Part shown: piece by piece, positions 1 to 64,000 of the stretch
How the letters are laid out: each line of letters opens with the position of its first letter
Position numbering within the stretch: position 1 is the first letter of the stretch
Source of the DNA: a virus
Taxonomy: Duplodnaviria > Caudoviricetes
Length of the DNA stretch: 64,000 nucleotides
Direction: 5' to 3' (one strand)
Virus record (IMG/VR): IMGVR_UViG_3300035499_000517
Location: 1-64,000 of that record
Made by a program: the position numbers and the translations under genes
The notes under the pieces: generated by a model
Seen by the model: only the letters and a program-made list of their open reading frames with translations
Told to the model about the DNA's origin: nothing
Databases searched by the model: none

Positions 1-3000
1 TGGAGATAAGCCCGCTGCACCAACGGCAAATTTAGCAACTGCCATGGAGCTATCCGTTACCGCCTTATAAGCTACGGAAGATGCCACAATAGCATCGCGA
101 GCCACGCTGGAAGCTGCCACCGCATTCATAGCCACGCTGGAAGCTGCAATAGCCGTCATTGAAGTTGCCGTTGCTGTTACTGCGTTCATGCCAACTTCAC
201 TGGCTGCTAAGACTTCCATATCTGCGTAGTCATTCGGTAATAATCCTGCTTCACCGACTGCATACTTCGCTGTTGCAATGCTACTTGCGTTCATTGCCTC
301 AAATTCGATATCGGAAGAAGCCATTGCTTTACGTGCTTCTGCATTTGACATTACAATATCCATTGCTTCTACACTATTTACAAGGTCACTTACGTCAGCA
401 TAATCTCTCGGGTCCAGACCACCATTTGCCACAGTGAACTTGATTGTACCAACCGGGCTATCCTCGATTGCCTGGAATGCAACGCTATTTGCTGTTACAG
501 TTTTTCTTGCAGTATCATCTGCTGCAAGATCATCGATGTCTTCGTAATCACCCGGGTTTAATCCTGCTTCTGCTGCTGCAAATTTTGCAACACCAATAGA
601 GGAATACGTCATTGCCTTATACGCATCGGTGTTCTTTACGATCTCTCCACGGATGGTTGCACTTGATGCGACAACATCCATATTTGCGTAATCATTAACG
701 TCATGATTTAAGAAGCCGATGATAAGTTTACCAACAGCGACGTAATCATTGATAAATGTCATATAAGTATCTTCTGCTTCAGCACTCTTTAAGATGTCTC
801 TTGCAGTGCTTGATACAGATACTTGATTTACAGCATTTGCATCATTTAAGACATCTGTAATATTCTGATAACTGCCTGTAATAAGCCCAGCACAGCCAAT
901 CATGAATTTTGAGATTGCCATTTCATTTGCTGCAATTGCTTTATAAATAGCACTGTTTGCAACAATTGCTGTTCTTGCTGTAGAAGATGCTCCCATAAGA
1001 TCCATTGCAACAGTTGAAGCAGCAAGCTCATAACCAGATGCAGTTGTCTTACAAACGGTTGTTAACGCAGTAGTGTTTCCAATAATTGCATTCACTGCAA
1101 GCTCTGATTCTGCAAGTTCTTTCATACCAGTATAAGATTTTGCAGCGGTTGCAATTGCCGTAGAAGACTCTACAAGAGCTTTCATACCAACACTAGATTG
1201 TCCACATTCGTACATGGCTGCTTTTGCATCGGTCATTAAACCAAGTGCAGTTGTATTTGCAATGATTGCAGCCATAGAAGTTGCAGAACCAACAAGTTCT
1301 TTCATACTTACATTAGATTTTACAGCGGTAGCAAATGCATCATTACTAACAAGAAGTGCGACTGATGTAGAGTTATCTCTGATTAAATCCAAGAAACTTG
1401 TTGCATAGATTGCAAAATGTAAGAGCGCGCTGTTATTCATAAGCGCATTGATCCATGCTGTCGTTCCGATTGCTGTATTTAAGTCACTATAACTGGTATC
1501 AGATAGGTTCATGACTTTGTTAAGGAACTTTCGCGTACATACTTCATCAGCGCCTAACATCAGTAATGAGTTCTCTGTGTTGTAGATGTCTGCTCTCTTA
1601 TCAGCGTCTGCAATCAAGATGCTTTCGTAATTATCAATGATATCAATCATCGCCTGTACGAATACATCATGACTTAATGCGATAGGGTAAGTCCTTCTGT
1701 CCGCTGACAATGCTGTTGCAGGCTGTGTTCTCTTTACAATCTGCTCAGAGAATGTCTTGTTCTTTGCAGCAGCATCCACAAAGTTTGTATTCCCAAGAAT
1801 GCTTACCAGATAATCATCATTTCCACAAATGGTATCAATGACATTCTGTGTAAGCTTCGTGTAATCCTGAACATCCTCAAGATCTTTTGCTCTTTGGTTT
1901 ACATCATCCAAAGTACTCTGCATCTGATTTCTTAAGGGTTCGTAATTATAAAGATTTTCTGCCTTCTCTGCGATAGATGAAAATGCCTCTGCAACTTCTG
2001 CAAGTGCATCTGTAGAGTCCTGAATCTCTGCAATGAAGTCAACCATGACTTTACATGCATCTTCGCTTTCTCCAACGATCGATAAACAGCTTTCTGTTGT
2101 TAAGATCTGCTTTGCAAATTCGCTGTTCTGCATGAGAATTGCTAAGCAAGTATCCGGGTTGTCTCTCATATATTCACAGCATTCCGTGCTGGTTACCGCG
2201 ATCTTAACGAGTTCCGGCTTATCGTTAAATGCACCAAGTGCATTATTCTGGCAGATATAAGAGATTGATGCGTTAAACTTCTCATGTACTTCATCATCAT
2301 TTGTAATGACTTCCGGTGTTAAGAGATTTGCATTAATCATCATATTAAGTGTCTCAGTCGGAATCGATGTTCCGGTTGGTTGTTTTGTTTCTTTTGTATA
2401 CTGCACACCATTTTCATCATAGTAGGTCCCGTCAGTGCTGTTGTAAATGGTGAGATATGCAGTGTTTACGATCTCGTCAATAAACCACGATGACATGCAT
2501 ACATTGCTCATGAATGGATCCGATGTCAAAAGCGTTGTCCAACCATCCTGTGATTCAATTGCCGCTGACAACGAACCGTACTCTGATAAGTCCAGATTAA
2601 AACGGTCCTTAATCCAATCCAAGCAATCATCTGCATGAATTCTTTCTGTTATATAATTCGTAAACGGTTTGAAAAACTTATCCGGAAGTGCATGAATAGC
2701 GTCCATGTTCATGTATTCTACAATGCTATTCAAATTTCCAGCAGAGAATGCTGTCGTTCCCGATAAGATATTTAAGATCTTTCCAGCTTTCGGATGCTTT
2801 CTTAAGATGTAATCAGCATCGTCTTCTGTAAAACGGTCATAGATTTTATCTACAACACCCTGGTGTGTCCACACCATAGTGGACTTCATCAATAATTCAT
2901 GGAATAAGTCTTCGTTCGCCGGCTTCATAATGTAACTCTCTGAACCGAGACGCTCAATGGAATCAATGTAGTTCAAGTAATTGAGCGGTTCATTTTTGAA

Positions 3001-3036
3001 GTCAGTATTTAAGAATTTTAATTCTTCAAATCCCAT
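1..3036 (-). CDS. Large Ala-rich repeat protein, probable virion/tail structural protein (3' end outside window, >1012 aa)
   Basis: Not in ORF track. ATG at 3036 (MGFEELKFLNTDFKNEPLNY...) behind a GAGGAAGG RBS; no stop found in the parts of the frame I translated down to base 1. The distal part has ~10-aa repeats (AMxAIAASSV) and recurring KFAxxxAGLxPxDY units. Late-type promoter at 3265-3277. Confidence 0.85.
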   Translation of the reverse strand, partial: MGFEELKFLNTDFKNEPLNYLNYIDSIERLGSESYIMKPANEDLFHELLMKSTMVWTHQGVVDKIYDRFTEDDADYILRKHPKAGKILNILSGTTAFSAGNLNSIVEYMNMDAIHALPDKFFKPFTNYITERIHADDCLDWIKDRFNLDLSEYGSLSAAIESQDGWTTLLTSDPFMSNVCMSSWFIDEIVNTAYLTIYNSTDGTYYDENGVQYTKETKQPTGTSIPTETLNMMINANLLTPEVITNDDEVHEKFNASISYICQNNALGAFNDKPELVKIAVTSTECCEYMRDNPDTCLAILMQNSEFAKQILTTESCLSIVGESEDACKVMVDFIAEIQDSTDALAEVAEAFSSIAEKAENLYNYEPLRNQMQSTLDDVNQRAKDLEDVQDYTKLTQNVIDTICGNDDYLVSILGNTNFVDAAAKNKTFSEQIVKRTQPATALSADRRTYPIALSHDVFVQAMIDIIDNYESILIADADKRADIYNTENSLLMLGADEVCTRKFLNKVMNLSDTSYSDLNTAIGTTAWINALMNNSALLHFAIYATSFLDLIRDNSTSVALLVSNDAFATAVKSNVSMKELVGSATSMAAIIANTTALGLMTDAKAAMYECGQSSVGMKALVESSTAIATAAKSYTGMKELAESELAVNAIIGNTTALTTVCKTTASGYELAASTVAMDLMGASSTARTAIVANSAIYKAIAANEMAISKFMIGCAGLITGSYQNITDVLNDANAVNQVSVSSTARDILKSAEAEDTYMTFINDYVAVGKLIIGFLNHDVNDYANMDVVASSATIRGEIVKNTDAYKAMTYSSIGVAKFAAAEAGLNPGDYEDIDDLAADDTARKTVTANSVAFQAIEDSPVGTIKFTVANGGLDPRDYADVSDLVNSVEAMDIVMSNAEARKAMASSDIEFEAMNASSIATAKYAVGEAGLLPNDYADMEVLAASEVGMNAVTATATSMTAIAASSVAMNAVAASSVARDAIVASSVAYKAVTDSSMAVAKFAVGAAGLSP

Positions 3037-3264
3037 TCTTTTCTTTCACCTTCCTCTCTATTAGAATCCAAGTCTCCCTTTCGGATAGAGATGCTATTCC
3101 CTCATAGCAAAGGATACCAAATCCTTTTTCTTTTTCCCTTTCTTAGGGCATATTATCCGAAAGAGCTATTTGTCATTAGACCTCTAATGTGTCCTTATTT
3201 GTATTTTTGAACCCTTGAAAATAACACGAATAATGTCTCTTAGGTCCAATAATGAGGACTAGTC

Positions 3265-3277
3265 TTATGGCATTGTT
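3265..3277 (-). promoter_or_regulatory. Late-type promoter AACA-N6-TAA
   Basis: Minus strand AACA-ATGCCA-TAA; same motif as at more than 12 other intergenic sites. Confidence 0.65.
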
Positions 3278-3298
3278 TCCTTACAAAATACCCAAGAA

Positions 3299-3311
3299 AA
3301 CATTATTGTAA
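3299..3311 (+). promoter_or_regulatory. Late-type promoter AACA-N6-TAA
   Basis: AACA-TTATTG-TAA ~30 nt upstream of the fibre gene. Confidence 0.7.
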
Positions 3312-3340
3312 GCAAATTATTAGAAAGGAGACGAAATTCT

Positions 3341-4720
3341 ATGCCTAAAGAAGTTGATATAATTGGCTTGACCAGTGTCTCAGATACTGGGGAAGAGTCA
3401 CAAGCATATATGAAAGGCTTAGCGCAGGCGACGGATGTTTATCCCTTTGAATCTGGTGATTTATCATTACCCGGAGAGAATAAAACAACGCTTGATAAAG
3501 TCTTAGAAAATATCCGGGCATATCTGGAAAATCTGGATACATTGGCAAAAGAAAAGCGTTCTATCAGTGATGATACCGCTGATAACAGCTCTGTAAATGT
3601 TGCTAGTACGAAGGCAGTAGCAAGTGTAAAGGCACTTGTCGATGCGCTCAATACAGATCTTGCATCGAATTCGACTGAAGTAATTAAGCGTGCACCAATT
3701 GACCATTCGTCTGAGGATAAGACTTATGGTGGTGCTACTGCTTCATTATATGGTCATGTAAAGCTGTCTGATGGATATGTCCTTGGTTCAAGTGAGCAGG
3801 CTGCAGCGGCCGATAGTATTGCAGCGTCCAAGAAAGCCCTTGCAACGGTTTATAAAACCTTAAATGAAGCAAAGGCAGCGGTTGCTCATGCAGCAACTGA
3901 TACGACTTATGGTGCTGGTAGTTCTACGAAGTATGGACATGTAAAAGTATCTGATACCTACAAAACAGCGATCACAAATGGTGATGCTGACAATGGTGTT
4001 GCAGCATCTCAGAAGGCGCTTTATAATGCATACAATGAACTGTCTACTAATACCGAGACAGGCATTGCATCAAAAGCACCAATCATGCATGCATCATCAG
4101 CAGATACCTATGGTGTTGGTACAGGTTCGGCTTATGGTCATCTTAAAATTTCTGATACGTATTCTGGAGATGATGTTGCAAAGACTGGTGCGGCAGCAAA
4201 TGGAATTGCTGCATCATTATACGCAGTAAATCGTGCGGCAGCGGCTGCACAGACGAACATGGAAGCTTCTCTTGAGGAAGGGCATGCAAAAGAACATGCA
4301 ACCTCAGAGAAATCAAGTCACGTAACATTGAGTGACGATTACGAAACAGGTGCTGGAAATGCCGATTCCGGTGTTGGTGCATCGAGCAATGCAGTTGCCG
4401 ATGCGTACAGTTCCTTATCAAAATCTATTACTACGCTGCAAAATAGTCTTGCGGCACTTAACAACCAAATGGTTCAGGAATCGTCGGTCACCACATTTGA
4501 GGATGATGGTTCAATTGTTGTCACAACTGCAACAACGAAAAAGACCACAACATTTTTAGATGATGGAAATATCGATGCTGTGCTTGAAATCACAAACTCT
4601 GATGGAAGCACAACTATCGTTGATCAGTTGACGAAGTTCAATGATGATGGATCCATTGAGAATGTTGTTACAACCGAGATTAAGGAAGCAGCTACTGAAG
4701 CAACTTCTGAGGAAGGTTAA
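3341..4720 (+). CDS. Tail fibre-like protein with YGHVKLSD repeats
   Basis: Four ~60-aa units HxxxxxTYGxxxxxxYGHVK(L/V/I)SD...AAS..A (last one degenerate), typical of Firmicute phage fibre repeats; C-terminal TxFxDDGxI x3; RBS AAGGAG. Confidence 0.7.
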   Translation: MPKEVDIIGLTSVSDTGEESQAYMKGLAQATDVYPFESGDLSLPGENKTTLDKVLENIRAYLENLDTLAKEKRSISDDTADNSSVNVASTKAVASVKALVDALNTDLASNSTEVIKRAPIDHSSEDKTYGGATASLYGHVKLSDGYVLGSSEQAAAADSIAASKKALATVYKTLNEAKAAVAHAATDTTYGAGSSTKYGHVKVSDTYKTAITNGDADNGVAASQKALYNAYNELSTNTETGIASKAPIMHASSADTYGVGTGSAYGHLKISDTYSGDDVAKTGAAANGIAASLYAVNRAAAAAQTNMEASLEEGHAKEHATSEKSSHVTLSDDYETGAGNADSGVGASSNAVADAYSSLSKSITTLQNSLAALNNQMVQESSVTTFEDDGSIVVTTATTKKTTTFLDDGNIDAVLEITNSDGSTTIVDQLTKFNDDGSIENVVTTEIKEAATEATSEEG

Positions 4721-4748
4721 AATTAAGGCTAAAATAAGATCGTGAATG

Positions 4749-4791
4749 GGAGAGTAATCCAAATACAACCGGATTACTCTCCTTTATTTTT
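4749..4791 (+). terminator. Intrinsic terminator
   Basis: GGAGAGTAATCC / GGATTACTCTCC 12-bp stem followed by a T tract. Confidence 0.8.
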
Positions 4792-4835
4792 CATCCTTTC
4801 CATAAAACCCTCTTGAAAAACATTGGTTTAAGGGG

Positions 4836-5399
4836 GTGAACTTAGTGAAACCGAATGATAATCTCGAGCAGATTAATAAACAACGTAAGGATTTTTGCGC
4901 GAAGTATCAAGAACTACTTAAGAAATACGATACTTCGCTTTTAACTAAAACAAGACGCATCATTGAACAAAGAAAAGAGACTAGAACCATTTCGCTTCCA
5001 GACGCAGAGAAACAGCGGGAGAAAATTCAAAAAGAGATTTCCTATAATCTTTCTCATATGAATGAAGACCAAGATGAAATCTCTCGGGAGCTTTCTTCCC
5101 CAAAAACCGTCGAAATCGATGAATTAGAGGCCGTTCGTATGACGATGCGTTATATCCGAAAAGATATACCGGCATTATTAAACCGAAACAATTTTGCATT
5201 TTCTTTAGAAGTATTGCGAGGTGCTACTGAAAGCGCTGACAATGCTTGTCTAAGGAATGTCCGACGTGTAAACAAACTTCGAGAATTGGAAGTTACGATT
5301 CTTTTTTCTTTTCTTCACGCATGTTATAAGCAATTACCAAGCATTATTAAAGGTGGTGAAAATAAAAATGCGGAAACAGAAAAGAAGAGAACAGTATAA
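4836..5399 (+). CDS. Hypothetical protein
   Basis: 187-aa ORF downstream of late motif AACA-TTGGTT-TAA (4819-4831); start codon uncertain. Confidence 0.65.
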   Translation: MNLVKPNDNLEQINKQRKDFCAKYQELLKKYDTSLLTKTRRIIEQRKETRTISLPDAEKQREKIQKEISYNLSHMNEDQDEISRELSSPKTVEIDELEAVRMTMRYIRKDIPALLNRNNFAFSLEVLRGATESADNACLRNVRRVNKLRELEVTILFSFLHACYKQLPSIIKGGENKNAETEKKRTV

Positions 5400-5970
5400 C
5401 GGGACGTATCACTTTAGAAAACGAGAAGTGAATCGCCCGATTTCATCTATCCCACTGGAGGATGCAATCAAAGAGCAAATAGAAAGTGGACTTACACCTT
5501 TCTCTGACTATTTCTTAAAACGACCAAAGAGACGTGAGAATAAGTATTCAACTTTACCAAAACGATTTTCTGATCCGATTCAGAAATTACCAAAGCATGT
5601 TTTTGTGAATGTAAATCGGTGTATGACGTATCTTTATCGGGAAGGACAAGATTGGATAAAGGAAGAAGCTTTTAAGAAGCTCTATAGTGAAACTTTGAAA
5701 TACCCATATAAAGAACTGGTAGAATCCAATCGAACTACGATTGAAGCAATCTTTGAATCTTACTGGCTTTATGATATGAAGTATGTGGATCAGAAACTTG
5801 CCGGAATGAATTATATCATTGAAACAGAATTCCGTAATGATTTACGAACTTCTGATAACCGGCAAGTGAACTTAATTGTGAAAATTCTGTGTGAGGTTGA
5901 CAAAAATGGTCCAGCGACATTTGGTATTTATAAAATTGATCTTAAGACCATGCCTGCACTTGAAACGTAA
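5353..5970 (+). CDS. Hypothetical protein
   Basis: 205-aa ORF in operon; true start possibly a few codons downstream (MRKQKRR). Confidence 0.7.
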   Translation: MVKIKMRKQKRREQYNGTYHFRKREVNRPISSIPLEDAIKEQIESGLTPFSDYFLKRPKRRENKYSTLPKRFSDPIQKLPKHVFVNVNRCMTYLYREGQDWIKEEAFKKLYSETLKYPYKELVESNRTTIEAIFESYWLYDMKYVDQKLAGMNYIIETEFRNDLRTSDNRQVNLIVKILCEVDKNGPATFGIYKIDLKTMPALET

Positions 5971-6002
5971 ACTAAATAGAATACAGAAAGAAGGGAAATG
6001 CA

Positions 6003-6725
6003 ATGAATACCAATACCCTTGTAAAGCGTATTAAACGAGACATCGGCATCTATGGGATTGCTCTCCCGATAGATAACCTTGATGAATTTATCACAGATAT
6101 CCTAGTTGATACAACAATTCCGGTATTTTCCATTTATCAACCACTGGAAGAACTCTATCAATTAGATATCACAGAGCACAATGCAGTCCGTCGTTCGGTT
6201 GACGGATCTGATCTTTATATCCTCCCGGAATTTCCTGGGAGAAAGTTGTTATACGTAAAGCGTGTAACGTATAACGAAGGCTACTTACGTTCCAACAGTT
6301 ATCCTGGAATCTTTCCTAAGAATTCTATGGATACTTTAGGAGGTTTATTATCGACTACGATTGGTAAGAATATTACCGATATTACCATTAATTCGGTTAC
6401 GTTTAAGTATATTCACCCAAGAAAATTGTTCGTATATGATGCCGTTGTTTCTGCTTGTTTAACAGCAACGCTTGCATTCGAACACGATAAGTCCTTTCAG
6501 TCTATTCCACCAACTGCAGAAGAGAGTTTTTACAATCTTGCAGTTCTTGATGTAAAGGCTGGGTTATATCCAACCATCAAGCATTATGATGGAATTGAAA
6601 CTTCCCTTGGAAGGATTGAATTAAAGTTAGATGACTGGCAATCCGCTGCAGCAGATCGAAAAGAGCTCTTAACTCAATGGGATGAGAACTATCTTCTTGA
6701 CTCTGTGGATCTTGCCTACAACTAA
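6003..6725 (+). CDS. Putative neck/head-tail adaptor protein (T4 gp13-like)
   Basis: N-terminal IKRDIG...LDEFITD and C-terminal K.YDGIE.SLG.IEL..DDW..A...RKEL pattern resemble gp13-type neck proteins. Confidence 0.5.
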   Translation: MNTNTLVKRIKRDIGIYGIALPIDNLDEFITDILVDTTIPVFSIYQPLEELYQLDITEHNAVRRSVDGSDLYILPEFPGRKLLYVKRVTYNEGYLRSNSYPGIFPKNSMDTLGGLLSTTIGKNITDITINSVTFKYIHPRKLFVYDAVVSACLTATLAFEHDKSFQSIPPTAEESFYNLAVLDVKAGLYPTIKHYDGIETSLGRIELKLDDWQSAAADRKELLTQWDENYLLDSVDLAYN

Positions 6726-6730
6726 AAAAG

Positions 6731-6763
6731 AAAGAGAGAATCCGTTGTGATTCTCTCTTTTTT
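6731..6763 (+). terminator. Intrinsic terminator
   Basis: AAAGAGAGAATC / GATTCTCTCTTT stem plus T tract. Confidence 0.8.
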
Positions 6764-6772
6764 AACCCGAAA

Positions 6773-6785
6773 AACAAAGGTTTAA
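6773..6785 (+). promoter_or_regulatory. Late-type promoter AACA-N6-TAA
   Basis: AACA-AAGGTT-TAA directly upstream of the large RNAP beta gene. Confidence 0.7.
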
Positions 6786-6807
6786 GCTATAGAAAGTAGG
6801 TGATAAG

Positions 6808-9800
6808 ATGTTAGATTATACGGTTTTGCCTTACTTTGTGGTAAAAACGCGTAAGCTTGCACTTCCTAGAGGGGATGGCGCAGGTAAAGGAAATCTTTGT
6901 ATGTTATTTTCACCGAGTTTTGAAGATTCCATACAGATGATGTCTCAAAAAGACAATTGCTTTCACAATAGAAGATACCATTTCTACTATCGACAGTTAA
7001 AGTATTACGGGAAGACTGCGAATAGTAAAATATATAGAATTAAGCAGTATACACAGTGGGCAGATATAAAGAATGAACTCCAAAAATCAAATTGCGGAGT
7101 TTCTCTTTATCCGAAGAAGTTAAATGTACCGGTAAATGAGAAAAGAAATATGTATTTGGATCTTCATGTCTGGTGGATTCTCTTTCAGACATATGCTCAA
7201 AAAGCAAGTTTGAATATGAGAGTCAAGATCTTTTGGAAACTCTTTAACGAAGCACTTCACACTTCTGTGGGAAGTTATGACAATCGTTTCGTTCTTATGG
7301 ATGTTTCCAAGTTTCCTTTTTTTATTACCGGAAACTTAAAAGATCGTGTGATGAATCCGCTTTACATGATTCTTTATACTGCAAGAAAATTCCCGGAGTT
7401 TTTAAAGGATATAAATATGGACTTTGTCCTTTATAATAACAATTTCGTTATGAGAATCAAACCATCTGATTTAATTGATACAGATGGAAAGGTTGATCCT
7501 ACTCTTATTACAAAATATCTGACGCAGTTAAAGAGGCTCTATCGTGTTGTAGAGAAACCCGAAGATGAACTCGTTGGTCTTCCTACAGATGAAGAGATCA
7601 AAGAAGCAGATGTTGAGGAGAAGGAAGAAGAGGAAACTGAAAAAGCAATAGAAGAAGCAGATAAACATCCGACGAAAGATGTAATGGCTGCAAATCCAAA
7701 AGGACTTACTAAAGATCTTGCTTCTAAAATGTCTTTAGAGAAGACATCTACTCCGAAGGCATTAAAGTCTGTTGCTTCTACAATTGATAGACCAGAAGAG
7801 ATTGTAAAAGGTGTAACTGAAAAACAGGCAGAAGCAAAGAAGATTGTAGAAGAGGAAACCAAAGGAGAAGAGGTTTCTGAAGAGGAGAAGGATAAAGCAG
7901 TCGCAGATAAAACAGAAGAGCTTATCAATGAAGATAAAGAAATTTTGGATGAAATTTATCGGCAGATGCAATCCAAGTCTCCTACGAAATCTCAGCGTTC
8001 TACTGCACGTGATCAGATGCTTCGTGATAAACAAAAAGAGATTGTTGTTCGTGGAACAACCATTGCGGATCTTGCAAAAATTAATCCAAAAGAAAAGCAG
8101 ATTGAATCTAATGATATTTCAAAAGCAATGACGACTTCAAATCCGAATATGAAAGAAATCAAATTCCAGAACTTCAATCAGTCTTATATTGACAATGTCA
8201 TGGATAAGGATATTACTGGAGTATTCGAGAATCTGAATGATAAGTCAACTAAGATGTTCATCCGAAATATCAAAGTTGAAGATACGTCAGATGTATTAAA
8301 TTACAAAGAAACCTGGACTGTTTCTCTGGAAGATGAGAACCGGAATCGTCACAATATCAAAGTTGATATTCCGAAGTTTTACGATAAGAACTTCTTATGG
8401 CTTTCTGGTAATAAGAAAGCTATTAAGAACCAGCTGTTCTTCCTTCCGGTTGTAAAGATTGATGCAGATACTGTTATGATTGTAACCAATTATAACAAGA
8501 TGACAATCAAGCGTGAAGAAGGAAAATCACTTCGTGAAATTGTGCTCTTACAGAAGCAGATTGCAAAGAGTGAAGAACTTCAGTCATATTTCCAGATTGG
8601 TTCAGTCTTCCCTTATAATAAGAATCGGGTTACAGCAGTTGAGTATGATGAATACTCAAAGGTATTTGGAAGCTTCCATTCAAAAGATTGCATCATTTAT
8701 TTCAATCAGGTACAGGCTACAGAAGAAGCTGGTAAAAGGAAGCTTGAACGAGTACCAGATCATTTATTCGTTGGATTTGAAAATGATGAACCAATTTGGA
8801 TTGATTTTGAAACACAGCGTGATGAGAAAAACCGCAGCATTTCTGATATTATCATCAGCCATATTCCGGAAGCTGACCGGATTGCAATTAAGAAGATGCA
8901 GATTCCGAAGCGTCTCATGTACACAAAGATTACAACTATGAATCAGGAGATTCCAATGATCGTTCTTATGTGTATCTGGGAAGGCCTTAGCACAGTCTTA
9001 AAGAAAATGGGTGTAAAGTATCGTATTGAAGAGAATGCAAAGAGCACCGGTTCTCATGAAGACTTCATCCGGTTCAAGAACTGCTACCTCATTTATGACG
9101 CAACAGTGACCAATCAGATCCTCTTAAATGGATTTAAGGTTCTTGAAACCAAAGAACACAATATCTCTGAGTATGATGATGTAGTTCCTTACATCCCATT
9201 TATTCAGAGAAAGTATGGAAAGATTAGCATTTTAAATGCATTAAATAACGTCTATGAATTTACCATTGGACCAATCGAAAAAGAGATTTTAACATCAATG
9301 AGACTTCCAACCGACTTGGTTCAGCTCATGGTATATGCAAATGGACTTCTTGGAGATAACCAGTCTGTATCAGAGCTTGATATGTCTGAGTATCGTGTTC
9401 GTTGTGCAGAGATTATTCCAGCAATTTTATACGATTGCGTTGCAAAGGCCTATGTGCCTTATAAGAATTCTAATGGAAAGAAGAAGTTATCCATTCCTCA
9501 GGATGCTGTTATTAAGAAACTCTTGGAGCTTCAGACAACAGAAGATGCTTCTACATTAAATCCATTCTTGGAACTTGAGACAACCCATGGAGTTTCAACA
9601 AAGGGTTGGCGTGGTGTGAACTTAGCTGATTCTTATACCGTTCCAAAACGAAGCTATGATCAGTCTATGACTGGTGTCATTGGTGTATCATCATCTCCTG
9701 ATGGACAGGTTGGTGTAAACCGTACACTCACTATGGAGCCAACAATCAATAACGTGCGTGGATATGTAGAATCAAGAGCAGATAATTTGGATTCGTTACA

Positions 9801-11787
9801 TGATGTAAATCTCTTCTCACCAGCAGAAATGCTTGTACCAATGAGTATTACCCGTGATGATCCAATCCGTACAGGCCACTGTGTAAAACAGTCTCGTGCT
9901 ACGATTCCGATCAAAGATGGTTCACCAGTTCTTATCTCGAATGGATCTGATGAACTTTGTAAGTATTACCTATCTTCAGATTTCATTATCACGGCAGATG
10001 ATGATGGAAAAGTTGTCGAATACGATCCAAGTACGAAACTTATGATTGTAGAATATAAGAATGGAAAACACCGTGCTATTAATCTTGACAAGAACATCGT
10101 AAAGAACGGTGGTGGTGGATTTGAGCTTTCTAATATTCTTATTACTGATTTAAAGGTTGGAGATACCTTTAAGAAGAATGATACACTTGCTTGGCACAAA
10201 GATTACTTTAAGAATATCCCATCTCAGGGTGTTCGTATGAATGTCGGTGCACTTATTAAGGTTGCACTTTACTCTACCTATAACACCTATGAGGATGCAG
10301 ATTTCATCACCCATAGAGTTTCTGATATGTGTTCTACTGAGATGTGTTTCCGTATCAAAACTTCCATTGGTAAAAACTCTAATATTTACAGCATGGTAAA
10401 AGTTGGACAGCATGTGAATGTCGGAGATTCTTTGATTGAATTTGATGAATCTTTTGAAGACTCTGATATCAATAAGCTTCTTGCTTCTCTTGGTGAGAAT
10501 GAAGAGCTTGTAGAAACGGTAAAGAGCAACAGTAGAAACCGAAAGAAATCAAAGTATTCTGGAGTTGTTGAAGAGATTAAGATTTATTCTGCAAGTGAAG
10601 TTGAAGATTTGTCTCCTTCTTTACAGCAGATTGTATCAACGTATTATAAGAAGATTGATAAGAAGAACCGGATTCTTTCTAAATATGACAAAGAAGGAAA
10701 GACTGTAAAATGCGGTCTTATGGTAACAGAATCTTCTGGAAGAACACAACCTGACCGATATGGAAACATCCGTGGTATTCGTGTAGATGATGGTGTTGCA
10801 ATTGAGTTTTATATCAAGCATTCAGAGCCACTTGAGGTTGGTTCTAAGGTAGCAAACTATTCTGCACTTAAGAATATCGTGTCAGAGATTATCCCAGAAG
10901 GATTTGAGCCAACTTCAGAATTTCGTCCGGATGAATCCGTCGATTCTATTATCTCTCCATCATCCATTCTTAACCGAATGGTATCTTCCATATTCCCAAC
11001 GATGTTTGGAAATAAAGTTATCATTGAGCTTAAATATGCTCTTAAGGATATCTGGGAAGGTTCTGGAGAATTTGCAACAAAGAGAGCTTCTATGGAAAGC
11101 CTCATCTATAAGGTTTTCGGTGCTCTTGATAAGACAAAAGCAAATACAAAGAAGTATCAGTCGATGTTTAAACCAATGAGTGATGTGAAGTTTAAAGAAT
11201 TCTTTAAAGAGTTCTTCCAAAACAAAGATCATTACTTAATCCTTGATATTGTAGATTACGAACGTGATTTGCAGATTGAAGATATTGAAGATGCTGCAAA
11301 GATATTAAAAGTGCCGCTTTACGAGCATGTAGCAATGCCGCATCTTACGATGGATAATAAGAATCCATCGGTGACGAAATATCCAATTCCTGTTGGGTAT
11401 ATTCATTTGAAGCGTCCACAGCAGACCGTCATGAAGAAGAATGGAATGTCTCTTACAGCAGACCAACGTTCTGCATTTACTGGACAGGTCACTGGCTCTG
11501 ATAAGAATGGTCGTGAGTCTGACCTTGAGAACTGTATGCTTACCTCTCTTGGTATGAAATACAGCTTAAAAGAGTTGAATGGACCACGAGCAGATGACTC
11601 TGTGATGAAACGAGAGATGCTTCAAAGCATTAACGAACGTGGTTATGCGAAACTGGAAGATTTAACAGATCATGTAGAAAACAAGACCACGTTAAATACA
11701 GTAAATACGTACTTCTATGGAATGGGTCTTCATACAGATCTTGTTTCGAAAGGATTAAAATTACCTTACACAATTGATACTGAGTGA
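6808..11787 (+). CDS. Phage multisubunit RNA polymerase beta subunit, virion type (N and C parts fused)
   Basis: Beta motifs in order: SSPDGQVG (cf. ETPEGPNIG), DDPIR..KQ, YNTYEDA, GSKVANYSALKNIVS (cf. GDK..RHGNKG), SPSSILNRM, VGYIHLKR, GQVTGSDKNGRESDLE. Late promoter upstream supports the virion-packaged class. Confidence 0.9.
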   Translation: MLDYTVLPYFVVKTRKLALPRGDGAGKGNLCMLFSPSFEDSIQMMSQKDNCFHNRRYHFYYRQLKYYGKTANSKIYRIKQYTQWADIKNELQKSNCGVSLYPKKLNVPVNEKRNMYLDLHVWWILFQTYAQKASLNMRVKIFWKLFNEALHTSVGSYDNRFVLMDVSKFPFFITGNLKDRVMNPLYMILYTARKFPEFLKDINMDFVLYNNNFVMRIKPSDLIDTDGKVDPTLITKYLTQLKRLYRVVEKPEDELVGLPTDEEIKEADVEEKEEEETEKAIEEADKHPTKDVMAANPKGLTKDLASKMSLEKTSTPKALKSVASTIDRPEEIVKGVTEKQAEAKKIVEEETKGEEVSEEEKDKAVADKTEELINEDKEILDEIYRQMQSKSPTKSQRSTARDQMLRDKQKEIVVRGTTIADLAKINPKEKQIESNDISKAMTTSNPNMKEIKFQNFNQSYIDNVMDKDITGVFENLNDKSTKMFIRNIKVEDTSDVLNYKETWTVSLEDENRNRHNIKVDIPKFYDKNFLWLSGNKKAIKNQLFFLPVVKIDADTVMIVTNYNKMTIKREEGKSLREIVLLQKQIAKSEELQSYFQIGSVFPYNKNRVTAVEYDEYSKVFGSFHSKDCIIYFNQVQATEEAGKRKLERVPDHLFVGFENDEPIWIDFETQRDEKNRSISDIIISHIPEADRIAIKKMQIPKRLMYTKITTMNQEIPMIVLMCIWEGLSTVLKKMGVKYRIEENAKSTGSHEDFIRFKNCYLIYDATVTNQILLNGFKVLETKEHNISEYDDVVPYIPFIQRKYGKISILNALNNVYEFTIGPIEKEILTSMRLPTDLVQLMVYANGLLGDNQSVSELDMSEYRVRCAEIIPAILYDCVAKAYVPYKNSNGKKKLSIPQDAVIKKLLELQTTEDASTLNPFLELETTHGVSTKGWRGVNLADSYTVPKRSYDQSMTGVIGVSSSPDGQVGVNRTLTMEPTINNVRGYVESRADNLDSLHDVNLFSPAEMLVPMSITRDDPIRTGHCVKQSRATIPIKDGSPVLISNGSDELCKYYLSSDFIITADDDGKVVEYDPSTKLMIVEYKNGKHRAINLDKNIVKNGGGGFELSNILITDLKVGDTFKKNDTLAWHKDYFKNIPSQGVRMNVGALIKVALYSTYNTYEDADFITHRVSDMCSTEMCFRIKTSIGKNSNIYSMVKVGQHVNVGDSLIEFDESFEDSDINKLLASLGENEELVETVKSNSRNRKKSKYSGVVEEIKIYSASEVEDLSPSLQQIVSTYYKKIDKKNRILSKYDKEGKTVKCGLMVTESSGRTQPDRYGNIRGIRVDDGVAIEFYIKHSEPLEVGSKVANYSALKNIVSEIIPEGFEPTSEFRPDESVDSIISPSSILNRMVSSIFPTMFGNKVIIELKYALKDIWEGSGEFATKRASMESLIYKVFGALDKTKANTKKYQSMFKPMSDVKFKEFFKEFFQNKDHYLILDIVDYERDLQIEDIEDAAKILKVPLYEHVAMPHLTMDNKNPSVTKYPIPVGYIHLKRPQQTVMKKNGMSLTADQRSAFTGQVTGSDKNGRESDLENCMLTSLGMKYSLKELNGPRADDSVMKREMLQSINERGYAKLEDLTDHVENKTTLNTVNTYFYGMGLHTDLVSKGLKLPYTIDTE

Positions 11788-11794
11788 TAAAAGC

Positions 11795-11835
11795 GAAGAG
11801 GGATACAAATATGTCGTATCCCTCTTCTTATTTTT
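11795..11835 (+). terminator. Intrinsic terminator between convergent genes
   Basis: GAAGAGGGATAC / GTATCCCTCTTC stem. Confidence 0.75.
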
Positions 11836-12358
11836 ATTTATTTCTTTTCTTGTTCTTCTTCTTGTTAGAAGTCTGAACTGCGTCGGAGTTGTCCTCCGGC
11901 TCAACATCATCCGGATTCGGAACATCCCCATCATTCTCTGAATCTGCTTCCTGAGAATCAGCAGCATTGTCTGGATCTGTCGGCTCAGCAGGTGTATCAG
12001 CCGGAACCTCATCTGCAGGTGTCTGAACTTCCTCAGGTGTAGAATCTACAGGATCCGGAGTAGCCGGTATTTCTGCCGGTGTCTCTTCAGGAGCCTTCTC
12101 AGGTGTTTCCTCTGGTAACTTCTCAACATACTTTGCAGCTGCTACTGTAGCGAAGTTTACCTTATCCACGTTGTGAATAGTAAGCTTCACCCGATCTGCT
12201 GTATTCTGCACGTTACACTCATAAATACTTCTTCCGTTTACAACCATTTTCTTGATTGTATCTGTCGGAATCTTTGTTGGTGTATTGATTGGGCCGGATG
12301 CTTTCAGCTCCGGAATAAAGCCACAATCTTTCACCACTACTAATTTTCTAATAGCCAT
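11834..12358 (-). CDS. Hypothetical protein with acidic Pro/Glu-rich tail (possible virion protein)
   Basis: 174 aa, RBS AAGGAGG, in late operon. Confidence 0.8.
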   Translation of the reverse strand: MAIRKLVVVKDCGFIPELKASGPINTPTKIPTDTIKKMVVNGRSIYECNVQNTADRVKLTIHNVDKVNFATVAAAKYVEKLPEETPEKAPEETPAEIPATPDPVDSTPEEVQTPADEVPADTPAEPTDPDNAADSQEADSENDGDVPNPDDVEPEDNSDAVQTSNKKKNKKRNK

Positions 12359-12381
12359 TGGTTTAATCCTCCTTATTCATG

Positions 12382-12777
12382 CTACTTTCCGCATTCGTCT
12401 TCTTCTTTATCCATCTCATTTGCAGTTGTTCTTAAGCCATCTAATACATCTGTATGTGACGGCTCACTCATAGCTGTGATTCCAAGCATCTGATCAACAG
12501 ACATATCATCTGTTGAAGCGTTTAAGATACGCTCAATCTGAGCTGGAGCATCATCATCCGTGTCCGGAATCTGCTCAATTGCATGTTTGATCTCTTCCTG
12601 CTCTTCCGGAGGGATCATTGCATCTTCTGTATATAAACGATGTTCTTTATCACAGTTCTCATAAATCATGATTGCTTCCTGGAGTTTTGCATCTTTTACA
12701 CTTTCCGTGATGAGTTCCATATCACGAGCCATGGATGCGCGTTCTCTTGCGAGATCCGCCATAACGCCACTAAACAT
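12382..12777 (-). CDS. Hypothetical acidic protein (possible head protein)
   Basis: 131 aa, RBS AAGGA, late motif AACA-GTTACT-TAA at 12814-12826 (minus). Confidence 0.8.
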   Translation of the reverse strand: MFSGVMADLARERASMARDMELITESVKDAKLQEAIMIYENCDKEHRLYTEDAMIPPEEQEEIKHAIEQIPDTDDDAPAQIERILNASTDDMSVDQMLGITAMSEPSHTDVLDGLRTTANEMDKEEDECGK

Positions 12778-12873
12778 TTATATTCACATCCTTTCTTTTT
12801 AGTAAGGTTCTATTTAAGTAACTGTTTTTGGTATGATTTTATCAAGGCTAAAATTCAACTTAAATTTCATTGA

Positions 12874-12883
12874 TATATTATCT
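12874..12883 (+). promoter_or_regulatory. Early-type promoter TATATTATCT
   Basis: Motif recurs at 16386, 19820, 31245 (minus), 33688, 36554, 50225 and 54431, with variants at 48184, 49168 and 62497; resembles the phiKZ early motif TATATTAC. Confidence 0.7.
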
Positions 12884-12940
12884 ATGTAGAAGTAGTAAAA
12901 GATAACTAATTCAAACTAAAAAAGAAAGGAAAGTTGAGAC

Positions 12941-14224
12941 ATGGGTAAACAAAAAATGAGTTACAAAAAGTTGCGTAAAGCAGCGAAGAAACTTTATGGT
13001 GGTTATCCGATTCTGGATACAGATGATGGATACAGCAAGAAGTACAGAGATTTGATGATTTCACTGGGGCTTGCTTCTAGTAGAAATACGTCAAATCAGG
13101 TGTACCCGAATTCATTGATTCGGACAAATAAGATTGGAGGTTATAATTATCAGGCACAACCTAGATATATTGCTGTACCTGGAGAGCCAATGAGACCTGA
13201 TGAATGGGAACCGAAACCTAGGTATGATTATAACCCGGCAGCGAAGTATGATCATGGTGAGACTAATGTAATGCCGAGCGAGAGTTATAAGACTCTTACG
13301 AATCTCACCCAGTATCTCCGTTTCAAGTACACACCGGACACCTTTGATGTTATTACAAAGATGATTGCATCAAAGGAATTGTCTCTTTATGAGCCAGTAG
13401 CAACCTTATCTACGAAGTTATGTAGAACAAGCTATGCTGAGGATAATTGGGAAGATGGATTTTTGAACCATCTTTACGGAATACCATCAGAACTTATTCC
13501 GAGAATTGAATTATCCAGATGCCCAATTGCACGTTTATCGCAAGATGTGTATAACGCATATCTGACTCTGATAGATGATGTTTATGCATATCTTCTCAAT
13601 GGAATGGAAGAGGATGAGGAGGATGAAGAATACTCAGAGTTCTTGAATCGTGCTTGTGATGTACTCAATGCATTCTTGGTTGATTACGGTGAGCTTAAGT
13701 ATTATGCAATGACTGAGACATTCCAGAATCCGGGAAGACCGATTGGAAATACTCAGACAATTGAACTGACTTCTGTTCAGACACCGAGGAATGATTTATC
13801 TGGATTTTATATGTACAACACTAGTCATGAAGGGAATGATGAGATTCTTCATGTTTACGTTTCTAATCAGGAACTTCACTGTGCAGTCTTAAATGGTGAG
13901 GGTAACCATGATTATCCGGAACAGCAGTATCTTCCTTTGGTAGTTTCTCAGGAGTACTCCTATAATACCAAGTTGCTCGGTGTTAGCGTCTATGACTTTG
14001 CTGCTCTTTGTAGAATTCTTTATGAAGTGATTGAGCGTGAGCACAGTTACGAAATGAAGCGTATTTTACCTGGTGCATGGGATTACTTCCACAATACTGG
14101 AGCTGCTGAACCAAAGTTTGTAGAATCCGAGGAAGTTCCCGTAGTGGATATTCCATCTGAAATCCCGAATCAGGCAGCCGAATCTGTCACAGAAGAGACC
14201 TCTGAAGCAGAGACTACAAATTAG
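12941..14224 (+). CDS. Hypothetical early protein
   Basis: 427 aa, RBS AAGGA, early motif upstream, terminator hairpin ~14245-14277 downstream. Confidence 0.85.
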   Translation: MGKQKMSYKKLRKAAKKLYGGYPILDTDDGYSKKYRDLMISLGLASSRNTSNQVYPNSLIRTNKIGGYNYQAQPRYIAVPGEPMRPDEWEPKPRYDYNPAAKYDHGETNVMPSESYKTLTNLTQYLRFKYTPDTFDVITKMIASKELSLYEPVATLSTKLCRTSYAEDNWEDGFLNHLYGIPSELIPRIELSRCPIARLSQDVYNAYLTLIDDVYAYLLNGMEEDEEDEEYSEFLNRACDVLNAFLVDYGELKYYAMTETFQNPGRPIGNTQTIELTSVQTPRNDLSGFYMYNTSHEGNDEILHVYVSNQELHCAVLNGEGNHDYPEQQYLPLVVSQEYSYNTKLLGVSVYDFAALCRILYEVIEREHSYEMKRILPGAWDYFHNTGAAEPKFVESEEVPVVDIPSEIPNQAAESVTEETSEAETTN

Positions 14225-14298
14225 TATTCACAAAAACATAAAGCATAGGTGAGTAATCACGCTCACCTATGTTTTTTACTGTAAAGGAGGTTTTTAAC

Positions 14299-15531
14299 AT
14301 GGATGAAGAAAAATACACACCCACTTTTCTGACATTCAAAGCCTATATATTAAACCAAACTAGCTATGATAAAGTTTGTGAAGGGTTGAATAACGACAAA
14401 GGTCTTGGTGTAAGCGGCGATGCTTTTGACTATGTAAAAGAAACATTCAGGCATTACTACACACAAGAAAATTACGGATGTATCCCTAGTGATATCAATC
14501 TTCGAGTACATAATCAATTTCATTTAAGTGGAGCAATCACCAGCTTTCAGGATAATATCAAAGAACTGGTTGAATCTGTGAAAAAGCGTCTTGAAGACAT
14601 CAAAACGGAGATTGGTACACATTGTAATGACTGGGAGTACTATATCCTGTATCAAGTTACACAAATGGTCATTGATATGCGATTCTTATTCCCTTATTTT
14701 CTTGGAATTATCGGAGAATATCCAGAGTACTGGACATATCAATATATAAGTATTCCATTTACTCCAGGGTGTAAAGGATATAATGATTGTATTGATTTAA
14801 CCTTTATCAATTCTTCTGAGAAAATAGTTAGAGATCTTGATCGTCATTTAAATAGATTTATAGATCATGTGAAAGAATTTTCAGAAGAAAGGAAAGACTA
14901 TGCAGTTATTGCAGAGGATTATTTCGATGGCATTTATGATTATACGAATTACACTGCAACATTTAAGATGCTGATGCATACTTTAAAATTCTTTGGATTT
15001 AAATGTATCGACTTTTATATGGCATTTATATTCTTCTATTACAATATAACACAACGAAAAATAGATATTGGAGGAGAAAGCTATGACACTGGAGGAGTTA
15101 CAATATCAGAGTCCAGAAATGATAGAGGAGTGGATCAAACAGAAGAAGAAAAAGAAGAAGAGGATGCAACTGTTAACGAAAGCCAAGACACTGTGCGAGA
15201 AGAAGGAACAAAAGAAGGACCCGGAGATTCCACATTGTCTGACGACGATGTTGGACGATCTGATAAAAGTTTGCATGATGGAGGAGAAGAAATGAGCGAA
15301 GAAATGACTACAGAAATAAAAGCAGATGGAAAAGGTGGTACATATCAGGAGTTTAATCCTAAATTCAGTGATGTTGTAGCACTCATGAGTCTTATAGGTG
15401 ATTGTCCTGAGTTATATGATAATATCATGAAAATCACCAGACTGTCTGATGAAAAGAAAGAATTTATGGTAAGTACCATCAATAAGATGGCAACTTTCCT
15501 TGAAACTAATAATTGGAGGTATCTACAATAA
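14299..15531 (+). CDS. Hypothetical protein
   Basis: Start moved to ATG 14299 (AAGGAGG RBS); internal RBS+ATG at 15292 may give a separate C-terminal product. Confidence 0.8.
   Translation: MDEEKYTPTFLTFKAYILNQTSYDKVCEGLNNDKGLGVSGDAFDYVKETFRHYYTQENYGCIPSDINLRVHNQFHLSGAITSFQDNIKELVESVKKRLEDIKTEIGTHCNDWEYYILYQVTQMVIDMRFLFPYFLGIIGEYPEYWTYQYISIPFTPGCKGYNDCIDLTFINSSEKIVRDLDRHLNRFIDHVKEFSEERKDYAVIAEDYFDGIYDYTNYTATFKMLMHTLKFFGFKCIDFYMAFIFFYYNITQRKIDIGGESYDTGGVTISESRNDRGVDQTEEEKEEEDATVNESQDTVREEGTKEGPGDSTLSDDDVGRSDKSLHDGGEEMSEEMTTEIKADGKGGTYQEFNPKFSDVVALMSLIGDCPELYDNIMKITRLSDEKKEFMVSTINKMATFLETNNWRYLQ
15083..15295 (+). CDS. Possible overlapping out-of-frame basic protein (70 aa)
   Basis: GGAGGAG RBS then ATG (MTLEELQYQSPEMIEEWIKQKKKKKKR...); its TGA overlaps ATG 15292 as ATGA. 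Confidence 0.4.
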   Translation: MTLEELQYQSPEMIEEWIKQKKKKKKRMQLLTKAKTLCEKKEQKKDPEIPHCLTTMLDDLIKVCMMEEKK

Positions 15532-16367
15532 TGAATGATATACCAGATATCCACCGATATATTGATCGGAAGTATTTGAAGAATTTTGTTGAGAGTCATC
15601 ATACAGATGATGTTATTAAACTACTTTATCCAGACAAAAATTCTATTGAGAACCTCACAGGTTTTGTTGAAATGGCTGGTGTGAGTCATCTCCATTCGGC
15701 TAAGTTAATCACGACTGCCTGGGATAGAGTTCACCGTACTATTATTGCATATAATACTACATATGATGCATTGACAAGTCACACCAATCTATTACCAATT
15801 TATGTGCTTGATGAACATGAACGCACCTTATTAGAGTCTTTACGGTTCAACATCATTTCAGCGATTGCAGAGTTCTTCGTTATAATTGAAATTGTGGTTC
15901 CGATCTCTTATCAGTATTATTCTGAAGATTCTTACCGTGAGCATGTAGAGCATTTAACACATGCTTACGCAAGTACAAAGAAAGGGCAAGATTCTACGGA
16001 GTATGCGTGTGTGAATGCACTTATTGATGCTAATATGTGTGGAGCTATAAACATCGTATATTACGAGTATGCAAAAGAAGTTTGTTATTTTCTTGGGAAT
16101 CTTTGCGTGAATGTAGAAGTATCTTTAGATGAATTTCGTATTGCTGTATGTGGCATCATTGGGTGTTATGAGACTGCTGCATTAACCGCTAAAACCAAAG
16201 CTGAAATCAAAGAAGAGTACGTAAAGTCTGATGATATGAATTTGGCAATGGAGTTGTTTGATTCACAACCAGAAGCAAAAGAAATGATCAGAAAGTATTT
16301 GAAACTCTCAAAAGAGAATAGACAGAAGATCAATGATCTCGTTGTTGCTATTATGAATACATTTTAG
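15531..16367 (+). CDS. Hypothetical protein
   Basis: Start moved to ATG 15531 (GGAGG RBS, TAATG overlap); C-terminal helix pair resembles that of the preceding gene. Confidence 0.8.
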   Translation: MNDIPDIHRYIDRKYLKNFVESHHTDDVIKLLYPDKNSIENLTGFVEMAGVSHLHSAKLITTAWDRVHRTIIAYNTTYDALTSHTNLLPIYVLDEHERTLLESLRFNIISAIAEFFVIIEIVVPISYQYYSEDSYREHVEHLTHAYASTKKGQDSTEYACVNALIDANMCGAINIVYYEYAKEVCYFLGNLCVNVEVSLDEFRIAVCGIIGCYETAALTAKTKAEIKEEYVKSDDMNLAMELFDSQPEAKEMIRKYLKLSKENRQKINDLVVAIMNTF

Positions 16368-16484
16368 CAAAATGATTTTCAGTTATATATTATCTTTATG
16401 AGAGTTAATGGGTATAAAAAAGAAAAACCCAAGTTACAAACGATTAACTCGATAAATAATTATTTTGTAAGGAGGATAAAAGTA

Positions 16485-17279
16485 GTGAAAGACAAGAACC
16501 AAAAAAGAGAAGTCAACCGTAAGTTGGAGGCATGGTATAATGCCTACGTGGTTGACGATATTGATTTGAACAAAGAAATTGCCGGGGTTTGTATGAGAGC
16601 AATTCAGGATCAGTTCGATATTCTTCTTTATGATCGAGAGCATGGTGAGGATGAAGATGAAGGAATCCGTTCTGTCCTTGCTATTTACAACTTTGTATTT
16701 GAGGCAATCATTGAAGAGCTCAAGAAGATGCAGGATAAGCATTCGGAGATTGCAATCTGTATCGGAGATGAAGATCCGAAGACCGGTAAGAAAGGAATCT
16801 TGGAGATTGGCTATGATAATCTCGAGGATGATGATTCCGAGAAGCAGGGTAACTTCTCTCCGTTCGTAAATGATTTAGGAGGAAGGGTCCATAACCAGAG
16901 AGATCAGGGAGATTCTTCTGTAGATATCTGTACAAAGTGGATGAGTGAGAACATGAAGTCTTATCCGAAGCTTTGGGATGCAATTGCTACAACAGCAGCA
17001 AAGAATCTCGCAAATGAGGTAAACATCCCGATTGCACAGACTGTTATCATTCTTCCGATCTTTGCGCTCATCCAGTCACAGCTTTGTGAGTTCATGGATG
17101 TGTATCGTAAGGATAAAGATGAAGCATCTGTTCTCATTACATTTGCATCCGTGATTGATGTTCTCGCAAGAAAGATGGAGGACAACAGCACTAAGATCGA
17201 GTTTAAGCCGAAGCCGTCCATGAAGTTGGGTACAAAGTCAGATGCAAAAGCAACAACGCTGCATGAAGATGAGGATTAA
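16485..17279 (+). CDS. Hypothetical early protein, possibly HU/IHF-like DNA-binding
   Basis: GTG after AAGGAGG; high-expression codon bias; C-terminal VLITFASVIDV...IEFKPKPSMK resembles the HU beta-arm/AFKP..LK pattern. Confidence 0.6.
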   Translation: MKDKNQKREVNRKLEAWYNAYVVDDIDLNKEIAGVCMRAIQDQFDILLYDREHGEDEDEGIRSVLAIYNFVFEAIIEELKKMQDKHSEIAICIGDEDPKTGKKGILEIGYDNLEDDDSEKQGNFSPFVNDLGGRVHNQRDQGDSSVDICTKWMSENMKSYPKLWDAIATTAAKNLANEVNIPIAQTVIILPIFALIQSQLCEFMDVYRKDKDEASVLITFASVIDVLARKMEDNSTKIEFKPKPSMKLGTKSDAKATTLHEDED

Positions 17280-17357
17280 TCCTCATCTTGCATCTTGCTA
17301 TAAAAGAAATATCCACGGGCAACCACCCGTGGATTTTTTTGTATAAGGAGGTTTTAG

Positions 17358-19758
17358 ATGCTTAAATATCTACAGGAATATGAGACGGTCTTTGATGAGC
17401 ATTTGAATGAAGCGCTCATGAATAAAGCAGATGATCGTCCACTTTTGGATTTCATTTTGGAATCCTGGTATTCGCTTCAGATTATTGAAGGCATTGAAAT
17501 CTTGGATTGGAAGTATACCGAGAAGGAATCCGAGATTGATATGAACAAGTATATCTTCAAGCGAAACCGAAATGTAAAACAGAAAGAAAAATACGATTTT
17601 AAGTACATCGATGAGTCAAGAGTTGGTCTTCTTACAGTAACCGTAAGACTTACTGTGGAAACAACAGATCCAAGGGTTGGTGAAAGCGTCACCAAGCAGC
17701 AGGTAATTACAAAATCTATGCTGATTCCTTTACAGGATGAAGATGGATGTTACTTCTTGAATGGTCAGCGTGTGTATATGATTTACCAGCTGGTAGAGAA
17801 GTCTACTTATACCGCTGCAAACTCTGTTATCTTGAAATCATTGATGCCATTTGCGGTACGCCGCTATACGATTGATGTAAATGATGCATTGGGAACAGAA
17901 TATACACTTCCCTATTACACAATTGAGTTGTTTAAGAAAGACGTTGAAGTTATGTTAATATATGCAACTAAAGGTCTTGATTATGCAATTCAGTTCTCAT
18001 TAGAAGCAGCTTATGTCGTAATGAATTTCGTGGAGGAATTTGATGAGAATGATTTAATCAATCTCTACTTTCCGATTTCTTCACATTTATACATCAAAGT
18101 CAACCGGCAGTTGTTTGACCAGTTTGTTTACGTAAGAAGTGTTGTTGGTGGAATCTTAAAGATATCGACAAACAGATTGACTTTAGAGAAAATCAATGAC
18201 ACCGAATTATGGTTAAAGAAGCTGGGTGGAACAAATTCTCAGAAAGGTGAAAATTTACTGAGATCCGCGAAACGATTGCTGGATGAAACAACTGGAAAGA
18301 TATTGAAACTGGAGATCTATCAGAAGCACGATGTTTATTCACTTACTCGATGGATGTGCCAGGAATATAACGATTTACGAATGAAAGACAATATGGATTT
18401 GAGTAATAAGAGGATAAGATCAAATGAAATCCTCTCTTGCTTGATGACACAGGAATTTTCTATTCGATTAAACCGAGTCATGAGCTTTGGTAAAAAGGCT
18501 GATCTCGATAATTATAGAGAGCTGTTCTCCTTCCCTGGGGACATCCTCCTGCAGAAGATGCACGGCTCTGGTATATTGAGATATAACGATGTTATTAATG
18601 ATATGACTTTCTTTAGTAAGTTCAAATTCACAATAAAAGGACGTGGGATAGTAGCGTGATAAATGCGTAGCTGCTATTGGGTCGTTCAGAACGAAACCAT
18701 CAAGTAGGTTCTGAATAATAAGTGGAGAAAGAAGCTGGAACTCCGTTTGCAACGGAAATCAGAGTGTTAAGGCTATAAGTAACGCTATAGTCAACCGCAA
18801 CGCGTAGAGATTGAAACTTCTATTGAGATATAGAAGAATATAATATCTCCAAGAGGCTCCACTATCGGATGGTACAATCTGCAAAAGATTGTGATAAAAA
18901 GGTACGCTGGGCTGGGTTATAATGACTCAGAAGTAAAGATAAAAAGCTTTACGATAACAATTTTGCTCACTCATTGGGAAATAAGAACTCTAATAGTATA
19001 TCTGCGAGATATCGTGGCCTTCATCACAGTTATATTGGTCATATAGACCTTACTGTTTGTGGAAATTCGGATTAACGCAGGTCCGAGTAAAACCAATCTA
19101 ATTGCGGGGACGAATTCATAATCTTTAACTACCAACTTATATCTGGTGACAGGATAAGGGCAAAGGGTAACTCCGGAGATATGGTAATCAAGGTTAAAGA
19201 TGAATCAATCGGCGCAACGAAGTATCTCACAACGATGAGATATGTGTTCAACGATCAGGGAAAGCTATATACCAGAAATGGTTGAAAATAAGGTAGATTG
19301 AAATATCTACACGAAGCGAGTAGGCCTAAGATAGCAGGCGAAAGGTAGGTTGAAACAAACCGAAACGGTTGGTGCAGAGAAATCTGTAATGATATGATCT
19401 AGTTCAAATAAGAACGCCAGGAACAAGTGGAGTTTTAACACCATATGGAAAAATGGACGGACTGTATTTTGACGGTTCTCCAGAGCCAAATGATTTCACT
19501 TGGATATTCCATCAAGCAGTAACAGCTGTAGCTAAGGAACAGGGCATTCATCTAATTACTCTTGATTTTGATAATCAGGAGGATTATTATAATGCTCTTA
19601 ATGAGTTACAGGGATTTACGGATTCCAATGTCCGTGTGTCAACATCATCAAAAGCCGATGACCGTTCTATTATTATTGAACCGGCAGTTGACTTAGATGA
19701 TCGTAGAAAGGATACAAAAAGTATCGCCGTGAAACCAGGTGGTAATAAACGGAAATAA
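17358..19758 (+). CDS. Non-virion RNA polymerase beta subunit, N-terminal part; spliced join(17358..18642,18966..19072,19417..19758), 577 aa
   Basis: Splicing restores FTIKGPHSLGNKNSNSISARYRGLHHSYIGHIDLTVCGNSDPGTSGVLTP, equivalent to bacterial beta LGPGGL...R.VH.SHYGRIC..ETPEG..G. Confidence 0.85.
18643..18965 (+). ncRNA. Group I intron (323 nt, no ORF) in nvRNAP beta-N
   Basis: P3 AGTGGAG/CTCCACT; P7 GCGTA (in CGCAACGCGTAG) / TACGC (in AAGGTACGCTG); terminal G; removal restores KGPHSLG. Exact 5' splice site atypical. Confidence 0.75.
19073..19416 (+). ncRNA. Group I intron (344 nt, no ORF, IA-like) in nvRNAP beta-N
   Basis: P1 TCGGAT|.../GTCCGA with U-G at the splice site; P element AATTGCGGG; P7 GATCA/TGATC; terminal G; removal restores GNSD-PGTSG in frame. 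Confidence 0.9.
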
Positions 19759-19849
19759 AATATTCAAATAGAGGATATTCCAACGAGTATCCTCTATTTT
19801 TAAACTCAAAATAGATTTATATATTATCTATTTGAGGAGGTGAGAAATC

Positions 19850-20548
19850 ATGTACAAACTCATTGCAAATCTTGGAGAAGTCAATGACTTCTTACGATTA
19901 CAACTATCGGTTGTATATCGGAATAACTTAAATAAAGAGAATGTAATGCGCTATAATATCAGTGGAAATGATTATTTGCAAATCAAATTGTTTCCGAGTC
20001 TCATTATGCAATACCGGAATGATTCAGAACGTGAGAAATTCGATAATAAGAAATCCATGATTATGAATCAGATGGATGTTTTTAAGTTTGTAAAGTATGG
20101 GAGAATGTTGGGATCAAAGATGAAAGAAGTGCAAAATCTTTATTATATTGAAGCAGAGACAAACTCACTTCGAGTCAACAAAGAGCTTGCAAATAAAATT
20201 TCAATCACGATTCCACTCTCATTTAATAGAAAGATTTGGGTTGTTCCAATCGTTGTAAAGGATAAAGATTCCGGTGGATATTTGGAAGGAATTGGAATGT
20301 GTTTTAATGTAACCAGTAATTATGTGATGATGCAACGAGAAGAATTTCTGTTCCTAGTGGATTTTCTGGAACAGGTAGACATGAATTCAATCAGTTTGCA
20401 ATTGATTACTTATGCAGAAGTTACGAAAGATAAAACATTCTCAAGACTCGATACACTCCCATCAGCTGGAATGACGAAACAACCTGAAGAAACTAAAATT
20501 ACAGGAATTGGTCCAATTACACAAGAAGATCAAATCCCAAAAATTTAA
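19850..20548 (+). CDS. Hypothetical early protein
   Basis: 232 aa, GGAGGTG RBS, early motif at 19820. Confidence 0.85.
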   Translation: MYKLIANLGEVNDFLRLQLSVVYRNNLNKENVMRYNISGNDYLQIKLFPSLIMQYRNDSEREKFDNKKSMIMNQMDVFKFVKYGRMLGSKMKEVQNLYYIEAETNSLRVNKELANKISITIPLSFNRKIWVVPIVVKDKDSGGYLEGIGMCFNVTSNYVMMQREEFLFLVDFLEQVDMNSISLQLITYAEVTKDKTFSRLDTLPSAGMTKQPEETKITGIGPITQEDQIPKI

Positions 20549-20561
20549 AAGGAGAAATAAA

Positions 20562-21371
20562 ATGGGTGAAAGAAGGAAACTCGACAAGACAACCACTGGT
20601 TTGGTTTACAAAGACCATTCCTACATGGTTGCAGGGTACATATCGGATTACGAACTTACAACAGAGTCTGATATGGTAGCTGAAGTAACCGGTGAAGAAC
20701 CAAAGAAATTAACAGTAAACGATTTTGAAGAAAATCGCGGGTATTGTGATGACGAAGGATTTATTCATATCTTTCGGAAGGAACCGAATAAGTCAGAGAT
20801 TATCCCGTGGTTTACGGTAGAGTTAAACAGCGATCTGAATCCGGTGTTAAAGTTTGCAAGTTATTCGACACCAGAACTGAAACGGGCATTTTACATTGAC
20901 CGGGTCGGGGATTTATCTACCGCTGCAATTTTAAAGAACTCGATTGGAAGTGATGATATGTATGATCAGGAGATCATTGATGAACTCCAGAATGCAAGTT
21001 CTCATTACGTTCCAGTCATTGATGAGTCGGATGACTTTTTAAAGAAACTTGTAAAAACGATGTTGCTTGAGACTGGTATTGATGCTCATAGTTTTAAGAA
21101 ATATATGGAGCATTCATATCAGATTTCCAATATGATTCAAGGGTTAAACTCCAAAACAAAGATGAATCCATTTGTCTTTGATACTTGGATGGGACTTGCT
21201 GGGATTCCCTATAAAATCGTGATTCAGGGGCCTGGCTCAGATCCAAATCATCCATTGGAGCACTCAATCGAATATGACAGCACAACGAATCGTATCCACT
21301 TAGTTGGAAAGGAAGGAGCATTAAATGACCCGGATAGCAACATTGCGGTCTCTGCAAGACAATTCAATTAG
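20562..21371 (+). CDS. Hypothetical protein
   Basis: Start moved to ATG 20562 (AAGGAG RBS). Confidence 0.85.
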   Translation: MGERRKLDKTTTGLVYKDHSYMVAGYISDYELTTESDMVAEVTGEEPKKLTVNDFEENRGYCDDEGFIHIFRKEPNKSEIIPWFTVELNSDLNPVLKFASYSTPELKRAFYIDRVGDLSTAAILKNSIGSDDMYDQEIIDELQNASSHYVPVIDESDDFLKKLVKTMLLETGIDAHSFKKYMEHSYQISNMIQGLNSKTKMNPFVFDTWMGLAGIPYKIVIQGPGSDPNHPLEHSIEYDSTTNRIHLVGKEGALNDPDSNIAVSARQFN

Positions 21372-21945
21372 CATTGACGCATTGCAGAAAATCATTGGTG
21401 ATTTAAAGAATCATCAAATCAGAAATTTAAGCTTTAATTGTCGCGTCGCAGATTTACGGGATGTAACCCGCGCACACAATGGTCATGCACCAGACACCGT
21501 CTCCATTTCCTATGTGAAAAATGTTGAACTGGAAGATGGACTTCACAAGATGGATGCAACATTAACCGTGTATTTTACTAGAAGATCCGAAGTATATCGT
21601 TTGGTTGCTTACGGTTCAATCTCGGGGGAGTTTGATTCTGGATACATGGGTTACACCTTCATCTTACAAGATTATCTGTATTACTTCATGACAAAGACAA
21701 TTGAAAATAATCGAGCTATGCAGGAGTTTCGGGAAATTCATTTTCCGGACTCCTTAGAAGAGCTCGAAGCAAAGACACCAAATTGGAATCTCTTTGAACA
21801 GCGTGCTTACAGTACTGGGATTGCATCTGATTTACGGATTGTTGATTTTGGCACAGAAAAAGAAGATTACGCTGAGCAAGTTATGAGAGAATCTGGAGTA
21901 CTTTTACACGAGAATGATGTTATTCCCGTGATAAAGGATAAATAA
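21325..21945 (+). CDS. Hypothetical protein
   Basis: 206 aa, AAGGAG RBS inside the upstream gene. Confidence 0.8.
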   Translation: MTRIATLRSLQDNSISIDALQKIIGDLKNHQIRNLSFNCRVADLRDVTRAHNGHAPDTVSISYVKNVELEDGLHKMDATLTVYFTRRSEVYRLVAYGSISGEFDSGYMGYTFILQDYLYYFMTKTIENNRAMQEFREIHFPDSLEELEAKTPNWNLFEQRAYSTGIASDLRIVDFGTEKEDYAEQVMRESGVLLHENDVIPVIKDK

Positions 21946-21965
21946 ATTTAGGAGGACATGAAATT

Positions 21966-22292
21966 ATGTATGGAAGCTATTTAACAGGAAAGAAAGAGAC
22001 AAGCACGAAGACACCAAGTAGAGCATCTTCGAGTCGTGGTTCATCAAAGAGTGGAAGCAGCGGGATTATTCAGGTTCAGGGATATATGAATGAGATTCAG
22101 GGAGATATCCAGGATGCAATTTCACATGGTGCTGATGTTCTTGCAAGATATGCATTACAGCAGATGGAGGATGGTTCTACCAATCAGACAAAGCTGATTG
22201 CAAATATCAACACCGCTCTTAACGGATTTACTCCGGAGCAGCAGAACCAGATTCTCGTAGCAACCGTTGCAAAAATGATTGCTAATGGATGA
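21966..22292 (+). CDS. Hypothetical protein
   Basis: 108 aa, AGGAGG RBS, Ser-rich N-terminus, terminator follows. Confidence 0.8.
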   Translation: MYGSYLTGKKETSTKTPSRASSSRGSSKSGSSGIIQVQGYMNEIQGDIQDAISHGADVLARYALQQMEDGSTNQTKLIANINTALNGFTPEQQNQILVATVAKMIANG

Positions 22293-22354
22293 TTCTACAA
22301 GAAAGATAAGAGGAAAGGGTTTTTCCCTTTCCTCTTTAATTCACAAAGAATAGG

Positions 22355-23803
22355 ATGATTATCATGAAAAAAGATATTCGTGTTTATGGAACCAGAATAG
22401 AAATCGAACCTTATGAAGAAGGAGAAAATTATAAGTTAGAAAAGATGTGTTCGGCACGATATGACTATAAGACAAAAACAGCTGAACCTTTAGGATATAG
22501 AATAGAAGATAATAAAATTATTATACCAAGAGGCATCTCACTTGCTATGTTATCACAGTCTTATGATGATAGCATTCCAACGATGATGCCAGCAGATGAC
22601 CCTGCTCCAATGAGTGGAGATTACAGGGTTACTGTAAAACCAAAAGATGAAACCCAGGTAAAAGCCATTTCTTTTTTACTGGGGCTAAATGAATTTTCGA
22701 ATTCTGCAAGATTTCCACAGCTTGCATTAAACCTTGATACTGGACTGGGAAAAACATATTGCACAGTCTATGCTATTTTAGCATTTAAGACAAGAACGCT
22801 TATCATTTTACATCAAGACAGTATTCGTGAGCAGTGGATTAATACATTCCTCGAAAAGACAACGATGCCTTCTAAGAAGATTCATCGTATCATTGGAATG
22901 AAAGGAATGAATGATGCAGTTAGAAGTCGAAATAAGTATGATGTACATTTAATCCTTCATAGCACGCTTTGTGGTTACATTAAAAAGTATGGGCCAGAAT
23001 CACTCCGTGAATGGTTTAAAGTAATGCAATTTGGTCTTAAAGTTGTAGATGAAGCACATCTTAACTTTAGACAAACCATTGATACTGACTTTTGTAGCAA
23101 TGTTACAAAGAGCATCTATTTGACAGCAACCATGACTCGTTCCAGCTATACAGAAACTGGACTCTTTGAACGGTTCTTTGCAAATACGATGCAATATGGA
23201 GAAAATGTAGGGGTTGTGAAGAATGTTGTGTATAACCTTGTCTATTACAATTCCAATCCGACATATACACAGCAGAGTCGTATTTATACATATAAAGGAG
23301 TTTCGATTATTCGCTGGGCTGATTATGCCTTTAAATATGATCGAAATAAAACCATTTACATTGTATTCTTTAAGATCTTAAAAGAAGCAATGAAACATGA
23401 AGGACGAATTATGGTTATGATACCAAAAATTGAGTATTGTGAAACCATCGCTAGATTTATTCGGGAAGAGTATCCAGATTATAGCGTTGGAACTCTCCAT
23501 TCAAAGAACACAAAAGAGGTAAATGAACGAGTAAAACGATTTGCCAATATAATCGTTACGACGATAGCGAGTAGTGGAACAGGAACCGATATTAAGTTCA
23601 TGCGTTCTATTATCGTAATGGAACCTTACGCTTCTCAAGTTACTGCAAGACAGATGAGTGGACGATTACGGGAATACGAACCAGGAGCTGAATCTTATGT
23701 CTATGAGTTAGTAGACTCTGGATTTGAAGCTATTTCTAATATGGTAAATAAACGAATCAAACCTCTAAAGGATAAGTGTAAGAAAGTCCAGATTATGAAA
23801 TAA
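22355..23803 (+). CDS. Superfamily 2 DNA helicase (UvsW-like)
   Basis: Walker A LDTGLGKT, DEAH, motif III TAT, motif V SGTGTD, motif VI QMSGRLR. Confidence 0.9.
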   Translation: MIIMKKDIRVYGTRIEIEPYEEGENYKLEKMCSARYDYKTKTAEPLGYRIEDNKIIIPRGISLAMLSQSYDDSIPTMMPADDPAPMSGDYRVTVKPKDETQVKAISFLLGLNEFSNSARFPQLALNLDTGLGKTYCTVYAILAFKTRTLIILHQDSIREQWINTFLEKTTMPSKKIHRIIGMKGMNDAVRSRNKYDVHLILHSTLCGYIKKYGPESLREWFKVMQFGLKVVDEAHLNFRQTIDTDFCSNVTKSIYLTATMTRSSYTETGLFERFFANTMQYGENVGVVKNVVYNLVYYNSNPTYTQQSRIYTYKGVSIIRWADYAFKYDRNKTIYIVFFKILKEAMKHEGRIMVMIPKIEYCETIARFIREEYPDYSVGTLHSKNTKEVNERVKRFANIIVTTIASSGTGTDIKFMRSIIVMEPYASQVTARQMSGRLREYEPGAESYVYELVDSGFEAISNMVNKRIKPLKDKCKKVQIMK

Positions 23804-23915
23804 TTTTAAGGGAAAGGGTGATTATACTCTTTCCCTTTTAATACCCTCAATCTGGATAAGCATAAGTCAAAATACAAAAATCTTAAGAGAAAATAAAGAA
23901 AGGACTGAATTATTT

Positions 23916-26432
23916 ATGGAAGTAAAAGACAGTCATTTTTTGAAAGAATATAGAAATCAGGTGAAAGATGCATTAAAGAAACTTCACCCTGATTGGAAAG
24001 ATGATTTTTTAAAGAAAAATATAGATGAAATAATTCTAAGGGAATTAAGAAATCCCGAAACGACATTAGAAAACGATTATACACACGAACTTAGACAGAC
24101 AAATTTGGTATCTGTATTTGATTGGTTAATGGAAACAAAACCAATTATAGCTGCAAATGGAACTTTCTTTAAGCAGCATAAAGATGCAATAAATCCAAAT
24201 GCATTAATGGTAGATGACTTCTTGGTTCAAAGAGCACGAATCAAGAAAGAGATGTTTGCTATTGAAGATGAGTCATCTCGTGCGTATGCTTCTAAAGATA
24301 TCAAACAGGGAAACGAAAAACGCTTGGCTAATTCCTAAAATAATGGGACGAAATCTAGTGATAGATTGGAAAAACTTCTCTAACTGCGGGAACGAACTCG
24401 GTAATTTTTAACTACCAACCAAGAGTGGTGACATTCTTGGGGCAAAGGGTAACTCCGGAGATATGGTAATCAAGGTTAAAGATAGAGTCGACCGACGCAA
24501 GAAAGTATCTCACAACGATGAGATATGACTTCAACGACTATGGAAAGCTAGACAACCAGATTGATAGAAATATCTAAATACGAAAGTAGCTGGTTTGAAA
24601 ATAAGGTAAGTTGAAATACTTACACGAAGCGAGTAGGCCTAAGATAACAGGCGAAAGGTAGGTTGAAACAAACCGAAATGGGAAGCTCTCTGATATTTGG
24701 TAATAGAGTATTGGAGATGATTATATAGCCTGATCTTCAAGGGGACTTGAAGTAAACATAAAATGATTATGGCGCAAGCGGTATGAAGGCATCTGCCTTT
24801 TATAATCAGTTTACAGCACCCTGTACAACAAAATCGGCTCAGTCTGTGATCTCAACAGCTGAGACGACCTTCGAAGCATTCTTAGCTTCAAATTTTAATT
24901 TCGTAGATATCAATGAATGCTACTTCTGGATCCAAACAGTACTTGATGAGAAAGTTAAATGTGAGGATTGGATAAAAAGAGTTCCATTAGATATCTGCTA
25001 TGAGAGAATATCTTCTGCTGTTATAGGAGCTACTGATGAAGATAGAGAAACTCTTAGAGAATTCATGGAGAGTTTAAGTGAAGAAGATATCACAAGAATT
25101 TACTGGAAGAATAATCTTATTGCATTTACAGATGCTCATGATGAAGTGAAAGCTATCTGGGATACAGTTTTTAGTACTGTAGATAATTATGAGTACATGA
25201 AATCAGATGACGACTTCTCAGTGGTTCCAGAGGAGTATTTAGAGGAAGTAAAATCTGCCAAGAAACCCATGAAGAAATGGGCAAGTATTGTAGACTTCAA
25301 TTACTTCTATAACCCGAATAAAGTTCCAAAGAGCATCGAGAAATACGTAGATGCTTTGAAGGATATCTATATGGATTATTGTTACGTAGAATTTATGTAC
25401 ACTGACCGAATCTATAAACTTAAGAACTTTAGACGAGATGTTGTTACAGTTATTGACACAGACTCAAATATCTTATCTTTGGATACCTTTATGGAATATT
25501 GCTTGGAGAATTTAAAACATGGAGAATATGGACGGGACCCATGGAATAATGTCTTCATTGCAGTAAATACCATTACATATACAATCACTGCGGTTATTAC
25601 AAAGACACTTTTGTATTATGGAGAAATGAGTAATGTTGAAGAAAGTATTAGACCACGTTATTCTATGAAGAACGAGTTCTTCTTCTCAAACCTTATTCTT
25701 GCAAAAGTAAAGAAGCGTTACTTATCAAAGGTATTGCTTCGAGAAGGAAACCGCTTATTGAAACCGAAATACGATGTAAAAGGATTTGACTTTAAGAAAG
25801 CATCTACATCAGATGATGCGTCAAATTTCTTTATGCATATCGTAAAAGATTTGATCTTAGAACCAGAGCAACTTGATATCAAACGGATTATGAAAGAGAT
25901 TCAGAATTTCCGTTATGAAGTACGAAGGACTATTGAATCTGGTGATAAGAGATACTTACCAATTGCATCTGCAAAAGAATTAGATGCTTATGCAACCCCA
26001 GATAGAGAGCAAAGTGTTCGTGGAGCATTGGCTTGGAATGTTTTATATCCAGACCGTGCAGTAGAACTTCCTGTGAAGTTAAGTCTTTTAAAGACCACGA
26101 TTACATCTATTGATATGCTTTCTGATTTACAACGAACCGATCCACAGCTTTATACAAATATAAAAACGGGAATTTTTGAAGATACTACTGGAACTTTCAA
26201 TAGAAAGCTTTCCAATGGAAAAGGAATTCAATGCGAAGGATTAACAGTTCTTGGAATTCCACTTCATGAAGATATTCCACAGTGGATCATTCCATTTGTC
26301 GACTATACAACGGTCATCAATTCTGTTGTAGCACCGTTTAAGTCTGTTACAGAAACTTTTAATATGCCAAGTATTGAAGAAGGAAAAACAGGGAGAAAGA
26401 CAACTGGATTTAGCAATATCATAAAGATTTAA
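23916..26432 (+). CDS. Split family-B DNA polymerase, C-terminal subunit (motifs B and C); spliced join(23916..24336,24766..26432), 695 aa
   Basis: Splicing gives KRLANSYYGASG (motif B KxxxNSxYG); IDTDS (motif C); KKRY; KGFDFKK. Confidence 0.9.
24337..24765 (+). ncRNA. Group I intron (429 nt, no ORF, IA-like) in DNA polymerase
   Basis: P1 TCCT|/GGGA with U-G; P10 ATAAT/ATTAT; AACTGCGGG; TTCAACGACTA; terminal G; long blocks shared with intron 19073-19416. Confidence 0.92.
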
Positions 26433-26511
26433 AGGATTTGGATTCATCCCTGGAACTTTTATGATAAGTAAACCTAATGAAATGAAATCTTAAGAAAGGA
26501 AGGAAGAAATC

Positions 26512-27036
26512 ATGTCATTAAAGAAATTATTTGAAAAAATTGCAATCTTCTTCAAGACAAGATATAAGATCAGTGTTGATCTTGCGATCGAAGTTGTAAC
26601 AGACGTTGATTCTACATCCACGGTATTCCGTAAAACCATCGAATCATGTGCAACCAGTCTTGGTTATGAGGTTGTAAATGCAACTGTAGATGATCTCGGC
26701 GAAGTAACAATTGATCCGGTCACTAATGAACGGATCCGAAGAAATGGAAAATTCGCAAAAATTCATGCAGTTAAGTATACTTATGAAATCCATCAGGATG
26801 TAAATGTCCTGAAAGAGACGGTAAAGAAGAAGAAATACGATCTTAGCAAGTTTGCTGAGAGTGTAGTAACAATCTTACCGAGAAAGCTTACAGAAATCTT
26901 AAATGGTGAAGCTCTTATGCTCCACGTATCCGTAGCATCTACAAATGTAGAGGTAAAGCTGGATGTGAATACAGATTCATCTCTTGCGAAGTATGTGTTC
27001 GATTCCTTAAAGGAAGGGACCGCTTCAAACGAGTAA
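26512..27036 (+). CDS. Hypothetical protein
   Basis: 174 aa with RBS; followed by terminator 27041-27085. Confidence 0.8.
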   Translation: MSLKKLFEKIAIFFKTRYKISVDLAIEVVTDVDSTSTVFRKTIESCATSLGYEVVNATVDDLGEVTIDPVTNERIRRNGKFAKIHAVKYTYEIHQDVNVLKETVKKKKYDLSKFAESVVTILPRKLTEILNGEALMLHVSVASTNVEVKLDVNTDSSLAKYVFDSLKEGTASNE

Positions 27037-27087
27037 AAAGGAAGGAGAAAGACAACTATGATCTTTCTCCTTCTTTCTTTTTTTTTG

Positions 27088-27417
27088 TTATTTTACTCTT
27101 TCAATTTCCTTTAAACAAAACTCTGCATTTCTACGGAGTGCCTCTAACTCAGTAGTTACCGGTAAATAGTTTCTGTCATTTATGACCAACTCAGAAAGTC
27201 TATCATAAATCTCTGTGATCTGCCCGATAATGTTTTCCATAGATGCTGCAGCCTTCTCAACATCACGATCCATATCCTGAATGAGGAATTCATCCTGTTC
27301 TAATAAGGAAAGTGCTGCTGATGCATGACGGTTTCCATCATTTTCTGCTTTTCTTAAAAGACAACGAACTTCACTATATGTTGCATTACTTATTCGTCTT
27401 GTGTCCATCACTCTCAT
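27088..27417 (-). CDS. Hypothetical coiled-coil protein
   Basis: 109 aa, GGAGGA RBS. Confidence 0.8.
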   Translation of the reverse strand: MRVMDTRRISNATYSEVRCLLRKAENDGNRHASAALSLLEQDEFLIQDMDRDVEKAAASMENIIGQITEIYDRLSELVINDRNYLPVTTELEALRRNAEFCLKEIERVK

Positions 27418-27430
27418 GAATAAATCCTCC

Positions 27431-29338
27431 TTAGTAATTCTTATGTATCTCAGTTACTGCTGTATATAATCCTTTATGGACGATATCCAATGCTTCACGA
27501 ATTGTAATTGGGAAGAAATCCTGATCCCAAACATCATAATGGTTGTGCCAATCCAAATTCCAATAACAACGGCTTCCGTGGATATGGCCATGAATGTTTA
27601 CTTCATCATTCTTTACGGGATATGGACAATGCGTAAGAATCACTCTTTCAGAAGATGTGATATCATACGTTGCAATATCTGTAACCGATAAGAATCCCAT
27701 CTTAACATAATCCTCAATTGGATAAGGATCGTTGTTTCCAAGGATGAAATAGAGATTCTTGGTATTTAACTTAGCAAGTGTATCTTTACAAAGTTTCCAC
27801 GAACCAGTTCCTTTCTTACCATCCAAATCACCAAGAATCAGGAGCTTTGAATCTCTTCCAACTCTGGAATTGATATTCCGGATAATCTGATCTGTTTTCT
27901 TCTTGTCCGTTGTACTGAGATGCAAATCGCCAATTAAGAAGGTATCTGGAGATAACGCAGATTGTAAGAGGTCCGGTCGATAAGGACGCTCTCCATCCAG
28001 AAGATGAACACAATCAACCCCGTTAGAATCTGAATACTGTCTGTTGATGTACGTCTTCAGTTCATTCTTCGCCGTTCCAGCAATGATACGCCATTTACGA
28101 AGTTGTGTACTTACATCCGTTAAATCTTCCATGAGTAAGAACTGATTGTAATCTTTCTTATTCTGCTTTCTTCTTATGATACCGAAATCCTTTTCGTTAC
28201 ATCTTGTAATAACGAAAGGATATTCTACGTATTTCTCAATCTCTCCTCTTTCGAGCATCATCACTTCAAGTCCATCAAAGATGAAGATCTGCTTTGGATG
28301 TTCTGATGCATATTTAAGAAGCTCTTTAATGACATTTACTTTGTAGATATATGTAGCGGTTGATTGAGTATCGTTGATATCAATCCCCTTCTTCATATTC
28401 TTTCGCATGGCTTCTCTTACGATAGTATCTGCTGAAGTGATCTGACTTAAATGGACAGGCTGTTCATGTCCTGATAATAAGGAAAGACGAAAGATCTTTG
28501 CATCCGGGACTCTTGCTAAAGCATCAAGTGAGAAGTTCTCAATATCGGTATTTACCGTTCTTGCAGGAACTACAAAGATGATATTTTTCTTTTTGCTCTC
28601 TTTCTTGTAGAACATGATCTTGTCATCTTTAATTGTAAAATTCGGCTCATCTGCTTCCTCAAAGAAAACATCGTCCATAGACTCCGTAAACATCTGAGCA
28701 TGATCTTCTGCATACTTTAACTTCTCGATGAATCTCTCTGTTACGAGATCGGAATCATCCATAAGTCTCCAGATATTTGCTCCTTTGACATATTTATTAT
28801 ACGGCTTGTCAATTAAGAAAACACTAAACTTTGGAGCAATTTGAAGTGCCTGCTTTGGAGAATCCTCTACAATGACATCTACTCCAATTCCAGATAACTG
28901 CGCAACTTTATCGTACAAACCAAAATGGAAGGTATCATAATAGATCCCTTCACGTTTTAACCATTTTCTTATAGTATCTTCTTTTGCAGCAAGATTCTCC
29001 GGAGTATTTTCTGAATCATCTCCACATCTTGCTGTTACAATATGTACAGTATACCCATTTTTATGAAGACCATTTGTAAGTTCTTTTACATTCTTTCGTA
29101 CAGGGATTCCATTTCCTTTTATAATAGCATCCCATAACGCATCTTTCCAACTTTTCAACCAGTCTTTATCATCGACGAATTCATCAAACATGTTCTCTGG
29201 TGGATAAATACTGTAATCACACGGTTTTGTATACTCTTTTCCGAACTTTTCTTTGTAAGCATTATGAAAATGCGTTACAACGAAATTAAGTTCGTCGGTA
29301 ATCGTACCGTCTATATCAAATGCTACTGATTTAAGCAT
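27431..29338 (-). CDS. Fusion of HAD 5'-nucleotidase-like domain and calcineurin-like metallophosphoesterase
   Basis: N-terminal AFDIDGT, VTAR, VEDSP, PYN (NT5C-like HAD); C-terminal GDLH, GD, GNND, THCP, HGHIH. Confidence 0.85.
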   Translation of the reverse strand: MLKSVAFDIDGTITDELNFVVTHFHNAYKEKFGKEYTKPCDYSIYPPENMFDEFVDDKDWLKSWKDALWDAIIKGNGIPVRKNVKELTNGLHKNGYTVHIVTARCGDDSENTPENLAAKEDTIRKWLKREGIYYDTFHFGLYDKVAQLSGIGVDVIVEDSPKQALQIAPKFSVFLIDKPYNKYVKGANIWRLMDDSDLVTERFIEKLKYAEDHAQMFTESMDDVFFEEADEPNFTIKDDKIMFYKKESKKKNIIFVVPARTVNTDIENFSLDALARVPDAKIFRLSLLSGHEQPVHLSQITSADTIVREAMRKNMKKGIDINDTQSTATYIYKVNVIKELLKYASEHPKQIFIFDGLEVMMLERGEIEKYVEYPFVITRCNEKDFGIIRRKQNKKDYNQFLLMEDLTDVSTQLRKWRIIAGTAKNELKTYINRQYSDSNGVDCVHLLDGERPYRPDLLQSALSPDTFLIGDLHLSTTDKKKTDQIIRNINSRVGRDSKLLILGDLDGKKGTGSWKLCKDTLAKLNTKNLYFILGNNDPYPIEDYVKMGFLSVTDIATYDITSSERVILTHCPYPVKNDEVNIHGHIHGSRCYWNLDWHNHYDVWDQDFFPITIREALDIVHKGLYTAVTEIHKNY

Positions 29339-29483
29339 TTTTCTTGTTCCCCTTTCTTGTAATATTTTAGATTATTCATTTGTCCTACCCTGTATTAAAA
29401 TCATGTCACGTTATGCAAAAAAAAAACATTACTCTAAGAGTAAAGTAAGGTGTTTTTGTACTTGAAAGGTAGGTTATGAATCC

Positions 29484-30104
29484 ATGGATATCAACCAGAT
29501 TGCAGAATACTTGAATAAATGGCAGGGTGGTGAAATACTGTTATTTCTAGTTGGTTGTTACACGGTGTTTAAGAAAGGCTATGACGTAATTCATAAAGTA
29601 GTAACTTGGTATCGTGGTCGAGTTACAGAGGATATTAATAAGGAGGAAAGATTGACCGGTATCCTCTCAGATATCACGACGATTAAAAAAGAAATGGATG
29701 ACCTATCAAACGATTTTAACGCTTACAAACATATGGTAGACCAAAGAATGACCGATAATATGGAATCTGCTGATAACGCGAACGAATCGGTGAATAAATC
29801 ATTTGATGATCTTGAAAAGTCCATTCGAGAGATTTCACCTAAGTTACAGCTTATGGAACAAAGAATCGAGAAACTGGAACGCCAGATTGGAGATTTGCTA
29901 CGTTCCGACGTCGATTATATCAAAGCATATATTACTGACGCGTATAACAAATACGTCAAAGAGGAGCAGCATATCGATCTGCTCACCTTGCAAAACGTCG
30001 AGTCCGTGTATAACCGCTTACTTGAAGAGACAGGATCCGAAGATGAGTTCTTATCAAAGTTGATGAGAGATCTTAGGAACCTCCCGACGACCAAACAAGA
30101 GTAA
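29484..30104 (+). CDS. Putative holin-like membrane/coiled-coil protein
   Basis: Single N-terminal hydrophobic segment, coiled coil, Firmicute-phage-type C-terminus; late motif AACA-TTACTC-TAA at 29425-29437. Confidence 0.45.
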   Translation: MDINQIAEYLNKWQGGEILLFLVGCYTVFKKGYDVIHKVVTWYRGRVTEDINKEERLTGILSDITTIKKEMDDLSNDFNAYKHMVDQRMTDNMESADNANESVNKSFDDLEKSIREISPKLQLMEQRIEKLERQIGDLLRSDVDYIKAYITDAYNKYVKEEQHIDLLTLQNVESVYNRLLEETGSEDEFLSKLMRDLRNLPTTKQE

Positions 30105-30110
30105 AAAAAA

Positions 30111-30147
30111 AAAGAAGGAACTGGAGTAATTAACCAGTTCCTTCTTT
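30111..30147. terminator. Bidirectional intrinsic terminator
   Basis: AAAGAAGGAACTGG / CCAGTTCCTTCTTT stem flanked by A and T tracts between convergent genes. Confidence 0.8.
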
Positions 30148-30159
30148 CTGCACACGAAA

Positions 30160-31080
30160 TTAGAATTTTACGACCTGATATACAGGCACGTTATATTGGC
30201 AACCAGAAGCTAAAGCTTTCGAATGGCTGCTTTTAAAGATATCGAGATGATTTGCATTTATCATACCACCTCGGTCTTGAACAGTATAAACATGACCATC
30301 TACCTCAAGCTGGGTTCCAAATGGAATGCTTGCATCTGCCGCTACGGTAACTCCTTCTGTCGGTACAGCACCACTTGCAGTCTTATGCATACCTGAGTAA
30401 ATGCCACAGCATATTGAGCATTCACAAGAGTAGGTGATCTTATAATAACCAAGCAAGATCTTTACGTCCTGATCAGTTAAATAATCTGCAGAGCAATATC
30501 CGGTTCCTTTTGAGGTTTTTACTTTATACCACTTTCCTTCCTGCTCTACATCATCTATGTAAACGGTTGTAAGTCCAACCACTTTTAATTTTGTGCCGAG
30601 ATTCACTTTCATCATAACCTCAGCATCTGAATTTGGTTCTTTTCTTATATTTAACGTGTTCGTGGATACCATTAATTTTGTATCCATCTTATCCGTTTTT
30701 GTCGATGTAACTGGTTCAACCTCTTCAACAACTTCATCCTCTACTTTTGTCTTAGTATAATTCATCGCTGTCGCAGTCTGTAAAGAAGCCTGGACTGTAT
30801 CAGTCTCTATCGTCTCTACAAAGAGAGGTCTTCCCTCTTCAAAAATTTCTTTTGCTATCTCATTGATTTCATAGCTAATCCCGGCTGTTAAGCTCGGCTC
30901 CTTATTTGCATCTCTCACCTCTGTACTTAGTTGGGAAATTAATTCCTCTGTATCCTTAAGTCTTTTGTGGAAATGGAAAATTGTAAGGATCATCATGATT
31001 GCTAAAACCCCTAGTCCAGCGAGCATAAAACGTTCTCGCATAGTTACCCTGTTTGATTTGTTGTGATAATATTTAGTCAT
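30160..31080 (-). CDS. Membrane-anchored SH3b + 3D-domain peptidoglycan hydrolase
   Basis: N-terminal TM; SH3b (LNIRKEP...WYKV...GYCSADYL); 3D domain (TASG, VAAD, IPFGT, VQDRGG, HLDIF) with CxCxxCCG. Confidence 0.88.
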   Translation of the reverse strand: MTKYYHNKSNRVTMRERFMLAGLGVLAIMMILTIFHFHKRLKDTEELISQLSTEVRDANKEPSLTAGISYEINEIAKEIFEEGRPLFVETIETDTVQASLQTATAMNYTKTKVEDEVVEEVEPVTSTKTDKMDTKLMVSTNTLNIRKEPNSDAEVMMKVNLGTKLKVVGLTTVYIDDVEQEGKWYKVKTSKGTGYCSADYLTDQDVKILLGYYKITYSCECSICCGIYSGMHKTASGAVPTEGVTVAADASIPFGTQLEVDGHVYTVQDRGGMINANHLDIFKSSHSKALASGCQYNVPVYQVVKF

Positions 31081-31353
31081 AAAATATAATCTCCTTTGTG
31101 TTAGTTTGAATTACTAGTGACTATTGGACCCTATCCTATCGCATATTTCTACACGCGTCAGTGGGCTTACCTCTTGCAACTTTATATCCTCCTTTCATAG
31201 ATTTTCTTTTCCTTTCTTTAGATTATTAATACTTCTATTCACTAAGATAATATATAAGTGAAATTTGCATCTTTTAATAAACTGTAATTCCAGTATTCAA
31301 ATCTACAAAAAACAAAATCTTAAGTAAGTCCTAAGGAAAGGAGGGAGAACGAA

Positions 31354-32073
31354 ATGTCAAAAGATTTGATTATGCTCGAACTTGGGATGTTAGAGAGTGA
31401 TTATGAAGAGTCTGGTATTTATGAAATTGGACGTGCACTTTCTAATACCATTCAAAAATTGATTGCAGACATGAAATCCTATATCACAAAATTGAAGAAT
31501 GATTGTACAGTCATGTATGCGCAAATAGAGAAGAATAAACGATTTAAAGAGCTTAAAGCCCTTGTAAATACACCGGAAGGGAAGAATAAAAAGTTCTACT
31601 TTTTAAATATTCCAGGTGCAGTGACCATGTATCAGGATGCTATGAAACAATTCACAAAAGAGCTTGATAAGATTATTAAGAAAAGCTATGCAACATATTC
31701 AGATAATGAAGAGAAGCAGCTTTCTTATAAGATTGATGAGTTCAATGATGAGCTGGAAGAATTTGATGAAGATCTTGAAGAAGAATTAAATAAGAGAATT
31801 GTAAAGAGGGGTTATGAAGCGTTGGAATATATCCAGCATATAGAAAAAGGAACAGACCCGATTTACAAGTATTACTTTAATTTGGTTCGGACTTATGAGA
31901 ACTTCAAAGCGGATGCTGAAAGAAAACTCCAGCATAAAGCAATTGATACAGATGATGAAATCAGGAAATTCGGTGGAATGAATAAAGTCCAGGTGTTACT
32001 GCGTAAGACTTCCAATAAAGCTTCCAAAGGAGCAAGAAGAATTCTTATCAAAGCAGTCTGGTGGACATCTTAA
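31354..32073 (+). CDS. Hypothetical helical protein (late, possible virion protein)
   Basis: 239 aa, AAGGAGG RBS, late motif 31311-31323. Confidence 0.8.
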   Translation: MSKDLIMLELGMLESDYEESGIYEIGRALSNTIQKLIADMKSYITKLKNDCTVMYAQIEKNKRFKELKALVNTPEGKNKKFYFLNIPGAVTMYQDAMKQFTKELDKIIKKSYATYSDNEEKQLSYKIDEFNDELEEFDEDLEEELNKRIVKRGYEALEYIQHIEKGTDPIYKYYFNLVRTYENFKADAERKLQHKAIDTDDEIRKFGGMNKVQVLLRKTSNKASKGARRILIKAVWWTS

Positions 32074-32124
32074 AATGACAAAAGAAAGAGAGGAGACAAA
32101 TATAAATCGTCTCCTCTCTCTTTT

Positions 32125-32430
32125 TTAAGCATTAATCTCATAAAACAAAAATCCTGTATAAGTAAGCAGGATGATAATGCAAATGCCTGTAACTCGTTTT
32201 ATCTCTTTAAACCAATACCGGAATCCATATAAATATAAATCCCTTATGTAAAACAAGTTCCAATTTACCCAAAATCTCTTTACTCTGTGAAGATACCTCC
32301 AAAATCCATGATAATACTTCTCTTCGGTTATCGGAATTAGTTCCCAATATACGCTATCCATTGGTGGTATATACCATATAATAGCTAGCATCAAGCAACA
32401 TAAAAAAGCAATAGTTCCTTTTAGAATCAT
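32125..32430 (-). CDS. Small membrane protein
   Basis: 101 aa with two hydrophobic segments; GGAGG RBS at the end of sbcD. Confidence 0.7.
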   Translation of the reverse strand: MILKGTIAFLCCLMLAIIWYIPPMDSVYWELIPITEEKYYHGFWRYLHRVKRFWVNWNLFYIRDLYLYGFRYWFKEIKRVTGICIIILLTYTGFLFYEINA

Positions 32431-32435
32431 TTTTC

Positions 32436-33620
32436 TTAATCCTCCTTAATTCCTAATCGCTCCCTTACCCTTTCTGCTGACATCTCTACATTCTTTCTTA
32501 CTTTTAAAAAGTACGAGACTTTCTCAGCTTGATCGACATTCCTGTCTAATAATATCTTGGTGTCCTCATCGAGTTCAGATAAATCTACTTTCGCTAAATC
32601 CTTTTCATTTTGCACATAGCCATGTGAAAATGCTAACTTCAACCCATTTACATCTTTAAAGCGTTCTTTAAAGAAATTCATAAGTCCTTCTGGATTATCA
32701 TATCCCACAGGGATATTGAATACAACACGAAGATTATCAATTTCGTATTTCTTCTTCTTGTCTAAAATCTTCTTGGCTTCGTTTTCCATATCTTCATATG
32801 AATTAAAAACGGAGTCTTTGTACCCATAAGACATTGTTACATATTTTAACGCTTTCTCGTTAATGAGAAATGTCTTCTTACAAGTTCCTTCATCAAAGTT
32901 TAATAGATAAAATCCTTTGTCTTCTTCCTCTCCATGGATCCATCGGAAAGTACTTCCAACATAAGAAACTTTTCCATCTAACCATTCTTTGCGAATGTGA
33001 TAATGCCCAAAGATGACTTCCCCTTTACAAATATCAGCGAGTTCATCTGCTGTAAAAGAAGGAGCCTTTCTTCTTATATGGTCTTTTGTCGTGCTTGGTT
33101 TGATATAAGGAAATGCTTCATTAATCATACCATGTCCAAAGACATAGTCGTACTTATCTTTTTCTAAAAAGAACTCTTTGTAATATTCTTCTTTATCAAA
33201 GACATATTCCTCAGGCATATATAAAACATGCATCCCTGGATAGAGTTCTTCTTCACTTATCGTATCAATGACCTTAAAATCATACGGAAGTTCTTTCCCT
33301 AATAACTGCGGAATATCCGCTGCTAAGGTATTAAAGATTCCGTATTGATCAGATTCATGAGAGCTTGTTCCATACACAACTCTCACTTTCTTTGCTGCTA
33401 CTAAAAAGAACAGCATTAATTTCTGTGCTAATCCAATAAATGGATCATTTGCATATAATTGCTTATCGAAAAAATCTCCACCGATAATAATAAAATCCAG
33501 TGGCTTTTCTTTTGTTAATTCTTGTAATTTCTCTCGTAGATAACTGATTCCATCATAGGTATTTTCATAACTCATTGCTCCTATATGGATATCAGCAAGG
33601 AATAATCCTCTATAACTCAT
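32436..33620 (-). CDS. sbcD: SbcD/Mre11-like nuclease
   Basis: ADIH, GGDFFD, GTSSHE, GHG, FGHYH metallophosphoesterase motifs; partner SbcC at 59889. Confidence 0.85.
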   Translation of the reverse strand: MSYRGLFLADIHIGAMSYENTYDGISYLREKLQELTKEKPLDFIIIGGDFFDKQLYANDPFIGLAQKLMLFFLVAAKKVRVVYGTSSHESDQYGIFNTLAADIPQLLGKELPYDFKVIDTISEEELYPGMHVLYMPEEYVFDKEEYYKEFFLEKDKYDYVFGHGMINEAFPYIKPSTTKDHIRRKAPSFTADELADICKGEVIFGHYHIRKEWLDGKVSYVGSTFRWIHGEEEDKGFYLLNFDEGTCKKTFLINEKALKYVTMSYGYKDSVFNSYEDMENEAKKILDKKKKYEIDNLRVVFNIPVGYDNPEGLMNFFKERFKDVNGLKLAFSHGYVQNEKDLAKVDLSELDEDTKILLDRNVDQAEKVSYFLKVRKNVEMSAERVRERLGIKED

Positions 33621-33729
33621 TTTATTATCCTCACTTATCTTCGTATTAAATTCTTGTCAGGCGCTTGAGTAAAAATAATTATTCTTATATATTATCTATA
33701 TAGAGTATTAGAAAAGGAGGTTTATTTTT

Positions 33730-34680
33730 ATGACTCAAGATCAGTTACAAGAAGAGATACGCCAATCTCAAGAAAGCGTATTAAAACCAACCGATTATAG
33801 TGAAACTGCTTATGTTGAAATGAAGGAGTTTCGTGCAAGGCAACTAGAATTATTAAAGGATTTTCTATTAACGAAAAAGATTGAAGGATGTAAGAATAGT
33901 ACCTTGCGTGATTATCATGATAAAGTGATGAAACTAATCGAATGGACTAAGAAAGATCTTATTGATTTAACCACGAAAGATATTAAGCAGTATTTAATGG
34001 AGTACCAAGAAAAGAGATCTATTCAAGAATCTTCATTAGATCAGATTCGAATTGTCTTATGCACATTCTTTAGATTTTTGGAAGATGAAGAACTCATTGT
34101 AAGAAACCCAGTGAGAACGATTCGAAAAATCAAAGCAGATGAGAAGATTCGTTTACCATTTACAGATGAAGAGCTCGTTATGATTCGAGATGCTACAAAG
34201 ACACCAAGAGATTTAGCCATTGTAGATTTACTCTATTCATCAGGAATTCGTATTGGAGAATTGGTTTCTCTTAATATCAAAGATATGGATTTTGGACAAC
34301 GTGAATTTGTTGTTTATGGAAAAGGAGGTACTGAACGCATTTGTTATTTTAATGCAAAAACGAAAGTAGAGATTTTAAGGTATTTAGGAACTAGAGATGA
34401 CAAAGAAGAAGCACTCTTTGTAACTCTTCGAGAACCACATCGAAGATTAAAGAAGAATGGAATTCGTCATATGCTAGACGATATTGAACTTCGAACAGGA
34501 GTGAGTAATATTCATCCTCATAGATTTAGAAGAACCCTAGCAACGAATCTTTTGGAGAAAGGAATGAGCTTGGAACAGGTGCAGTGCATTCTAGGTCATA
34601 AACGTCTTGAAACGACGCTCGTTTATGCGAAGATTAGTAATGCTGCTGTGAAACTCAATCATCAAAGATTTACAACTTAG
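33730..34680 (+). CDS. Tyrosine recombinase (XerD-like)
   Basis: SGIRIGEL (R), GKGG (K), HPHRFR (HxxR), LGH, TTLVY (Y) all intact; N-terminal SAM-like domain; early motif at 33688. Confidence 0.92.
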   Translation: MTQDQLQEEIRQSQESVLKPTDYSETAYVEMKEFRARQLELLKDFLLTKKIEGCKNSTLRDYHDKVMKLIEWTKKDLIDLTTKDIKQYLMEYQEKRSIQESSLDQIRIVLCTFFRFLEDEELIVRNPVRTIRKIKADEKIRLPFTDEELVMIRDATKTPRDLAIVDLLYSSGIRIGELVSLNIKDMDFGQREFVVYGKGGTERICYFNAKTKVEILRYLGTRDDKEEALFVTLREPHRRLKKNGIRHMLDDIELRTGVSNIHPHRFRRTLATNLLEKGMSLEQVQCILGHKRLETTLVYAKISNAAVKLNHQRFTT

Positions 34681-34762
34681 CGTGTAAAAGAAGGGATACC
34701 GCTTTGGTATCCCTTCCCCTACGCAAGGAGTTACTATATGAAAAAAAAAGAAGCTACCTTTT

Positions 34763-36475
34763 TTATTCCTCAGATGCAGTCTCTGCCTGCTCCTCTGAGG
34801 TCTCTTCTACCGGAGTAGACCCCTCGGTAGACTCAGCTGTCTCAACAGTATCCGTTGCTTCAGCTGTTGTATCAGTTGCCTCGGTTACATGAACCGGTGC
34901 TTCGTTGTAATCGATTGTAATTGCAGAAAGCTCTTCCATAGAAGTAACTGCTTTGATCTGGTTCTCAAGTGTCTGCTGATAAGATACCAGCGGACGAACC
35001 ACTGCCTCGATCTCCATTGCAAGCTGTGTAAGCTCTTCCAGAGTCCAGTCGTATGAGCAAACCTCACCAGTTGCATTCCATGACGGCTGATACGGAACTC
35101 CGCTCTGTGCTGCTAAAGAAGCAACCGAAATCATGGACTGAAGATATGTCTGCTTTTCTTTTGTAATGGAATAGCTTGCTTCAACTCCACCATGACAGGT
35201 AGATGTAATCGGATGAGCTGCAAGATACTCCTCAAGAGCTGTCTGGCTCTCTGTGATGCGGAACTGTTTTGCTGCCTCCAGATCAAGTGTCGTATAATCG
35301 GTAACCGGCTCAAGGTCAGAAACACGCTTGTCAACATCTTCTACCTTCTGGTTGGTGTTTGAAATGTCCTGAGAAACAGAGCTTACGCTTCTTGATACAG
35401 AGTTTACTGTATTTGATACACTCTGGAGTGCTTCCTGCTGCTCCTTCTTGAATGCATCGATTGTCTCATCCTGATTGCTTACTGATTTCCTCACGGTAAG
35501 GATGTCGTCAGTAACAGAGTTGATCTTCTTGGTCTGGTTGTTTACGGACTTCATCACATTGGTTACATTCTCTTTGAGAGGCGTAAAATCAGCATTCATT
35601 GTAGTGAATGCTTTTGAAAGTCTCTCAGCCTCAGACTTGTTGGACTCAACAGTCTTCTGGAGATCCTCGATGTTCTGTGCAACGCCGGCAATTGCCTGAG
35701 ATGCTTCCTGAACAGCTTTACCATTCTCATTGATGAAGCTTACGGCATTTGAGCTCTCCTCAGAGATACGGGTAAGCTTTGCATCATTGATCGTGTATGC
35801 TTTGTTTACATCATCAAGAGAAGTTGCAGCATTTGCACTAGCTTCGGAAGCTGCCTGTGCTGTCTGACGGAATCCTTCAACTGCGGCAGTAAATCCAGTT
35901 ATTGTATCCTGGAACTCCGTAATGGACTTCGATACAGAATCAACACTCTCGCGATCAATCTGCTGCTGCTGAGCAAGCTCAAGAACAGATTTGCTTACCA
36001 GATCGATTGCGTCTTTTGTCTCTTCATAATTCTTATTTACAGTAGATAATGTATCAGTTGTGGTGCTGATGCTCTCTGTGATTGACTTTACACTCTCCTG
36101 AAGTGTAGAGACTGTCTCCTGATTAGCAGAAGCCTGCTTCTCAAGAGTATCCAGTGCTGAGAGAACCTGTGTTAAAATAACATCTGTCTCGCTTGTCTTT
36201 GCCAGCGTTACTGTGCAAACGTCATCACTTTCTCCAAGGGTGATGCCAACACGCTTCTGATAACCAATTGCGTGAAGAAGAACAACGTTCTTGTCATCTT
36301 CATAAATATTGAAGTCGACAAGATTATTTTCATCACCAAACAAGGTTTTTACTTTATCTAAGGACTCGTTAACAACGATGCTCAAAGCCGGCAGAGTGTT
36401 ACCAGATACCAATGCAGAGGTACTGGAATATGTCTGAACGGAAACTTGTGTTCCATCTGCTAAAAGTAATCTCAT
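34763..36475 (-). CDS. Long coiled-coil protein with C-terminal DUF4376-like tail-fibre-associated domain
   Basis: Start moved to ATG 36475 (AAGGA RBS); ~330-aa heptad region; C-terminal LEAAKQ...WNATG...WTLEEL..L...I....QQ.LE.QI...S.EEL..I.IDY; late motif 36508-36520. Confidence 0.65.
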   Translation of the reverse strand: MRLLLADGTQVSVQTYSSTSALVSGNTLPALSIVVNESLDKVKTLFGDENNLVDFNIYEDDKNVVLLHAIGYQKRVGITLGESDDVCTVTLAKTSETDVILTQVLSALDTLEKQASANQETVSTLQESVKSITESISTTTDTLSTVNKNYEETKDAIDLVSKSVLELAQQQQIDRESVDSVSKSITEFQDTITGFTAAVEGFRQTAQAASEASANAATSLDDVNKAYTINDAKLTRISEESSNAVSFINENGKAVQEASQAIAGVAQNIEDLQKTVESNKSEAERLSKAFTTMNADFTPLKENVTNVMKSVNNQTKKINSVTDDILTVRKSVSNQDETIDAFKKEQQEALQSVSNTVNSVSRSVSSVSQDISNTNQKVEDVDKRVSDLEPVTDYTTLDLEAAKQFRITESQTALEEYLAAHPITSTCHGGVEASYSITKEKQTYLQSMISVASLAAQSGVPYQPSWNATGEVCSYDWTLEELTQLAMEIEAVVRPLVSYQQTLENQIKAVTSMEELSAITIDYNEAPVHVTEATDTTAEATDTVETAESTEGSTPVEETSEEQAETASEE

Positions 36476-36693
36476 TTTAGTATCATTCCTTTCTATAAGA
36501 ATTTTCTTTAATAGTCTGTTTTTTCTGGGAAAACTCAATGTTGATTTTACTTATATATTATCTATATGAAGCATGTAGAAAAAGATAAATTGGACGGTCT
36601 TATTTTATATAAGAAATTATCAAAATCTCTACATAGCTTTAGTGCGAAATGTGCACGAATACTATATTATTATTTTTTAAGGAGGTACTTGAC

Positions 36694-37563
36694 ATGAGCA
36701 GACGTCAGTACAATGGTGGGCGCCAGAACGGCAATTACAATAACCGTAATGGAGTAGGATCCGCCGGAAATAACGGCCAGAATGGTCAGAACAACAACGG
36801 AGGGAATGGGCAGCCGAGATATACAAAGGTTGGTATGGTAGATCCTTCCGCTTATGGAACATTATCCAAGCGCGTAGTTTCTAAGGACTACACGACTAAG
36901 GATGTAAAGAACTATTTGCAGGACCAGGCTGCAAGAGTTGACAAGATGATTTCAACTGTGCTTGGTATCGAAGTTCCTGCAACGAAGATTGAAGTGATGA
37001 GCTTCAACATGAGCAGCAATTCGGAGAAACATCCGTTCGTGCCTTTCGTAATGACAGTAACGACAAACGTGCTCGACAATGCAGCGGAGTATGAGGAGTT
37101 GCCTTCCGTGTTCCGTCCGTCTCATGATGATGGGGTGCACATCAATGATGCATACTATGATATGATCTTCAAGAAATTCATGTATGACAAGGATGATGCA
37201 AAGTGCTTCAGCAATCAGAGCTGGAGAAAGCAGATGAACATCCAGGCAAACTTCAAAGTTTTAAGAGACATCCGCGGCTTATTACAGCCGAAGCTTCAGT
37301 TCCCGGAAGATGACAGAGACAATATCTCGGCAGCAAAGATCATCGTGATCTTGGATCCGCTGAGAATTTTCAAAGCAATGATGTATGACGCAAACAATCC
37401 GAGAGAGAAGTATCGTGCAGGTATCAAAGAGGCTCGCCGAATCGATGGACAGAATTTCCGGTTCCGCGTTGAGCGCGAAGTAATCGAGAATGGCAATCGT
37501 TATGGTGACAATATTGAGATCTTAAAGGAGTTCCTTGCAAGAGGAAATTCCGGCATGGCTTAA
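36694..37563 (+). CDS. Hypothetical abundant early protein with Gly/Asn-rich N-terminus
   Basis: Start moved to ATG 36694 (AAGGAGG RBS); strong codon bias; early motif at 36554. Confidence 0.85.
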   Translation: MSRRQYNGGRQNGNYNNRNGVGSAGNNGQNGQNNNGGNGQPRYTKVGMVDPSAYGTLSKRVVSKDYTTKDVKNYLQDQAARVDKMISTVLGIEVPATKIEVMSFNMSSNSEKHPFVPFVMTVTTNVLDNAAEYEELPSVFRPSHDDGVHINDAYYDMIFKKFMYDKDDAKCFSNQSWRKQMNIQANFKVLRDIRGLLQPKLQFPEDDRDNISAAKIIVILDPLRIFKAMMYDANNPREKYRAGIKEARRIDGQNFRFRVEREVIENGNRYGDNIEILKEFLARGNSGMA

Positions 37564-37584
37564 TGAAGTCAACCGAAGTGGGAA

Positions 37585-37908
37585 GTGGTAAATGCTGCTT
37601 CCCACTTTACTTATCGAGAGGAGAACGAGATGTCAATGTCAGAATTTAAAATTGCTTATGAAAATCAGACTGGGCAGTATCGAAGAAAAAGATTCGAGCT
37701 GTCAATCCCTGTAATCATTCCTCAGGAAGCAATGAAATTTGTCAATGAGTTCAAGAGTATCATCACAGATGATGAGAAACCTGAATTAGAAGACAAGAAA
37801 ACAAAGAAGTCCAAGAAGAAGGACAAATCCAATGAGGAAACGATTCAATTATCAAGTATTGGCATGATCGCGGCCGCTACCGTCCTGGCTGCGCTTGCAA
37901 AAGATTAG
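37585..37908 (+). CDS. Hypothetical protein with hydrophobic C-terminus
   Basis: ORF; likely start at MSMSEF after a GAGGAG RBS. Confidence 0.65.
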   Translation: MVNAASHFTYREENEMSMSEFKIAYENQTGQYRRKRFELSIPVIIPQEAMKFVNEFKSIITDDEKPELEDKKTKKSKKKDKSNEETIQLSSIGMIAAATVLAALAKD

Positions 37909-38063
37909 GTATTCCTCAAGGTGAATTTGGGCACCTAAAAGGATAAAAAATACCAACACTCTTTCTGTGTAATAAACCCAAAGTGAAAGGATGAGTTTTA
38001 CTCGCTCATCCTTTCTTTTTTATCTTTGAAAGTATGAAAAAACTTTTGTAATAAGAGAGGACG

Positions 38064-39167
38064 GTGTATACAAATATGGAAAGTAGTAATCAGTTTTCAG
38101 TTTATTTTAATCTACTGAAAATCCGTTATAGTGTATACGACGAATCATTAACCCGTGCAGATTTCTTAACCCCAGAAGATAAAGTAAATGTATTTATTAA
38201 CCTGGAAACTGCACTCAAATACTTATCAATGGTTCGCGATTTAGAGAAGAAATTAATTGTGAGCCGTAATTTTGCAGACGAATTCAAAGTGGATATTGTA
38301 AATATAGCGGCACATTACAAAGATTTCTTTGTAGGAAATGGATTGGATACAAAAGTATTCATTTATATGACGGATTTAACTTCTGATATCGAAGCATTCA
38401 AAGAATGTAGCGTCTCAGAAGATTTCCGTTCTTATTATATCATGAAATACACACAGAACCCGAAATTTATTATGTTGGGAGATGCTTTAATAAGAGATAT
38501 CTTACCCGATGTTCGGATGCTCTGTGATTATATACCGAACGTGTACTTTATTAGTGCACACAACATTGATGGTGGCTTGATTCCTTACATCATAGGAAAC
38601 CACTATCCGGATCGAAAGAATCTAATTATCTCAGGAGATTTGCATGATACGCAATATTCTCATGAGAAGAATTTCTTAGATCATTTATACAGCAGGACAT
38701 ACAACAACAGCGTGTTCTGTTGTCAAACCAATCAGTTTCTCAAGGTCATTGCAAAGACAAAAGATGAAGTCGATGACTTTTATGTGAAGCTGTTTGAGAA
38801 TCCTTCGTTTTATCGCATTCTCTTAGCTTGTTTAGGAGATAAATATCGTTCCATACCAGGACTTAGTGGGATCAAGTTTGTAAAGATGGCAAGAATCTTA
38901 TCAGAAGCAATTGGAATGGAGAAAATCAGAGAAGATACAACCAATCCAAAACTTCTTGCAGATTTATTTCCGGAAGAAGTCCGAGAAGATATCTATATGA
39001 ATCTTATGGTTACTGATATTAAGAATGACTATGCAATGATTACAGAGGGTGACAAACGAACGATTATCAGTCAGATTGTAGATCAATCTGACATTAATAC
39101 ACTACAGCAACTCAATGCAACACGATTCGCAAAGAATCAATTGCATTTAGAGATGCTTCTGAAATAA
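38064..39167 (+). CDS. 5'-3' exonuclease/FEN-like protein (divergent)
   Basis: LIISGDLHDTQ and LGDKYRSIPGLSGIK resemble the ISSDKD..Q and GD.SDNIPGV.GIG H3TH motifs; several acidic residues differ. Confidence 0.55.
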   Translation: MYTNMESSNQFSVYFNLLKIRYSVYDESLTRADFLTPEDKVNVFINLETALKYLSMVRDLEKKLIVSRNFADEFKVDIVNIAAHYKDFFVGNGLDTKVFIYMTDLTSDIEAFKECSVSEDFRSYYIMKYTQNPKFIMLGDALIRDILPDVRMLCDYIPNVYFISAHNIDGGLIPYIIGNHYPDRKNLIISGDLHDTQYSHEKNFLDHLYSRTYNNSVFCCQTNQFLKVIAKTKDEVDDFYVKLFENPSFYRILLACLGDKYRSIPGLSGIKFVKMARILSEAIGMEKIREDTTNPKLLADLFPEEVREDIYMNLMVTDIKNDYAMITEGDKRTIISQIVDQSDINTLQQLNATRFAKNQLHLEMLLK

Positions 39168-39168
39168 G

Positions 39169-40422
39169 GTGGTGAATATGAACCTATTAGATGAAAAAGA
39201 TCAAATAGTATTTTACAAGTATCGAGTAAAGGAATTATATCTTTTATTTGAAGATGAAAATTATAAGTTGAATAATAGCCGTCTTAAAGACGTTATATTT
39301 ATCGAGGATTACATAGAGAATTTATACCCGATCTTTAAGGTTGATATCGCAGTAGAAAAATCTGTTTATATGAAGATCATTAAGAATAAAGATACTTTAA
39401 AGATCAAAGCCAATATTCAGAAGTTCTATCGTATTGGAGATAGCTCTGAGAAGTCCGTTTATTATTCTTATATCAACGACACGTTCCAATTAATTTTGGA
39501 TGATGACGATGATGACCTTGGTAAAGATGCTTATGAAAAAGAGTTCCCTGATGGGGATGAAGATAAAGTAGATGCAATTATCGTGACAATGGAATTATTC
39601 TTATTTAAGAAGAATACGATAAAGGGAAGTCGTACGCTTCTGAATAAGATATTCCAGAAATGCACAATTACAAATGCAATTATGTATCTCCTTGGAAGAC
39701 TCGGAGTTACAAATGTCCTTATGGATAAAGCAGATAATAAAACCAGTTATGATGAATTGAAACTTCCTCCACTTACTATAAATGAGGAGTTTCGTTTCTT
39801 AGATTCCTATTATGGAATTCATAAACATGGAACAGTGACCTATTTTGGGTTAACACGTTCTTATATCTTACGCTTCTATTCTACAACGAATGCGTATGAA
39901 AAAGGAGAGATTGAAGATGTTTGTTTTATCATACCAAAGAAAGGATCTTCTGTGACAGATTCCTATGCAATGGTAGATAAAGCAGCGGATAAAACGAAAT
40001 ATTACATTATCGTAGATCCAGATCAATTTACTCCACAAACACAAAGCACAACACAGTCTGTATTAAGTGCGGAGAATATTACCGTTGTTCATTCTTCCAG
40101 TGGTGAAATTGAAGAAGATACCTCTGATGAAGGAGATTCTAATAACAAGAAAATTATTGTGGCTCATGGAGTAAATCCATACTACACGAAGATGTACCAC
40201 AATATTATTCGAAGTGCAGAATCTGTTATTGAGGTATTCGTAAAAGATTGTGATATCTCTGTACTGGAACCAAATAAACATTATTCCTTCTTGTTTGAGG
40301 ATACGTCTCTTGCGAAGAAGTATAAAGGAAAATACTTCCTTTGTAAAAAAGAGGCAATTTTAAGCAAGCAAGGTACTGAGTTTGAGTGTGGCGCAACGCT
40401 AACACTTCGAAAAATGTCTTAA
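39169..40422 (+). CDS. Putative baseplate hub/tail protein
   Basis: 417 aa, beta-rich; C-terminal YKGKYFL...L.LRK pattern as in hub proteins. Confidence 0.4.
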   Translation: MVNMNLLDEKDQIVFYKYRVKELYLLFEDENYKLNNSRLKDVIFIEDYIENLYPIFKVDIAVEKSVYMKIIKNKDTLKIKANIQKFYRIGDSSEKSVYYSYINDTFQLILDDDDDDLGKDAYEKEFPDGDEDKVDAIIVTMELFLFKKNTIKGSRTLLNKIFQKCTITNAIMYLLGRLGVTNVLMDKADNKTSYDELKLPPLTINEEFRFLDSYYGIHKHGTVTYFGLTRSYILRFYSTTNAYEKGEIEDVCFIIPKKGSSVTDSYAMVDKAADKTKYYIIVDPDQFTPQTQSTTQSVLSAENITVVHSSSGEIEEDTSDEGDSNNKKIIVAHGVNPYYTKMYHNIIRSAESVIEVFVKDCDISVLEPNKHYSFLFEDTSLAKKYKGKYFLCKKEAILSKQGTEFECGATLTLRKMS

Positions 40423-40535
40423 TAAGAAGAGAGTAGTCAAAATGCACTACTCTCTTCTTTTTTTTTTCCTCTCCCGTAGATATACACTCAAAAAACAAAT
40501 AGTTAAAATACTTTAAGAAAGGTGGTAAGAAGAAA

Positions 40536-42521
40536 ATGACCGTAGATACTTATTCTGTCTTGAATGGTACTGATCAGAAAAGATTCGATAATGCCAGAGC
40601 GGAACTTGCAAAAGATTATACGCAGTCGGCGGCTAGAGAATTTTACTATGAGTATCAGAATAGACCATTATCATTTCTTCTGAGAAATTCCAGAAATATT
40701 TTCTCAGAGACTTACTACGGACTTGACTTTTACCGCGATCTGATTTCACATCAGATTTTAAATCCAATGGCTTATGCAAGTGAATTGGATAAGGTAAAAG
40801 CTTTCATAAATGAAGCGAAAGCAAAGCGACTTCCGACCGAGCAGGTCATGAAATACATTGAACTTGCCAAACTGCTTGAAGATAAATGTGGTTGCCACAA
40901 AAACCTTGCACACGTTTTCAAGCGGGCACATACATTTCCGGGTGCACCGGAATATTTTACCCAGTTTTTCGATTTGTTAAATGACAAGTCGAATGACTAC
41001 TCTAATCATTTGGCAAGCGATATCTTCGATAATTCGAAGGATCCTTCAATCAGCATTCCTGCTGGTTACTGCCTCTGTGTAAAACACCCACATTACTGCG
41101 GTCATCTGATGAAGTTAAGTTCTCATGGTCATAACTTAACAGATCCGGAAGATATTCGTAGAAAAGAACGCACACGTATGTGTATTCGTGAGATGATGCA
41201 GGATGAAGATGTTCGTAAGAATACTGCTTCATTCCCGAATATTAATCTCTATCCAAAGTGGGCAGTCTATGCAGAATCGGTAGATAAATTACCTGAGCAG
41301 AAGCCGGTTACAGAAGCTGCTGAAAGAAACATCATGTTGGCTGCAAATCCTATTGAAGCCATCTATGAAGCAGTTGAAGACCGTGAACTCATCGAAAAGG
41401 CACAGCTTAGAAAGTATTCAAACCTTGATGAGCTGCATTCTTACTTAGCGGTTTATGTTGAATCGTTACAGGAAGAAGTTATGATGGGTGAGCGTTCAAA
41501 GGGTGATCCTACTCTTGCTTATTATGAAGATGCTTTTGAGCAGGCGGAAGTTGGAATGGCTTGTATGGAGTGGGAATCTGACGGTTCTCCAAATGCTGTC
41601 ATTCAAAAGCAAATCATGACTTCAAAAGAACGTGCTGCACAAACAGCAAAGAAGGAAGCAGAGAAGAATCAGATCCGTTCTGAGGAAGATTCTCTTTCCA
41701 TTATTAAAGAGACTGAGAAAGACTTACTCCAGTTAGAGAAGGATGATTTGGATGAAGAAGAGCAGACTAAGAGGGCAAAAGCTCTGAGGGATGAACTTAG
41801 CGCAAAGCTTCATAAAGAGATTCTTTCCTATCCGGAAGTCAAAGCGGCTATGGTGAAAATCGATAATCTCGTTACTGAAATCTCTTCCTATACAGAGGAC
41901 GGTGATGAGAAAGACGAAAAAGATGATGATCCTACACAGAATGTAGACGATGAGAATGCACCAAGTGATAAGGATCCAAATCAGAAGAAGCCAAAGAAGC
42001 CGAAAGAGGATCTTCCAACGAAGGTTCAGAATAAAGCATTGGATGCTGATGCAAAAATGACAGCAAAGGAAGCAGAAATCGACGAGAAAGCTCAGAAGCT
42101 TAAAAATGCCGGTAATGCAATTTCACAGCACCCAAAAAAGATCGCCGCTGACGTAGATCAGACCATTCAAAACTTTGATAAATGGGACGACAATCGACGG
42201 AAGAATTTCTTATTAAAACCTGGCTATCGCCATAGAATTTTTAAGAAGTTCTTAAACGTGCTTGAGTACGGTGCAGCGGCTTCCATAGGAATCACTTCGG
42301 TTCCGATGCTTTGGTGCATTAAACACTTAAGCAAACAGAAAGACAAACGTATTCGAAACGAACTTGCTCTGGAACTTGATAATGAGATCAAAATCTGTGA
42401 AGAAAAGATTTCTGATGCACAATCCGATGGTGACAGAGAAAAGAAGTACCAGCTCATGCGTATCAAAGATAAGCTGGAAGCTGAACGTACGAGAGTTCGT
42501 ACCAATTCGAAGTATGTATAA
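40536..42521 (+). CDS. Putative virion (inner head) protein
   Basis: 661 aa; late motif 40494-40506; lies upstream of the capsid gene; multiple hydrophobic-x-E sites. Confidence 0.6.
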   Translation: MTVDTYSVLNGTDQKRFDNARAELAKDYTQSAAREFYYEYQNRPLSFLLRNSRNIFSETYYGLDFYRDLISHQILNPMAYASELDKVKAFINEAKAKRLPTEQVMKYIELAKLLEDKCGCHKNLAHVFKRAHTFPGAPEYFTQFFDLLNDKSNDYSNHLASDIFDNSKDPSISIPAGYCLCVKHPHYCGHLMKLSSHGHNLTDPEDIRRKERTRMCIREMMQDEDVRKNTASFPNINLYPKWAVYAESVDKLPEQKPVTEAAERNIMLAANPIEAIYEAVEDRELIEKAQLRKYSNLDELHSYLAVYVESLQEEVMMGERSKGDPTLAYYEDAFEQAEVGMACMEWESDGSPNAVIQKQIMTSKERAAQTAKKEAEKNQIRSEEDSLSIIKETEKDLLQLEKDDLDEEEQTKRAKALRDELSAKLHKEILSYPEVKAAMVKIDNLVTEISSYTEDGDEKDEKDDDPTQNVDDENAPSDKDPNQKKPKKPKEDLPTKVQNKALDADAKMTAKEAEIDEKAQKLKNAGNAISQHPKKIAADVDQTIQNFDKWDDNRRKNFLLKPGYRHRIFKKFLNVLEYGAAASIGITSVPMLWCIKHLSKQKDKRIRNELALELDNEIKICEEKISDAQSDGDREKKYQLMRIKDKLEAERTRVRTNSKYV

Positions 42522-42539
42522 AGTGAGGTGTGAGCTCGA

Positions 42540-43568
42540 ATGATAAAAATCATTGACAAGCGGGAAGCAGAGTTGACAGATTACGAAAAGCAATACTTTC
42601 CGTATTCCGAGGCTCCCGATACTCCACGAAAGAATGTAAAGACAATTAAACTTAAAGTCTCTGACAAGAGACATTATGATTTCCGTAAAGGAGCTGCTGG
42701 TGATGATGAACCAGCAGCTGATCCTACGGATGATGCTCCAGATGATGTTGATGTAACAGACATCGATGATCCTGATGCTGGACCGGAAGATATTCCGGAT
42801 GATACAGGTGATGATACTGGAGCAGATGATACAACTGATATCGATGACCCGGATGCTGGTCCAGAGGATATACCTGATGATACAGGGGATGACACTGGAA
42901 CCGATGACACGGGTGACATTGATGATCCAGATGCAGGCCCGGAAGATATGCCAGATGATGGTGGAGATGAGACCGGTGACGATACAGGAGATGATTCTGA
43001 TATCGTTACAGATGACAATGAGGACATCTCAGAAGACAACACGGGTGATGATACTGGAGACGACGGTGGAGATGATACAGCTGATGACGGCGACGTTGTT
43101 ACTGATGATAATGAAGATATCTCTGCTGATGATACTGGCGATGACACCGGAGATGGTCAGGACCAAAATGGTGACGACCAAGGTGACGATACGGGAGATG
43201 ATGGAGAAGATGGTCAGGATGACAATAGTTCTGATGATAAAATCCATAAGCAGAACCTCTATAAGAAGTTCATGAATCTCCATACAGCAGTTGATGGATA
43301 TACACATAAGTTATCCTCAATGATAGGTGTTGATAATGAAACGAATGAGATGTATACCTCTATTTGTAAACGCCTTCAAGAGCTTCAGGACATGTTATAT
43401 GATTACATGGTCCTTAAGTTTAAAAAGAATGACTATTTACAATCTATGCTGTTTTATCAGCGTTCTATTGCAACGGTTAATATGTGCTTGGATGCTTTGG
43501 CTTCTTTAACAGAAGCAATCCACAAAGATGACAAGTCCTATAAAAAGCCAGCAGATAGTAAGAAATGA
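42540..43568 (+). CDS. Asp-rich repeat protein (possible scaffold/head assembly protein)
   Basis: Central ~180 aa extremely acidic with tandem repeats; helical C-terminus; immediately precedes the capsid gene. Confidence 0.65.
   Translation: MIKIIDKREAELTDYEKQYFPYSEAPDTPRKNVKTIKLKVSDKRHYDFRKGAAGDDEPAADPTDDAPDDVDVTDIDDPDAGPEDIPDDTGDDTGADDTTDIDDPDAGPEDIPDDTGDDTGTDDTGDIDDPDAGPEDMPDDGGDETGDDTGDDSDIVTDDNEDISEDNTGDDTGDDGGDDTADDGDVVTDDNEDISADDTGDDTGDGQDQNGDDQGDDTGDDGEDGQDDNSSDDKIHKQNLYKKFMNLHTAVDGYTHKLSSMIGVDNETNEMYTSICKRLQELQDMLYDYMVLKFKKNDYLQSMLFYQRSIATVNMCLDALASLTEAIHKDDKSYKKPADSKK
42760..43150 (+). repeat. Coding tandem repeats
   Basis: 3 x ~78-nt DIDDPDAGPED(I/M)PDD.GDDTG units and 2 x D(I/V)VTDDNEDIS..(N/D)TGDDTG units. 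Confidence 0.85.
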
Positions 43569-43581
43569 AACAATTCATTAA
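43569..43581 (+). promoter_or_regulatory. Late-type promoter of the capsid gene
   Basis: AACA-ATTCAT-TAA. Confidence 0.7.
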
Positions 43582-43671
43582 AAGTTAACGCATTGGGTTG
43601 AAATCTTTCGAGATGTACGATCTCATGCATTAAACAGATAAATAAAAATCTAATAAAGGAGTGAGAAAAAT

Positions 43672-45474
43672 ATGTCAGCATTACCATATTACATGGAAGA
43701 CGCGGATCCGGATTTCAAGTCCACTGTCACTGTCGGATCTTTTGCCAATGTGAATAAAGCGAATGATTTCGATACAGTATATACAGAAGCTTGCGATAAT
43801 CTGGAGCGCATCCATCAGACAAGAATGAACGGCGGCTTCCTGACCGTAGATACCTTAAGCAACCCGGCAATCGTCGGAGACTTCAAGAAGGATCTTCTGC
43901 AGAGTTTTGAGGAAGCAGCTGATGAGTTAAGTGCTAGATACTCAGCACGTTACAGCTGTGAGAGCGATCCGGACATCGGAAATGCAAGCTCTCTTTACAA
44001 TCAGCTTTCAAACCTGTTTGACAATAAAATCAACGATTTCATGGAGCAGGCCGGCGTAGGTCAGTTGCTTCCGATTAAGGCTATCGACTTCCCGATCATG
44101 GTGAAGAACCAGGTAAAACAGAGCTTCAAGGACGTCGTTAACGAGGAGATTACCCCGAACGTCGTTATCAAGAAGCAGATCGAGCACAAGGTCGTATATG
44201 CTAAGAGAGATCCTTCCAAGGTTTGGGAGTATCCGCAGTGCTTCTTCAACGATGAGTTCAAGGAGCTTGCACTTTACGGTGAGGGAACACCGCTTGATAC
44301 AAAGGCAATGGCGCTTCCGATGTACAACAAACCGATCATCGAGGAGCTTACATCAGCTTCCCTTCCGGATCGTGAGAGAATCACACTGAATCTGCAGATC
44401 GATGCAGTAGATGTTGCATCTGAGACCGAGGACGCAGCAGACATCACAATCAAGTTAAACGTACCGATGTATGTAAACCTTGCTGATGGTGCTTGGATCG
44501 GTGGCAGATTAACAAACGTTAAGTACATGGACGGCGAGACCGAGAAGACTCTTAACGATGTTCTTTCCGGATTCGTTGACTGGACAACAAATACAGTTAC
44601 CCTTACTTCTGCATCTGGCGAAGTTAAGGCTGTTCATTTCTCAGGAAAGCTCAGCAACGAGGGCAACGAGAACACGGTTCGTTTCGCTTACAGACGCGAA
44701 GACCGCGAGTTCAAGGTTGGCGAGGGATTCAAGGCAGATGCTGCTTACAGCTTAGAGCAGCTTCAGGAGCACAAGGCTCTGCTTAACATGGATCTCTATC
44801 AGAAGACCTACACAGATCTTACACAGCTGATCACCGACATGGAGGATTCCAAGGGATTCGATTGGCTGGATGATGAGTTCAAGAAGTATGACGGACTTGA
44901 CCTGGATCCGCTTCAGTGGAATCCGTTGGTTAAGAAGACCAGCTTCGATTGCGATTGCAAGTATGCAACCGTAGCACTTCCGAGCGAGTACATCGCTAAG
45001 GAGCTTAAGTTCAAGATCGACCGCTTCCTCATCGACATCTCTGATGATGTTAAGATGGACAACATGAAGTTCGTTCTTTACGGAAATCCGAGATACATTT
45101 CTCTGATTGATCCGGCAGTAAACTGGGTATTCCGTACAGGCGATCGTGTCGGCGGTGTTAAGCTTGACTACAGCTATGGCGTTATGACATCCGGTGAGAC
45201 AACAATCTACGTTGTTGCTACCAAGAAGTTAAACGCAAAGACTCACAGAAGTCTGCGTCTGATTCCGTTTGCACCGGAAGGCGAGACTATCACCTTCAAG
45301 CGTTACAAGTTCTCTACAGACATCGTAACCAGCAAGGAGTCCGCATACAAAGATACCGAGAGAGTCGGTGGTTCTCAGACATACGTTTGGGGAACTTCCC
45401 GGTACGTCGATGTATCAATCCAGGCTATTCAGGGAGACATCTCGTTCGAGAACGACGATTTCATTACTCTGTAG
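43672..45474 (+). CDS. Major capsid protein precursor (HK97 fold, T4 gp23-like)
   Basis: AAYSLEQLQEHKALLNMDLY resembles gp23 AQYSIELAQDLRAVHGMDAD; very strong codon bias; own late promoter and terminator. Confidence 0.8.
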   Translation: MSALPYYMEDADPDFKSTVTVGSFANVNKANDFDTVYTEACDNLERIHQTRMNGGFLTVDTLSNPAIVGDFKKDLLQSFEEAADELSARYSARYSCESDPDIGNASSLYNQLSNLFDNKINDFMEQAGVGQLLPIKAIDFPIMVKNQVKQSFKDVVNEEITPNVVIKKQIEHKVVYAKRDPSKVWEYPQCFFNDEFKELALYGEGTPLDTKAMALPMYNKPIIEELTSASLPDRERITLNLQIDAVDVASETEDAADITIKLNVPMYVNLADGAWIGGRLTNVKYMDGETEKTLNDVLSGFVDWTTNTVTLTSASGEVKAVHFSGKLSNEGNENTVRFAYRREDREFKVGEGFKADAAYSLEQLQEHKALLNMDLYQKTYTDLTQLITDMEDSKGFDWLDDEFKKYDGLDLDPLQWNPLVKKTSFDCDCKYATVALPSEYIAKELKFKIDRFLIDISDDVKMDNMKFVLYGNPRYISLIDPAVNWVFRTGDRVGGVKLDYSYGVMTSGETTIYVVATKKLNAKTHRSLRLIPFAPEGETITFKRYKFSTDIVTSKESAYKDTERVGGSQTYVWGTSRYVDVSIQAIQGDISFENDDFITL

Positions 45475-45504
45475 TAGCAGCCTGAAACTCTTACAAGAGA
45501 AATT

Positions 45505-45540
45505 AAAAGGAGAGACTGATAAATTAGGTCTCTCCTTTTT
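45505..45540 (+). terminator. Intrinsic terminator
   Basis: AAAAGGAGAGAC / GTCTCTCCTTTT stem. Confidence 0.8.
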
Positions 45541-45603
45541 AACCCCTCACTTTAGTATCCTATAATCGAAATCACAAAAGGTTAATGAAGGGAGGAATTA
45601 TAA

Positions 45604-47472
45604 ATGCCCAAAATAGATCCAAAAACATCTATGTTGTTGGATGTTCAATATGTGAGAAAAACAAAAGACAATCCAGATTGCTTATATACAATCTATAAGG
45701 ATTTAACAACAGGGGAGAAGCATGTTTGTGCTTTCCCAGAACCGAAGATGCCAATTTACTTCGAGAAAGAAGATAAGATCAATCATAAATATCCAGTCGA
45801 TTTTAGGGAATTGGAAGACTGTGAGATGAAGACTGTAAAGTATAGGGATGTTCCATTTGCTATTGCAGAGCATATGGGAGAAAGTGGAAAGCAGTTTGTA
45901 AGGGATATTTTTGATTCAAAGAATTACAAAGAACTTCGCATGTTAAATACATATCCCTATGTATTTGGACATGATTATGATATTAGAACGTATTATCGTC
46001 ATGCTTGGTCACTTAGAGCATCAGAAGATATCGTTCCACAATTAACGAAATCATTCCTCGATATCGAGTGCGATTCGTTTGATACTGTGGGATTTGCAAA
46101 CCCACAAAACAACCCCATTGATTTGATTACAATCATTGATGGAGAAAAGAAACGCTCTTTTACATTTGCTCTCGTAAATCGTCCTTATGTGGAAAACGAA
46201 GCAAGTAAATATATGACAGACCGTCATGCAAAAGAACAGGCAGAGAAGCATGAAGCATGGCGAAAAGAAATGTATGAAAGTCGTCATAAGCAAGAGCAGG
46301 ACCTCATGAATGACATTGAAGGTCTTAAGAAAGAACTTCATGAGATGTTTGATGAATCTTATGGAGAATTCGATTTCAACTTCTATTTCTATGAAGATGA
46401 AAGGGAGATGCTAATACACCTTTTCCAGTGTATTCATCAGATATCTCCAGATTTCTTATTGATTTGGAATATCTCATTTGATATTCCGTATATCATTGAG
46501 AGAATGAAGAGGTTAGGACTTGATCCAGCAGAAATCATTTGTGATGAAGAGTTCTTATACAAGCATTGCTATTTTAAGAAAGACATGAGAAATTTCGATA
46601 TCAAGAATAAATCAGATTTCTTTAATGTAAGCTCTAAGACTATTTACCTGTGTCAAATGGAGCTTTATGCGGCGATTCGAAAAGGTAAAGATGAATTGCG
46701 AAACTTCTCACTCAATTATATTGCACAAAAAGAATTGGGTGATGAAAAGCTTGATTATTCTCAGGATGGAAATATCAAACAGGTAGGTTATTTGAATTAT
46801 CGAAAGTACTTCATTTACAATATTAAGGACGTTTTGCTTCAGTATGGACTTGAGACAATCAATGAAGATGTTGAGACAATTTATGTCTCTACTTACGATA
46901 ACATCACTGCTTATGAAAACAACTTTAAGCAGACAGTAACACTTCGAAATGTGCAGTATAAGAAGTATCATTCATTGGGATTAATTCCGGGTGCAAATAT
47001 CAATCAGATCAAACTTCAGAAAGATATGGAACTTCATCCCGAGAAGTATTCAAAGAAGAATAAAGATCCTGACTTTGAGGGTGCATTGGTTGGAAATACC
47101 AAGTTAATATCACCGTTCGGAAAGAAACTTTATGGAAAACGAACGAATTACATGTTTGCATACTCAGTAGACTTTGATATGAAAGCGTTCTATCCGTCTA
47201 CGATTTATGAGTTAAATATTGCACCTTCTACATTGATTTGTAAAGCAACTGTACAAGCAGATCAATATGAGCCAAGAGGTGGAAGTATTCCATTCCATGG
47301 TTTTACAGATGTGCAATTGGTAGAAGAAAATAAAGATAGTTTCAAGGGAGATATTTCGGCAGAGATTTTTGATAACTTCCAGACTGGAAACTATCTAAGT
47401 ACAGGACATAAATTCTTAAACTTACCGACAATCACTGAGATTGAACGGGAGCTTAAAGAAAGGATAGCATAA
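45604..47472 (+). CDS. Split family-B DNA polymerase, N-terminal subunit (3'-5' exonuclease + motif A)
   Basis: ExoI FLDIE, ExoII WNISFDIPYI, ExoIII YNIKD, FEGALV, motif A DFDMKAFYPS; lacks motifs B and C. Confidence 0.9.
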   Translation: MPKIDPKTSMLLDVQYVRKTKDNPDCLYTIYKDLTTGEKHVCAFPEPKMPIYFEKEDKINHKYPVDFRELEDCEMKTVKYRDVPFAIAEHMGESGKQFVRDIFDSKNYKELRMLNTYPYVFGHDYDIRTYYRHAWSLRASEDIVPQLTKSFLDIECDSFDTVGFANPQNNPIDLITIIDGEKKRSFTFALVNRPYVENEASKYMTDRHAKEQAEKHEAWRKEMYESRHKQEQDLMNDIEGLKKELHEMFDESYGEFDFNFYFYEDEREMLIHLFQCIHQISPDFLLIWNISFDIPYIIERMKRLGLDPAEIICDEEFLYKHCYFKKDMRNFDIKNKSDFFNVSSKTIYLCQMELYAAIRKGKDELRNFSLNYIAQKELGDEKLDYSQDGNIKQVGYLNYRKYFIYNIKDVLLQYGLETINEDVETIYVSTYDNITAYENNFKQTVTLRNVQYKKYHSLGLIPGANINQIKLQKDMELHPEKYSKKNKDPDFEGALVGNTKLISPFGKKLYGKRTNYMFAYSVDFDMKAFYPSTIYELNIAPSTLICKATVQADQYEPRGGSIPFHGFTDVQLVEENKDSFKGDISAEIFDNFQTGNYLSTGHKFLNLPTITEIERELKERIA

Positions 47473-47473
47473 A

Positions 47474-48124
47474 ATGGCGGAGAAGAAAGAAAAGTCACCA
47501 ATTACTTTATTTGAAGATTTATTGGTGAAACTGACAAATATCTATTCAGACGTATATATCTACAAGAGAAAGTTTTGTATTCCAGCAGTAGATTCCGAAG
47601 ATAATAATCTCGGGACGATTATCTGTACACTGGAAGATAAATTTGTGAAAGCATTAGAAAAGTTGGAAGTTCCTGATATATTCTTTATTGATAACGTAAG
47701 AGCAAGACGTGCATCATTTAAAGATGGAACTTTTGAAATGGATTGGTTACGAAAATCGAATATCACAGCAGATGCAAGCTTAGAAACGATGTTGGTTGAA
47801 TTAATGACTTCTATGTCATCCGAGATTCAGGATGAAAAGAATGTCTGGATGAAAATCAGTGAAAATACCGATTTGATGAACCAGTTATTTACTGAGAAGC
47901 TCATTTATAATTTACCAGTTGAAAAGGATGGAGAAGAAACTTCCTTTATTACAATAGCAAAACAGATGCTTCCAATGTTAACTGAGAAGACTTCTGACCT
48001 TGGGTTTTTATGTGTAAAGCAGGACCCAGGATATTCTGATCTGTACAAGATTCTGTACGATTTTAAGTTTACTCATTTCCGGATTTATGCAATTTATCAC
48101 GCATTACCGATAGAGATGAAATAA
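47474..48124 (+). CDS. Hypothetical protein
   Basis: 216 aa, coupled to the polymerase gene. Confidence 0.8.
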   Translation: MAEKKEKSPITLFEDLLVKLTNIYSDVYIYKRKFCIPAVDSEDNNLGTIICTLEDKFVKALEKLEVPDIFFIDNVRARRASFKDGTFEMDWLRKSNITADASLETMLVELMTSMSSEIQDEKNVWMKISENTDLMNQLFTEKLIYNLPVEKDGEETSFITIAKQMLPMLTEKTSDLGFLCVKQDPGYSDLYKILYDFKFTHFRIYAIYHALPIEMK

Positions 48125-48298
48125 TTCAATAAATGGAGAGGTAGTTCATATCTCTCCATTTGTATTTCCTCAAATTTCACTTATATAATATTTTCGTGAT
48201 GTAAGAGAAGAAAGATGAACTCTACATCAAAAAACTAAGGGTCAAAATTTATATGATCCTAAAACAAATTTATCACATTTCAAAGGAGGAAATGAATT

Positions 48299-48565
48299 AT
48301 GACACTCAAAACAGAATTAGCAGATAAGCAGACAGTAGAAAACGTACTTGTTCAATCACTCAACCTTATTACCGGGCTTGAAACTCATATAGTTGACTGG
48401 CCGACATTTAGGGATGCACTGTATCCTCAGTATGAGACAGCATATGAAATTACACAGGATAGAGTATCTTACGGGGATTACTTTAGTAAGTTTAGATTGA
48501 ATGATACTGCTAAGCAGTTCCTTGATCAGTACAATGCTTGTGATAAGCTTTACAACAATCGTTAA
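48299..48565 (+). CDS. Hypothetical early protein
   Basis: 88 aa, AAGGAGG RBS. Confidence 0.8.
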   Translation: MTLKTELADKQTVENVLVQSLNLITGLETHIVDWPTFRDALYPQYETAYEITQDRVSYGDYFSKFRLNDTAKQFLDQYNACDKLYNNR

Positions 48566-48608
48566 AAAAATGAATATACCAAAATGGTTAAAAAGGAGGA
48601 AATGAATT

Positions 48609-49100
48609 ATGAGTAACTTTTTCGGAACAATCGCAGCAGCTATTAGTGAGGGTATTGAGGAAGGTAGATTAGAAGCACAGAGAAGAGCGGCAGAGAAAGC
48701 TGAGTATCAGGCTCGTCTTGACAAGGTGACAGCTGAGATGGACGTTATCGTCAATGAGGGTGTTCGTCGCGGATTCATCAAGAGAAAAGCTGTAGCTTAT
48801 CACTTCTGTCCGGAGCTGAAGCGTCAGGAGTCTGAGCTTGTGCAGGAGAAGATTAAGAACTGCTATAAGGAGAGTAGCAATACCACTACTACTTCAACTC
48901 GTTCACAGTTTGATCTTCTGTTAAATCCGGATAGCAAGTACGAAGGTATGAAGTTCGCTACCGGAATTCAGGCAGACAACTTCATGGAGGGCCTTGGTTA
49001 TAAGGTTAAATCCTTTAGCTATCAGGTTCATCTGTATAGCAAGGGAACTGACACAGCTGTTGCTCAGAGAGAGGGCACCAACTATGTGCTTCATTTCTAA
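48609..49100 (+). CDS. Hypothetical early protein
   Basis: 163 aa, AAGGAGG RBS. Confidence 0.85.
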   Translation: MSNFFGTIAAAISEGIEEGRLEAQRRAAEKAEYQARLDKVTAEMDVIVNEGVRRGFIKRKAVAYHFCPELKRQESELVQEKIKNCYKESSNTTTTSTRSQFDLLLNPDSKYEGMKFATGIQADNFMEGLGYKVKSFSYQVHLYSKGTDTAVAQREGTNYVLHF

Positions 49101-49187
49101 ATCATGAAAGAAAAAGTTGGGTTCGATATTCGAGCCCTTCTTTTTTCTGGTACTAAACACCAATTTATATATTATAGGAGGATTCGT

Positions 49188-50168
49188 ATGATCAGCAAAA
49201 AAGAAAGAGAGGAAGTACTGGATGGTCAGTATTTTAACTGGATGCAGTACGCAACTAACGAAGAGGGATTGACACATGCACAAGCCCAAGTGGAATATTA
49301 CAATCGCCACAGAAAAGGGTTGTATTTGATTTGTGAGTCACCATATGACGGTTCAACAAAACTCTATATCAAAGATGTGACAAACGCTTGGTGGGATAAC
49401 GAGGAGGAGCCGGATTGTAACTGGTTTAAGATCTTTACATTTACAAATGAACCTACAAAGAAGGGTTACAGCATTTGTAAAGTAGATCACTATCGGTTGG
49501 ATTCACATGGGTATATAAACCTGAAAGTAACATCGTTAAAACCGTTGGATAATTACCGGATATATTCACCATTCGTTCCGGCGTTTGAAGGTTCGTTCCG
49601 AAGTATGGCTTGGTGGTATCTCTTTAATCAAACGAATCGGTTTTTCCCGGTTTATCATTTCCCGGCAGAATATAATCGTTCTCCAAATCTTGGAAATATG
49701 GGACGATTAGTATCGGATGTATTTTACGGAGCACCACAGGTTACTATCGCAAATGAGATACTCCGAAGATTCATCGCTGGAGAAATAGAATACGAAGATA
49801 TCGAGCGTGAGATTACAGAGTTGTCTCCATGGGATAAGTTCTTGGAAGAAGTAATCACGGCGGTAGGGACAAAAACAGTAGATCAGAGGTTCGGGCTCTA
49901 TCCGGAATTTGCAAAGAAATTATCGATGCATTTTGATGAAGTTCCGGAGATAAAATTCAGGAGTCAAGTCATTGATTACGTATGTCGTCAGAATGAGTAT
50001 TACTGGAGTCTGGTGGAGGAAAAGGTTGAAGGGTTTTCACTGGATAGTGTTCTGACGATTCCTGAGCGTATCGAGAAAGGTCTTGAATATCGGAAGCATT
50101 TAAAAGAGCTGGAGAAAGAAGACCGAAAGCGGAAACGTAAGGAAAAGAAGGCAGCCGTTACAGAGTAG
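49188..50168 (+). CDS. Hypothetical protein
   Basis: Start moved to ATG 49188 (AGGAGG RBS, downstream of a terminator and an early-like motif). Confidence 0.85.
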   Translation: MISKKEREEVLDGQYFNWMQYATNEEGLTHAQAQVEYYNRHRKGLYLICESPYDGSTKLYIKDVTNAWWDNEEEPDCNWFKIFTFTNEPTKKGYSICKVDHYRLDSHGYINLKVTSLKPLDNYRIYSPFVPAFEGSFRSMAWWYLFNQTNRFFPVYHFPAEYNRSPNLGNMGRLVSDVFYGAPQVTIANEILRRFIAGEIEYEDIEREITELSPWDKFLEEVITAVGTKTVDQRFGLYPEFAKKLSMHFDEVPEIKFRSQVIDYVCRQNEYYWSLVEEKVEGFSLDSVLTIPERIEKGLEYRKHLKELEKEDRKRKRKEKKAAVTE

Positions 50169-50272
50169 TAATAATACGAGGGAATCTCATGGGTTCCCTC
50201 TTTTTTTATTATTTATTTCACTTATATATTATCTTTGTAGGAATAGAAGAAAGGAGATTTAAAAAAAGAGAC

Positions 50273-51007
50273 ATGAGTAGACAAAAATACATACGGATTT
50301 ATGTGAATGGAAATCACATAAGAAGTACTGGAGCTGAACGATGGTATAGAGACATGGTGCTTGAGAATCTTGGAATGATCAATTATGATCCGGAAACATA
50401 TGACCCCCAACGCATATTACGAGAGATGCCAGCTACCGTTCTTAGAGGAATTTTACCGGATTATATCCCGGAGGTTAATGCCGCGCGGTTTATTGTTTCT
50501 TGTCATTTGATCCAGAGAAACTCCAGTGGAAAACATGTAAAACGTGTATACAGTACACCGTTTAATATGAATCTTGAAAGAGATGATTCTAATTGGAGAG
50601 GTTTTAAAATTGTCATTACTCCTCCAATTGAAACAACTGCAGAAGCTATTAGGATGGTCAATGATAAAGATGAGATATTTGCTGAAAATATTGGAAAGAA
50701 GCCAGATCGTCTTAAGGATTACCGCTTTTATAACTACTTCTTCCAAGTAGATCAAAAGAGGCTGGATCCTATTGTAAGTCTTGAGAAAGACTGGCTTTTG
50801 GTTACAGTTATGACAAAACAGCAATATGATGGTAAACAGTTAGCAAATAAGATCCGAGAAGCATTTTATAAAGGTATCGAAGAGCAGGATGGAGCTGCTT
50901 TTACAGATGATAAAAGTTTCAAGGATTACATAGTAAAGACGGTCAATAATATATTAGGTGAAGATGGAATATGTAAAGTCATCGATCCGAAAACTGTTGA
51001 CCTTTAA
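50273..51007 (+). CDS. Hypothetical early protein
   Basis: Start moved to ATG 50273; early motif at 50225. Confidence 0.8.
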   Translation: MSRQKYIRIYVNGNHIRSTGAERWYRDMVLENLGMINYDPETYDPQRILREMPATVLRGILPDYIPEVNAARFIVSCHLIQRNSSGKHVKRVYSTPFNMNLERDDSNWRGFKIVITPPIETTAEAIRMVNDKDEIFAENIGKKPDRLKDYRFYNYFFQVDQKRLDPIVSLEKDWLLVTVMTKQQYDGKQLANKIREAFYKGIEEQDGAAFTDDKSFKDYIVKTVNNILGEDGICKVIDPKTVDL

Positions 51008-51018
51008 GTTACAAAGAG

Positions 51019-51786
51019 GTGGATGAAATGTATGAACGTACAGATCAATATGTAATTGAGCGTGAGTTCATTCATGCAGGATTACGTTGTTTAGTTTTAT
51101 TCAATGTAGCAGGGTTTCGTTGTGGCTACGTTGGAGTAGATAAAGATCATCGATTATTTGGTAAGGACTATTCAGATCATCTTGAAGATAAGGTAAAAGA
51201 TGGTGATAAAGCGTATAATGTCAACGAGGTAAGTTTTCTTGACTTATTACAATCCCTTACTGATGGGAGCCCAAATGAGACGATAAACTCATTCTTCTAT
51301 GTACATGGAGGCGTCGATTTCTCGGATTACTGGCCGACAAAAGAGAGTAAGTATGCAAAAGATGGATTGTGGTATTTTGGATTTGCTTGCAATCATATCA
51401 TGGATGTACTGGATGCTGACTCATTGGAGAGGTATTTTCCAAATACAGATCCTGGCGAAATCGTAATGCTTCAAAATATCATTAATCAGATGAGTGGGCT
51501 TGATGCTTCTGTAAAGGATGCAAACTTTGTAGAAGAGCAACTGCGAAGTTTAGCAGAGCAATTACAAGCATATGAATATCAGTTTGATCCAGATCATGAT
51601 CCATCTGATGTAATGGATTATATGGCTTTTGTAGCTCCAAAAGCACGTCATATTATCCAGACTGCAAATGGATTAAGTCCAGATGAAATTATTCATCCGG
51701 AGTTAGGAAAAGTCCTCTTTAGTCAAATGATTATGGTTCATGTTGATGAAAAGAAGAAGAAAAGAAAGAAAAAGAAAGGCAATTGA
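51019..51786 (+). CDS. Conserved phage protein of unknown function
   Basis: CGYVGV...HGG...WYFGFxCxH pattern common in phage hypotheticals. Confidence 0.8.
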   Translation: MDEMYERTDQYVIEREFIHAGLRCLVLFNVAGFRCGYVGVDKDHRLFGKDYSDHLEDKVKDGDKAYNVNEVSFLDLLQSLTDGSPNETINSFFYVHGGVDFSDYWPTKESKYAKDGLWYFGFACNHIMDVLDADSLERYFPNTDPGEIVMLQNIINQMSGLDASVKDANFVEEQLRSLAEQLQAYEYQFDPDHDPSDVMDYMAFVAPKARHIIQTANGLSPDEIIHPELGKVLFSQMIMVHVDEKKKKRKKKKGN

Positions 51787-52226
51787 TAAAGGGGGTTGTT
51801 AAGGTGAGGAAGAGTTATATCAACTATGATTACAGCGATCTTTACAGACTATCGGATGATGAGATCAAGAAGAGAATTCATAAGTGTGAAAAGGAATTAG
51901 AAGATGCTTATGATATCCTTTTTCGAAGATGTGATCCGTTAGAAGATGGTGAAAAAGAGTTACAGAAACCGGAAAGTGATACCTCTGATTTCCATAGAAT
52001 AACATGGCAACTACAAGCAGGTGTCAGCAGGTTATACTATCAGAACGTCTCTCAATTCAATACTACCAACATTCTGATTCGAATTCTTTATGAAGAGAAT
52101 CAACTTCGCTTACTTAAGAAAGTAAAGAAAGACAAGAAGAAACTCCGGAAGATGGAAAAGAGACAGGAAGAAGAACTTGAAAAGTGGGAGGAGGACAATG
52201 AGGATAAAGATGAAGGAAAGGAGTAA
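51783..52226 (+). CDS. Hypothetical protein
   Basis: 147-aa ORF in operon; start uncertain. Confidence 0.7.
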   Translation: MIKGVVKVRKSYINYDYSDLYRLSDDEIKKRIHKCEKELEDAYDILFRRCDPLEDGEKELQKPESDTSDFHRITWQLQAGVSRLYYQNVSQFNTTNILIRILYEENQLRLLKKVKKDKKKLRKMEKRQEEELEKWEEDNEDKDEGKE

Positions 52227-52232
52227 TATGGA

Positions 52233-52517
52233 ATGGCAAAGCCAAAAACAACTGGATCAAAAGGAGACATTTGGAATATAAAAGCAATCGATGCCCAAAT
52301 TGATGCTTTAAAAAGTTCCTTAAATGCTTTAAAAGGTGTCTGTGCAACAGCACAAGGTAGTTATTGTGAACCTTATGGAACTTGCAATACAGCAGATAAT
52401 TTAGCAGCTTTAGCTAGTGCACAGATTACAGTCATTGAAAATGAGATTACGTTCTTAACATCGATTAAGAAATTGATTACATCAATGGCTCCAAATATGT
52501 CTTATTTTGATACCTAA
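52233..52517 (+). CDS. Hypothetical protein
   Basis: 94 aa, AAGGAG RBS. Confidence 0.7.
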   Translation: MAKPKTTGSKGDIWNIKAIDAQIDALKSSLNALKGVCATAQGSYCEPYGTCNTADNLAALASAQITVIENEITFLTSIKKLITSMAPNMSYFDT

Positions 52518-52531
52518 AAACACAGTATAAA

Positions 52532-52900
52532 TTGGAGGTGTATATTATGTCAGATAATCCTGTTTTTAATAAAAATTATGACGAGGTTCTTGGTAATCGT
52601 CCAATAACTGAGTCTGATAAATTTGATAATGGATATCTTTGGAAAATGAGCATGAAATCACTCGATAAATTGATAGAGGATTGCAAGCGTGGACTGGAGA
52701 AAGATAGAGAAAAGATCTGTAAAATGGCTTCTGATTTTAAAGCCTATCAAGAATCACATGATATAGATTCTGAAGGTAACCCATTTGAAGTAGATTATAT
52801 TCTTTTGATGTCACATTTTGGAGATTCTATGAGAACCCTTGATTTCCTTTTAGCAGTAAAGAAAGATCGGCAGTTAGATGGAGTTTCAACAAAGGTGTAA
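52532..52900 (+). CDS. Hypothetical protein
   Basis: ORF; likely start MSDNP after GGAGGTG. Confidence 0.75.
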   Translation: MEVYIMSDNPVFNKNYDEVLGNRPITESDKFDNGYLWKMSMKSLDKLIEDCKRGLEKDREKICKMASDFKAYQESHDIDSEGNPFEVDYILLMSHFGDSMRTLDFLLAVKKDRQLDGVSTKV

Positions 52901-52951
52901 ATCCATACAAGTCACATTCTCATAAAATAAAAGGAAAGGAGGAAAGAGACC

Positions 52952-53350
52952 GTGAAAAAGAAGATCGTAGGAATTATCTCAGTCCTTATCTTACTTTGTG
53001 CATTGGTTACAGGTTGCTCTGAAGCAGAGCGGGTTTCGTATAACCTCTCTCAGGAAGCAGACAACTTCAATGTAGTAAGACAGCTTACGGTGATCAATTG
53101 TATTACCGGTGACACGTTATTCCAGATGACTGGAAAGATGAGTATCACTGCTGACACGGAAGACGACCAACTCGAAATTATCGTGGAGGACGAGGGAACT
53201 TATGTGAAGCATTTTGTTGGGTTAAGTGATAACGTAACTTATGTTGTCGAAGATTTGAACCTTGGTTCAAATGAAGTTTCGAAGTATCGATACACGTTAA
53301 ACTTCAATCCCAACATGTGGATCCCTGTGGAAGCAGATGTAATCGATTAA
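52952..53350 (+). CDS. Phage lipoprotein
   Basis: Signal peptide with lipobox LVTG-C; EADNFNVVRQLTVIN motif common in Firmicute phage lipoproteins. Confidence 0.8.
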   Translation: MKKKIVGIISVLILLCALVTGCSEAERVSYNLSQEADNFNVVRQLTVINCITGDTLFQMTGKMSITADTEDDQLEIIVEDEGTYVKHFVGLSDNVTYVVEDLNLGSNEVSKYRYTLNFNPNMWIPVEADVID

Positions 53351-53685
53351 TAAATGAGAGGCAGGTATTTCTTATGGAAAAACCTATTTTCGATGCTGAT
53401 GTGAAACAGGATTGGATGAGGAAGGTCAGAGAGTCTGACCTTCCCTTTATTATCCAAAATTCGAAATTACATCTCATCTGTAATAAAAATATTTATCATG
53501 CTCCACTTCAGAAATGTGATGCAAGATGTCGTCCAGATGATCATTGCATGTGGGGTATTGATTATGATTTGCTTAGAAATATGCAATATCACAAAGAAAA
53601 CATGTGTCCAATTTTATACGAAAGAGTATTGGAGCATTTGGATTATTTATTTGAAATTGGGTATTTGAATAGGGAGGAAGATTAA
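53317..53685 (+). CDS. Hypothetical Cys-containing protein
   Basis: ORF; likely start at MEKPIF. Confidence 0.65.
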   Translation: MDPCGSRCNRLINERQVFLMEKPIFDADVKQDWMRKVRESDLPFIIQNSKLHLICNKNIYHAPLQKCDARCRPDDHCMWGIDYDLLRNMQYHKENMCPILYERVLEHLDYLFEIGYLNREED

Positions 53686-53686
53686 A

Positions 53687-54148
53687 ATGATAGATGTAAC
53701 TTATGGATATAGAAGTGAATTACCTTTTGGAGACGGAAGAAGAGATTCCGTCTCCGTTGTTCGGCATGAAATCTTTGAACTGGGTAATGATGATATCATG
53801 GAAACTTTGGTAAAGACAATCTTAAAGGGTCAACCAGAGGAGAAAGAAATTAACGAAATGATTGAACGTCATCGTCGTGGTGAGTATAATCAACTCGACC
53901 GGTTACAACAGAGAAGGTTTGTAGGGATGATGCTTAATGCAGTTGCGCGGGTTACAGGAAAGCGCGTAAATGCAGTCCTTTGGCTTTGTAAAGAAAAAGA
54001 CGATGTATACAGGTATGATCTTAACCCGAGCACTATGACAGATGATGATATTGATAAATATCCAACATCCGATGTCATCCTTTCTGATTGTGGAGAGGAT
54101 GGATGCTTGTATGCTTATGAAGATTTACCGGATAAAATAAGCAGATAA
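53687..54148 (+). CDS. Hypothetical protein
   Basis: 153 aa, GGAGG RBS. Confidence 0.8.
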   Translation: MIDVTYGYRSELPFGDGRRDSVSVVRHEIFELGNDDIMETLVKTILKGQPEEKEINEMIERHRRGEYNQLDRLQQRRFVGMMLNAVARVTGKRVNAVLWLCKEKDDVYRYDLNPSTMTDDDIDKYPTSDVILSDCGEDGCLYAYEDLPDKISR

Positions 54149-54163
54149 ATTGGAGGATTAATT

Positions 54164-54421
54164 ATGTTGCTATCACCAGGAGTTGAACGAGAGGGTGTTA
54201 TTACCTGTCGTTATTTTGATCCAGAGGTTTTTGTTCCAGGGAGAGTTTATGATGTTTGTGATAATCATGAATTCATACCAATGATATTACACAGTAGATC
54301 GGATGAAGAATTGGTCTTTGAGTACCCAGGTACAAGGACACTCTGTGTAAAGACAATTACGTTGGATCAATATTTACGGAAAGGTAATAGAATTGTAAAG
54401 ATAACCTTTCACAAACTGTAA
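54164..54421 (+). CDS. Hypothetical protein
   Basis: 85 aa, GGAGG RBS. Confidence 0.75.
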   Translation: MLLSPGVEREGVITCRYFDPEVFVPGRVYDVCDNHEFIPMILHSRSDEELVFEYPGTRTLCVKTITLDQYLRKGNRIVKITFHKL

Positions 54422-54478
54422 TTTCATTTATATATTATCTTTCTAGTATCGATAAAAAGAAATGTAAAGAAAGGTGGT

Positions 54479-55456
54479 TTGTCTATGGCTAGTGAGTCAA
54501 AGAAACGATTAAAGGAACTGGAAAAGAGTGAGAAGAAGGCAGGTGATATTTATGCCGTAACGGAAAAGAAATCAAAAGGGAAGCGAATCAAAGGAGAGGC
54601 TTTGTATACGATTTCGTTAAGTAACTTCTTCTCACATGTGTTTGAGATGATTCTTCTTATCAATAATATTGATGAGGAAGAATACATCGATAGTGATTAT
54701 GGAATGATGAAGCGGAATATCGTTCTCAATAAGAAGTTTAAGAAGCTCTCGGATTTGGATTGGGAAAATGCTTATCCGATGGAGAATCCGGAGTTTCGTG
54801 GGAAGTTTGCAACGGTATATCTATTTCATCTGGTAAGAGAAGTAAATCGCTGGATCAAGAAGACGCAGCTGTATTGTTACAAGGACAAGAAGAAGTACAA
54901 AGTGTACAACCATCTTCTTGACAATATCATCACAAGATCCGATTTGTTGATTGTTGGAATATTGACAAAGGACTTCTCGTATGCAGAACCGCTTCAGGCA
55001 ATGACACAGATTCTCATCTTATCCGGTGGATATGATGAAGAGATCTTAGAGAAGCTGGATACAGCAATCAAGTTCTTGGAAGAGCAGTGTACGGATCCGG
55101 ATTTGGATGAAGGCATCATCTTGAATAATATCATGAAGACAGCTTTCATGTTAGCAACACTCACATTGAAGTTTAAGAAAACCCCGGAATATATTGAAGG
55201 GGATTATCGGGACGATGATGAACTGATGAAGAAGCAGCTTGGGCAGCTTGGATATGCAATTATGCATTCACAGTCCAAAGGAAATAAGAGCTTCTTCTAT
55301 CGAATCATGGTAGAAGCAAATCCAGCGATCGAGACAAGATTTGAAGATATTGCTGATTTCCCGGAGATTAGTGTCGCCTGTCAAGCTTTGGAATTATTGG
55401 GTCTTTATATGGATAATCCGGTAGTTTCAAGGTACATTGATACTATGATCCGATAA
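54479..55456 (+). CDS. Hypothetical early protein
   Basis: 325 aa; early motif 54431-54440; terminator after. Confidence 0.85.
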   Translation: MSMASESKKRLKELEKSEKKAGDIYAVTEKKSKGKRIKGEALYTISLSNFFSHVFEMILLINNIDEEEYIDSDYGMMKRNIVLNKKFKKLSDLDWENAYPMENPEFRGKFATVYLFHLVREVNRWIKKTQLYCYKDKKKYKVYNHLLDNIITRSDLLIVGILTKDFSYAEPLQAMTQILILSGGYDEEILEKLDTAIKFLEEQCTDPDLDEGIILNNIMKTAFMLATLTLKFKKTPEYIEGDYRDDDELMKKQLGQLGYAIMHSQSKGNKSFFYRIMVEANPAIETRFEDIADFPEISVACQALELLGLYMDNPVVSRYIDTMIR

Positions 55457-55562
55457 TTTGATAAAGAAGGGGTTTTCATGTCTCGCCCCTTCTTTTTTTT
55501 TTTGTCTTTTCTTATTATCCGTATGACAAACCATTAATACGATTTATAAGGAGGATTTAAAC

Positions 55563-57095
55563 ATGAATCAAAGAGAAATTCGTGAAGCAGATGAGTTACT
55601 GAAGTCTGCGAAAGAAATGGTGGAAACCGAACGTGAATTGGTTGAGGGTTCCATAAAAGATTGTGGCTATGATCCGGAGAAGATTCGTGAGTATGTCATC
55701 GAGCATCCGGTTGCTCATGAAGAAGAGACGACTGAGAATACAGATGAGACTCCGGAGATTTCTGAAGGTACCGAGGAGGACCTGGAAGCAGCCATCAAAG
55801 AGAATCAGAATAAGTATAAAGAAGAAACAATCGCTGGATACACAGAGCTTGTAACTGGGCAGTTTAAAGATCTTTCTGTTCTGTTATCTCTGGATTCAGG
55901 AGTCGTTATCGAAGAGAATGACGACAATAAGAAAGATCTTGTTGATGCTCTCGTTGGAATGGTAGAACTCATTGAGTCTGAAAACGAGATCAAAGACCTC
56001 CAGGCAAATCTGAATGAGGAGTATGATAAGTATCTTGATTATCTGGCTTCTCCGGAGTACAGTGCACTTCAGGATAAGAAGATTGAAGAACTGTCTGCTC
56101 GTTTGGAAGAGCTTGAGAAGTCTGAAAAGAATCAGTATGTAAACATCAAGAAGCTTAAGGCAGATATTCGCCTGTTGAAGGGTCGTTATGATTTCAGCTT
56201 CATGGATAACCGTGTTACCATCGAAAATGAGATGGAAAACTTCTTCAATAACTATCGCAGCAATTATGTGATTGAGAAGTTCACCTCTAAGTGTAAGCAG
56301 AGCAAGGTGAATCCGGATGTTTATCGTTACTTCTTCAATATTGAGGAGAAGTTCTTGGATGAGCATTATCATCCATTCAACAACCTCTTCCTCTTCTACT
56401 GTATGAGATGGATCGGAAACGCCGATGCTACGAAGCAGAGAGATGAGATCAAGCTAGTATTTAACATCTTAACAAAGATCGTGTACAACAAGTTCCCGAG
56501 TGAGGAAGCTCGCCAGAGTGCATTAAATGCAATCATGGCACATCATGATGCTTACATCGAAGCAGGTTACACAGAGAAGTTCATCGAGAACAACACTTCT
56601 TATCCAAATCATCCGGTTCGTCTTGAGAAGGAGAGACAGGCTGCTGAGAACTTTAAAGATGTTGCAATTAGCAATCTGAACAAGGAGTTCAACACAGTCC
56701 TTGACAGAAGCAAATACGATGATATGAGTGTAGATGATCTTCATCAGTACACCATTCTTTTAAAGAGTCTCAAGAATGACTTCAGTGTTGAAGTTACCAG
56801 CGAGATGTTCGATATGTCCTTAGATGAACTGAAAGAGATCTGGAACCAGAAGTCTGAGGAAAAAGCAAAAGAAGCAGAAGAGAAAGTACAGGTTAAAGTA
56901 GCCGATTCGGATGAAGAGCAGACTGAATCCAATGATGAAGATGCAGAACCATCTGATGATCCTGGAGATGCTACAGAGGAAGCATCTGATAATGCTGAAG
57001 TTCCGGAAACAACAAAAGAAGTTCGTGAGATCAGCGATTCCTTTGCTGTTCAGGATGAGGTTACAAAAGTGACAGAAAATAAAGGGGAGGAATAA
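55563..57095 (+). CDS. Hypothetical acidic coiled-coil protein
   Basis: 510 aa, AAGGAGG RBS, GACA-N6-TAA at 55525-55537, strong codon bias. Confidence 0.85.
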   Translation: MNQREIREADELLKSAKEMVETERELVEGSIKDCGYDPEKIREYVIEHPVAHEEETTENTDETPEISEGTEEDLEAAIKENQNKYKEETIAGYTELVTGQFKDLSVLLSLDSGVVIEENDDNKKDLVDALVGMVELIESENEIKDLQANLNEEYDKYLDYLASPEYSALQDKKIEELSARLEELEKSEKNQYVNIKKLKADIRLLKGRYDFSFMDNRVTIENEMENFFNNYRSNYVIEKFTSKCKQSKVNPDVYRYFFNIEEKFLDEHYHPFNNLFLFYCMRWIGNADATKQRDEIKLVFNILTKIVYNKFPSEEARQSALNAIMAHHDAYIEAGYTEKFIENNTSYPNHPVRLEKERQAAENFKDVAISNLNKEFNTVLDRSKYDDMSVDDLHQYTILLKSLKNDFSVEVTSEMFDMSLDELKEIWNQKSEEKAKEAEEKVQVKVADSDEEQTESNDEDAEPSDDPGDATEEASDNAEVPETTKEVREISDSFAVQDEVTKVTENKGEE

Positions 57096-57096
57096 T

Positions 57097-57744
57097 ATGC
57101 CACGGGGGAAATTTATTGTATTCGAGGGCATTGATGGTAGTGGGAAATCCACTACCATGAGCCTGTTAGAGGGAAATCTTAGCAGTAGGTATGGAAATCA
57201 CTTTCTTTGCGAAGAGGAACCAACCCATAATTCAGTTGGACAGATTTTTCATCAACTTATGACTGGGGATCTCCCATTTGATAATGAGGTAGCTGCTGGA
57301 TTTATTTCGATGGATCGATATGATCATATCGTTAATCCAAATCGTGGGCTTCTTAAGAAAATCAATGAAGGGAAAACTGTACTCGAATCTAGGTATACCT
57401 ATTCAACACTCGCTTATAATATGAGCGATGTTAGCAGGGATTATTTGGTGTATCTTCATAATAAATACAATCAGATTTTAAAACCTGATATTATCATTTA
57501 TCTTGATATTGATCCAGAGCTTGCTTTGGAAAGACTCAGCAGGCGGAATAGATCTGAAGAGGTCTTTGAAAAGCTTGATACATTAAAACAGATCAGGGAA
57601 AATTATCTGAAAGTATTTTCAGAGTTTGGTGAAAACGATAACATCTATTCGTATAGTATCACAAAAGATACGCATGTTTACGATGTTGTGGAGGATTTAA
57701 TTCCAGTAATTGAGAATTGCTGTGGCTTTGGGTCCTATCGTTAA
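57097..57744 (+). CDS. tmk: Thymidylate (dTMP) kinase
   Basis: FIVFEGIDGSGKST P-loop, EP, DR.H, PD..IYLD, lid region; canonical DRY motif reads SRY. Confidence 0.88.
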   Translation: MPRGKFIVFEGIDGSGKSTTMSLLEGNLSSRYGNHFLCEEEPTHNSVGQIFHQLMTGDLPFDNEVAAGFISMDRYDHIVNPNRGLLKKINEGKTVLESRYTYSTLAYNMSDVSRDYLVYLHNKYNQILKPDIIIYLDIDPELALERLSRRNRSEEVFEKLDTLKQIRENYLKVFSEFGENDNIYSYSITKDTHVYDVVEDLIPVIENCCGFGSYR

Positions 57745-57794
57745 TACCAATATAACTAAATAAAAAACTGAATAAAGAGGAAAGAGGGAAAACT

Positions 57795-58214
57795 ATGCTT
57801 TACAACTTACAGTCTTTACTGCAAAAAATATATTATAAATTAAGGTATAAATTAAACGATAATTCTGGAAAGGCGATTTGTGTAAGAAATACAAGTCGTG
57901 CAGTAGACGATGAGTTGTTAGAATTAGTTGTAAAAGAGGCAATCAGAGACGAGGAGAATCCCGTTGTAGTAGTTGGAGAAATTGGCGTAAAGAGAAAGAT
58001 TATGTATCGTATGCGCCAAGTTTTAGCAAGTAGTGGGAAGGAGAAAGATTGGTTATCTCACTATAATCGTCTCCAGAGAGTGGTGTTATTACCAGATGCA
58101 AATTTATCCGGTTATAGATATATTTATGTCGCTCACATGACAAGCTATCAATTAAGCAGTATAATTCTTGACAACCCATCCCTGAAAATCAAGAATGGAT
58201 TTTACTTTTATTAA
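57795..58214 (+). CDS. Hypothetical protein
   Basis: 139 aa with RBS. Confidence 0.7.
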   Translation: MLYNLQSLLQKIYYKLRYKLNDNSGKAICVRNTSRAVDDELLELVVKEAIRDEENPVVVVGEIGVKRKIMYRMRQVLASSGKEKDWLSHYNRLQRVVLLPDANLSGYRYIYVAHMTSYQLSSIILDNPSLKIKNGFYFY

Positions 58215-58294
58215 TAGAGAGAAGCAAGATGTCTTTACGATGTCTTGCTTCTTTTACACCCTTGGACATTAACTTAAAGAAAGGAGTGAGCATT

Positions 58295-59557
58295 ATGCAG
58301 CAGAATACTTCATATTTTGATTTAGACGAACACCGTCTGAATTATATGTCCGTAATGGCAAGTAGTGCGCATACTTATGGAAACTTGCTTGCAACAGTAC
58401 AGAAGTGGTTTCTGGATATTTTTCCGGATAACTTTTTTAAGACGATTCATGTAAGCTCAAGAATCGCCCATAAACAGATATTATCAACACCAACCCAATT
58501 CTTAAAGAAATCAAAACCAATGATTATCTTTCGTCCAAGAATTGATTACAACGAGGATACATTCTTAGGGAAAACGATGTTTGTTGAGAGAATGGGTGGA
58601 GGACCAATCAATAGTCAGTCTCCAGGAACTGTAGATTTGAATCCCTTCTTATTTGATCCAGAAAGGAATTTAGAGGTACAATTCTCTCAGACAAGAAGGA
58701 TTATGTACATGGATATTACGATGGTATTTTCTACACTAATCCAACAGCTTAATTATATGGATTTCTTAAGAACACAATTTGTTCCGGGGAGACCATTTGA
58801 TATTGATACACACTTGGAAGCATATTTACCAAATACTTTTATGGAAACGCTTGGAAATTTAGCAGGGGTTCCAGTACATCAGAAAGATGGGTCAGTTGGG
58901 GATTTCTTAGATTATTTGAATGGACATTCCTATTTCCCAGTTACTTATAAGCTTGCTGGAGAAACAGGAAAAGAAGAGTTCTATCGGTATTATCCGGCAA
59001 AGATTTTTACTATCTTACAGGATTTGGATAAGGATGATGGAGAATCAACGAATCAGGTAATGACATCATACCGAATTACCTTATCTCTCAAACTAGAGTT
59101 CTGGTCTCCGTCTATCACGTATCTTTTTTCTCCACATATCAAGGAAATACCGAAGATGGAGATTCCAACGGATTCCACATTGATTCCAATTTATGCAGAT
59201 ATTTTTGACTTTGATGATTTGGAGTTAAACCCTGGATGGAGTGTGTATTCACATGCATCTTATCGACTGGATAAACCAAACGATTCAGTTGATATCAAAC
59301 CGATCTTAAAGCAATCAATTATACAGGCGATCGATTATCACATTTCAAATCATATTCCGCTTGTAAACTTGATTGATATCAGGGTAAGAAAACAGGGAGA
59401 TTTATTGTTGGAAGGATCAGATTATTCCATTGATTATGAAAAGAAAGTGGTGCAGTTTTATAACCATGATTATGGTTATTACACATACACAATTGTGATT
59501 ACTGTTGATACTCAGTATATCAACCAGCTCATTAAAGATGTCTTTCATTTAGAGTGA
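58295..59557 (+). CDS. Putative virion structural protein
   Basis: Start moved to ATG 58295 (AAGGAG RBS); GACA-TTAACT-TAA late motif at 58265-58277. Confidence 0.65.
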   Translation: MQQNTSYFDLDEHRLNYMSVMASSAHTYGNLLATVQKWFLDIFPDNFFKTIHVSSRIAHKQILSTPTQFLKKSKPMIIFRPRIDYNEDTFLGKTMFVERMGGGPINSQSPGTVDLNPFLFDPERNLEVQFSQTRRIMYMDITMVFSTLIQQLNYMDFLRTQFVPGRPFDIDTHLEAYLPNTFMETLGNLAGVPVHQKDGSVGDFLDYLNGHSYFPVTYKLAGETGKEEFYRYYPAKIFTILQDLDKDDGESTNQVMTSYRITLSLKLEFWSPSITYLFSPHIKEIPKMEIPTDSTLIPIYADIFDFDDLELNPGWSVYSHASYRLDKPNDSVDIKPILKQSIIQAIDYHISNHIPLVNLIDIRVRKQGDLLLEGSDYSIDYEKKVVQFYNHDYGYYTYTIVITVDTQYINQLIKDVFHLE

Positions 59558-59558
59558 C

Positions 59559-59817
59559 AAAAGAAAGAAGGTAGAGGTTTGCACATTCCTCTACCTTCTT
59601 CTAAGCCCGGTGCGCGAATTATAGCAAAAGATTCTATTTCACACGTTCAAAAAATTAACTGTTTAGGAGGGTTTTCATCATGAGTAATTAGGTTGTCCAA
59701 CAGGAGACAACTTTTCGGACACTTTACCATATCATGAATCATTCAAAAAACTACATGAAAAATCAATGTACCAGAGTCAAACTAACTAATACAAAAAGGA
59801 AATAAGCTCCGGGCTTT
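59559..59817 (-). ncRNA. Candidate structured late non-coding RNA
   Basis: Late promoter 59816-59828 (minus); terminal stem AAGCCCGGAGC / GCACCGGGCTT; internal hairpins; ends in terminator 59559-59601; no sizeable ORF. Confidence 0.55.
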
Positions 59818-59888
59818 AACTTTTTGTTATCGCTTTATATTTTAGGTAAAACTGAAAATTAACGAGGAATTAGAAAGGATTTGATTCG

Positions 59889-62471
59889 ATGTTTATAAGA
59901 GAAATTATCTTAGAAAACTTTCAGAATTTAAAGACTGGAATTGGAGTAAACAAATTAGAATTAGACTTCACAAAACAAAAGAATCCAGTCTGTATTATTA
60001 TTGGTCCAAACGGTGCAGGGAAAACGAGTCTATTAAGTTATTTGACTCCATTTGCTACCGTTGGAGATTTGGATATAAGAAATGCAACGAGACCCATCAT
60101 AAAAGGAAAGAATGGGTATAAGAAGATTGTATTGCTTGATGACGAACGAAATGAATACGTCATCGAGCATTTTTACACCCCAAAAAGCGATGGAGCATTT
60201 ATCATCAAGTCTTATTTTAAGATGAATGATGTGGAATTAAATGAGAATGGAAATGTCACATCATTTAAGGATTTGGTAGCAGAGCATCTGGATATTGAGA
60301 TGAGTTACTTAAAGCTCATAAGAATGGGTGATAATGTAAAGAATCTCATTACATCAAGAGGAGCAGAGAGAAAAGTCTTTGCTACGAAAATCTTAGAGGA
60401 AGTGGATTGGTACTTAAAGCAATATAAAGAAGCTTCTCAAAGAGAGAAAGATACAAAAGCAGTTATTGGTCATATCATTGATGAAATCAAAAAGACTTCT
60501 GTAGAAGATGAAAAGAAGTCTGAGATTGAGATTGCTGAGATGAATCAGGAGCTTGCTACATTAGATGCTGTAATTGCAAAAGTAAATGAAGAACTCACAC
60601 GATATAAATACGATTACGAGAAGTTAAATATCGGTGGAGATTTTCCATTTCTTTTAAAGGCAGCAACGAAACGAATAGAATCATTTACGAATGCATTAGA
60701 GATTGCAAAGGCAGAAAGTCTGGACTTAAAGAAAGCCAATAAGAAGTTGGAATCTTTATCCTTACTGGAAGTTGAATTACAAGGAAAAGTAAAAGCAGCT
60801 TCTGATGTCATTTCAAGAATCTTACAGGATATTGATAATGAGATGAATGAACTCGATGAAATCAAAGCTTCGATTAAGAAAGAAGAAAAGGATTTAAATC
60901 TGGAATCTTTAGAGAATTACTTTCATGATTTACGGAAACGTACAAATCATGCTTATCGAAGTGCTTTTGATGAGAGAACTGTCAACTGTTCAAAAGAAGA
61001 GTTTGATGAGTTCGTGGTATTCTTAAAGAATATCCAGTCACAGTTAAATCTCACTTATGACTTCGGCAAAGACCCGATTAAGAAAGTCTTAAAAGAGATG
61101 AAAGCAAATAACGATATTCCATCTCTTATCAAAGCTTCTTTACTTACAATTGAAGCACAGGAGAATGCAGAGCGATTATCATTAGTAGACAGGATTATCA
61201 ATCGTTATGCAGGAATTAAAATTACTTGTGAACAGGAATGTCCATTAAAGCAACTTCACAAAGAACTACTTGACATCAAAGATGCTGTTCCAGTTGCTTC
61301 TGTAAAATATACTTCTGAGTTTTATCATATGATGCAACTTGCTTATGATAACTTAACGAATGTCTTTTCTCAGCTCAATGAGAAAGCGGAGTTTATTCAG
61401 AAGCTTCCTGAAGACATTCAGAAATTCTTCCTTGTAGATAATCTTTACAAGAAGATTGGAAATGCAGAATGCATCTTCGATGATAAACTTATCAATGATT
61501 ACATTTCTTTCTTGACAGAACGAGAAAATTATAATCAGTTGAAGAAAGAATGTGATGAGGTTGAAAAAGATCTCATTAAAATGAAAGCATTGAGTAAGAT
61601 GGAGTTTTTGACAAAGCAACGAGATAAGATCTCTTCTCATATAGAAAAGCTCCAAGAAGAACTCGAAGATGAGAAAGCTTCAAAAGAAGCAGTAGAAGAT
61701 GAACTTCGTAGTTGTAGATCTGATATCACTTCGGTTCGGACTATTTCTGAAGCTCTTACTGAATATGATGAAGCAAAAACAAATTATGAGGATATCACAA
61801 AACGTGATGAAGAAGGTAAGAAATTATCTTCAAGAATAGGGGATTTAGACTCTCAATTGAATGAGTTTAATCAGCGTCGTTATTTGTTATCCCTAGACGT
61901 GTCCAGCAAAGAGTCAAAACTTAAAAGATATCGTGATTTAGTAACTCAATTAGAGGATTATCGCTTGCTTTATGAAGACTATTCGAACTTAAAGTTCGCT
62001 TTATCGGGAACAACAGGTATTCCACTTGAACATATCCGAGCATACTTTAAGAAAGTCACAAAGATTGCAAATGAACTTCTTGATATTGTCTATCATGGAG
62101 ATTTATATCTTGATAAGTTTGAGATTACTGAGAATGATTTCTTGATGCCTTACGTGAAAAATGGAGTTCGTATCGATGATGTCTCTTCTGCTTCGCAGGG
62201 AGAAGCCAGCTTCTTTAATATGGCGATCTCTTCTGCACTTCGAGCAATGAGTATGTCACGTTATAATGTAGGACTCTATGATGAAGTAGATTCCATGTTT
62301 GATGATAAAAACCGACAAAGATTTATTCCTGTCTTAGAGAAACAGATGGAGCTTAATAACATCAGACAGGCATTCTTAATTACACACAACATGATGTTTC
62401 GTCAGTATCCAGTTGATATTATTAACATGGAAGACTTAGATAAATCCACTATTGGTGTAAAATACGAGTAA
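59889..62471 (+). CDS. sbcC: SbcC/Rad50-like SMC ATPase
   Basis: Walker A GPNGAGKT, long coiled coils with central CEQECP hook, signature SQGE, Walker B LYDEVD, ITH. Confidence 0.92.
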   Translation: MFIREIILENFQNLKTGIGVNKLELDFTKQKNPVCIIIGPNGAGKTSLLSYLTPFATVGDLDIRNATRPIIKGKNGYKKIVLLDDERNEYVIEHFYTPKSDGAFIIKSYFKMNDVELNENGNVTSFKDLVAEHLDIEMSYLKLIRMGDNVKNLITSRGAERKVFATKILEEVDWYLKQYKEASQREKDTKAVIGHIIDEIKKTSVEDEKKSEIEIAEMNQELATLDAVIAKVNEELTRYKYDYEKLNIGGDFPFLLKAATKRIESFTNALEIAKAESLDLKKANKKLESLSLLEVELQGKVKAASDVISRILQDIDNEMNELDEIKASIKKEEKDLNLESLENYFHDLRKRTNHAYRSAFDERTVNCSKEEFDEFVVFLKNIQSQLNLTYDFGKDPIKKVLKEMKANNDIPSLIKASLLTIEAQENAERLSLVDRIINRYAGIKITCEQECPLKQLHKELLDIKDAVPVASVKYTSEFYHMMQLAYDNLTNVFSQLNEKAEFIQKLPEDIQKFFLVDNLYKKIGNAECIFDDKLINDYISFLTERENYNQLKKECDEVEKDLIKMKALSKMEFLTKQRDKISSHIEKLQEELEDEKASKEAVEDELRSCRSDITSVRTISEALTEYDEAKTNYEDITKRDEEGKKLSSRIGDLDSQLNEFNQRRYLLSLDVSSKESKLKRYRDLVTQLEDYRLLYEDYSNLKFALSGTTGIPLEHIRAYFKKVTKIANELLDIVYHGDLYLDKFEITENDFLMPYVKNGVRIDDVSSASQGEASFFNMAISSALRAMSMSRYNVGLYDEVDSMFDDKNRQRFIPVLEKQMELNNIRQAFLITHNMMFRQYPVDIINMEDLDKSTIGVKYE

Positions 62472-62583
62472 GAATGCTCAACTCAAATTTGAGTTATACA
62501 TTATCTATTTGAGGTAAAGGGGAGTAGGATAATTTTCTACTTCCCTTTTCACATTCGGTTAATCAGAAAGGAGGTAGTTAACC

Positions 62584-62634
62584 GTGATTACATTCATACG
62601 GACAGAATTAATAGGAGAAAAGTATAAAGAGTAG
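62584..62634 (+). CDS. Possible 16-aa leader peptide
   Basis: AAGGAGGT RBS, GTG ATT ACA...GAG TAG (MITFIRTELIGEKYKE). Confidence 0.35.
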   Translation: MITFIRTELIGEKYKE

Positions 62635-62651
62635 TTTGGGAGGAATTTTAA

Positions 62652-63908
62652 ATGGCACATGTAGTACGAACAGAAGTCATTAATTTGAAAAATGAATATG
62701 TCGTGGCTGACCAAGTCTCATGGGATCGATTATTCTATGATGACATTATGAACCATGATGGATTTGTTATTTCAGAACCTGCCGTCTTATCATTAGATGG
62801 TAGAAAAGAGAAAAATATGTTTGGACCAAACTCTCCACTGTTTGGAACCACTTATGGTGACGAGCAGGCATTTATGGAAAGGCATAGATGTAAATGTGGA
62901 GAATTTAAAGGACTACGTTTCAAAGGTGAAATTTGCCCTTTCTGTGGTACAAAGGTAGAAGCCAGAGATATGGATATCAAAAAGACTGGCTGGATTAGTT
63001 TGGGTGATAATGTTTTAATTAGCCCTTACTGGTATAAGATATTTGAAAGAACCATTGGGAAGAAACCATTTGCAGAGATGGTGGAAAGAATCGAAAGAGT
63101 TGATGCTGATGGTAATCGTCATGAGGTCGCTTATGATGAGGATCATCCACCATCATCTCCATTTGCTGGAATAGGAATCGACGGGTTTTACGAAAGATAT
63201 GATGAGATACTCGATTACTTTGCAGCAAAGAAAAAAGATAAGAGGGAACAACTGAATCAGGCAAAGCGTTGTAAATACAAAGCTTTCATTCATCATATTC
63301 CTGTATATTCGACTTTCTTAAGACCATCATCGGTTACAGCTGATACATTCTATTTCAATGGTATTGATAAAGAGATAAATACATTGGTTAACTTATCTAT
63401 GACGCTCAGGGATTGTGAGCCCATAGAGAAACCCTTTATTCAAACACATATGCAGACTAGACTGCAAACCATGTGGGAGTTGAACTTCAACCAAGTCTCG
63501 CAAAAGAAGGGATTTATACGTAATAAGATCATATCAGGTTCCCTAAATTATACGAGTCGCTCAGTCATAACGCCGGATCCAACACTTGCTGTAGATCAGG
63601 TAGACATGAGTTATCAGGGATTTCGTATCTTATTTAAATATAAGATTATTTACTACTTGATGAAAATACTTAATATATCGCTCTCTGATGCCTACATGAT
63701 GTGGAAAGATGCATATAAGAAAGACGATTACGTTCTTTCTATTATGAATTATATAGTAAAGAAAGAAAAACCGAGGATTTTATTAAATAGAAATCCTACA
63801 ATCAATCTGTATTCAATGCTTATGTTAAGAATACGCCGGGTGAAGGACGATTGGAAGAGGACAACGTTGTCTGTTCCTTTATTTATTTTAGCCGGTTTGA
63901 ATGCCGAT
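62652..63908 (+). CDS. Non-virion RNA polymerase beta' subunit, N-terminal part (exon 1; gene continues past the window)
   Basis: Not in ORF track. MAHVVRTEVI...; Zn finger CKCG...CPFC; SRSVITP; LLNRNPT; GLNAD at the exon end (first half of NADFDGD). Confidence 0.9.
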
Positions 63909-64000
63909 CAACGAATCACCGCAAGGTCGGGACGTGTGGTAACACATAGTCGAGAAGTACGTGAACGTTTAACAAACGGTGTTAATCATTCATTAAGAAT
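63909..64000 (+). ncRNA. Group I intron 5' end, inserted in NAD|FDGD (partial)
   Basis: Protein similarity stops at NAD; P1 CCGAT|.../GTCGG with U-G at the junction; P2 hairpin GAC-GTGT-GGTA-ACAC...GTC follows. Confidence 0.75.

What the first reader, a model, noticed from the sequence alone, without database searches (positions are those of the whole stretch)
19073..24765. Two closely paralogous, endonuclease-free group I introns in unrelated essential genes with re-tuned guide sequences
Seen: the introns in nvRNAP beta-N (19073-19416) and DNA polymerase (24337-24765) share long near-identical blocks: GGGCAAAGGGTAACTCCGGAGATATGGTAATCAAGGTTAAAGAT; AAGTATCTCACAACGATGAGATATG; ACACGAAGCGAGTAGGCCTAAGATA.CAGGCGAAAGGTAGGTTGAAACAAACCGAAA. 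Yet each has a P1/IGS complementary to its own exon (TCGGAT/GTCCGA vs TCCT/GGGA), and P7 differs (GATCA/TGATC vs GACTA/TAGCC). Neither encodes a homing endonuclease. Established: homing normally moves introns between alleles of one site. Inference: ectopic spread within the genome (reverse splicing or trans-acting factor) or concerted evolution of intron cores, i.e. an intron family tying transcription and replication genes to one splicing condition.
Basis: partly seen in the sequence, partly recalled or inferred. Interest (0 to 1): 0.72.

Follow-up and report, generated by a model that had tools for sequence, protein, structure and literature searches.

The report
Sister self-splicing introns, jumbo phage
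Two small self-splicing RNA introns that interrupt the RNA-polymerase and DNA-polymerase genes of a gut jumbo phage are real relatives. They are two copies of a very large, mostly endonuclease-free intron family that fills many essential genes of related uncultured phages and swaps internal segments between copies.

Summary
Intron A (19073-19416) and intron B (24337-24765) are ORF-less group I introns, 87% identical where alignable. Each has its own P1 guide, and their P7 helices differ. A gut metatranscriptome contig joins 19072 directly to 19417, so A is spliced in vivo exactly as predicted. Intron-less alleles in relatives confirm both junctions.

- The pair is not special. nhmmer finds 245 family hits in 125 loci from gut and rumen jumbo-phage contigs, in at least 26 gene contexts, with 2-15 matches per complete related genome.
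- The long P5 block is family-wide.
- Other family members carry a NUMOD4/HNH_3 homing endonuclease in the P6 loop, including at site A. A and B are therefore most simply ORF-less copies of an HNH-mobilised family at recurrent homing sites.
- One 48-nt block is shared only by A and B among all copies. A is a mosaic: its ends resemble the same-site intron of a relative and its interior resembles B. Same-site introns of distant phages do not form a clade. This supports exchange between copies within a genome or lineage.
- A shared "splicing condition" has no support.

First-stage notes recorded sister introns elsewhere in this genome and in another genome. Multi-intron gut phages are already published.

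The parts
17358..18642 (+). Exon 1 of the RNAP beta-like gene (homolog of the AR9 non-virion RNAP beta subunit)
   Evidence: phmmer to PDB 7S00 chain c, E 5.3e-35. 7S00 is the AR9 nvRNAP (PMC9209446). The exon end at 18642 comes from an RNA contig joint.
18643..18965 (+). Upstream intron of a different family; not part of the A/B family
   Evidence: An RNA contig skips exactly these 323 nt, and circular-junction contigs are present. Neither the A/B profile nor the family profile hits it.
18966..19072 (+). 107-nt mini-exon ending ...CGNSD; its last six bases UCGGAU form the 5' strand of P1 of intron A
   Evidence: The RNA contig covers 18966-19072 with no mismatch. tblastn finds homologous exons in relatives.
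19073..19416 (+). [quoted passage not shown] Elements: IGS GUCCGA 19081-19086; P3 19092-19098 / 19367-19373; P4 19103-19108 / 19209-19216; P5a 19121-19129 / 19193-19201; P5b GUGA hairpin 19136-19158; P6 19222-19243; P7 19253-19257 / 19395-19399; P7.1 19271-19282; P7.2 19293-19310; P8 19374-19387; P9 19402-19415; omega-G 19416
   Evidence: Sequence; coordinates; covariation in 72 family copies; spliced junction 19072|19417 seen in RNA; intron-less alleles L036 and L040.
19318..19365 (+). The 48-nt block private to A and B, copy in intron A (peripheral hairpins between P7.2 and the 3' strand of P3)
   Evidence: GGCCTAAGATA and GAAAGGTAGGTTGAAA occur only in A and B among all loci. In a 45-nt window A differs from B by 1 edit and from the next best copy by 10.
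19417..19758 (+). Exon 3 of the RNAP beta-like gene (PGTSGVLTPYG...)
   Evidence: Frame and homologs. The first 16 nt follow 19072 in the RNA contig.
23916..24336 (+). Exon 1 of a divergent family B DNA polymerase, ending ...KRLANS plus the first base of a Tyr codon
   Evidence: Pfam PF20286 divDNApol. Uninterrupted homologs in G001 and G002.
24337..24765 (+). [quoted passage not shown] Elements: P10 AUAAU 24340-24344; IGS GGGA 24345-24348; P2 24352-24367; P3 24375-24380 / 24680-24685; P4 24385-24390 / 24492-24499; P5a 24404-24412 / 24475-24483; P5b 24419-24440; P6 24505-24526; P7 24536-24541 / 24725-24730; P7.1 24554-24595; P7.2 24606-24623; P8 24687-24717; P9 24735-24752; omega-G 24765
   Evidence: RF00028 scores 30.2 bits, E 6.5e-6, in a narrow search, below the gathering score of 50. 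Covariation; coordinates. Intron-less alleles restore NSYYG.
24631..24678 (+). The 48-nt block private to A and B, copy in intron B (one G/A difference from A)
24766..26432 (+). Exon 2 of the family B DNA polymerase (..YYGASGMKASAFY...); its first five bases AUUAU can form P10
   Evidence: Pfam PF20286, E 2.6e-27; sequence.

Best explanation
A and B are two functional, ORF-less group I introns. They have IA-type architecture: the P3/P7 pseudoknot, a large P5 extension with a GNRA-capped P5b, and P7.1/P7.2 inserted between P7 and the 3' strand of P3.

They belong to one large intron family that populates the essential genes of AR9-like jumbo phages from gut and rumen. The family is mobilised at the DNA level by NUMOD4/HNH_3 homing endonucleases, which some members encode in the P6 loop. 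A and B are copies that have only a short closed P6 hairpin. They sit at two recurrent insertion sites in highly conserved motifs: the RNAP beta ...SD|PG... motif and the DNA polymerase motif KxxxNS|YG.

The ends of each intron (P1/IGS, P10) are specific to its site because they must pair with the exons. The interiors are exchanged by homologous recombination or gene conversion between copies in the same genome or lineage. That exchange explains why A and B share a private 48-nt block and P5a, while A otherwise resembles the same-site intron of a relative.

Status of each step:
- Shown: homology, structure, splice junctions, in vivo splicing of A, family size, and endonuclease-bearing members.
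- Inferred: loss of the endonuclease ORF, homing as the route of arrival, and gene conversion as the source of the shared block.
For: Group I identity:
- P/Q/R/S-type core sequences and U.G plus omega-G splice sites.
- 91.3% of cells paired against 35-42% for slid controls. 60 of 72 pairs change on both sides, including P3 (6 of 6) and P7.
- RF00028 reaches 59.7-61.3 bits (gathering score 50) for four homologous family members, and 30.2 bits for B.

Splicing:
- RNA contig X1 record 1 joins 18642 to 18966, ends at 19072, and continues with the letters of 19417-19432.
- Intron-less alleles exist for both sites.

Family size:
- 19 IMG/VR stretches and at least 120 metagenome stretches.
- 245 nhmmer hits in 125 loci.
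- At least 26 gene contexts.
- 2-15 matches per related genome of 149-282 kb (three complete by CheckV).

Endonuclease:
- 20 members carry a 147-474 aa ORF in the P6 loop.
- All 10 ORFs scanned list NUMOD4 and/or HNH_3 at E <= 0.01; 7 of the 10 pass a curated cutoff.
- Two of these ORF-bearing introns are at site A (L065, L075).

Recurrent sites:
- Site A is occupied in L008, L039, L092, L065 and L075, with the guide co-varying with the Ser codon (TCG with GUCCGA, TCA with GUCUGA).
- Site B is occupied in L046, L160 and L112. All have exon UC(C/G)U|AU..., whereas empty alleles read AGU or UCA.

Exchange between copies:
- The private A/B block.
- Triplet mosaic of A, B and L008: 40 against 25 informative sites, clustered, max chi-square permutation p 0.022.
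- Same-genome, different-context pairs are more alike than different-genome pairs (0.716 against 0.684, 0 of 500 shuffles).
- An A+B clade is not rejected (p-AU 0.54), whereas all-site-A and all-site-B clades are rejected (p 0.0012 and 0.0003).
- A second example: two introns of contig G001 at different sites share a near-identical ~45-nt P5 insertion that the same-context introns of L009 lack.
Against: - Splicing of B is not shown. No RNA contig covers its exons.
- The join at 19072|19417 rests on one contig and a 16-nt overhang.
- A and B never reach Rfam's gathering score themselves.
- No endonuclease-bearing copy was confirmed at site B. L112 was not read beyond its 5' part.
- Similarity of P1/P10 among same-site introns could be convergence forced by the exon rather than common descent.
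- The private block could also come from a recent duplication from a third copy elsewhere in the genome, which I could not read.
- The same-genome excess is not corrected for phage phylogeny.
- The mosaic p value (0.022) is modest, and the triplet was chosen after looking at the data.
- Gene-context clusters merge nearby sites, so "same site" really means same gene region.
Confidence: 0.62

Rival explanations
1. Recent ectopic transposition within this phage lineage. One resident intron copy, or a third copy elsewhere in the genome, colonised the second site. The route would be reverse splicing or off-target endonuclease cleavage, and the guide was re-tuned afterwards. Under this reading, resemblance of the ends to same-site introns of other phages is convergence imposed by the exon sequence.
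For: - An A+B clade for the interior is as likely as the free tree.
- A's highest column identity is to B (78%).
- Site B is empty in the nearest available relatives G001 and G002, so B was gained, or lost in those relatives, after the lineages split.
- Same-site introns of distant phages are not monophyletic.
- First-stage notes, which I could not check, report five more sister copies in this genome.
Against: - A and B differ by about 13% plus large indels. P2 is present only in B, and P7.1, P8, P9 and P7 differ. Neither is a recent copy of the other.
- A's first 45 nt are 4 edits from L008 and 15 from B. A also shares the rare P7 variant with L008.
- Insertion into an essential gene with a mismatched guide would be lethal until re-tuned.
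- Occupied site-B alleles in four phages share the exon context UC(C/G)U|AU, which differs from empty alleles. That is as expected for DNA homing with co-conversion.
- No reverse transcriptase was seen in the window ORFs scanned.
Confidence: 0.23
2. There has been no exchange or intragenomic history at all. A and B are two independently acquired family members, each arriving by homing from other phages. All their similarity is ordinary family conservation, and the private block is an ancestral variant that simply has not been sampled elsewhere.
For: - The family is 83-90% identical in alignable regions across phages.
Against: - The 48-nt block differs by 1 base between A and B but by at least 10 edits in 45 from each of 108 other copies.
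- It lies in the most variable peripheral region of the family.
- The mosaic signal.
- The same-genome excess of similarity.
Confidence: 0.12
3. Regulatory reading: the shared core makes splicing of the RNAP and DNA polymerase mRNAs depend on one common condition or factor, coupling late transcription and replication.
For: Only that both genes need splicing to be expressed, and that spliced RNAP mRNA exists in vivo.
Against: - No ligand-sensing element, no shared protein-binding motif beyond the ribozyme, and no maturase gene were found.
- Relatives carry the same genes without the introns, so the introns are dispensable.
- The family inserts into at least 26 unrelated gene contexts.
Confidence: 0.03

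Closest known systems
Group I introns of Herelleviridae phages (Staphylococcus phage K / A5W polA introns with I-KsaII and I-KsaIII, Twort, SPO1/SP82 DNA polymerase introns with HNH nicking endonucleases)
   Same: - Only these give a DNA match in 50,697 GenBank phage records: 71% over 117 nt (P3-P5 region) to the polA intron that carries I-KsaIII.
- Same kind of host gene (DNA polymerase).
- Same class of endonuclease (HNH/NUMOD) in family members.
- Several introns per gene, with ORF-less and ORF-bearing forms side by side (from memory: Landthaler and Shub 1999 for Twort; PMC3984707).
   Different: - In A5W the ORF lies after the 5' strand of P7. In this family it lies in the P6 loop.
- The host phages here are AR9-like jumbo phages known only from metagenomes.
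- Copy number and number of sites are far higher.
Multi-intron gut phages: Jug jumbo phages (18.5 group I introns per genome) and crAss-like phages
   Same: Many group I introns interrupt essential genes (terL, DNA polymerase, nrdD). Endonucleases are mostly free-standing or absent. Splicing is supported by metatranscriptome reads (PMC12880540).
   Different: - Jug phages are 360-402 kb Bacteroides phages with introns averaging about 206 nt, found with subgroup covariance models.
- Here the host clade has AR9-type RNAPs, and the introns are 300-480 nt.
- The passages of that paper that I read do not describe site-versus-genome phylogeny or exchange between copies.
PhiPA3 gp210 mobile intron and introns in jumbo-phage RNAP genes
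   Same: A group I intron with an HNH endonuclease in an RNAP subunit gene of a jumbo phage, used in competition between co-infecting phages (PMC11620839, PMC12908238). Site A here has HNH-bearing versions in relatives.
   Different: The window's copies have no endonuclease. No sequence relationship to the PhiPA3 intron was tested.
Recombination between the homologous cores of the phage T4 td, nrdB and sunY introns (Bryk and Belfort 1990, recalled from memory, not retrieved)
   Same: It gives a precedent that related intron cores at different loci of one phage genome recombine and yield functional chimeric introns.
   Different: Those events were crossovers that deleted the DNA in between. Here the pattern is patchy conversion without rearrangement, and it is inferred from sequence only.

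Membership tests
Group I catalytic intron (Rfam RF00028) | 5' splice site after a U that forms a U.G pair in P1 with an internal guide sequence | tested here: met
   A: UCGGAU / GUCCGA. B: UCCU / GGGA. The guide co-varies with the exon in same-site relatives.
Group I catalytic intron (Rfam RF00028) | Terminal omega-G at the 3' splice site | tested here: met
   G19416 and G24765. The position of A's 3' site is confirmed by an RNA contig and that of B's by intron-less alleles.
Group I catalytic intron (Rfam RF00028) | Conserved core: P3-P8 and P4-P6 domains with the P3/P7 pseudoknot, supported by covariation | tested here: met
   72 pairs in 16 helices. 91.3% of cells paired against 35-42% for slid controls. 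60 pairs change on both sides. P3 6 of 6, P7 2 of 5, P6 7 of 7.
Group I catalytic intron (Rfam RF00028) | Score at or above the curated gathering threshold of the covariance model | tested here: inconclusive
   - A: no hit even at E <= 10.
- B: 30.2 bits, below 50, and only in a narrow search.
- Four homologous family members reach 59.7-61.3 bits.
Group I catalytic intron (Rfam RF00028) | Removal from the transcript with exact exon ligation | tested here: met
   Met for A only, from one metatranscriptome contig with no mismatch. B's exons are not covered by any contig, so B is untested.
Group I catalytic intron (Rfam RF00028) | Protein-independent self-splicing with guanosine and Mg2+ | not testable with these tools
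   Needs an in vitro transcription and splicing assay.
Subgroup IA (IA2-like phage introns) | Extra P7.1/P7.2 pairings in the P3-P8 domain | tested here: met
   A 110-140 nt insertion with covarying hairpins lies between the 5' strand of P7 and the 3' strand of P3. That this position defines IA is from memory. PMC3984707 only names P7.1/P7.2 as class features. No subgroup covariance model was available.
Mobile (homing) group I intron | Intron-encoded homing endonuclease | tested here: not met
   - A and B have no ORF.
- No family-type endonuclease is present in the six-frame translation of the window.
- No HNH, GIY-YIG or LAGLIDADG Pfam hit in 50 window ORFs.
- Other family members do encode NUMOD4/HNH_3 proteins.
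Mobile (homing) group I intron | Presence/absence polymorphism of the intron at the same site among related genomes | tested here: met
   Site A is empty in L036 and L040 and occupied in at least 5 others. Site B is empty in L120, G001 and G002 and occupied in L046, L160 and L112.

The most novel reading that the evidence does not exclude
The family evolves in modules. Short site-specific adapter ends (P1/IGS, P10, P9) stay with the insertion site. The ribozyme interior and its peripheral hairpins are repeatedly homogenised or swapped among the copies (ten or so, by unverified notes) of one phage genome. Intron interiors would therefore track the genome rather than the site. This would be concerted evolution of a ribozyme multigene family inside a virus, and it could also let a working core be re-targeted to new essential genes simply by recombining new ends onto it.
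Probability: 0.4. Interest if true: 0.6.

Novelty: new member of a known kind. Interest (0 to 1): 0.42.

Why it matters
- Annotation. Rfam at its curated threshold finds none of the introns in this 64-kb window. The RNAP beta and DNA polymerase genes therefore appear as fragments. The same will be true for hundreds of genes in related gut and rumen jumbo-phage contigs.
- Intron biology. This is a large natural data set: hundreds of copies, at least 26 gene contexts, both ORF-bearing and ORF-less forms, and both empty and filled sites. It makes the old question of how group I introns reach new sites directly testable. The candidate routes are homing, reverse splicing, and recombination of cores with new ends.
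- Limits. The individual pair A/B is otherwise ordinary. Endonuclease-free group I introns in conserved motifs of phage replication and transcription genes are well known, and multi-intron gut phages have been published.

Tried and rejected
- Whole-genome search for more copies: no genome is held for this window. The window's own record was not among the loci fetched from IMG/VR, metagenome or genome collections, with no long match at 95% or above. Copy number in this genome therefore rests only on unverified first-stage notes.
- megablast of 18600-26500 against GenBank phages: no match.
- Rfam at gathering score on the window: nothing. A gives no RF00028 hit at any threshold.
- A covariance model of the family was not built. 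The intron exceeds the practical size limits, so nhmmer profiles were used instead.
- RNAalifold on the family alignment recovered P3-P6 but missed P7 because of a competing CUA/UAG pairing. P7 was set by hand and then tested.
- P1, P2, P8 and P9 were left out of the column-wise covariation count because their alignment is unreliable.
- RNA runs: only two gut metatranscriptomes hold small shares (0.09 and 0.06) of the stretch. They give nothing on the exons around B, and contigs over the interior of B come from relatives (9 differences).
- Co-conversion tract: window against G001 DNA polymerase identity is lowest (0.57) in the 60 nt before site B. With a mean of 0.725 and a range of 0.57-0.87 this is not significant.
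- The degenerate 17-base pattern is expected to give chance hits in the large collections. Only loci confirmed by nhmmer were used, and about 36 of 161 loci had no family hit.
- P10 for intron A: no convincing pairing was found.
- PDB sequence search for the DNA polymerase exon 2: no hit.

Full report
**What is there**

The window comes from a jumbo phage.
- The gene split at 19073-19416 encodes a homolog of the beta subunit of the phage AR9 non-virion RNA polymerase. Exon 1 matches PDB 7S00 chain c at E 5.3e-35, and 7S00 is the AR9 nvRNAP (PMC9209446).
- The gene split at 24337-24765 is a divergent family B DNA polymerase. Pfam PF20286 hits both exons.

Intron A (344 nt) and intron B (429 nt) align along their whole length, with 273 of 314 aligned positions identical. 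The quoted blocks are exact and unique to these two places in the window. Each intron follows a U that can pair with a G of a guide sequence complementary to its own exon. In A this is UCGGAU / GUCCGA and in B it is UCCU / GGGA. Each intron ends in G. B also has a 5-bp P10 (AUAAU / AUUAU). Neither intron has room for an endonuclease gene, and the two small overlapping ORFs have no Pfam hit.

**Are they group I introns, and are they spliced?**

Rfam's RF00028 finds nothing in the window at its curated score. In a narrow search it gives B 30.2 bits (E 6.5e-6) and gives A nothing. The alignment, read together with the sequence, gives the classical layout:
- P1, with P2 present only in B;
- P3 and P4, the latter with a 2-nt bulge;
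- P5 with a long extension (P5a, a junction helix, a 9-bp P5b capped by GUGA, and a small P5c);
- P6;
- the 5' strand of P7, then a 110-140 nt insertion of hairpins (P7.1, P7.2 and two more);
- the 3' strand of P3, then P8, the 3' strand of P7, P9 and the terminal G.

I tested this structure on an alignment of 72 non-redundant family copies (A2).
- 91.3% of cells form standard pairs, against 35-42% when partners are slid by 1-3 columns.
- 60 of 72 pairs change on both sides.
- All six P3 pairs and two P7 pairs covary, which supports the P3/P7 pseudoknot.
- Four homologous family members pass the RF00028 gathering score at 59.7-61.3 bits.

Direct RNA evidence exists for A. A 404-nt contig from a gut metatranscriptome matches the window without a mismatch. 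It covers 18500-18642, skips 323 nt, covers 18966-19072, and then runs on with CCAGGAACAAGTGGAG. Those 16 letters are exactly 19417-19432. That is the doubly spliced RNAP beta mRNA. No contig covers the exons around B.

Both junctions are confirmed by intron-less alleles:
- L036 (...VCSNSDPGMSGVL) and L040 for site A;
- L120, G001 and G002 (...ANSYYGGSG...) for site B.

**The pair is part of a very large family**

- The 20-nt core of the P5 block occurs exactly in 19 stretches of IMG/VR contigs, often several times per contig.
- A family profile confirms 245 hits in 125 loci. Most are on 120-280 kb contigs from human gut, rumen and other animal gut samples, including contigs binned as Clostridia or Lachnospiraceae.
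- Three related genomes that CheckV calls complete carry 2, 9 and 15 BLAST matches.
- Flank clustering of 110 full-length copies gives at least 26 gene contexts.
- In GenBank phages, the only similarity is 71% over 117 nt to the polA intron of Staphylococcus Kayviruses.

**Endonucleases**

Twenty family members carry a 147-474 aa ORF in the P6 loop. All ten ORFs scanned list NUMOD4 and/or HNH_3 at E <= 0.01, usually with a helix-turn-helix domain; seven of the ten pass a curated cutoff. Two of these ORF-bearing introns (L065, L075) sit at site A.

In the window there is no such protein in any frame. There is no HNH, GIY-YIG or LAGLIDADG hit among 50 ORFs scanned. A and B have a short closed P6 hairpin where relatives have the ORF. 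They are best read as endonuclease-free members of an HNH-mobilised family.

**Sites**

Site A is occupied in L008, L039, L092, L065 and L075, and empty in L036 and L040. The guide tracks the serine codon: TCG GAU with GUCCGA, and TCA GAU with GUCUGA.

Site B is occupied in L046/L071, L160 and L112, and empty in L120, G001 and G002. All occupied alleles read UC(C/G)U|AU, whereas empty alleles read AGU or UCA. This is what DNA-level homing with co-conversion of flanking exon bases would give, although constraint by P1/P10 could give it too.

**How A and B relate**

- Over whole introns, A's best match is the same-site intron of G001 (L008, 289/325). B comes second for A.
- B's best matches are introns at another site in other phages (L033, L011; 331/382).
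- In 45-nt windows, A's first window is 4 edits from L008 and 15 from B. Window 241-285 is 1 edit from B and at least 10 from every other copy.
- The strings GGCCTAAGATA and GAAAGGTAGGTTGAAA occur only in A and B.
- In the triplet A, B and L008, 40 informative sites group A with L008 and 25 group A with B. The latter cluster at A positions 44-131 and 253-289 (max chi-square, permutation p 0.022).
- Family-wide, same-genome pairs in different gene contexts are more alike (0.716) than different-genome pairs (0.684; 0 of 500 shuffles as high).
- On interior columns an A+B clade is not rejected (p-AU 0.54). A+L008 has SH-aLRT support of 89.6. Clades of all site-A introns or all site-B introns are rejected (p-AU 0.0012 and 0.0003).
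- A second example: two introns of G001 at different sites share a near-identical ~45-nt P5 insertion that the same-context introns of L009 lack.

**Reading**

The ends of each intron belong to its site. The interiors follow the genome or lineage. The simplest mechanism is homologous recombination (gene conversion) between 300-450-nt repeats that are 85-90% identical within a recombination-proficient phage genome, layered on HNH-driven homing at each site.

A recent transposition from a third, unseen copy of this genome cannot be excluded. Reverse splicing is not required. A regulatory coupling of transcription and replication has no support, because relatives lack the introns and the family inserts into many unrelated genes.

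**Known or new**

Group I introns with HNH endonucleases in phage polymerase genes, ORF-less derivatives, insertion in conserved motifs, collaborative or trans homing, and proposed ectopic spread are all established (PMC3984707, PMC2988022, PMC12908238). Gut jumbo phages with about 18 group I introns per genome, and crAss-like phages with many introns, are published (PMC12880540). Recent work on Bastillevirinae also found nuclease-free and nuclease-bearing introns intermixed (PMC11878797).

This is therefore a new member (a new family) of a known kind. The decoupling of intron interior from insertion site, and the private A/B block, are the parts worth following up.

Noticed in passing
window 18643-18965: The upstream intron belongs to a different family. 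An RNA contig joins 18642 to 18966 exactly, so the 5' exon ends in C rather than U. Other RNA contigs join 18965 back to 18643, as expected for full-length intron circles. This bears on first-stage note e1-5658313.
   Followed up: partly
L012 about 3181-3193; same arrangement in L014, L017, L069, L074, L122: In relatives, three family introns lie within about 1.3 kb of one gene. Two of them appear to be separated by a micro-exon of only about 13 nt (TCAACAAAACCAT), with the next intron's guide GUGG pairing to CCAU.
   Followed up: partly
window 19253-19257 / 19395-19399; also L008, L005/L020, L058, L025, L160:3865-4243: A rare P7 variant swaps the two middle pairs (C-G, U-A becomes U-A, C-G). 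It is seen in 5-6 of 72 copies at several sites. B and L013:3940 instead have an A.C mismatch at the second P7 pair. The effect on the guanosine-binding site is unknown.
   Followed up: no
L018 5181-5603, L072, L083, L042, L064, L050: A divergent subfamily (P4 region reads TTTATTGG instead of TTGCGGGG) is inserted 12 nt upstream of site A in the same RNAP beta motif, after ...VC.
   Followed up: no
window 1-64000: Rfam at gathering score reports no RNA family in the whole window. Yet the window holds at least three introns (A, B and 18643-18965) and, by first-stage notes, a fourth starting near 63900.
   Followed up: partly
window 33730-34677 (+): An intact tyrosine recombinase (Phage_integrase, E 3.4e-34, with SAM-like N-terminal domains) lies in a jumbo phage of a type usually considered non-integrating.
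   Followed up: no
window 57097-57741 (+) and 52952-53347 (+): A thymidylate kinase / dNK-like protein (E 4.8e-32) and a Phage_VG64 family protein (E 4.7e-46) are present. The kinase is of interest if this AR9-like phage also uses a modified base.
   Followed up: no
L142 (Ectobacillus funiculus JCM 11201, isolate genome), L148, L150, L154: Partial family hits (the 5' half only) occur in bacterial genome records, including one cultured isolate. These may be prophage or bacterial introns with an ORF, and could point to a host range or a cultivable system.
   Followed up: no

Follow-up and report, generated by a model that had tools for sequence, protein, structure and literature searches.

Small RNAs of Firmicutes such as RsaE/RoxS and Staphylococcus aureus RNAIII are independent transcription units, each closed by an intrinsic terminator. 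Pairing with G-rich Shine–Dalgarno (SD) sequences takes place through exposed C-rich motifs, which are in many cases located in apical loops and may be present in more than one copy. RNAIII is in addition long, contains many hairpins and has a 5′ region that pairs with its 3′ region. In bacteriophage T4, mRNAs of one temporal class are inactivated by the RegB protein, whose point of attack is the GGAG in the SD sequence. To our knowledge, little is known of regulatory RNAs in virulent phages, and no such RNA has been described for the AR9/PBS1 group; a search of the literature likewise returned no description of RNAs of the kind considered here in AR9-like phages.

The late promoters of AR9 follow the consensus AACA-(6N)-TA/G, the last base of which is the start site (PMC5312081). 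Two late start sites revealed by dRNA-seq, 75478(−) with 3757 reads and 115851(+) with 278 reads, are listed as “antisense” (PMC5312081, Table S3). Inspection of the AR9 sequence showed that both of them head ORF-less intergenic RNAs of ~85 nt that have a terminator in common with a convergent gene. Each RNA consists of an unpaired 5′ C-rich stretch, UGUCCUCCUGU or ACCCCUCA (containing CCUCC or CCCCUC), followed by the terminator. The 115851 unit and AR9 SbcC are on opposite strands, the former being two genes upstream of the latter. We consider the two RNAs candidate sRNAs. Since their 5′ ends have been mapped, the class of late C-rich RNAs, so far unnamed, has dRNA-seq support in a cultured relative of the phage described below. 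A third AR9 start site, antisense to g251 (213250), was considered as an analogue and rejected, being non-consensus, internal and weak.

The DNA analyzed here, a stretch of 64,000 nucleotides (hereafter, the window), comes from an uncultured AR9-like jumbo phage of the gut with a GC content of ~35%. Genes of a split multisubunit RNA polymerase are present in the window, as judged by PHROG matches. DNA and protein searches of a cultured-phage collection revealed no close relative; the nearest cultured phages by protein homologues, all of them distant, are AR9, PBS1, Listeria phage LPJP1, Staphylococcus jumbo phages and phiR1-37, all of the uracil-DNA group. A 331-bp gap (59558–59888) separates a gene coding for a 442-aa protein from an SbcC-like gene, both on the plus strand. 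The 442-aa protein belongs to phrog_21946, to which no function is assigned; AR9 g251 and phiR1-37 g272 (“structural protein”) are its distant homologues. Hundreds of homologues of the 442-aa protein, with 40–71% identity, were found in metagenomes, and the order 442-aa gene, gap, SbcC-like gene is kept in relatives, with gaps of 250–790 bp. The initial annotation of the window placed in this gap an ORF-less minus-strand unit with a late promoter at one end and a terminator at the other, the RNA of which has paired ends. Our analysis supports such a unit, and the promoter, hairpins, palindromes, repeats, CCTCCT sequence and U-tract terminator on which the proposal was based were all found at the positions given for them.

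The late motif had been described as pointing into the gene-free gap, with 59817 as position +1, in agreement with the AR9 late consensus (PMC5312081). The predicted start site is an A followed by a second A (TAA), as in all 29 distinct promoter sequences collected from relatives. The bare pattern AACA-N6-T[AG] is frequent, with 55 matches in the window, and for either strand of a gap as long as this one the expectation is ~0.12 matches. Among 12 copies of the motif in intergenic positions, ~10 are located 6–59 nt upstream of a same-strand gene start. The intergenic copies have an extended form, aaaAACAnnnn(t/g)tTAa(a/g), in common, and AACA-N6-TW is depleted across the whole window (87 observed vs. 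119 ± 12 expected), consistent with selection against stray late promoters. Because of its placement before same-strand genes, its common extended form and its genome-wide depletion, we conclude that AACA-N6-TA is a genuine promoter class in the source phage.

The copy of the motif in the gap is among the few intergenic copies without a nearby same-strand downstream gene, the nearest one being ~23 kb away. A comparable gap is found in 37 loci of relatives, and every one of them has a late motif on the minus strand, ~55–95 nt from the SbcC-like start. Among the 29 distinct promoter sequences (those of L111 and L112 included; relatives’ loci are referred to by such numbers), 26 have N6 and 3 have N7 spacing, and the sequence flanking the promoter differs among them. 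A promoter scan detected no σ70 promoter on the minus strand within the gap. Elsewhere in the window, another late promoter at 3266–3277(−) is found 230 nt before the start of minus-strand gene 1–3036, within 3037–3340 (−), and the long leader of this gene may itself be structured.

The RNA predicted to arise from the gap promoter begins with AAAGCCCGGAGC, and its features are listed in Table 1. The pairing of the 5′ end with a segment just before the terminator, already proposed in the initial annotation, is recovered in both MFE and centroid folds as a GC-rich 8-bp helix between RNA nt 2–9 and nt 207–214. The terminator hairpin and its U-tract (59601–59557) follow immediately after the 3′ strand of this helix and contribute ~21 kcal/mol to the fold; a simple terminator scan missed the hairpin because its loop is 10 nt long. 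Since U-rich tracts are present on both strands, the terminator is considered to be shared with the convergent 442-aa gene, whose transcription it probably also ends. The RNA further contains two TCATGA sequences, a TACAT/ATGTA pair, two copies of TTTTTTGAA, as well as TTTTTCAT and ATTTCCTTTTT, the latter in the unpaired pyrimidine-rich 5′ segment, which is a possible weaker second seed.

Table 1. Coordinates of the predicted RNA gene, its neighbors and the AR9 RNA units. Positions refer to the window unless a locus is named.
Feature	Position	Strand	Remarks
AR9-type late promoter, AACA-AAAAGT-TA	59817..59828	−	AACA 59828–59825, N6 AAAAGT, T 59818, A 59817
Predicted non-coding RNA, ~255 nt	59560..59817	−	3′ end placed within the U-tract by prediction
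Closing helix P1, 5′ strand (AAGCCCGG)	59809..59816	−	MFE and centroid folds
Closing helix P1, 3′ strand (CCGGGCUU)	59604..59611	−	Directly 5′ of the terminator
Terminator hairpin, 14-bp stem, 10-nt loop	59564..59601	−	Followed by CUUUUGU (minus strand) or UUCUUCU (plus strand)
CCUCCU anti-SD motif	59665..59670	−	Like the 16S 3′ tail; predicted unpaired probability 0.87
GUGUCCGAAAA box with UGUCCG core	59712..59722	−	Core common to the closest relatives
GUUGUC/GACAAC hairpin	59692..59711	−	Centroid structures
Unpaired pyrimidine-rich 5′ segment (UUAUUUCCUUUUU)	59792..59804	−	Not conserved as such
442-aa gene	58229..59557	+	420 aa from M23; phrog_21946; convergent with the RNA; synteny anchor
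SbcC/SMC-like ATPase gene, 860 aa	59889..62471	+	Divergent from the RNA; synteny anchor
AR9 RNA units	L115:1095–1179 and L056:2618–2706	−	AR9 record ~75394–75478 and 115851–115939

When compared with shuffled sequences, the body of the RNA gave z = −1.6 without the terminator and z = −3.2 with it, and the opposite (plus) strand of the window folded about as well (z = −2.4). In the window alone, the features are thus only marginally beyond chance, and their significance comes from relatives. The putative RNA gene is kept at the same spot in over a dozen diverged relatives, many of which carry the promoter, the end-pairing, the terminator and a CCUCC sequence at this locus. To evaluate the pairing of RNA ends, duplex energies were compared in an all-against-all matrix of 16 lineages. 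In 10 of them, the duplex of cognate 5′ and 3′ ends (−15.7 to −22.3 kcal/mol) was the best in its row and column, while non-cognate ends gave −7.3 kcal/mol on average (sd 2.9; permutation p < 1e-4). The duplex of the window itself amounts to −19.0 kcal/mol and is the best in its own row and column against the 15 other lineages.

The paired sequences are GCCCGG/CCGGGC in the window, AACGGC/GCCGUU in L001, GCGCUCGGG/CCCGAGCGC in L014 and CUUCCGGG/CCCGGAAG in L016; end helices of 13–16 bp are found in L054 and L010, and within-clade variants L008, L011 and L013 maintain the pairing via G-U. This pattern indicates that the ends of the predicted RNA co-evolve. In the six most distant lineages (39–52% protein identity), the promoter and the terminator remain and the end-pairing is not distinct.

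RNAalifold, applied to three sub-lineages, yielded 76 pairs, of which 21 show compensatory changes. A 4-bp hairpin covaries in relatives (GCAG/CUGC, GUAG/CUAC and ACAG/CUGU); this RCAG/CUGY hairpin is absent from the window RNA. A MAFFT alignment of all close-clade RNAs was left out of the covariation analysis because the conserved boxes were misaligned in it. Three RNA bodies of relatives had z values of −4.2, −3.7 and −3.8, and none of 200 shuffled sequences was as stable. Relatives’ RNAs are 150–390 nt long and have a closed-end multi-hairpin shape. Their bodies evolve fast: the length changes, the CCUCC moves or is duplicated, and whole hairpins are lost.

The gaps of L026–L032, L047 and L048 (40–42% identity) are 735–790 bp long (~2734–3500) and contain two late-promoter motifs and two CCUCC sequences; they may encode two tandem RNAs or one long RNA. 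The SbcC-like gene is in two pieces (190 + 643 aa) in L013 (4150–6257) and whole (860 aa) in the near-identical L012 (4151–6257), which could be due to a frameshift or to an assembly error. In L033, a segment upstream of the homologue of the 442-aa gene, at 188–322 (+), matches a group I intron with a sub-threshold score (32.4 bits, E = 1.7e-4). No gap was found beside the SbcC or g251 homologues of AR9 and LPJP1, and a scan of viral contigs with the 15-mer AAAGTGTCCGNAAAAG returned 53 chance matches, none of them in the right context.

One can ask whether the gap is regulatory DNA that yields no functional RNA at all, i.e., a bidirectional terminator for the 442-aa gene next to a divergent promoter region for the SbcC-like gene, with the late transcript being a by-product or an insulator of no particular sequence. 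The terminator is indeed U-rich on both sides, the fold of the window is not significant by itself, and a sequence like the AR9 early promoter core, TATATTTT, is present at 59836–59843(+), between the minus-strand late motif and the SbcC-like start. The RNA unit and the SbcC-like gene may accordingly be transcribed divergently, from back-to-back promoters of different classes. However, this explanation leaves without a cause the co-evolution of ends located 150–300 nt apart, the fold z values of relatives, which are near −4, the ~11-fold excess of CCUCC with zero GGAGG described below and the retention of a 250–430-bp gap in compact genomes of lineages down to ~40% protein identity. We consider it improbable. 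On the evidence of comparative sequence analysis, the gap very probably houses a real, conserved late non-coding RNA gene.

Coding potential of the gap was inspected on both strands. There is no conserved ORF on either of them, the ORFs being short and unrelated between lineages. A gene for a small protein, a type I toxin–antitoxin pair or the remnant of a decayed gene could be suggested by a 31-aa minus-strand ORF (59647–59742) and a 34-aa plus-strand ORF in the window and by a 67-aa plus-strand ORF called in L020. Yet the sense-strand ORFs of the compared lineages differ entirely from one another and none is preceded by an SD sequence, while the L020 ORF is frameshifted in the sister locus L023. 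A protein-coding gap was rejected, since no frame with a start codon and an SD is conserved. Decay of a plus-strand gene, which the initial annotation had named as an outcome that would speak against an RNA, is likewise disfavored: no conserved ORF was found, and the promoter and the paired ends are kept, whereas a decaying remnant would not retain a promoter, paired ends and one pentamer. We regard a small protein gene, a toxin–antitoxin pair or a remnant as the least probable of all explanations.

The functional strand could also be the plus strand, on which the complement of CCUCC, GGAGG, would be the SD of a mini-ORF or of a leader peptide, or else a stand-by or decoy site for ribosomes, within an RNA reading through from the 442-aa gene. 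The window has AGGAGG-N9-ATG followed by a 3-codon ORF on this strand and the L001 group has a 14-codon ORF, and the plus strand of the window folds as well as the minus strand. However, GGAGG is followed by a start codon in some lineages only: no start codon at SD spacing is present in L006, L012, L050, L010, L014, L054 and L030, and the peptides, 3 to 38 aa long, are unrelated. No conserved plus-strand promoter follows the terminator, while the minus-strand late motif is found in every locus. Several helices would need A-C pairs on the plus strand in place of G-U (P1 in L054 and L111, a hairpin in L012 and L052).

Fold energies point weakly in the same direction. On average over 21 sequences, the sense strand was predicted to be more stable by 3.8 kcal/mol (Wilcoxon p = 0.03, with rows that are non-independent). 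The terminators look bidirectional, and the assignment of the predicted RNA to the minus strand rests mainly on the promoter. Taken together, a function of the plus strand appears highly improbable, and a functionless by-product, a plus-strand element and a peptide gene are each unlikely.

Inside the predicted RNA, CCUCC is the single widely conserved feature. It occurs 15 times in 16 lineages vs. 1.36 occurrences expected from composition (~11-fold), with no GGAGG at all on that strand; the lineages have common ancestry, so that such motif counts overstate independence. The pentamer is kept in 14 of 16 lineages and is also present in L111 and L112. It is often part of ACCUCCUU or ACCUCCU(U/A), which is identical to the 3′ tail of 16S rRNA. 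Its predicted unpaired probability is mostly 0.7–1.0 across lineages, and in L010, L014 and L054 it makes up the apical loop of a hairpin predicted to be stable. The relative position of CCUCC drifts from 31% to 82% along the RNA, and two copies are found in L012, L112 and L030. Such drift in position and copy number is what would be expected of a seed rather than of a structural core.

The initial annotation had described the segment around CCUCC as complementary to a whole translation initiation region, ribosome-binding site and start codon included. The anti-SD part of this claim holds, given the excess of a mostly unpaired CCUCC, but the anti-start-codon part is not conserved: a CAU at SD-like spacing is confined to the window and the L001 group, with L006, L012, L050, L010, L014 and L054 lacking it. 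Two other segments to which the same role had been ascribed, UUUUUCAU and AUUUCCUUUUU, did not recur in relatives’ sequences inspected by eye. A second box is confined to the closest relatives: its UGUCCG core is restricted to those whose 442-aa protein is at least 66% identical (L001 group, L006, L012, L050, L052 and L112). That the late non-coding RNA acts through an anti-SD seed, occluding GGAGG-type ribosome-binding sites, is suggested by the behavior of CCUCC and is put forward tentatively, at somewhat less than even odds.

Potential targets were evaluated by calculating duplex energies with 56 start regions in the window. The lowest values were obtained for 27088–27417(−), 48609 and 62652 (−23.0, −22.8 and −21.5 kcal/mol, respectively). 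Gene 48609, which had been singled out as a specific match, came second, and the two-part match is about what any AGGAGG-N9-ATGAG start region would give. It was rejected as a distinctive target, since 27417(−) is equal or better and the pairing is of a generic SD-plus-AUGAG type. The small neighboring genes starting at 48300 and 48609 have an identical 20-nt start region, aaggaggaaatgaattatga, at 48281–48300 and 48593–48612, as if they had been duplicated in tandem or a leader had been copied.

The proposal that early genes are silenced selectively was not supported either: genes with a late promoter have SDs of the GGAGG type no less often than others do (2/9 vs. 13/47, p = 1.0). It follows that a global anti-SD RNA would hit the late messages of the phage itself as well. 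Genes directly behind a late promoter favor an AGAAAGG-type ribosome-binding site (6/9 vs. 9/47 for the others, Fisher p = 0.008); these counts are rough, with gene starts taken from the longest ORFs (examples are 3341, 12777(−), 29484 and 40536).

The main rival of an mRNA-pairing RNA is a real late non-coding RNA that does not pair with mRNAs and is instead a protein-binding, decoy or scaffold RNA. It could be, for example, an imitation of the 3′ tail of 16S rRNA, titrating either some factor or a host nuclease that acts on this tail, an RNA bound to the phage RNAP, or a virion or packaging RNA like the pRNA of phi29. The closed-end multi-hairpin shape and the size of 150–390 nt, larger than that of typical sRNAs consisting of a seed and a terminator, would fit such a role. 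So would the frequent extension of the motif to ACCUCCUU, the same as in the 16S tail, the UGUCCG box, which is kept in the closest clade without an obvious SD logic, and the fact that no specific mRNA target stood out among the 56 start regions.

Comparison with known families, the Infernal search against Rfam that the initial annotation had called for, argues the other way. No relevant match to Rfam 15 covariance models was obtained in the window gap at E ≤ 10 or in the loci of 12 relatives at E ≤ 1. A match to Termite-leu (26.8 bits vs. a threshold of 51) was rejected as being the terminator hairpin. ARAGORN detected no tRNA or tmRNA. Neither covariance models nor ARAGORN gave a match to 6S RNA, SRP RNA, RNase P, Y RNA, phi29 pRNA or tmRNA in the window and the 12 relatives, and models of RsaE/RoxS, RNAIII and other named sRNA families of Rfam 15 did not match in the same set. 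The fast-evolving body is also atypical of RNAs that dock on a protein surface, and the AR9 analogues consist of a 5′ C-rich tail and a terminator only. We consider a protein-binding, decoy or scaffold role unlikely, if clearly less so than any of the other alternatives to mRNA pairing.

The best explanation as a whole, to which we assign a probability of roughly 45%, is a late non-coding RNA gene whose product pairs with GGAGG-type ribosome-binding sites. From the architecture and the conservation of the gene, which were established in silico, we infer its transcription, its timing, its mode of base-pairing and its targets as follows. The RNA would be transcribed late in infection by the non-virion RNA polymerase, from the minus-strand AACA-N6-TA promoter, and transcription would stop at the hairpin held in common with the convergent 442-aa gene. 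The 5′ end would pair with the segment before the terminator and close a multi-hairpin body, probably as protection from exonucleases. The single-stranded (A)CCUCCU(A/U) would then pair with ribosome-binding sites of the GGAGG type in mRNAs of the phage or the host. Such pairing would block 30S binding and may also expose the mRNAs to RNases. In its design, the RNA would be reminiscent of Firmicutes RNAs, namely RsaE/RoxS with their C-rich seeds or RNAIII with its hairpin loops.

A broader and rather doubtful hypothesis is that AR9-like jumbo phages, both cultured and uncultured ones, use late RNAs that copy the anti-SD tail of 16S rRNA to sequester the GGAGG sites of host messages and of earlier phage messages, sparing late messages with AGAAAGG-type sites. 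If true, translation would be reprogrammed late in infection by RNAs copying the 16S tail, an RNA-based counterpart of T4 RegB. In a stranger and speculative variant, the RNA would imitate the 16S tail as a decoy and shield ribosomes from a host defense nuclease. If the RNA masks ribosome-binding sites, the phage would possess its own RNA-level switch for translation late in infection, a hypothesis that is directly testable in AR9 growing on Bacillus subtilis. In uncultured jumbo phages, such genes can be annotated by a signature that combines a late promoter, the lack of an ORF, a single-stranded C-rich stretch and a terminator that also serves a convergent gene.

The AR9 units at 75478 and 115851 resemble the window RNA gene in having an AACA-N6-TA late promoter, in being ORF-less and convergent with the upstream gene, and in carrying an unpaired C-rich stretch. 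They differ from it in their length of ~85 nt and in consisting of a 5′ tail and a terminator, with no closing helix or multi-hairpin body. No similarity to the window RNA was seen beyond the C-rich motif when the sequences were compared without alignment, and AR9 lacks the synteny of 442-aa gene, gap and SbcC-like gene. With phi29 pRNA, 6S RNA, SRP RNA, Y RNA and tmRNA, the predicted RNA has in common a helix closing the 5′ and 3′ ends, a size of 150–400 nt and the character of a stable non-coding product, but its body is too variable for an RNA of this kind.

Judging from its sequence and predicted folds, the RNA probably represents a novel type of phage regulator whose role is to mask ribosome-binding sites, and the C-rich, SD-targeting RsaE/RoxS and RNAIII are the kind of RNA that it probably works like. 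They differ from it in being host-encoded and stress- or quorum-regulated and in having CCCC/UCCC seeds, whereas the seed of the window RNA would be CCUCCU. With T4 RegB the analogy is functional only: RegB is an early protein nuclease, while the window RNA would be a late RNA that occludes the sites to which it pairs.
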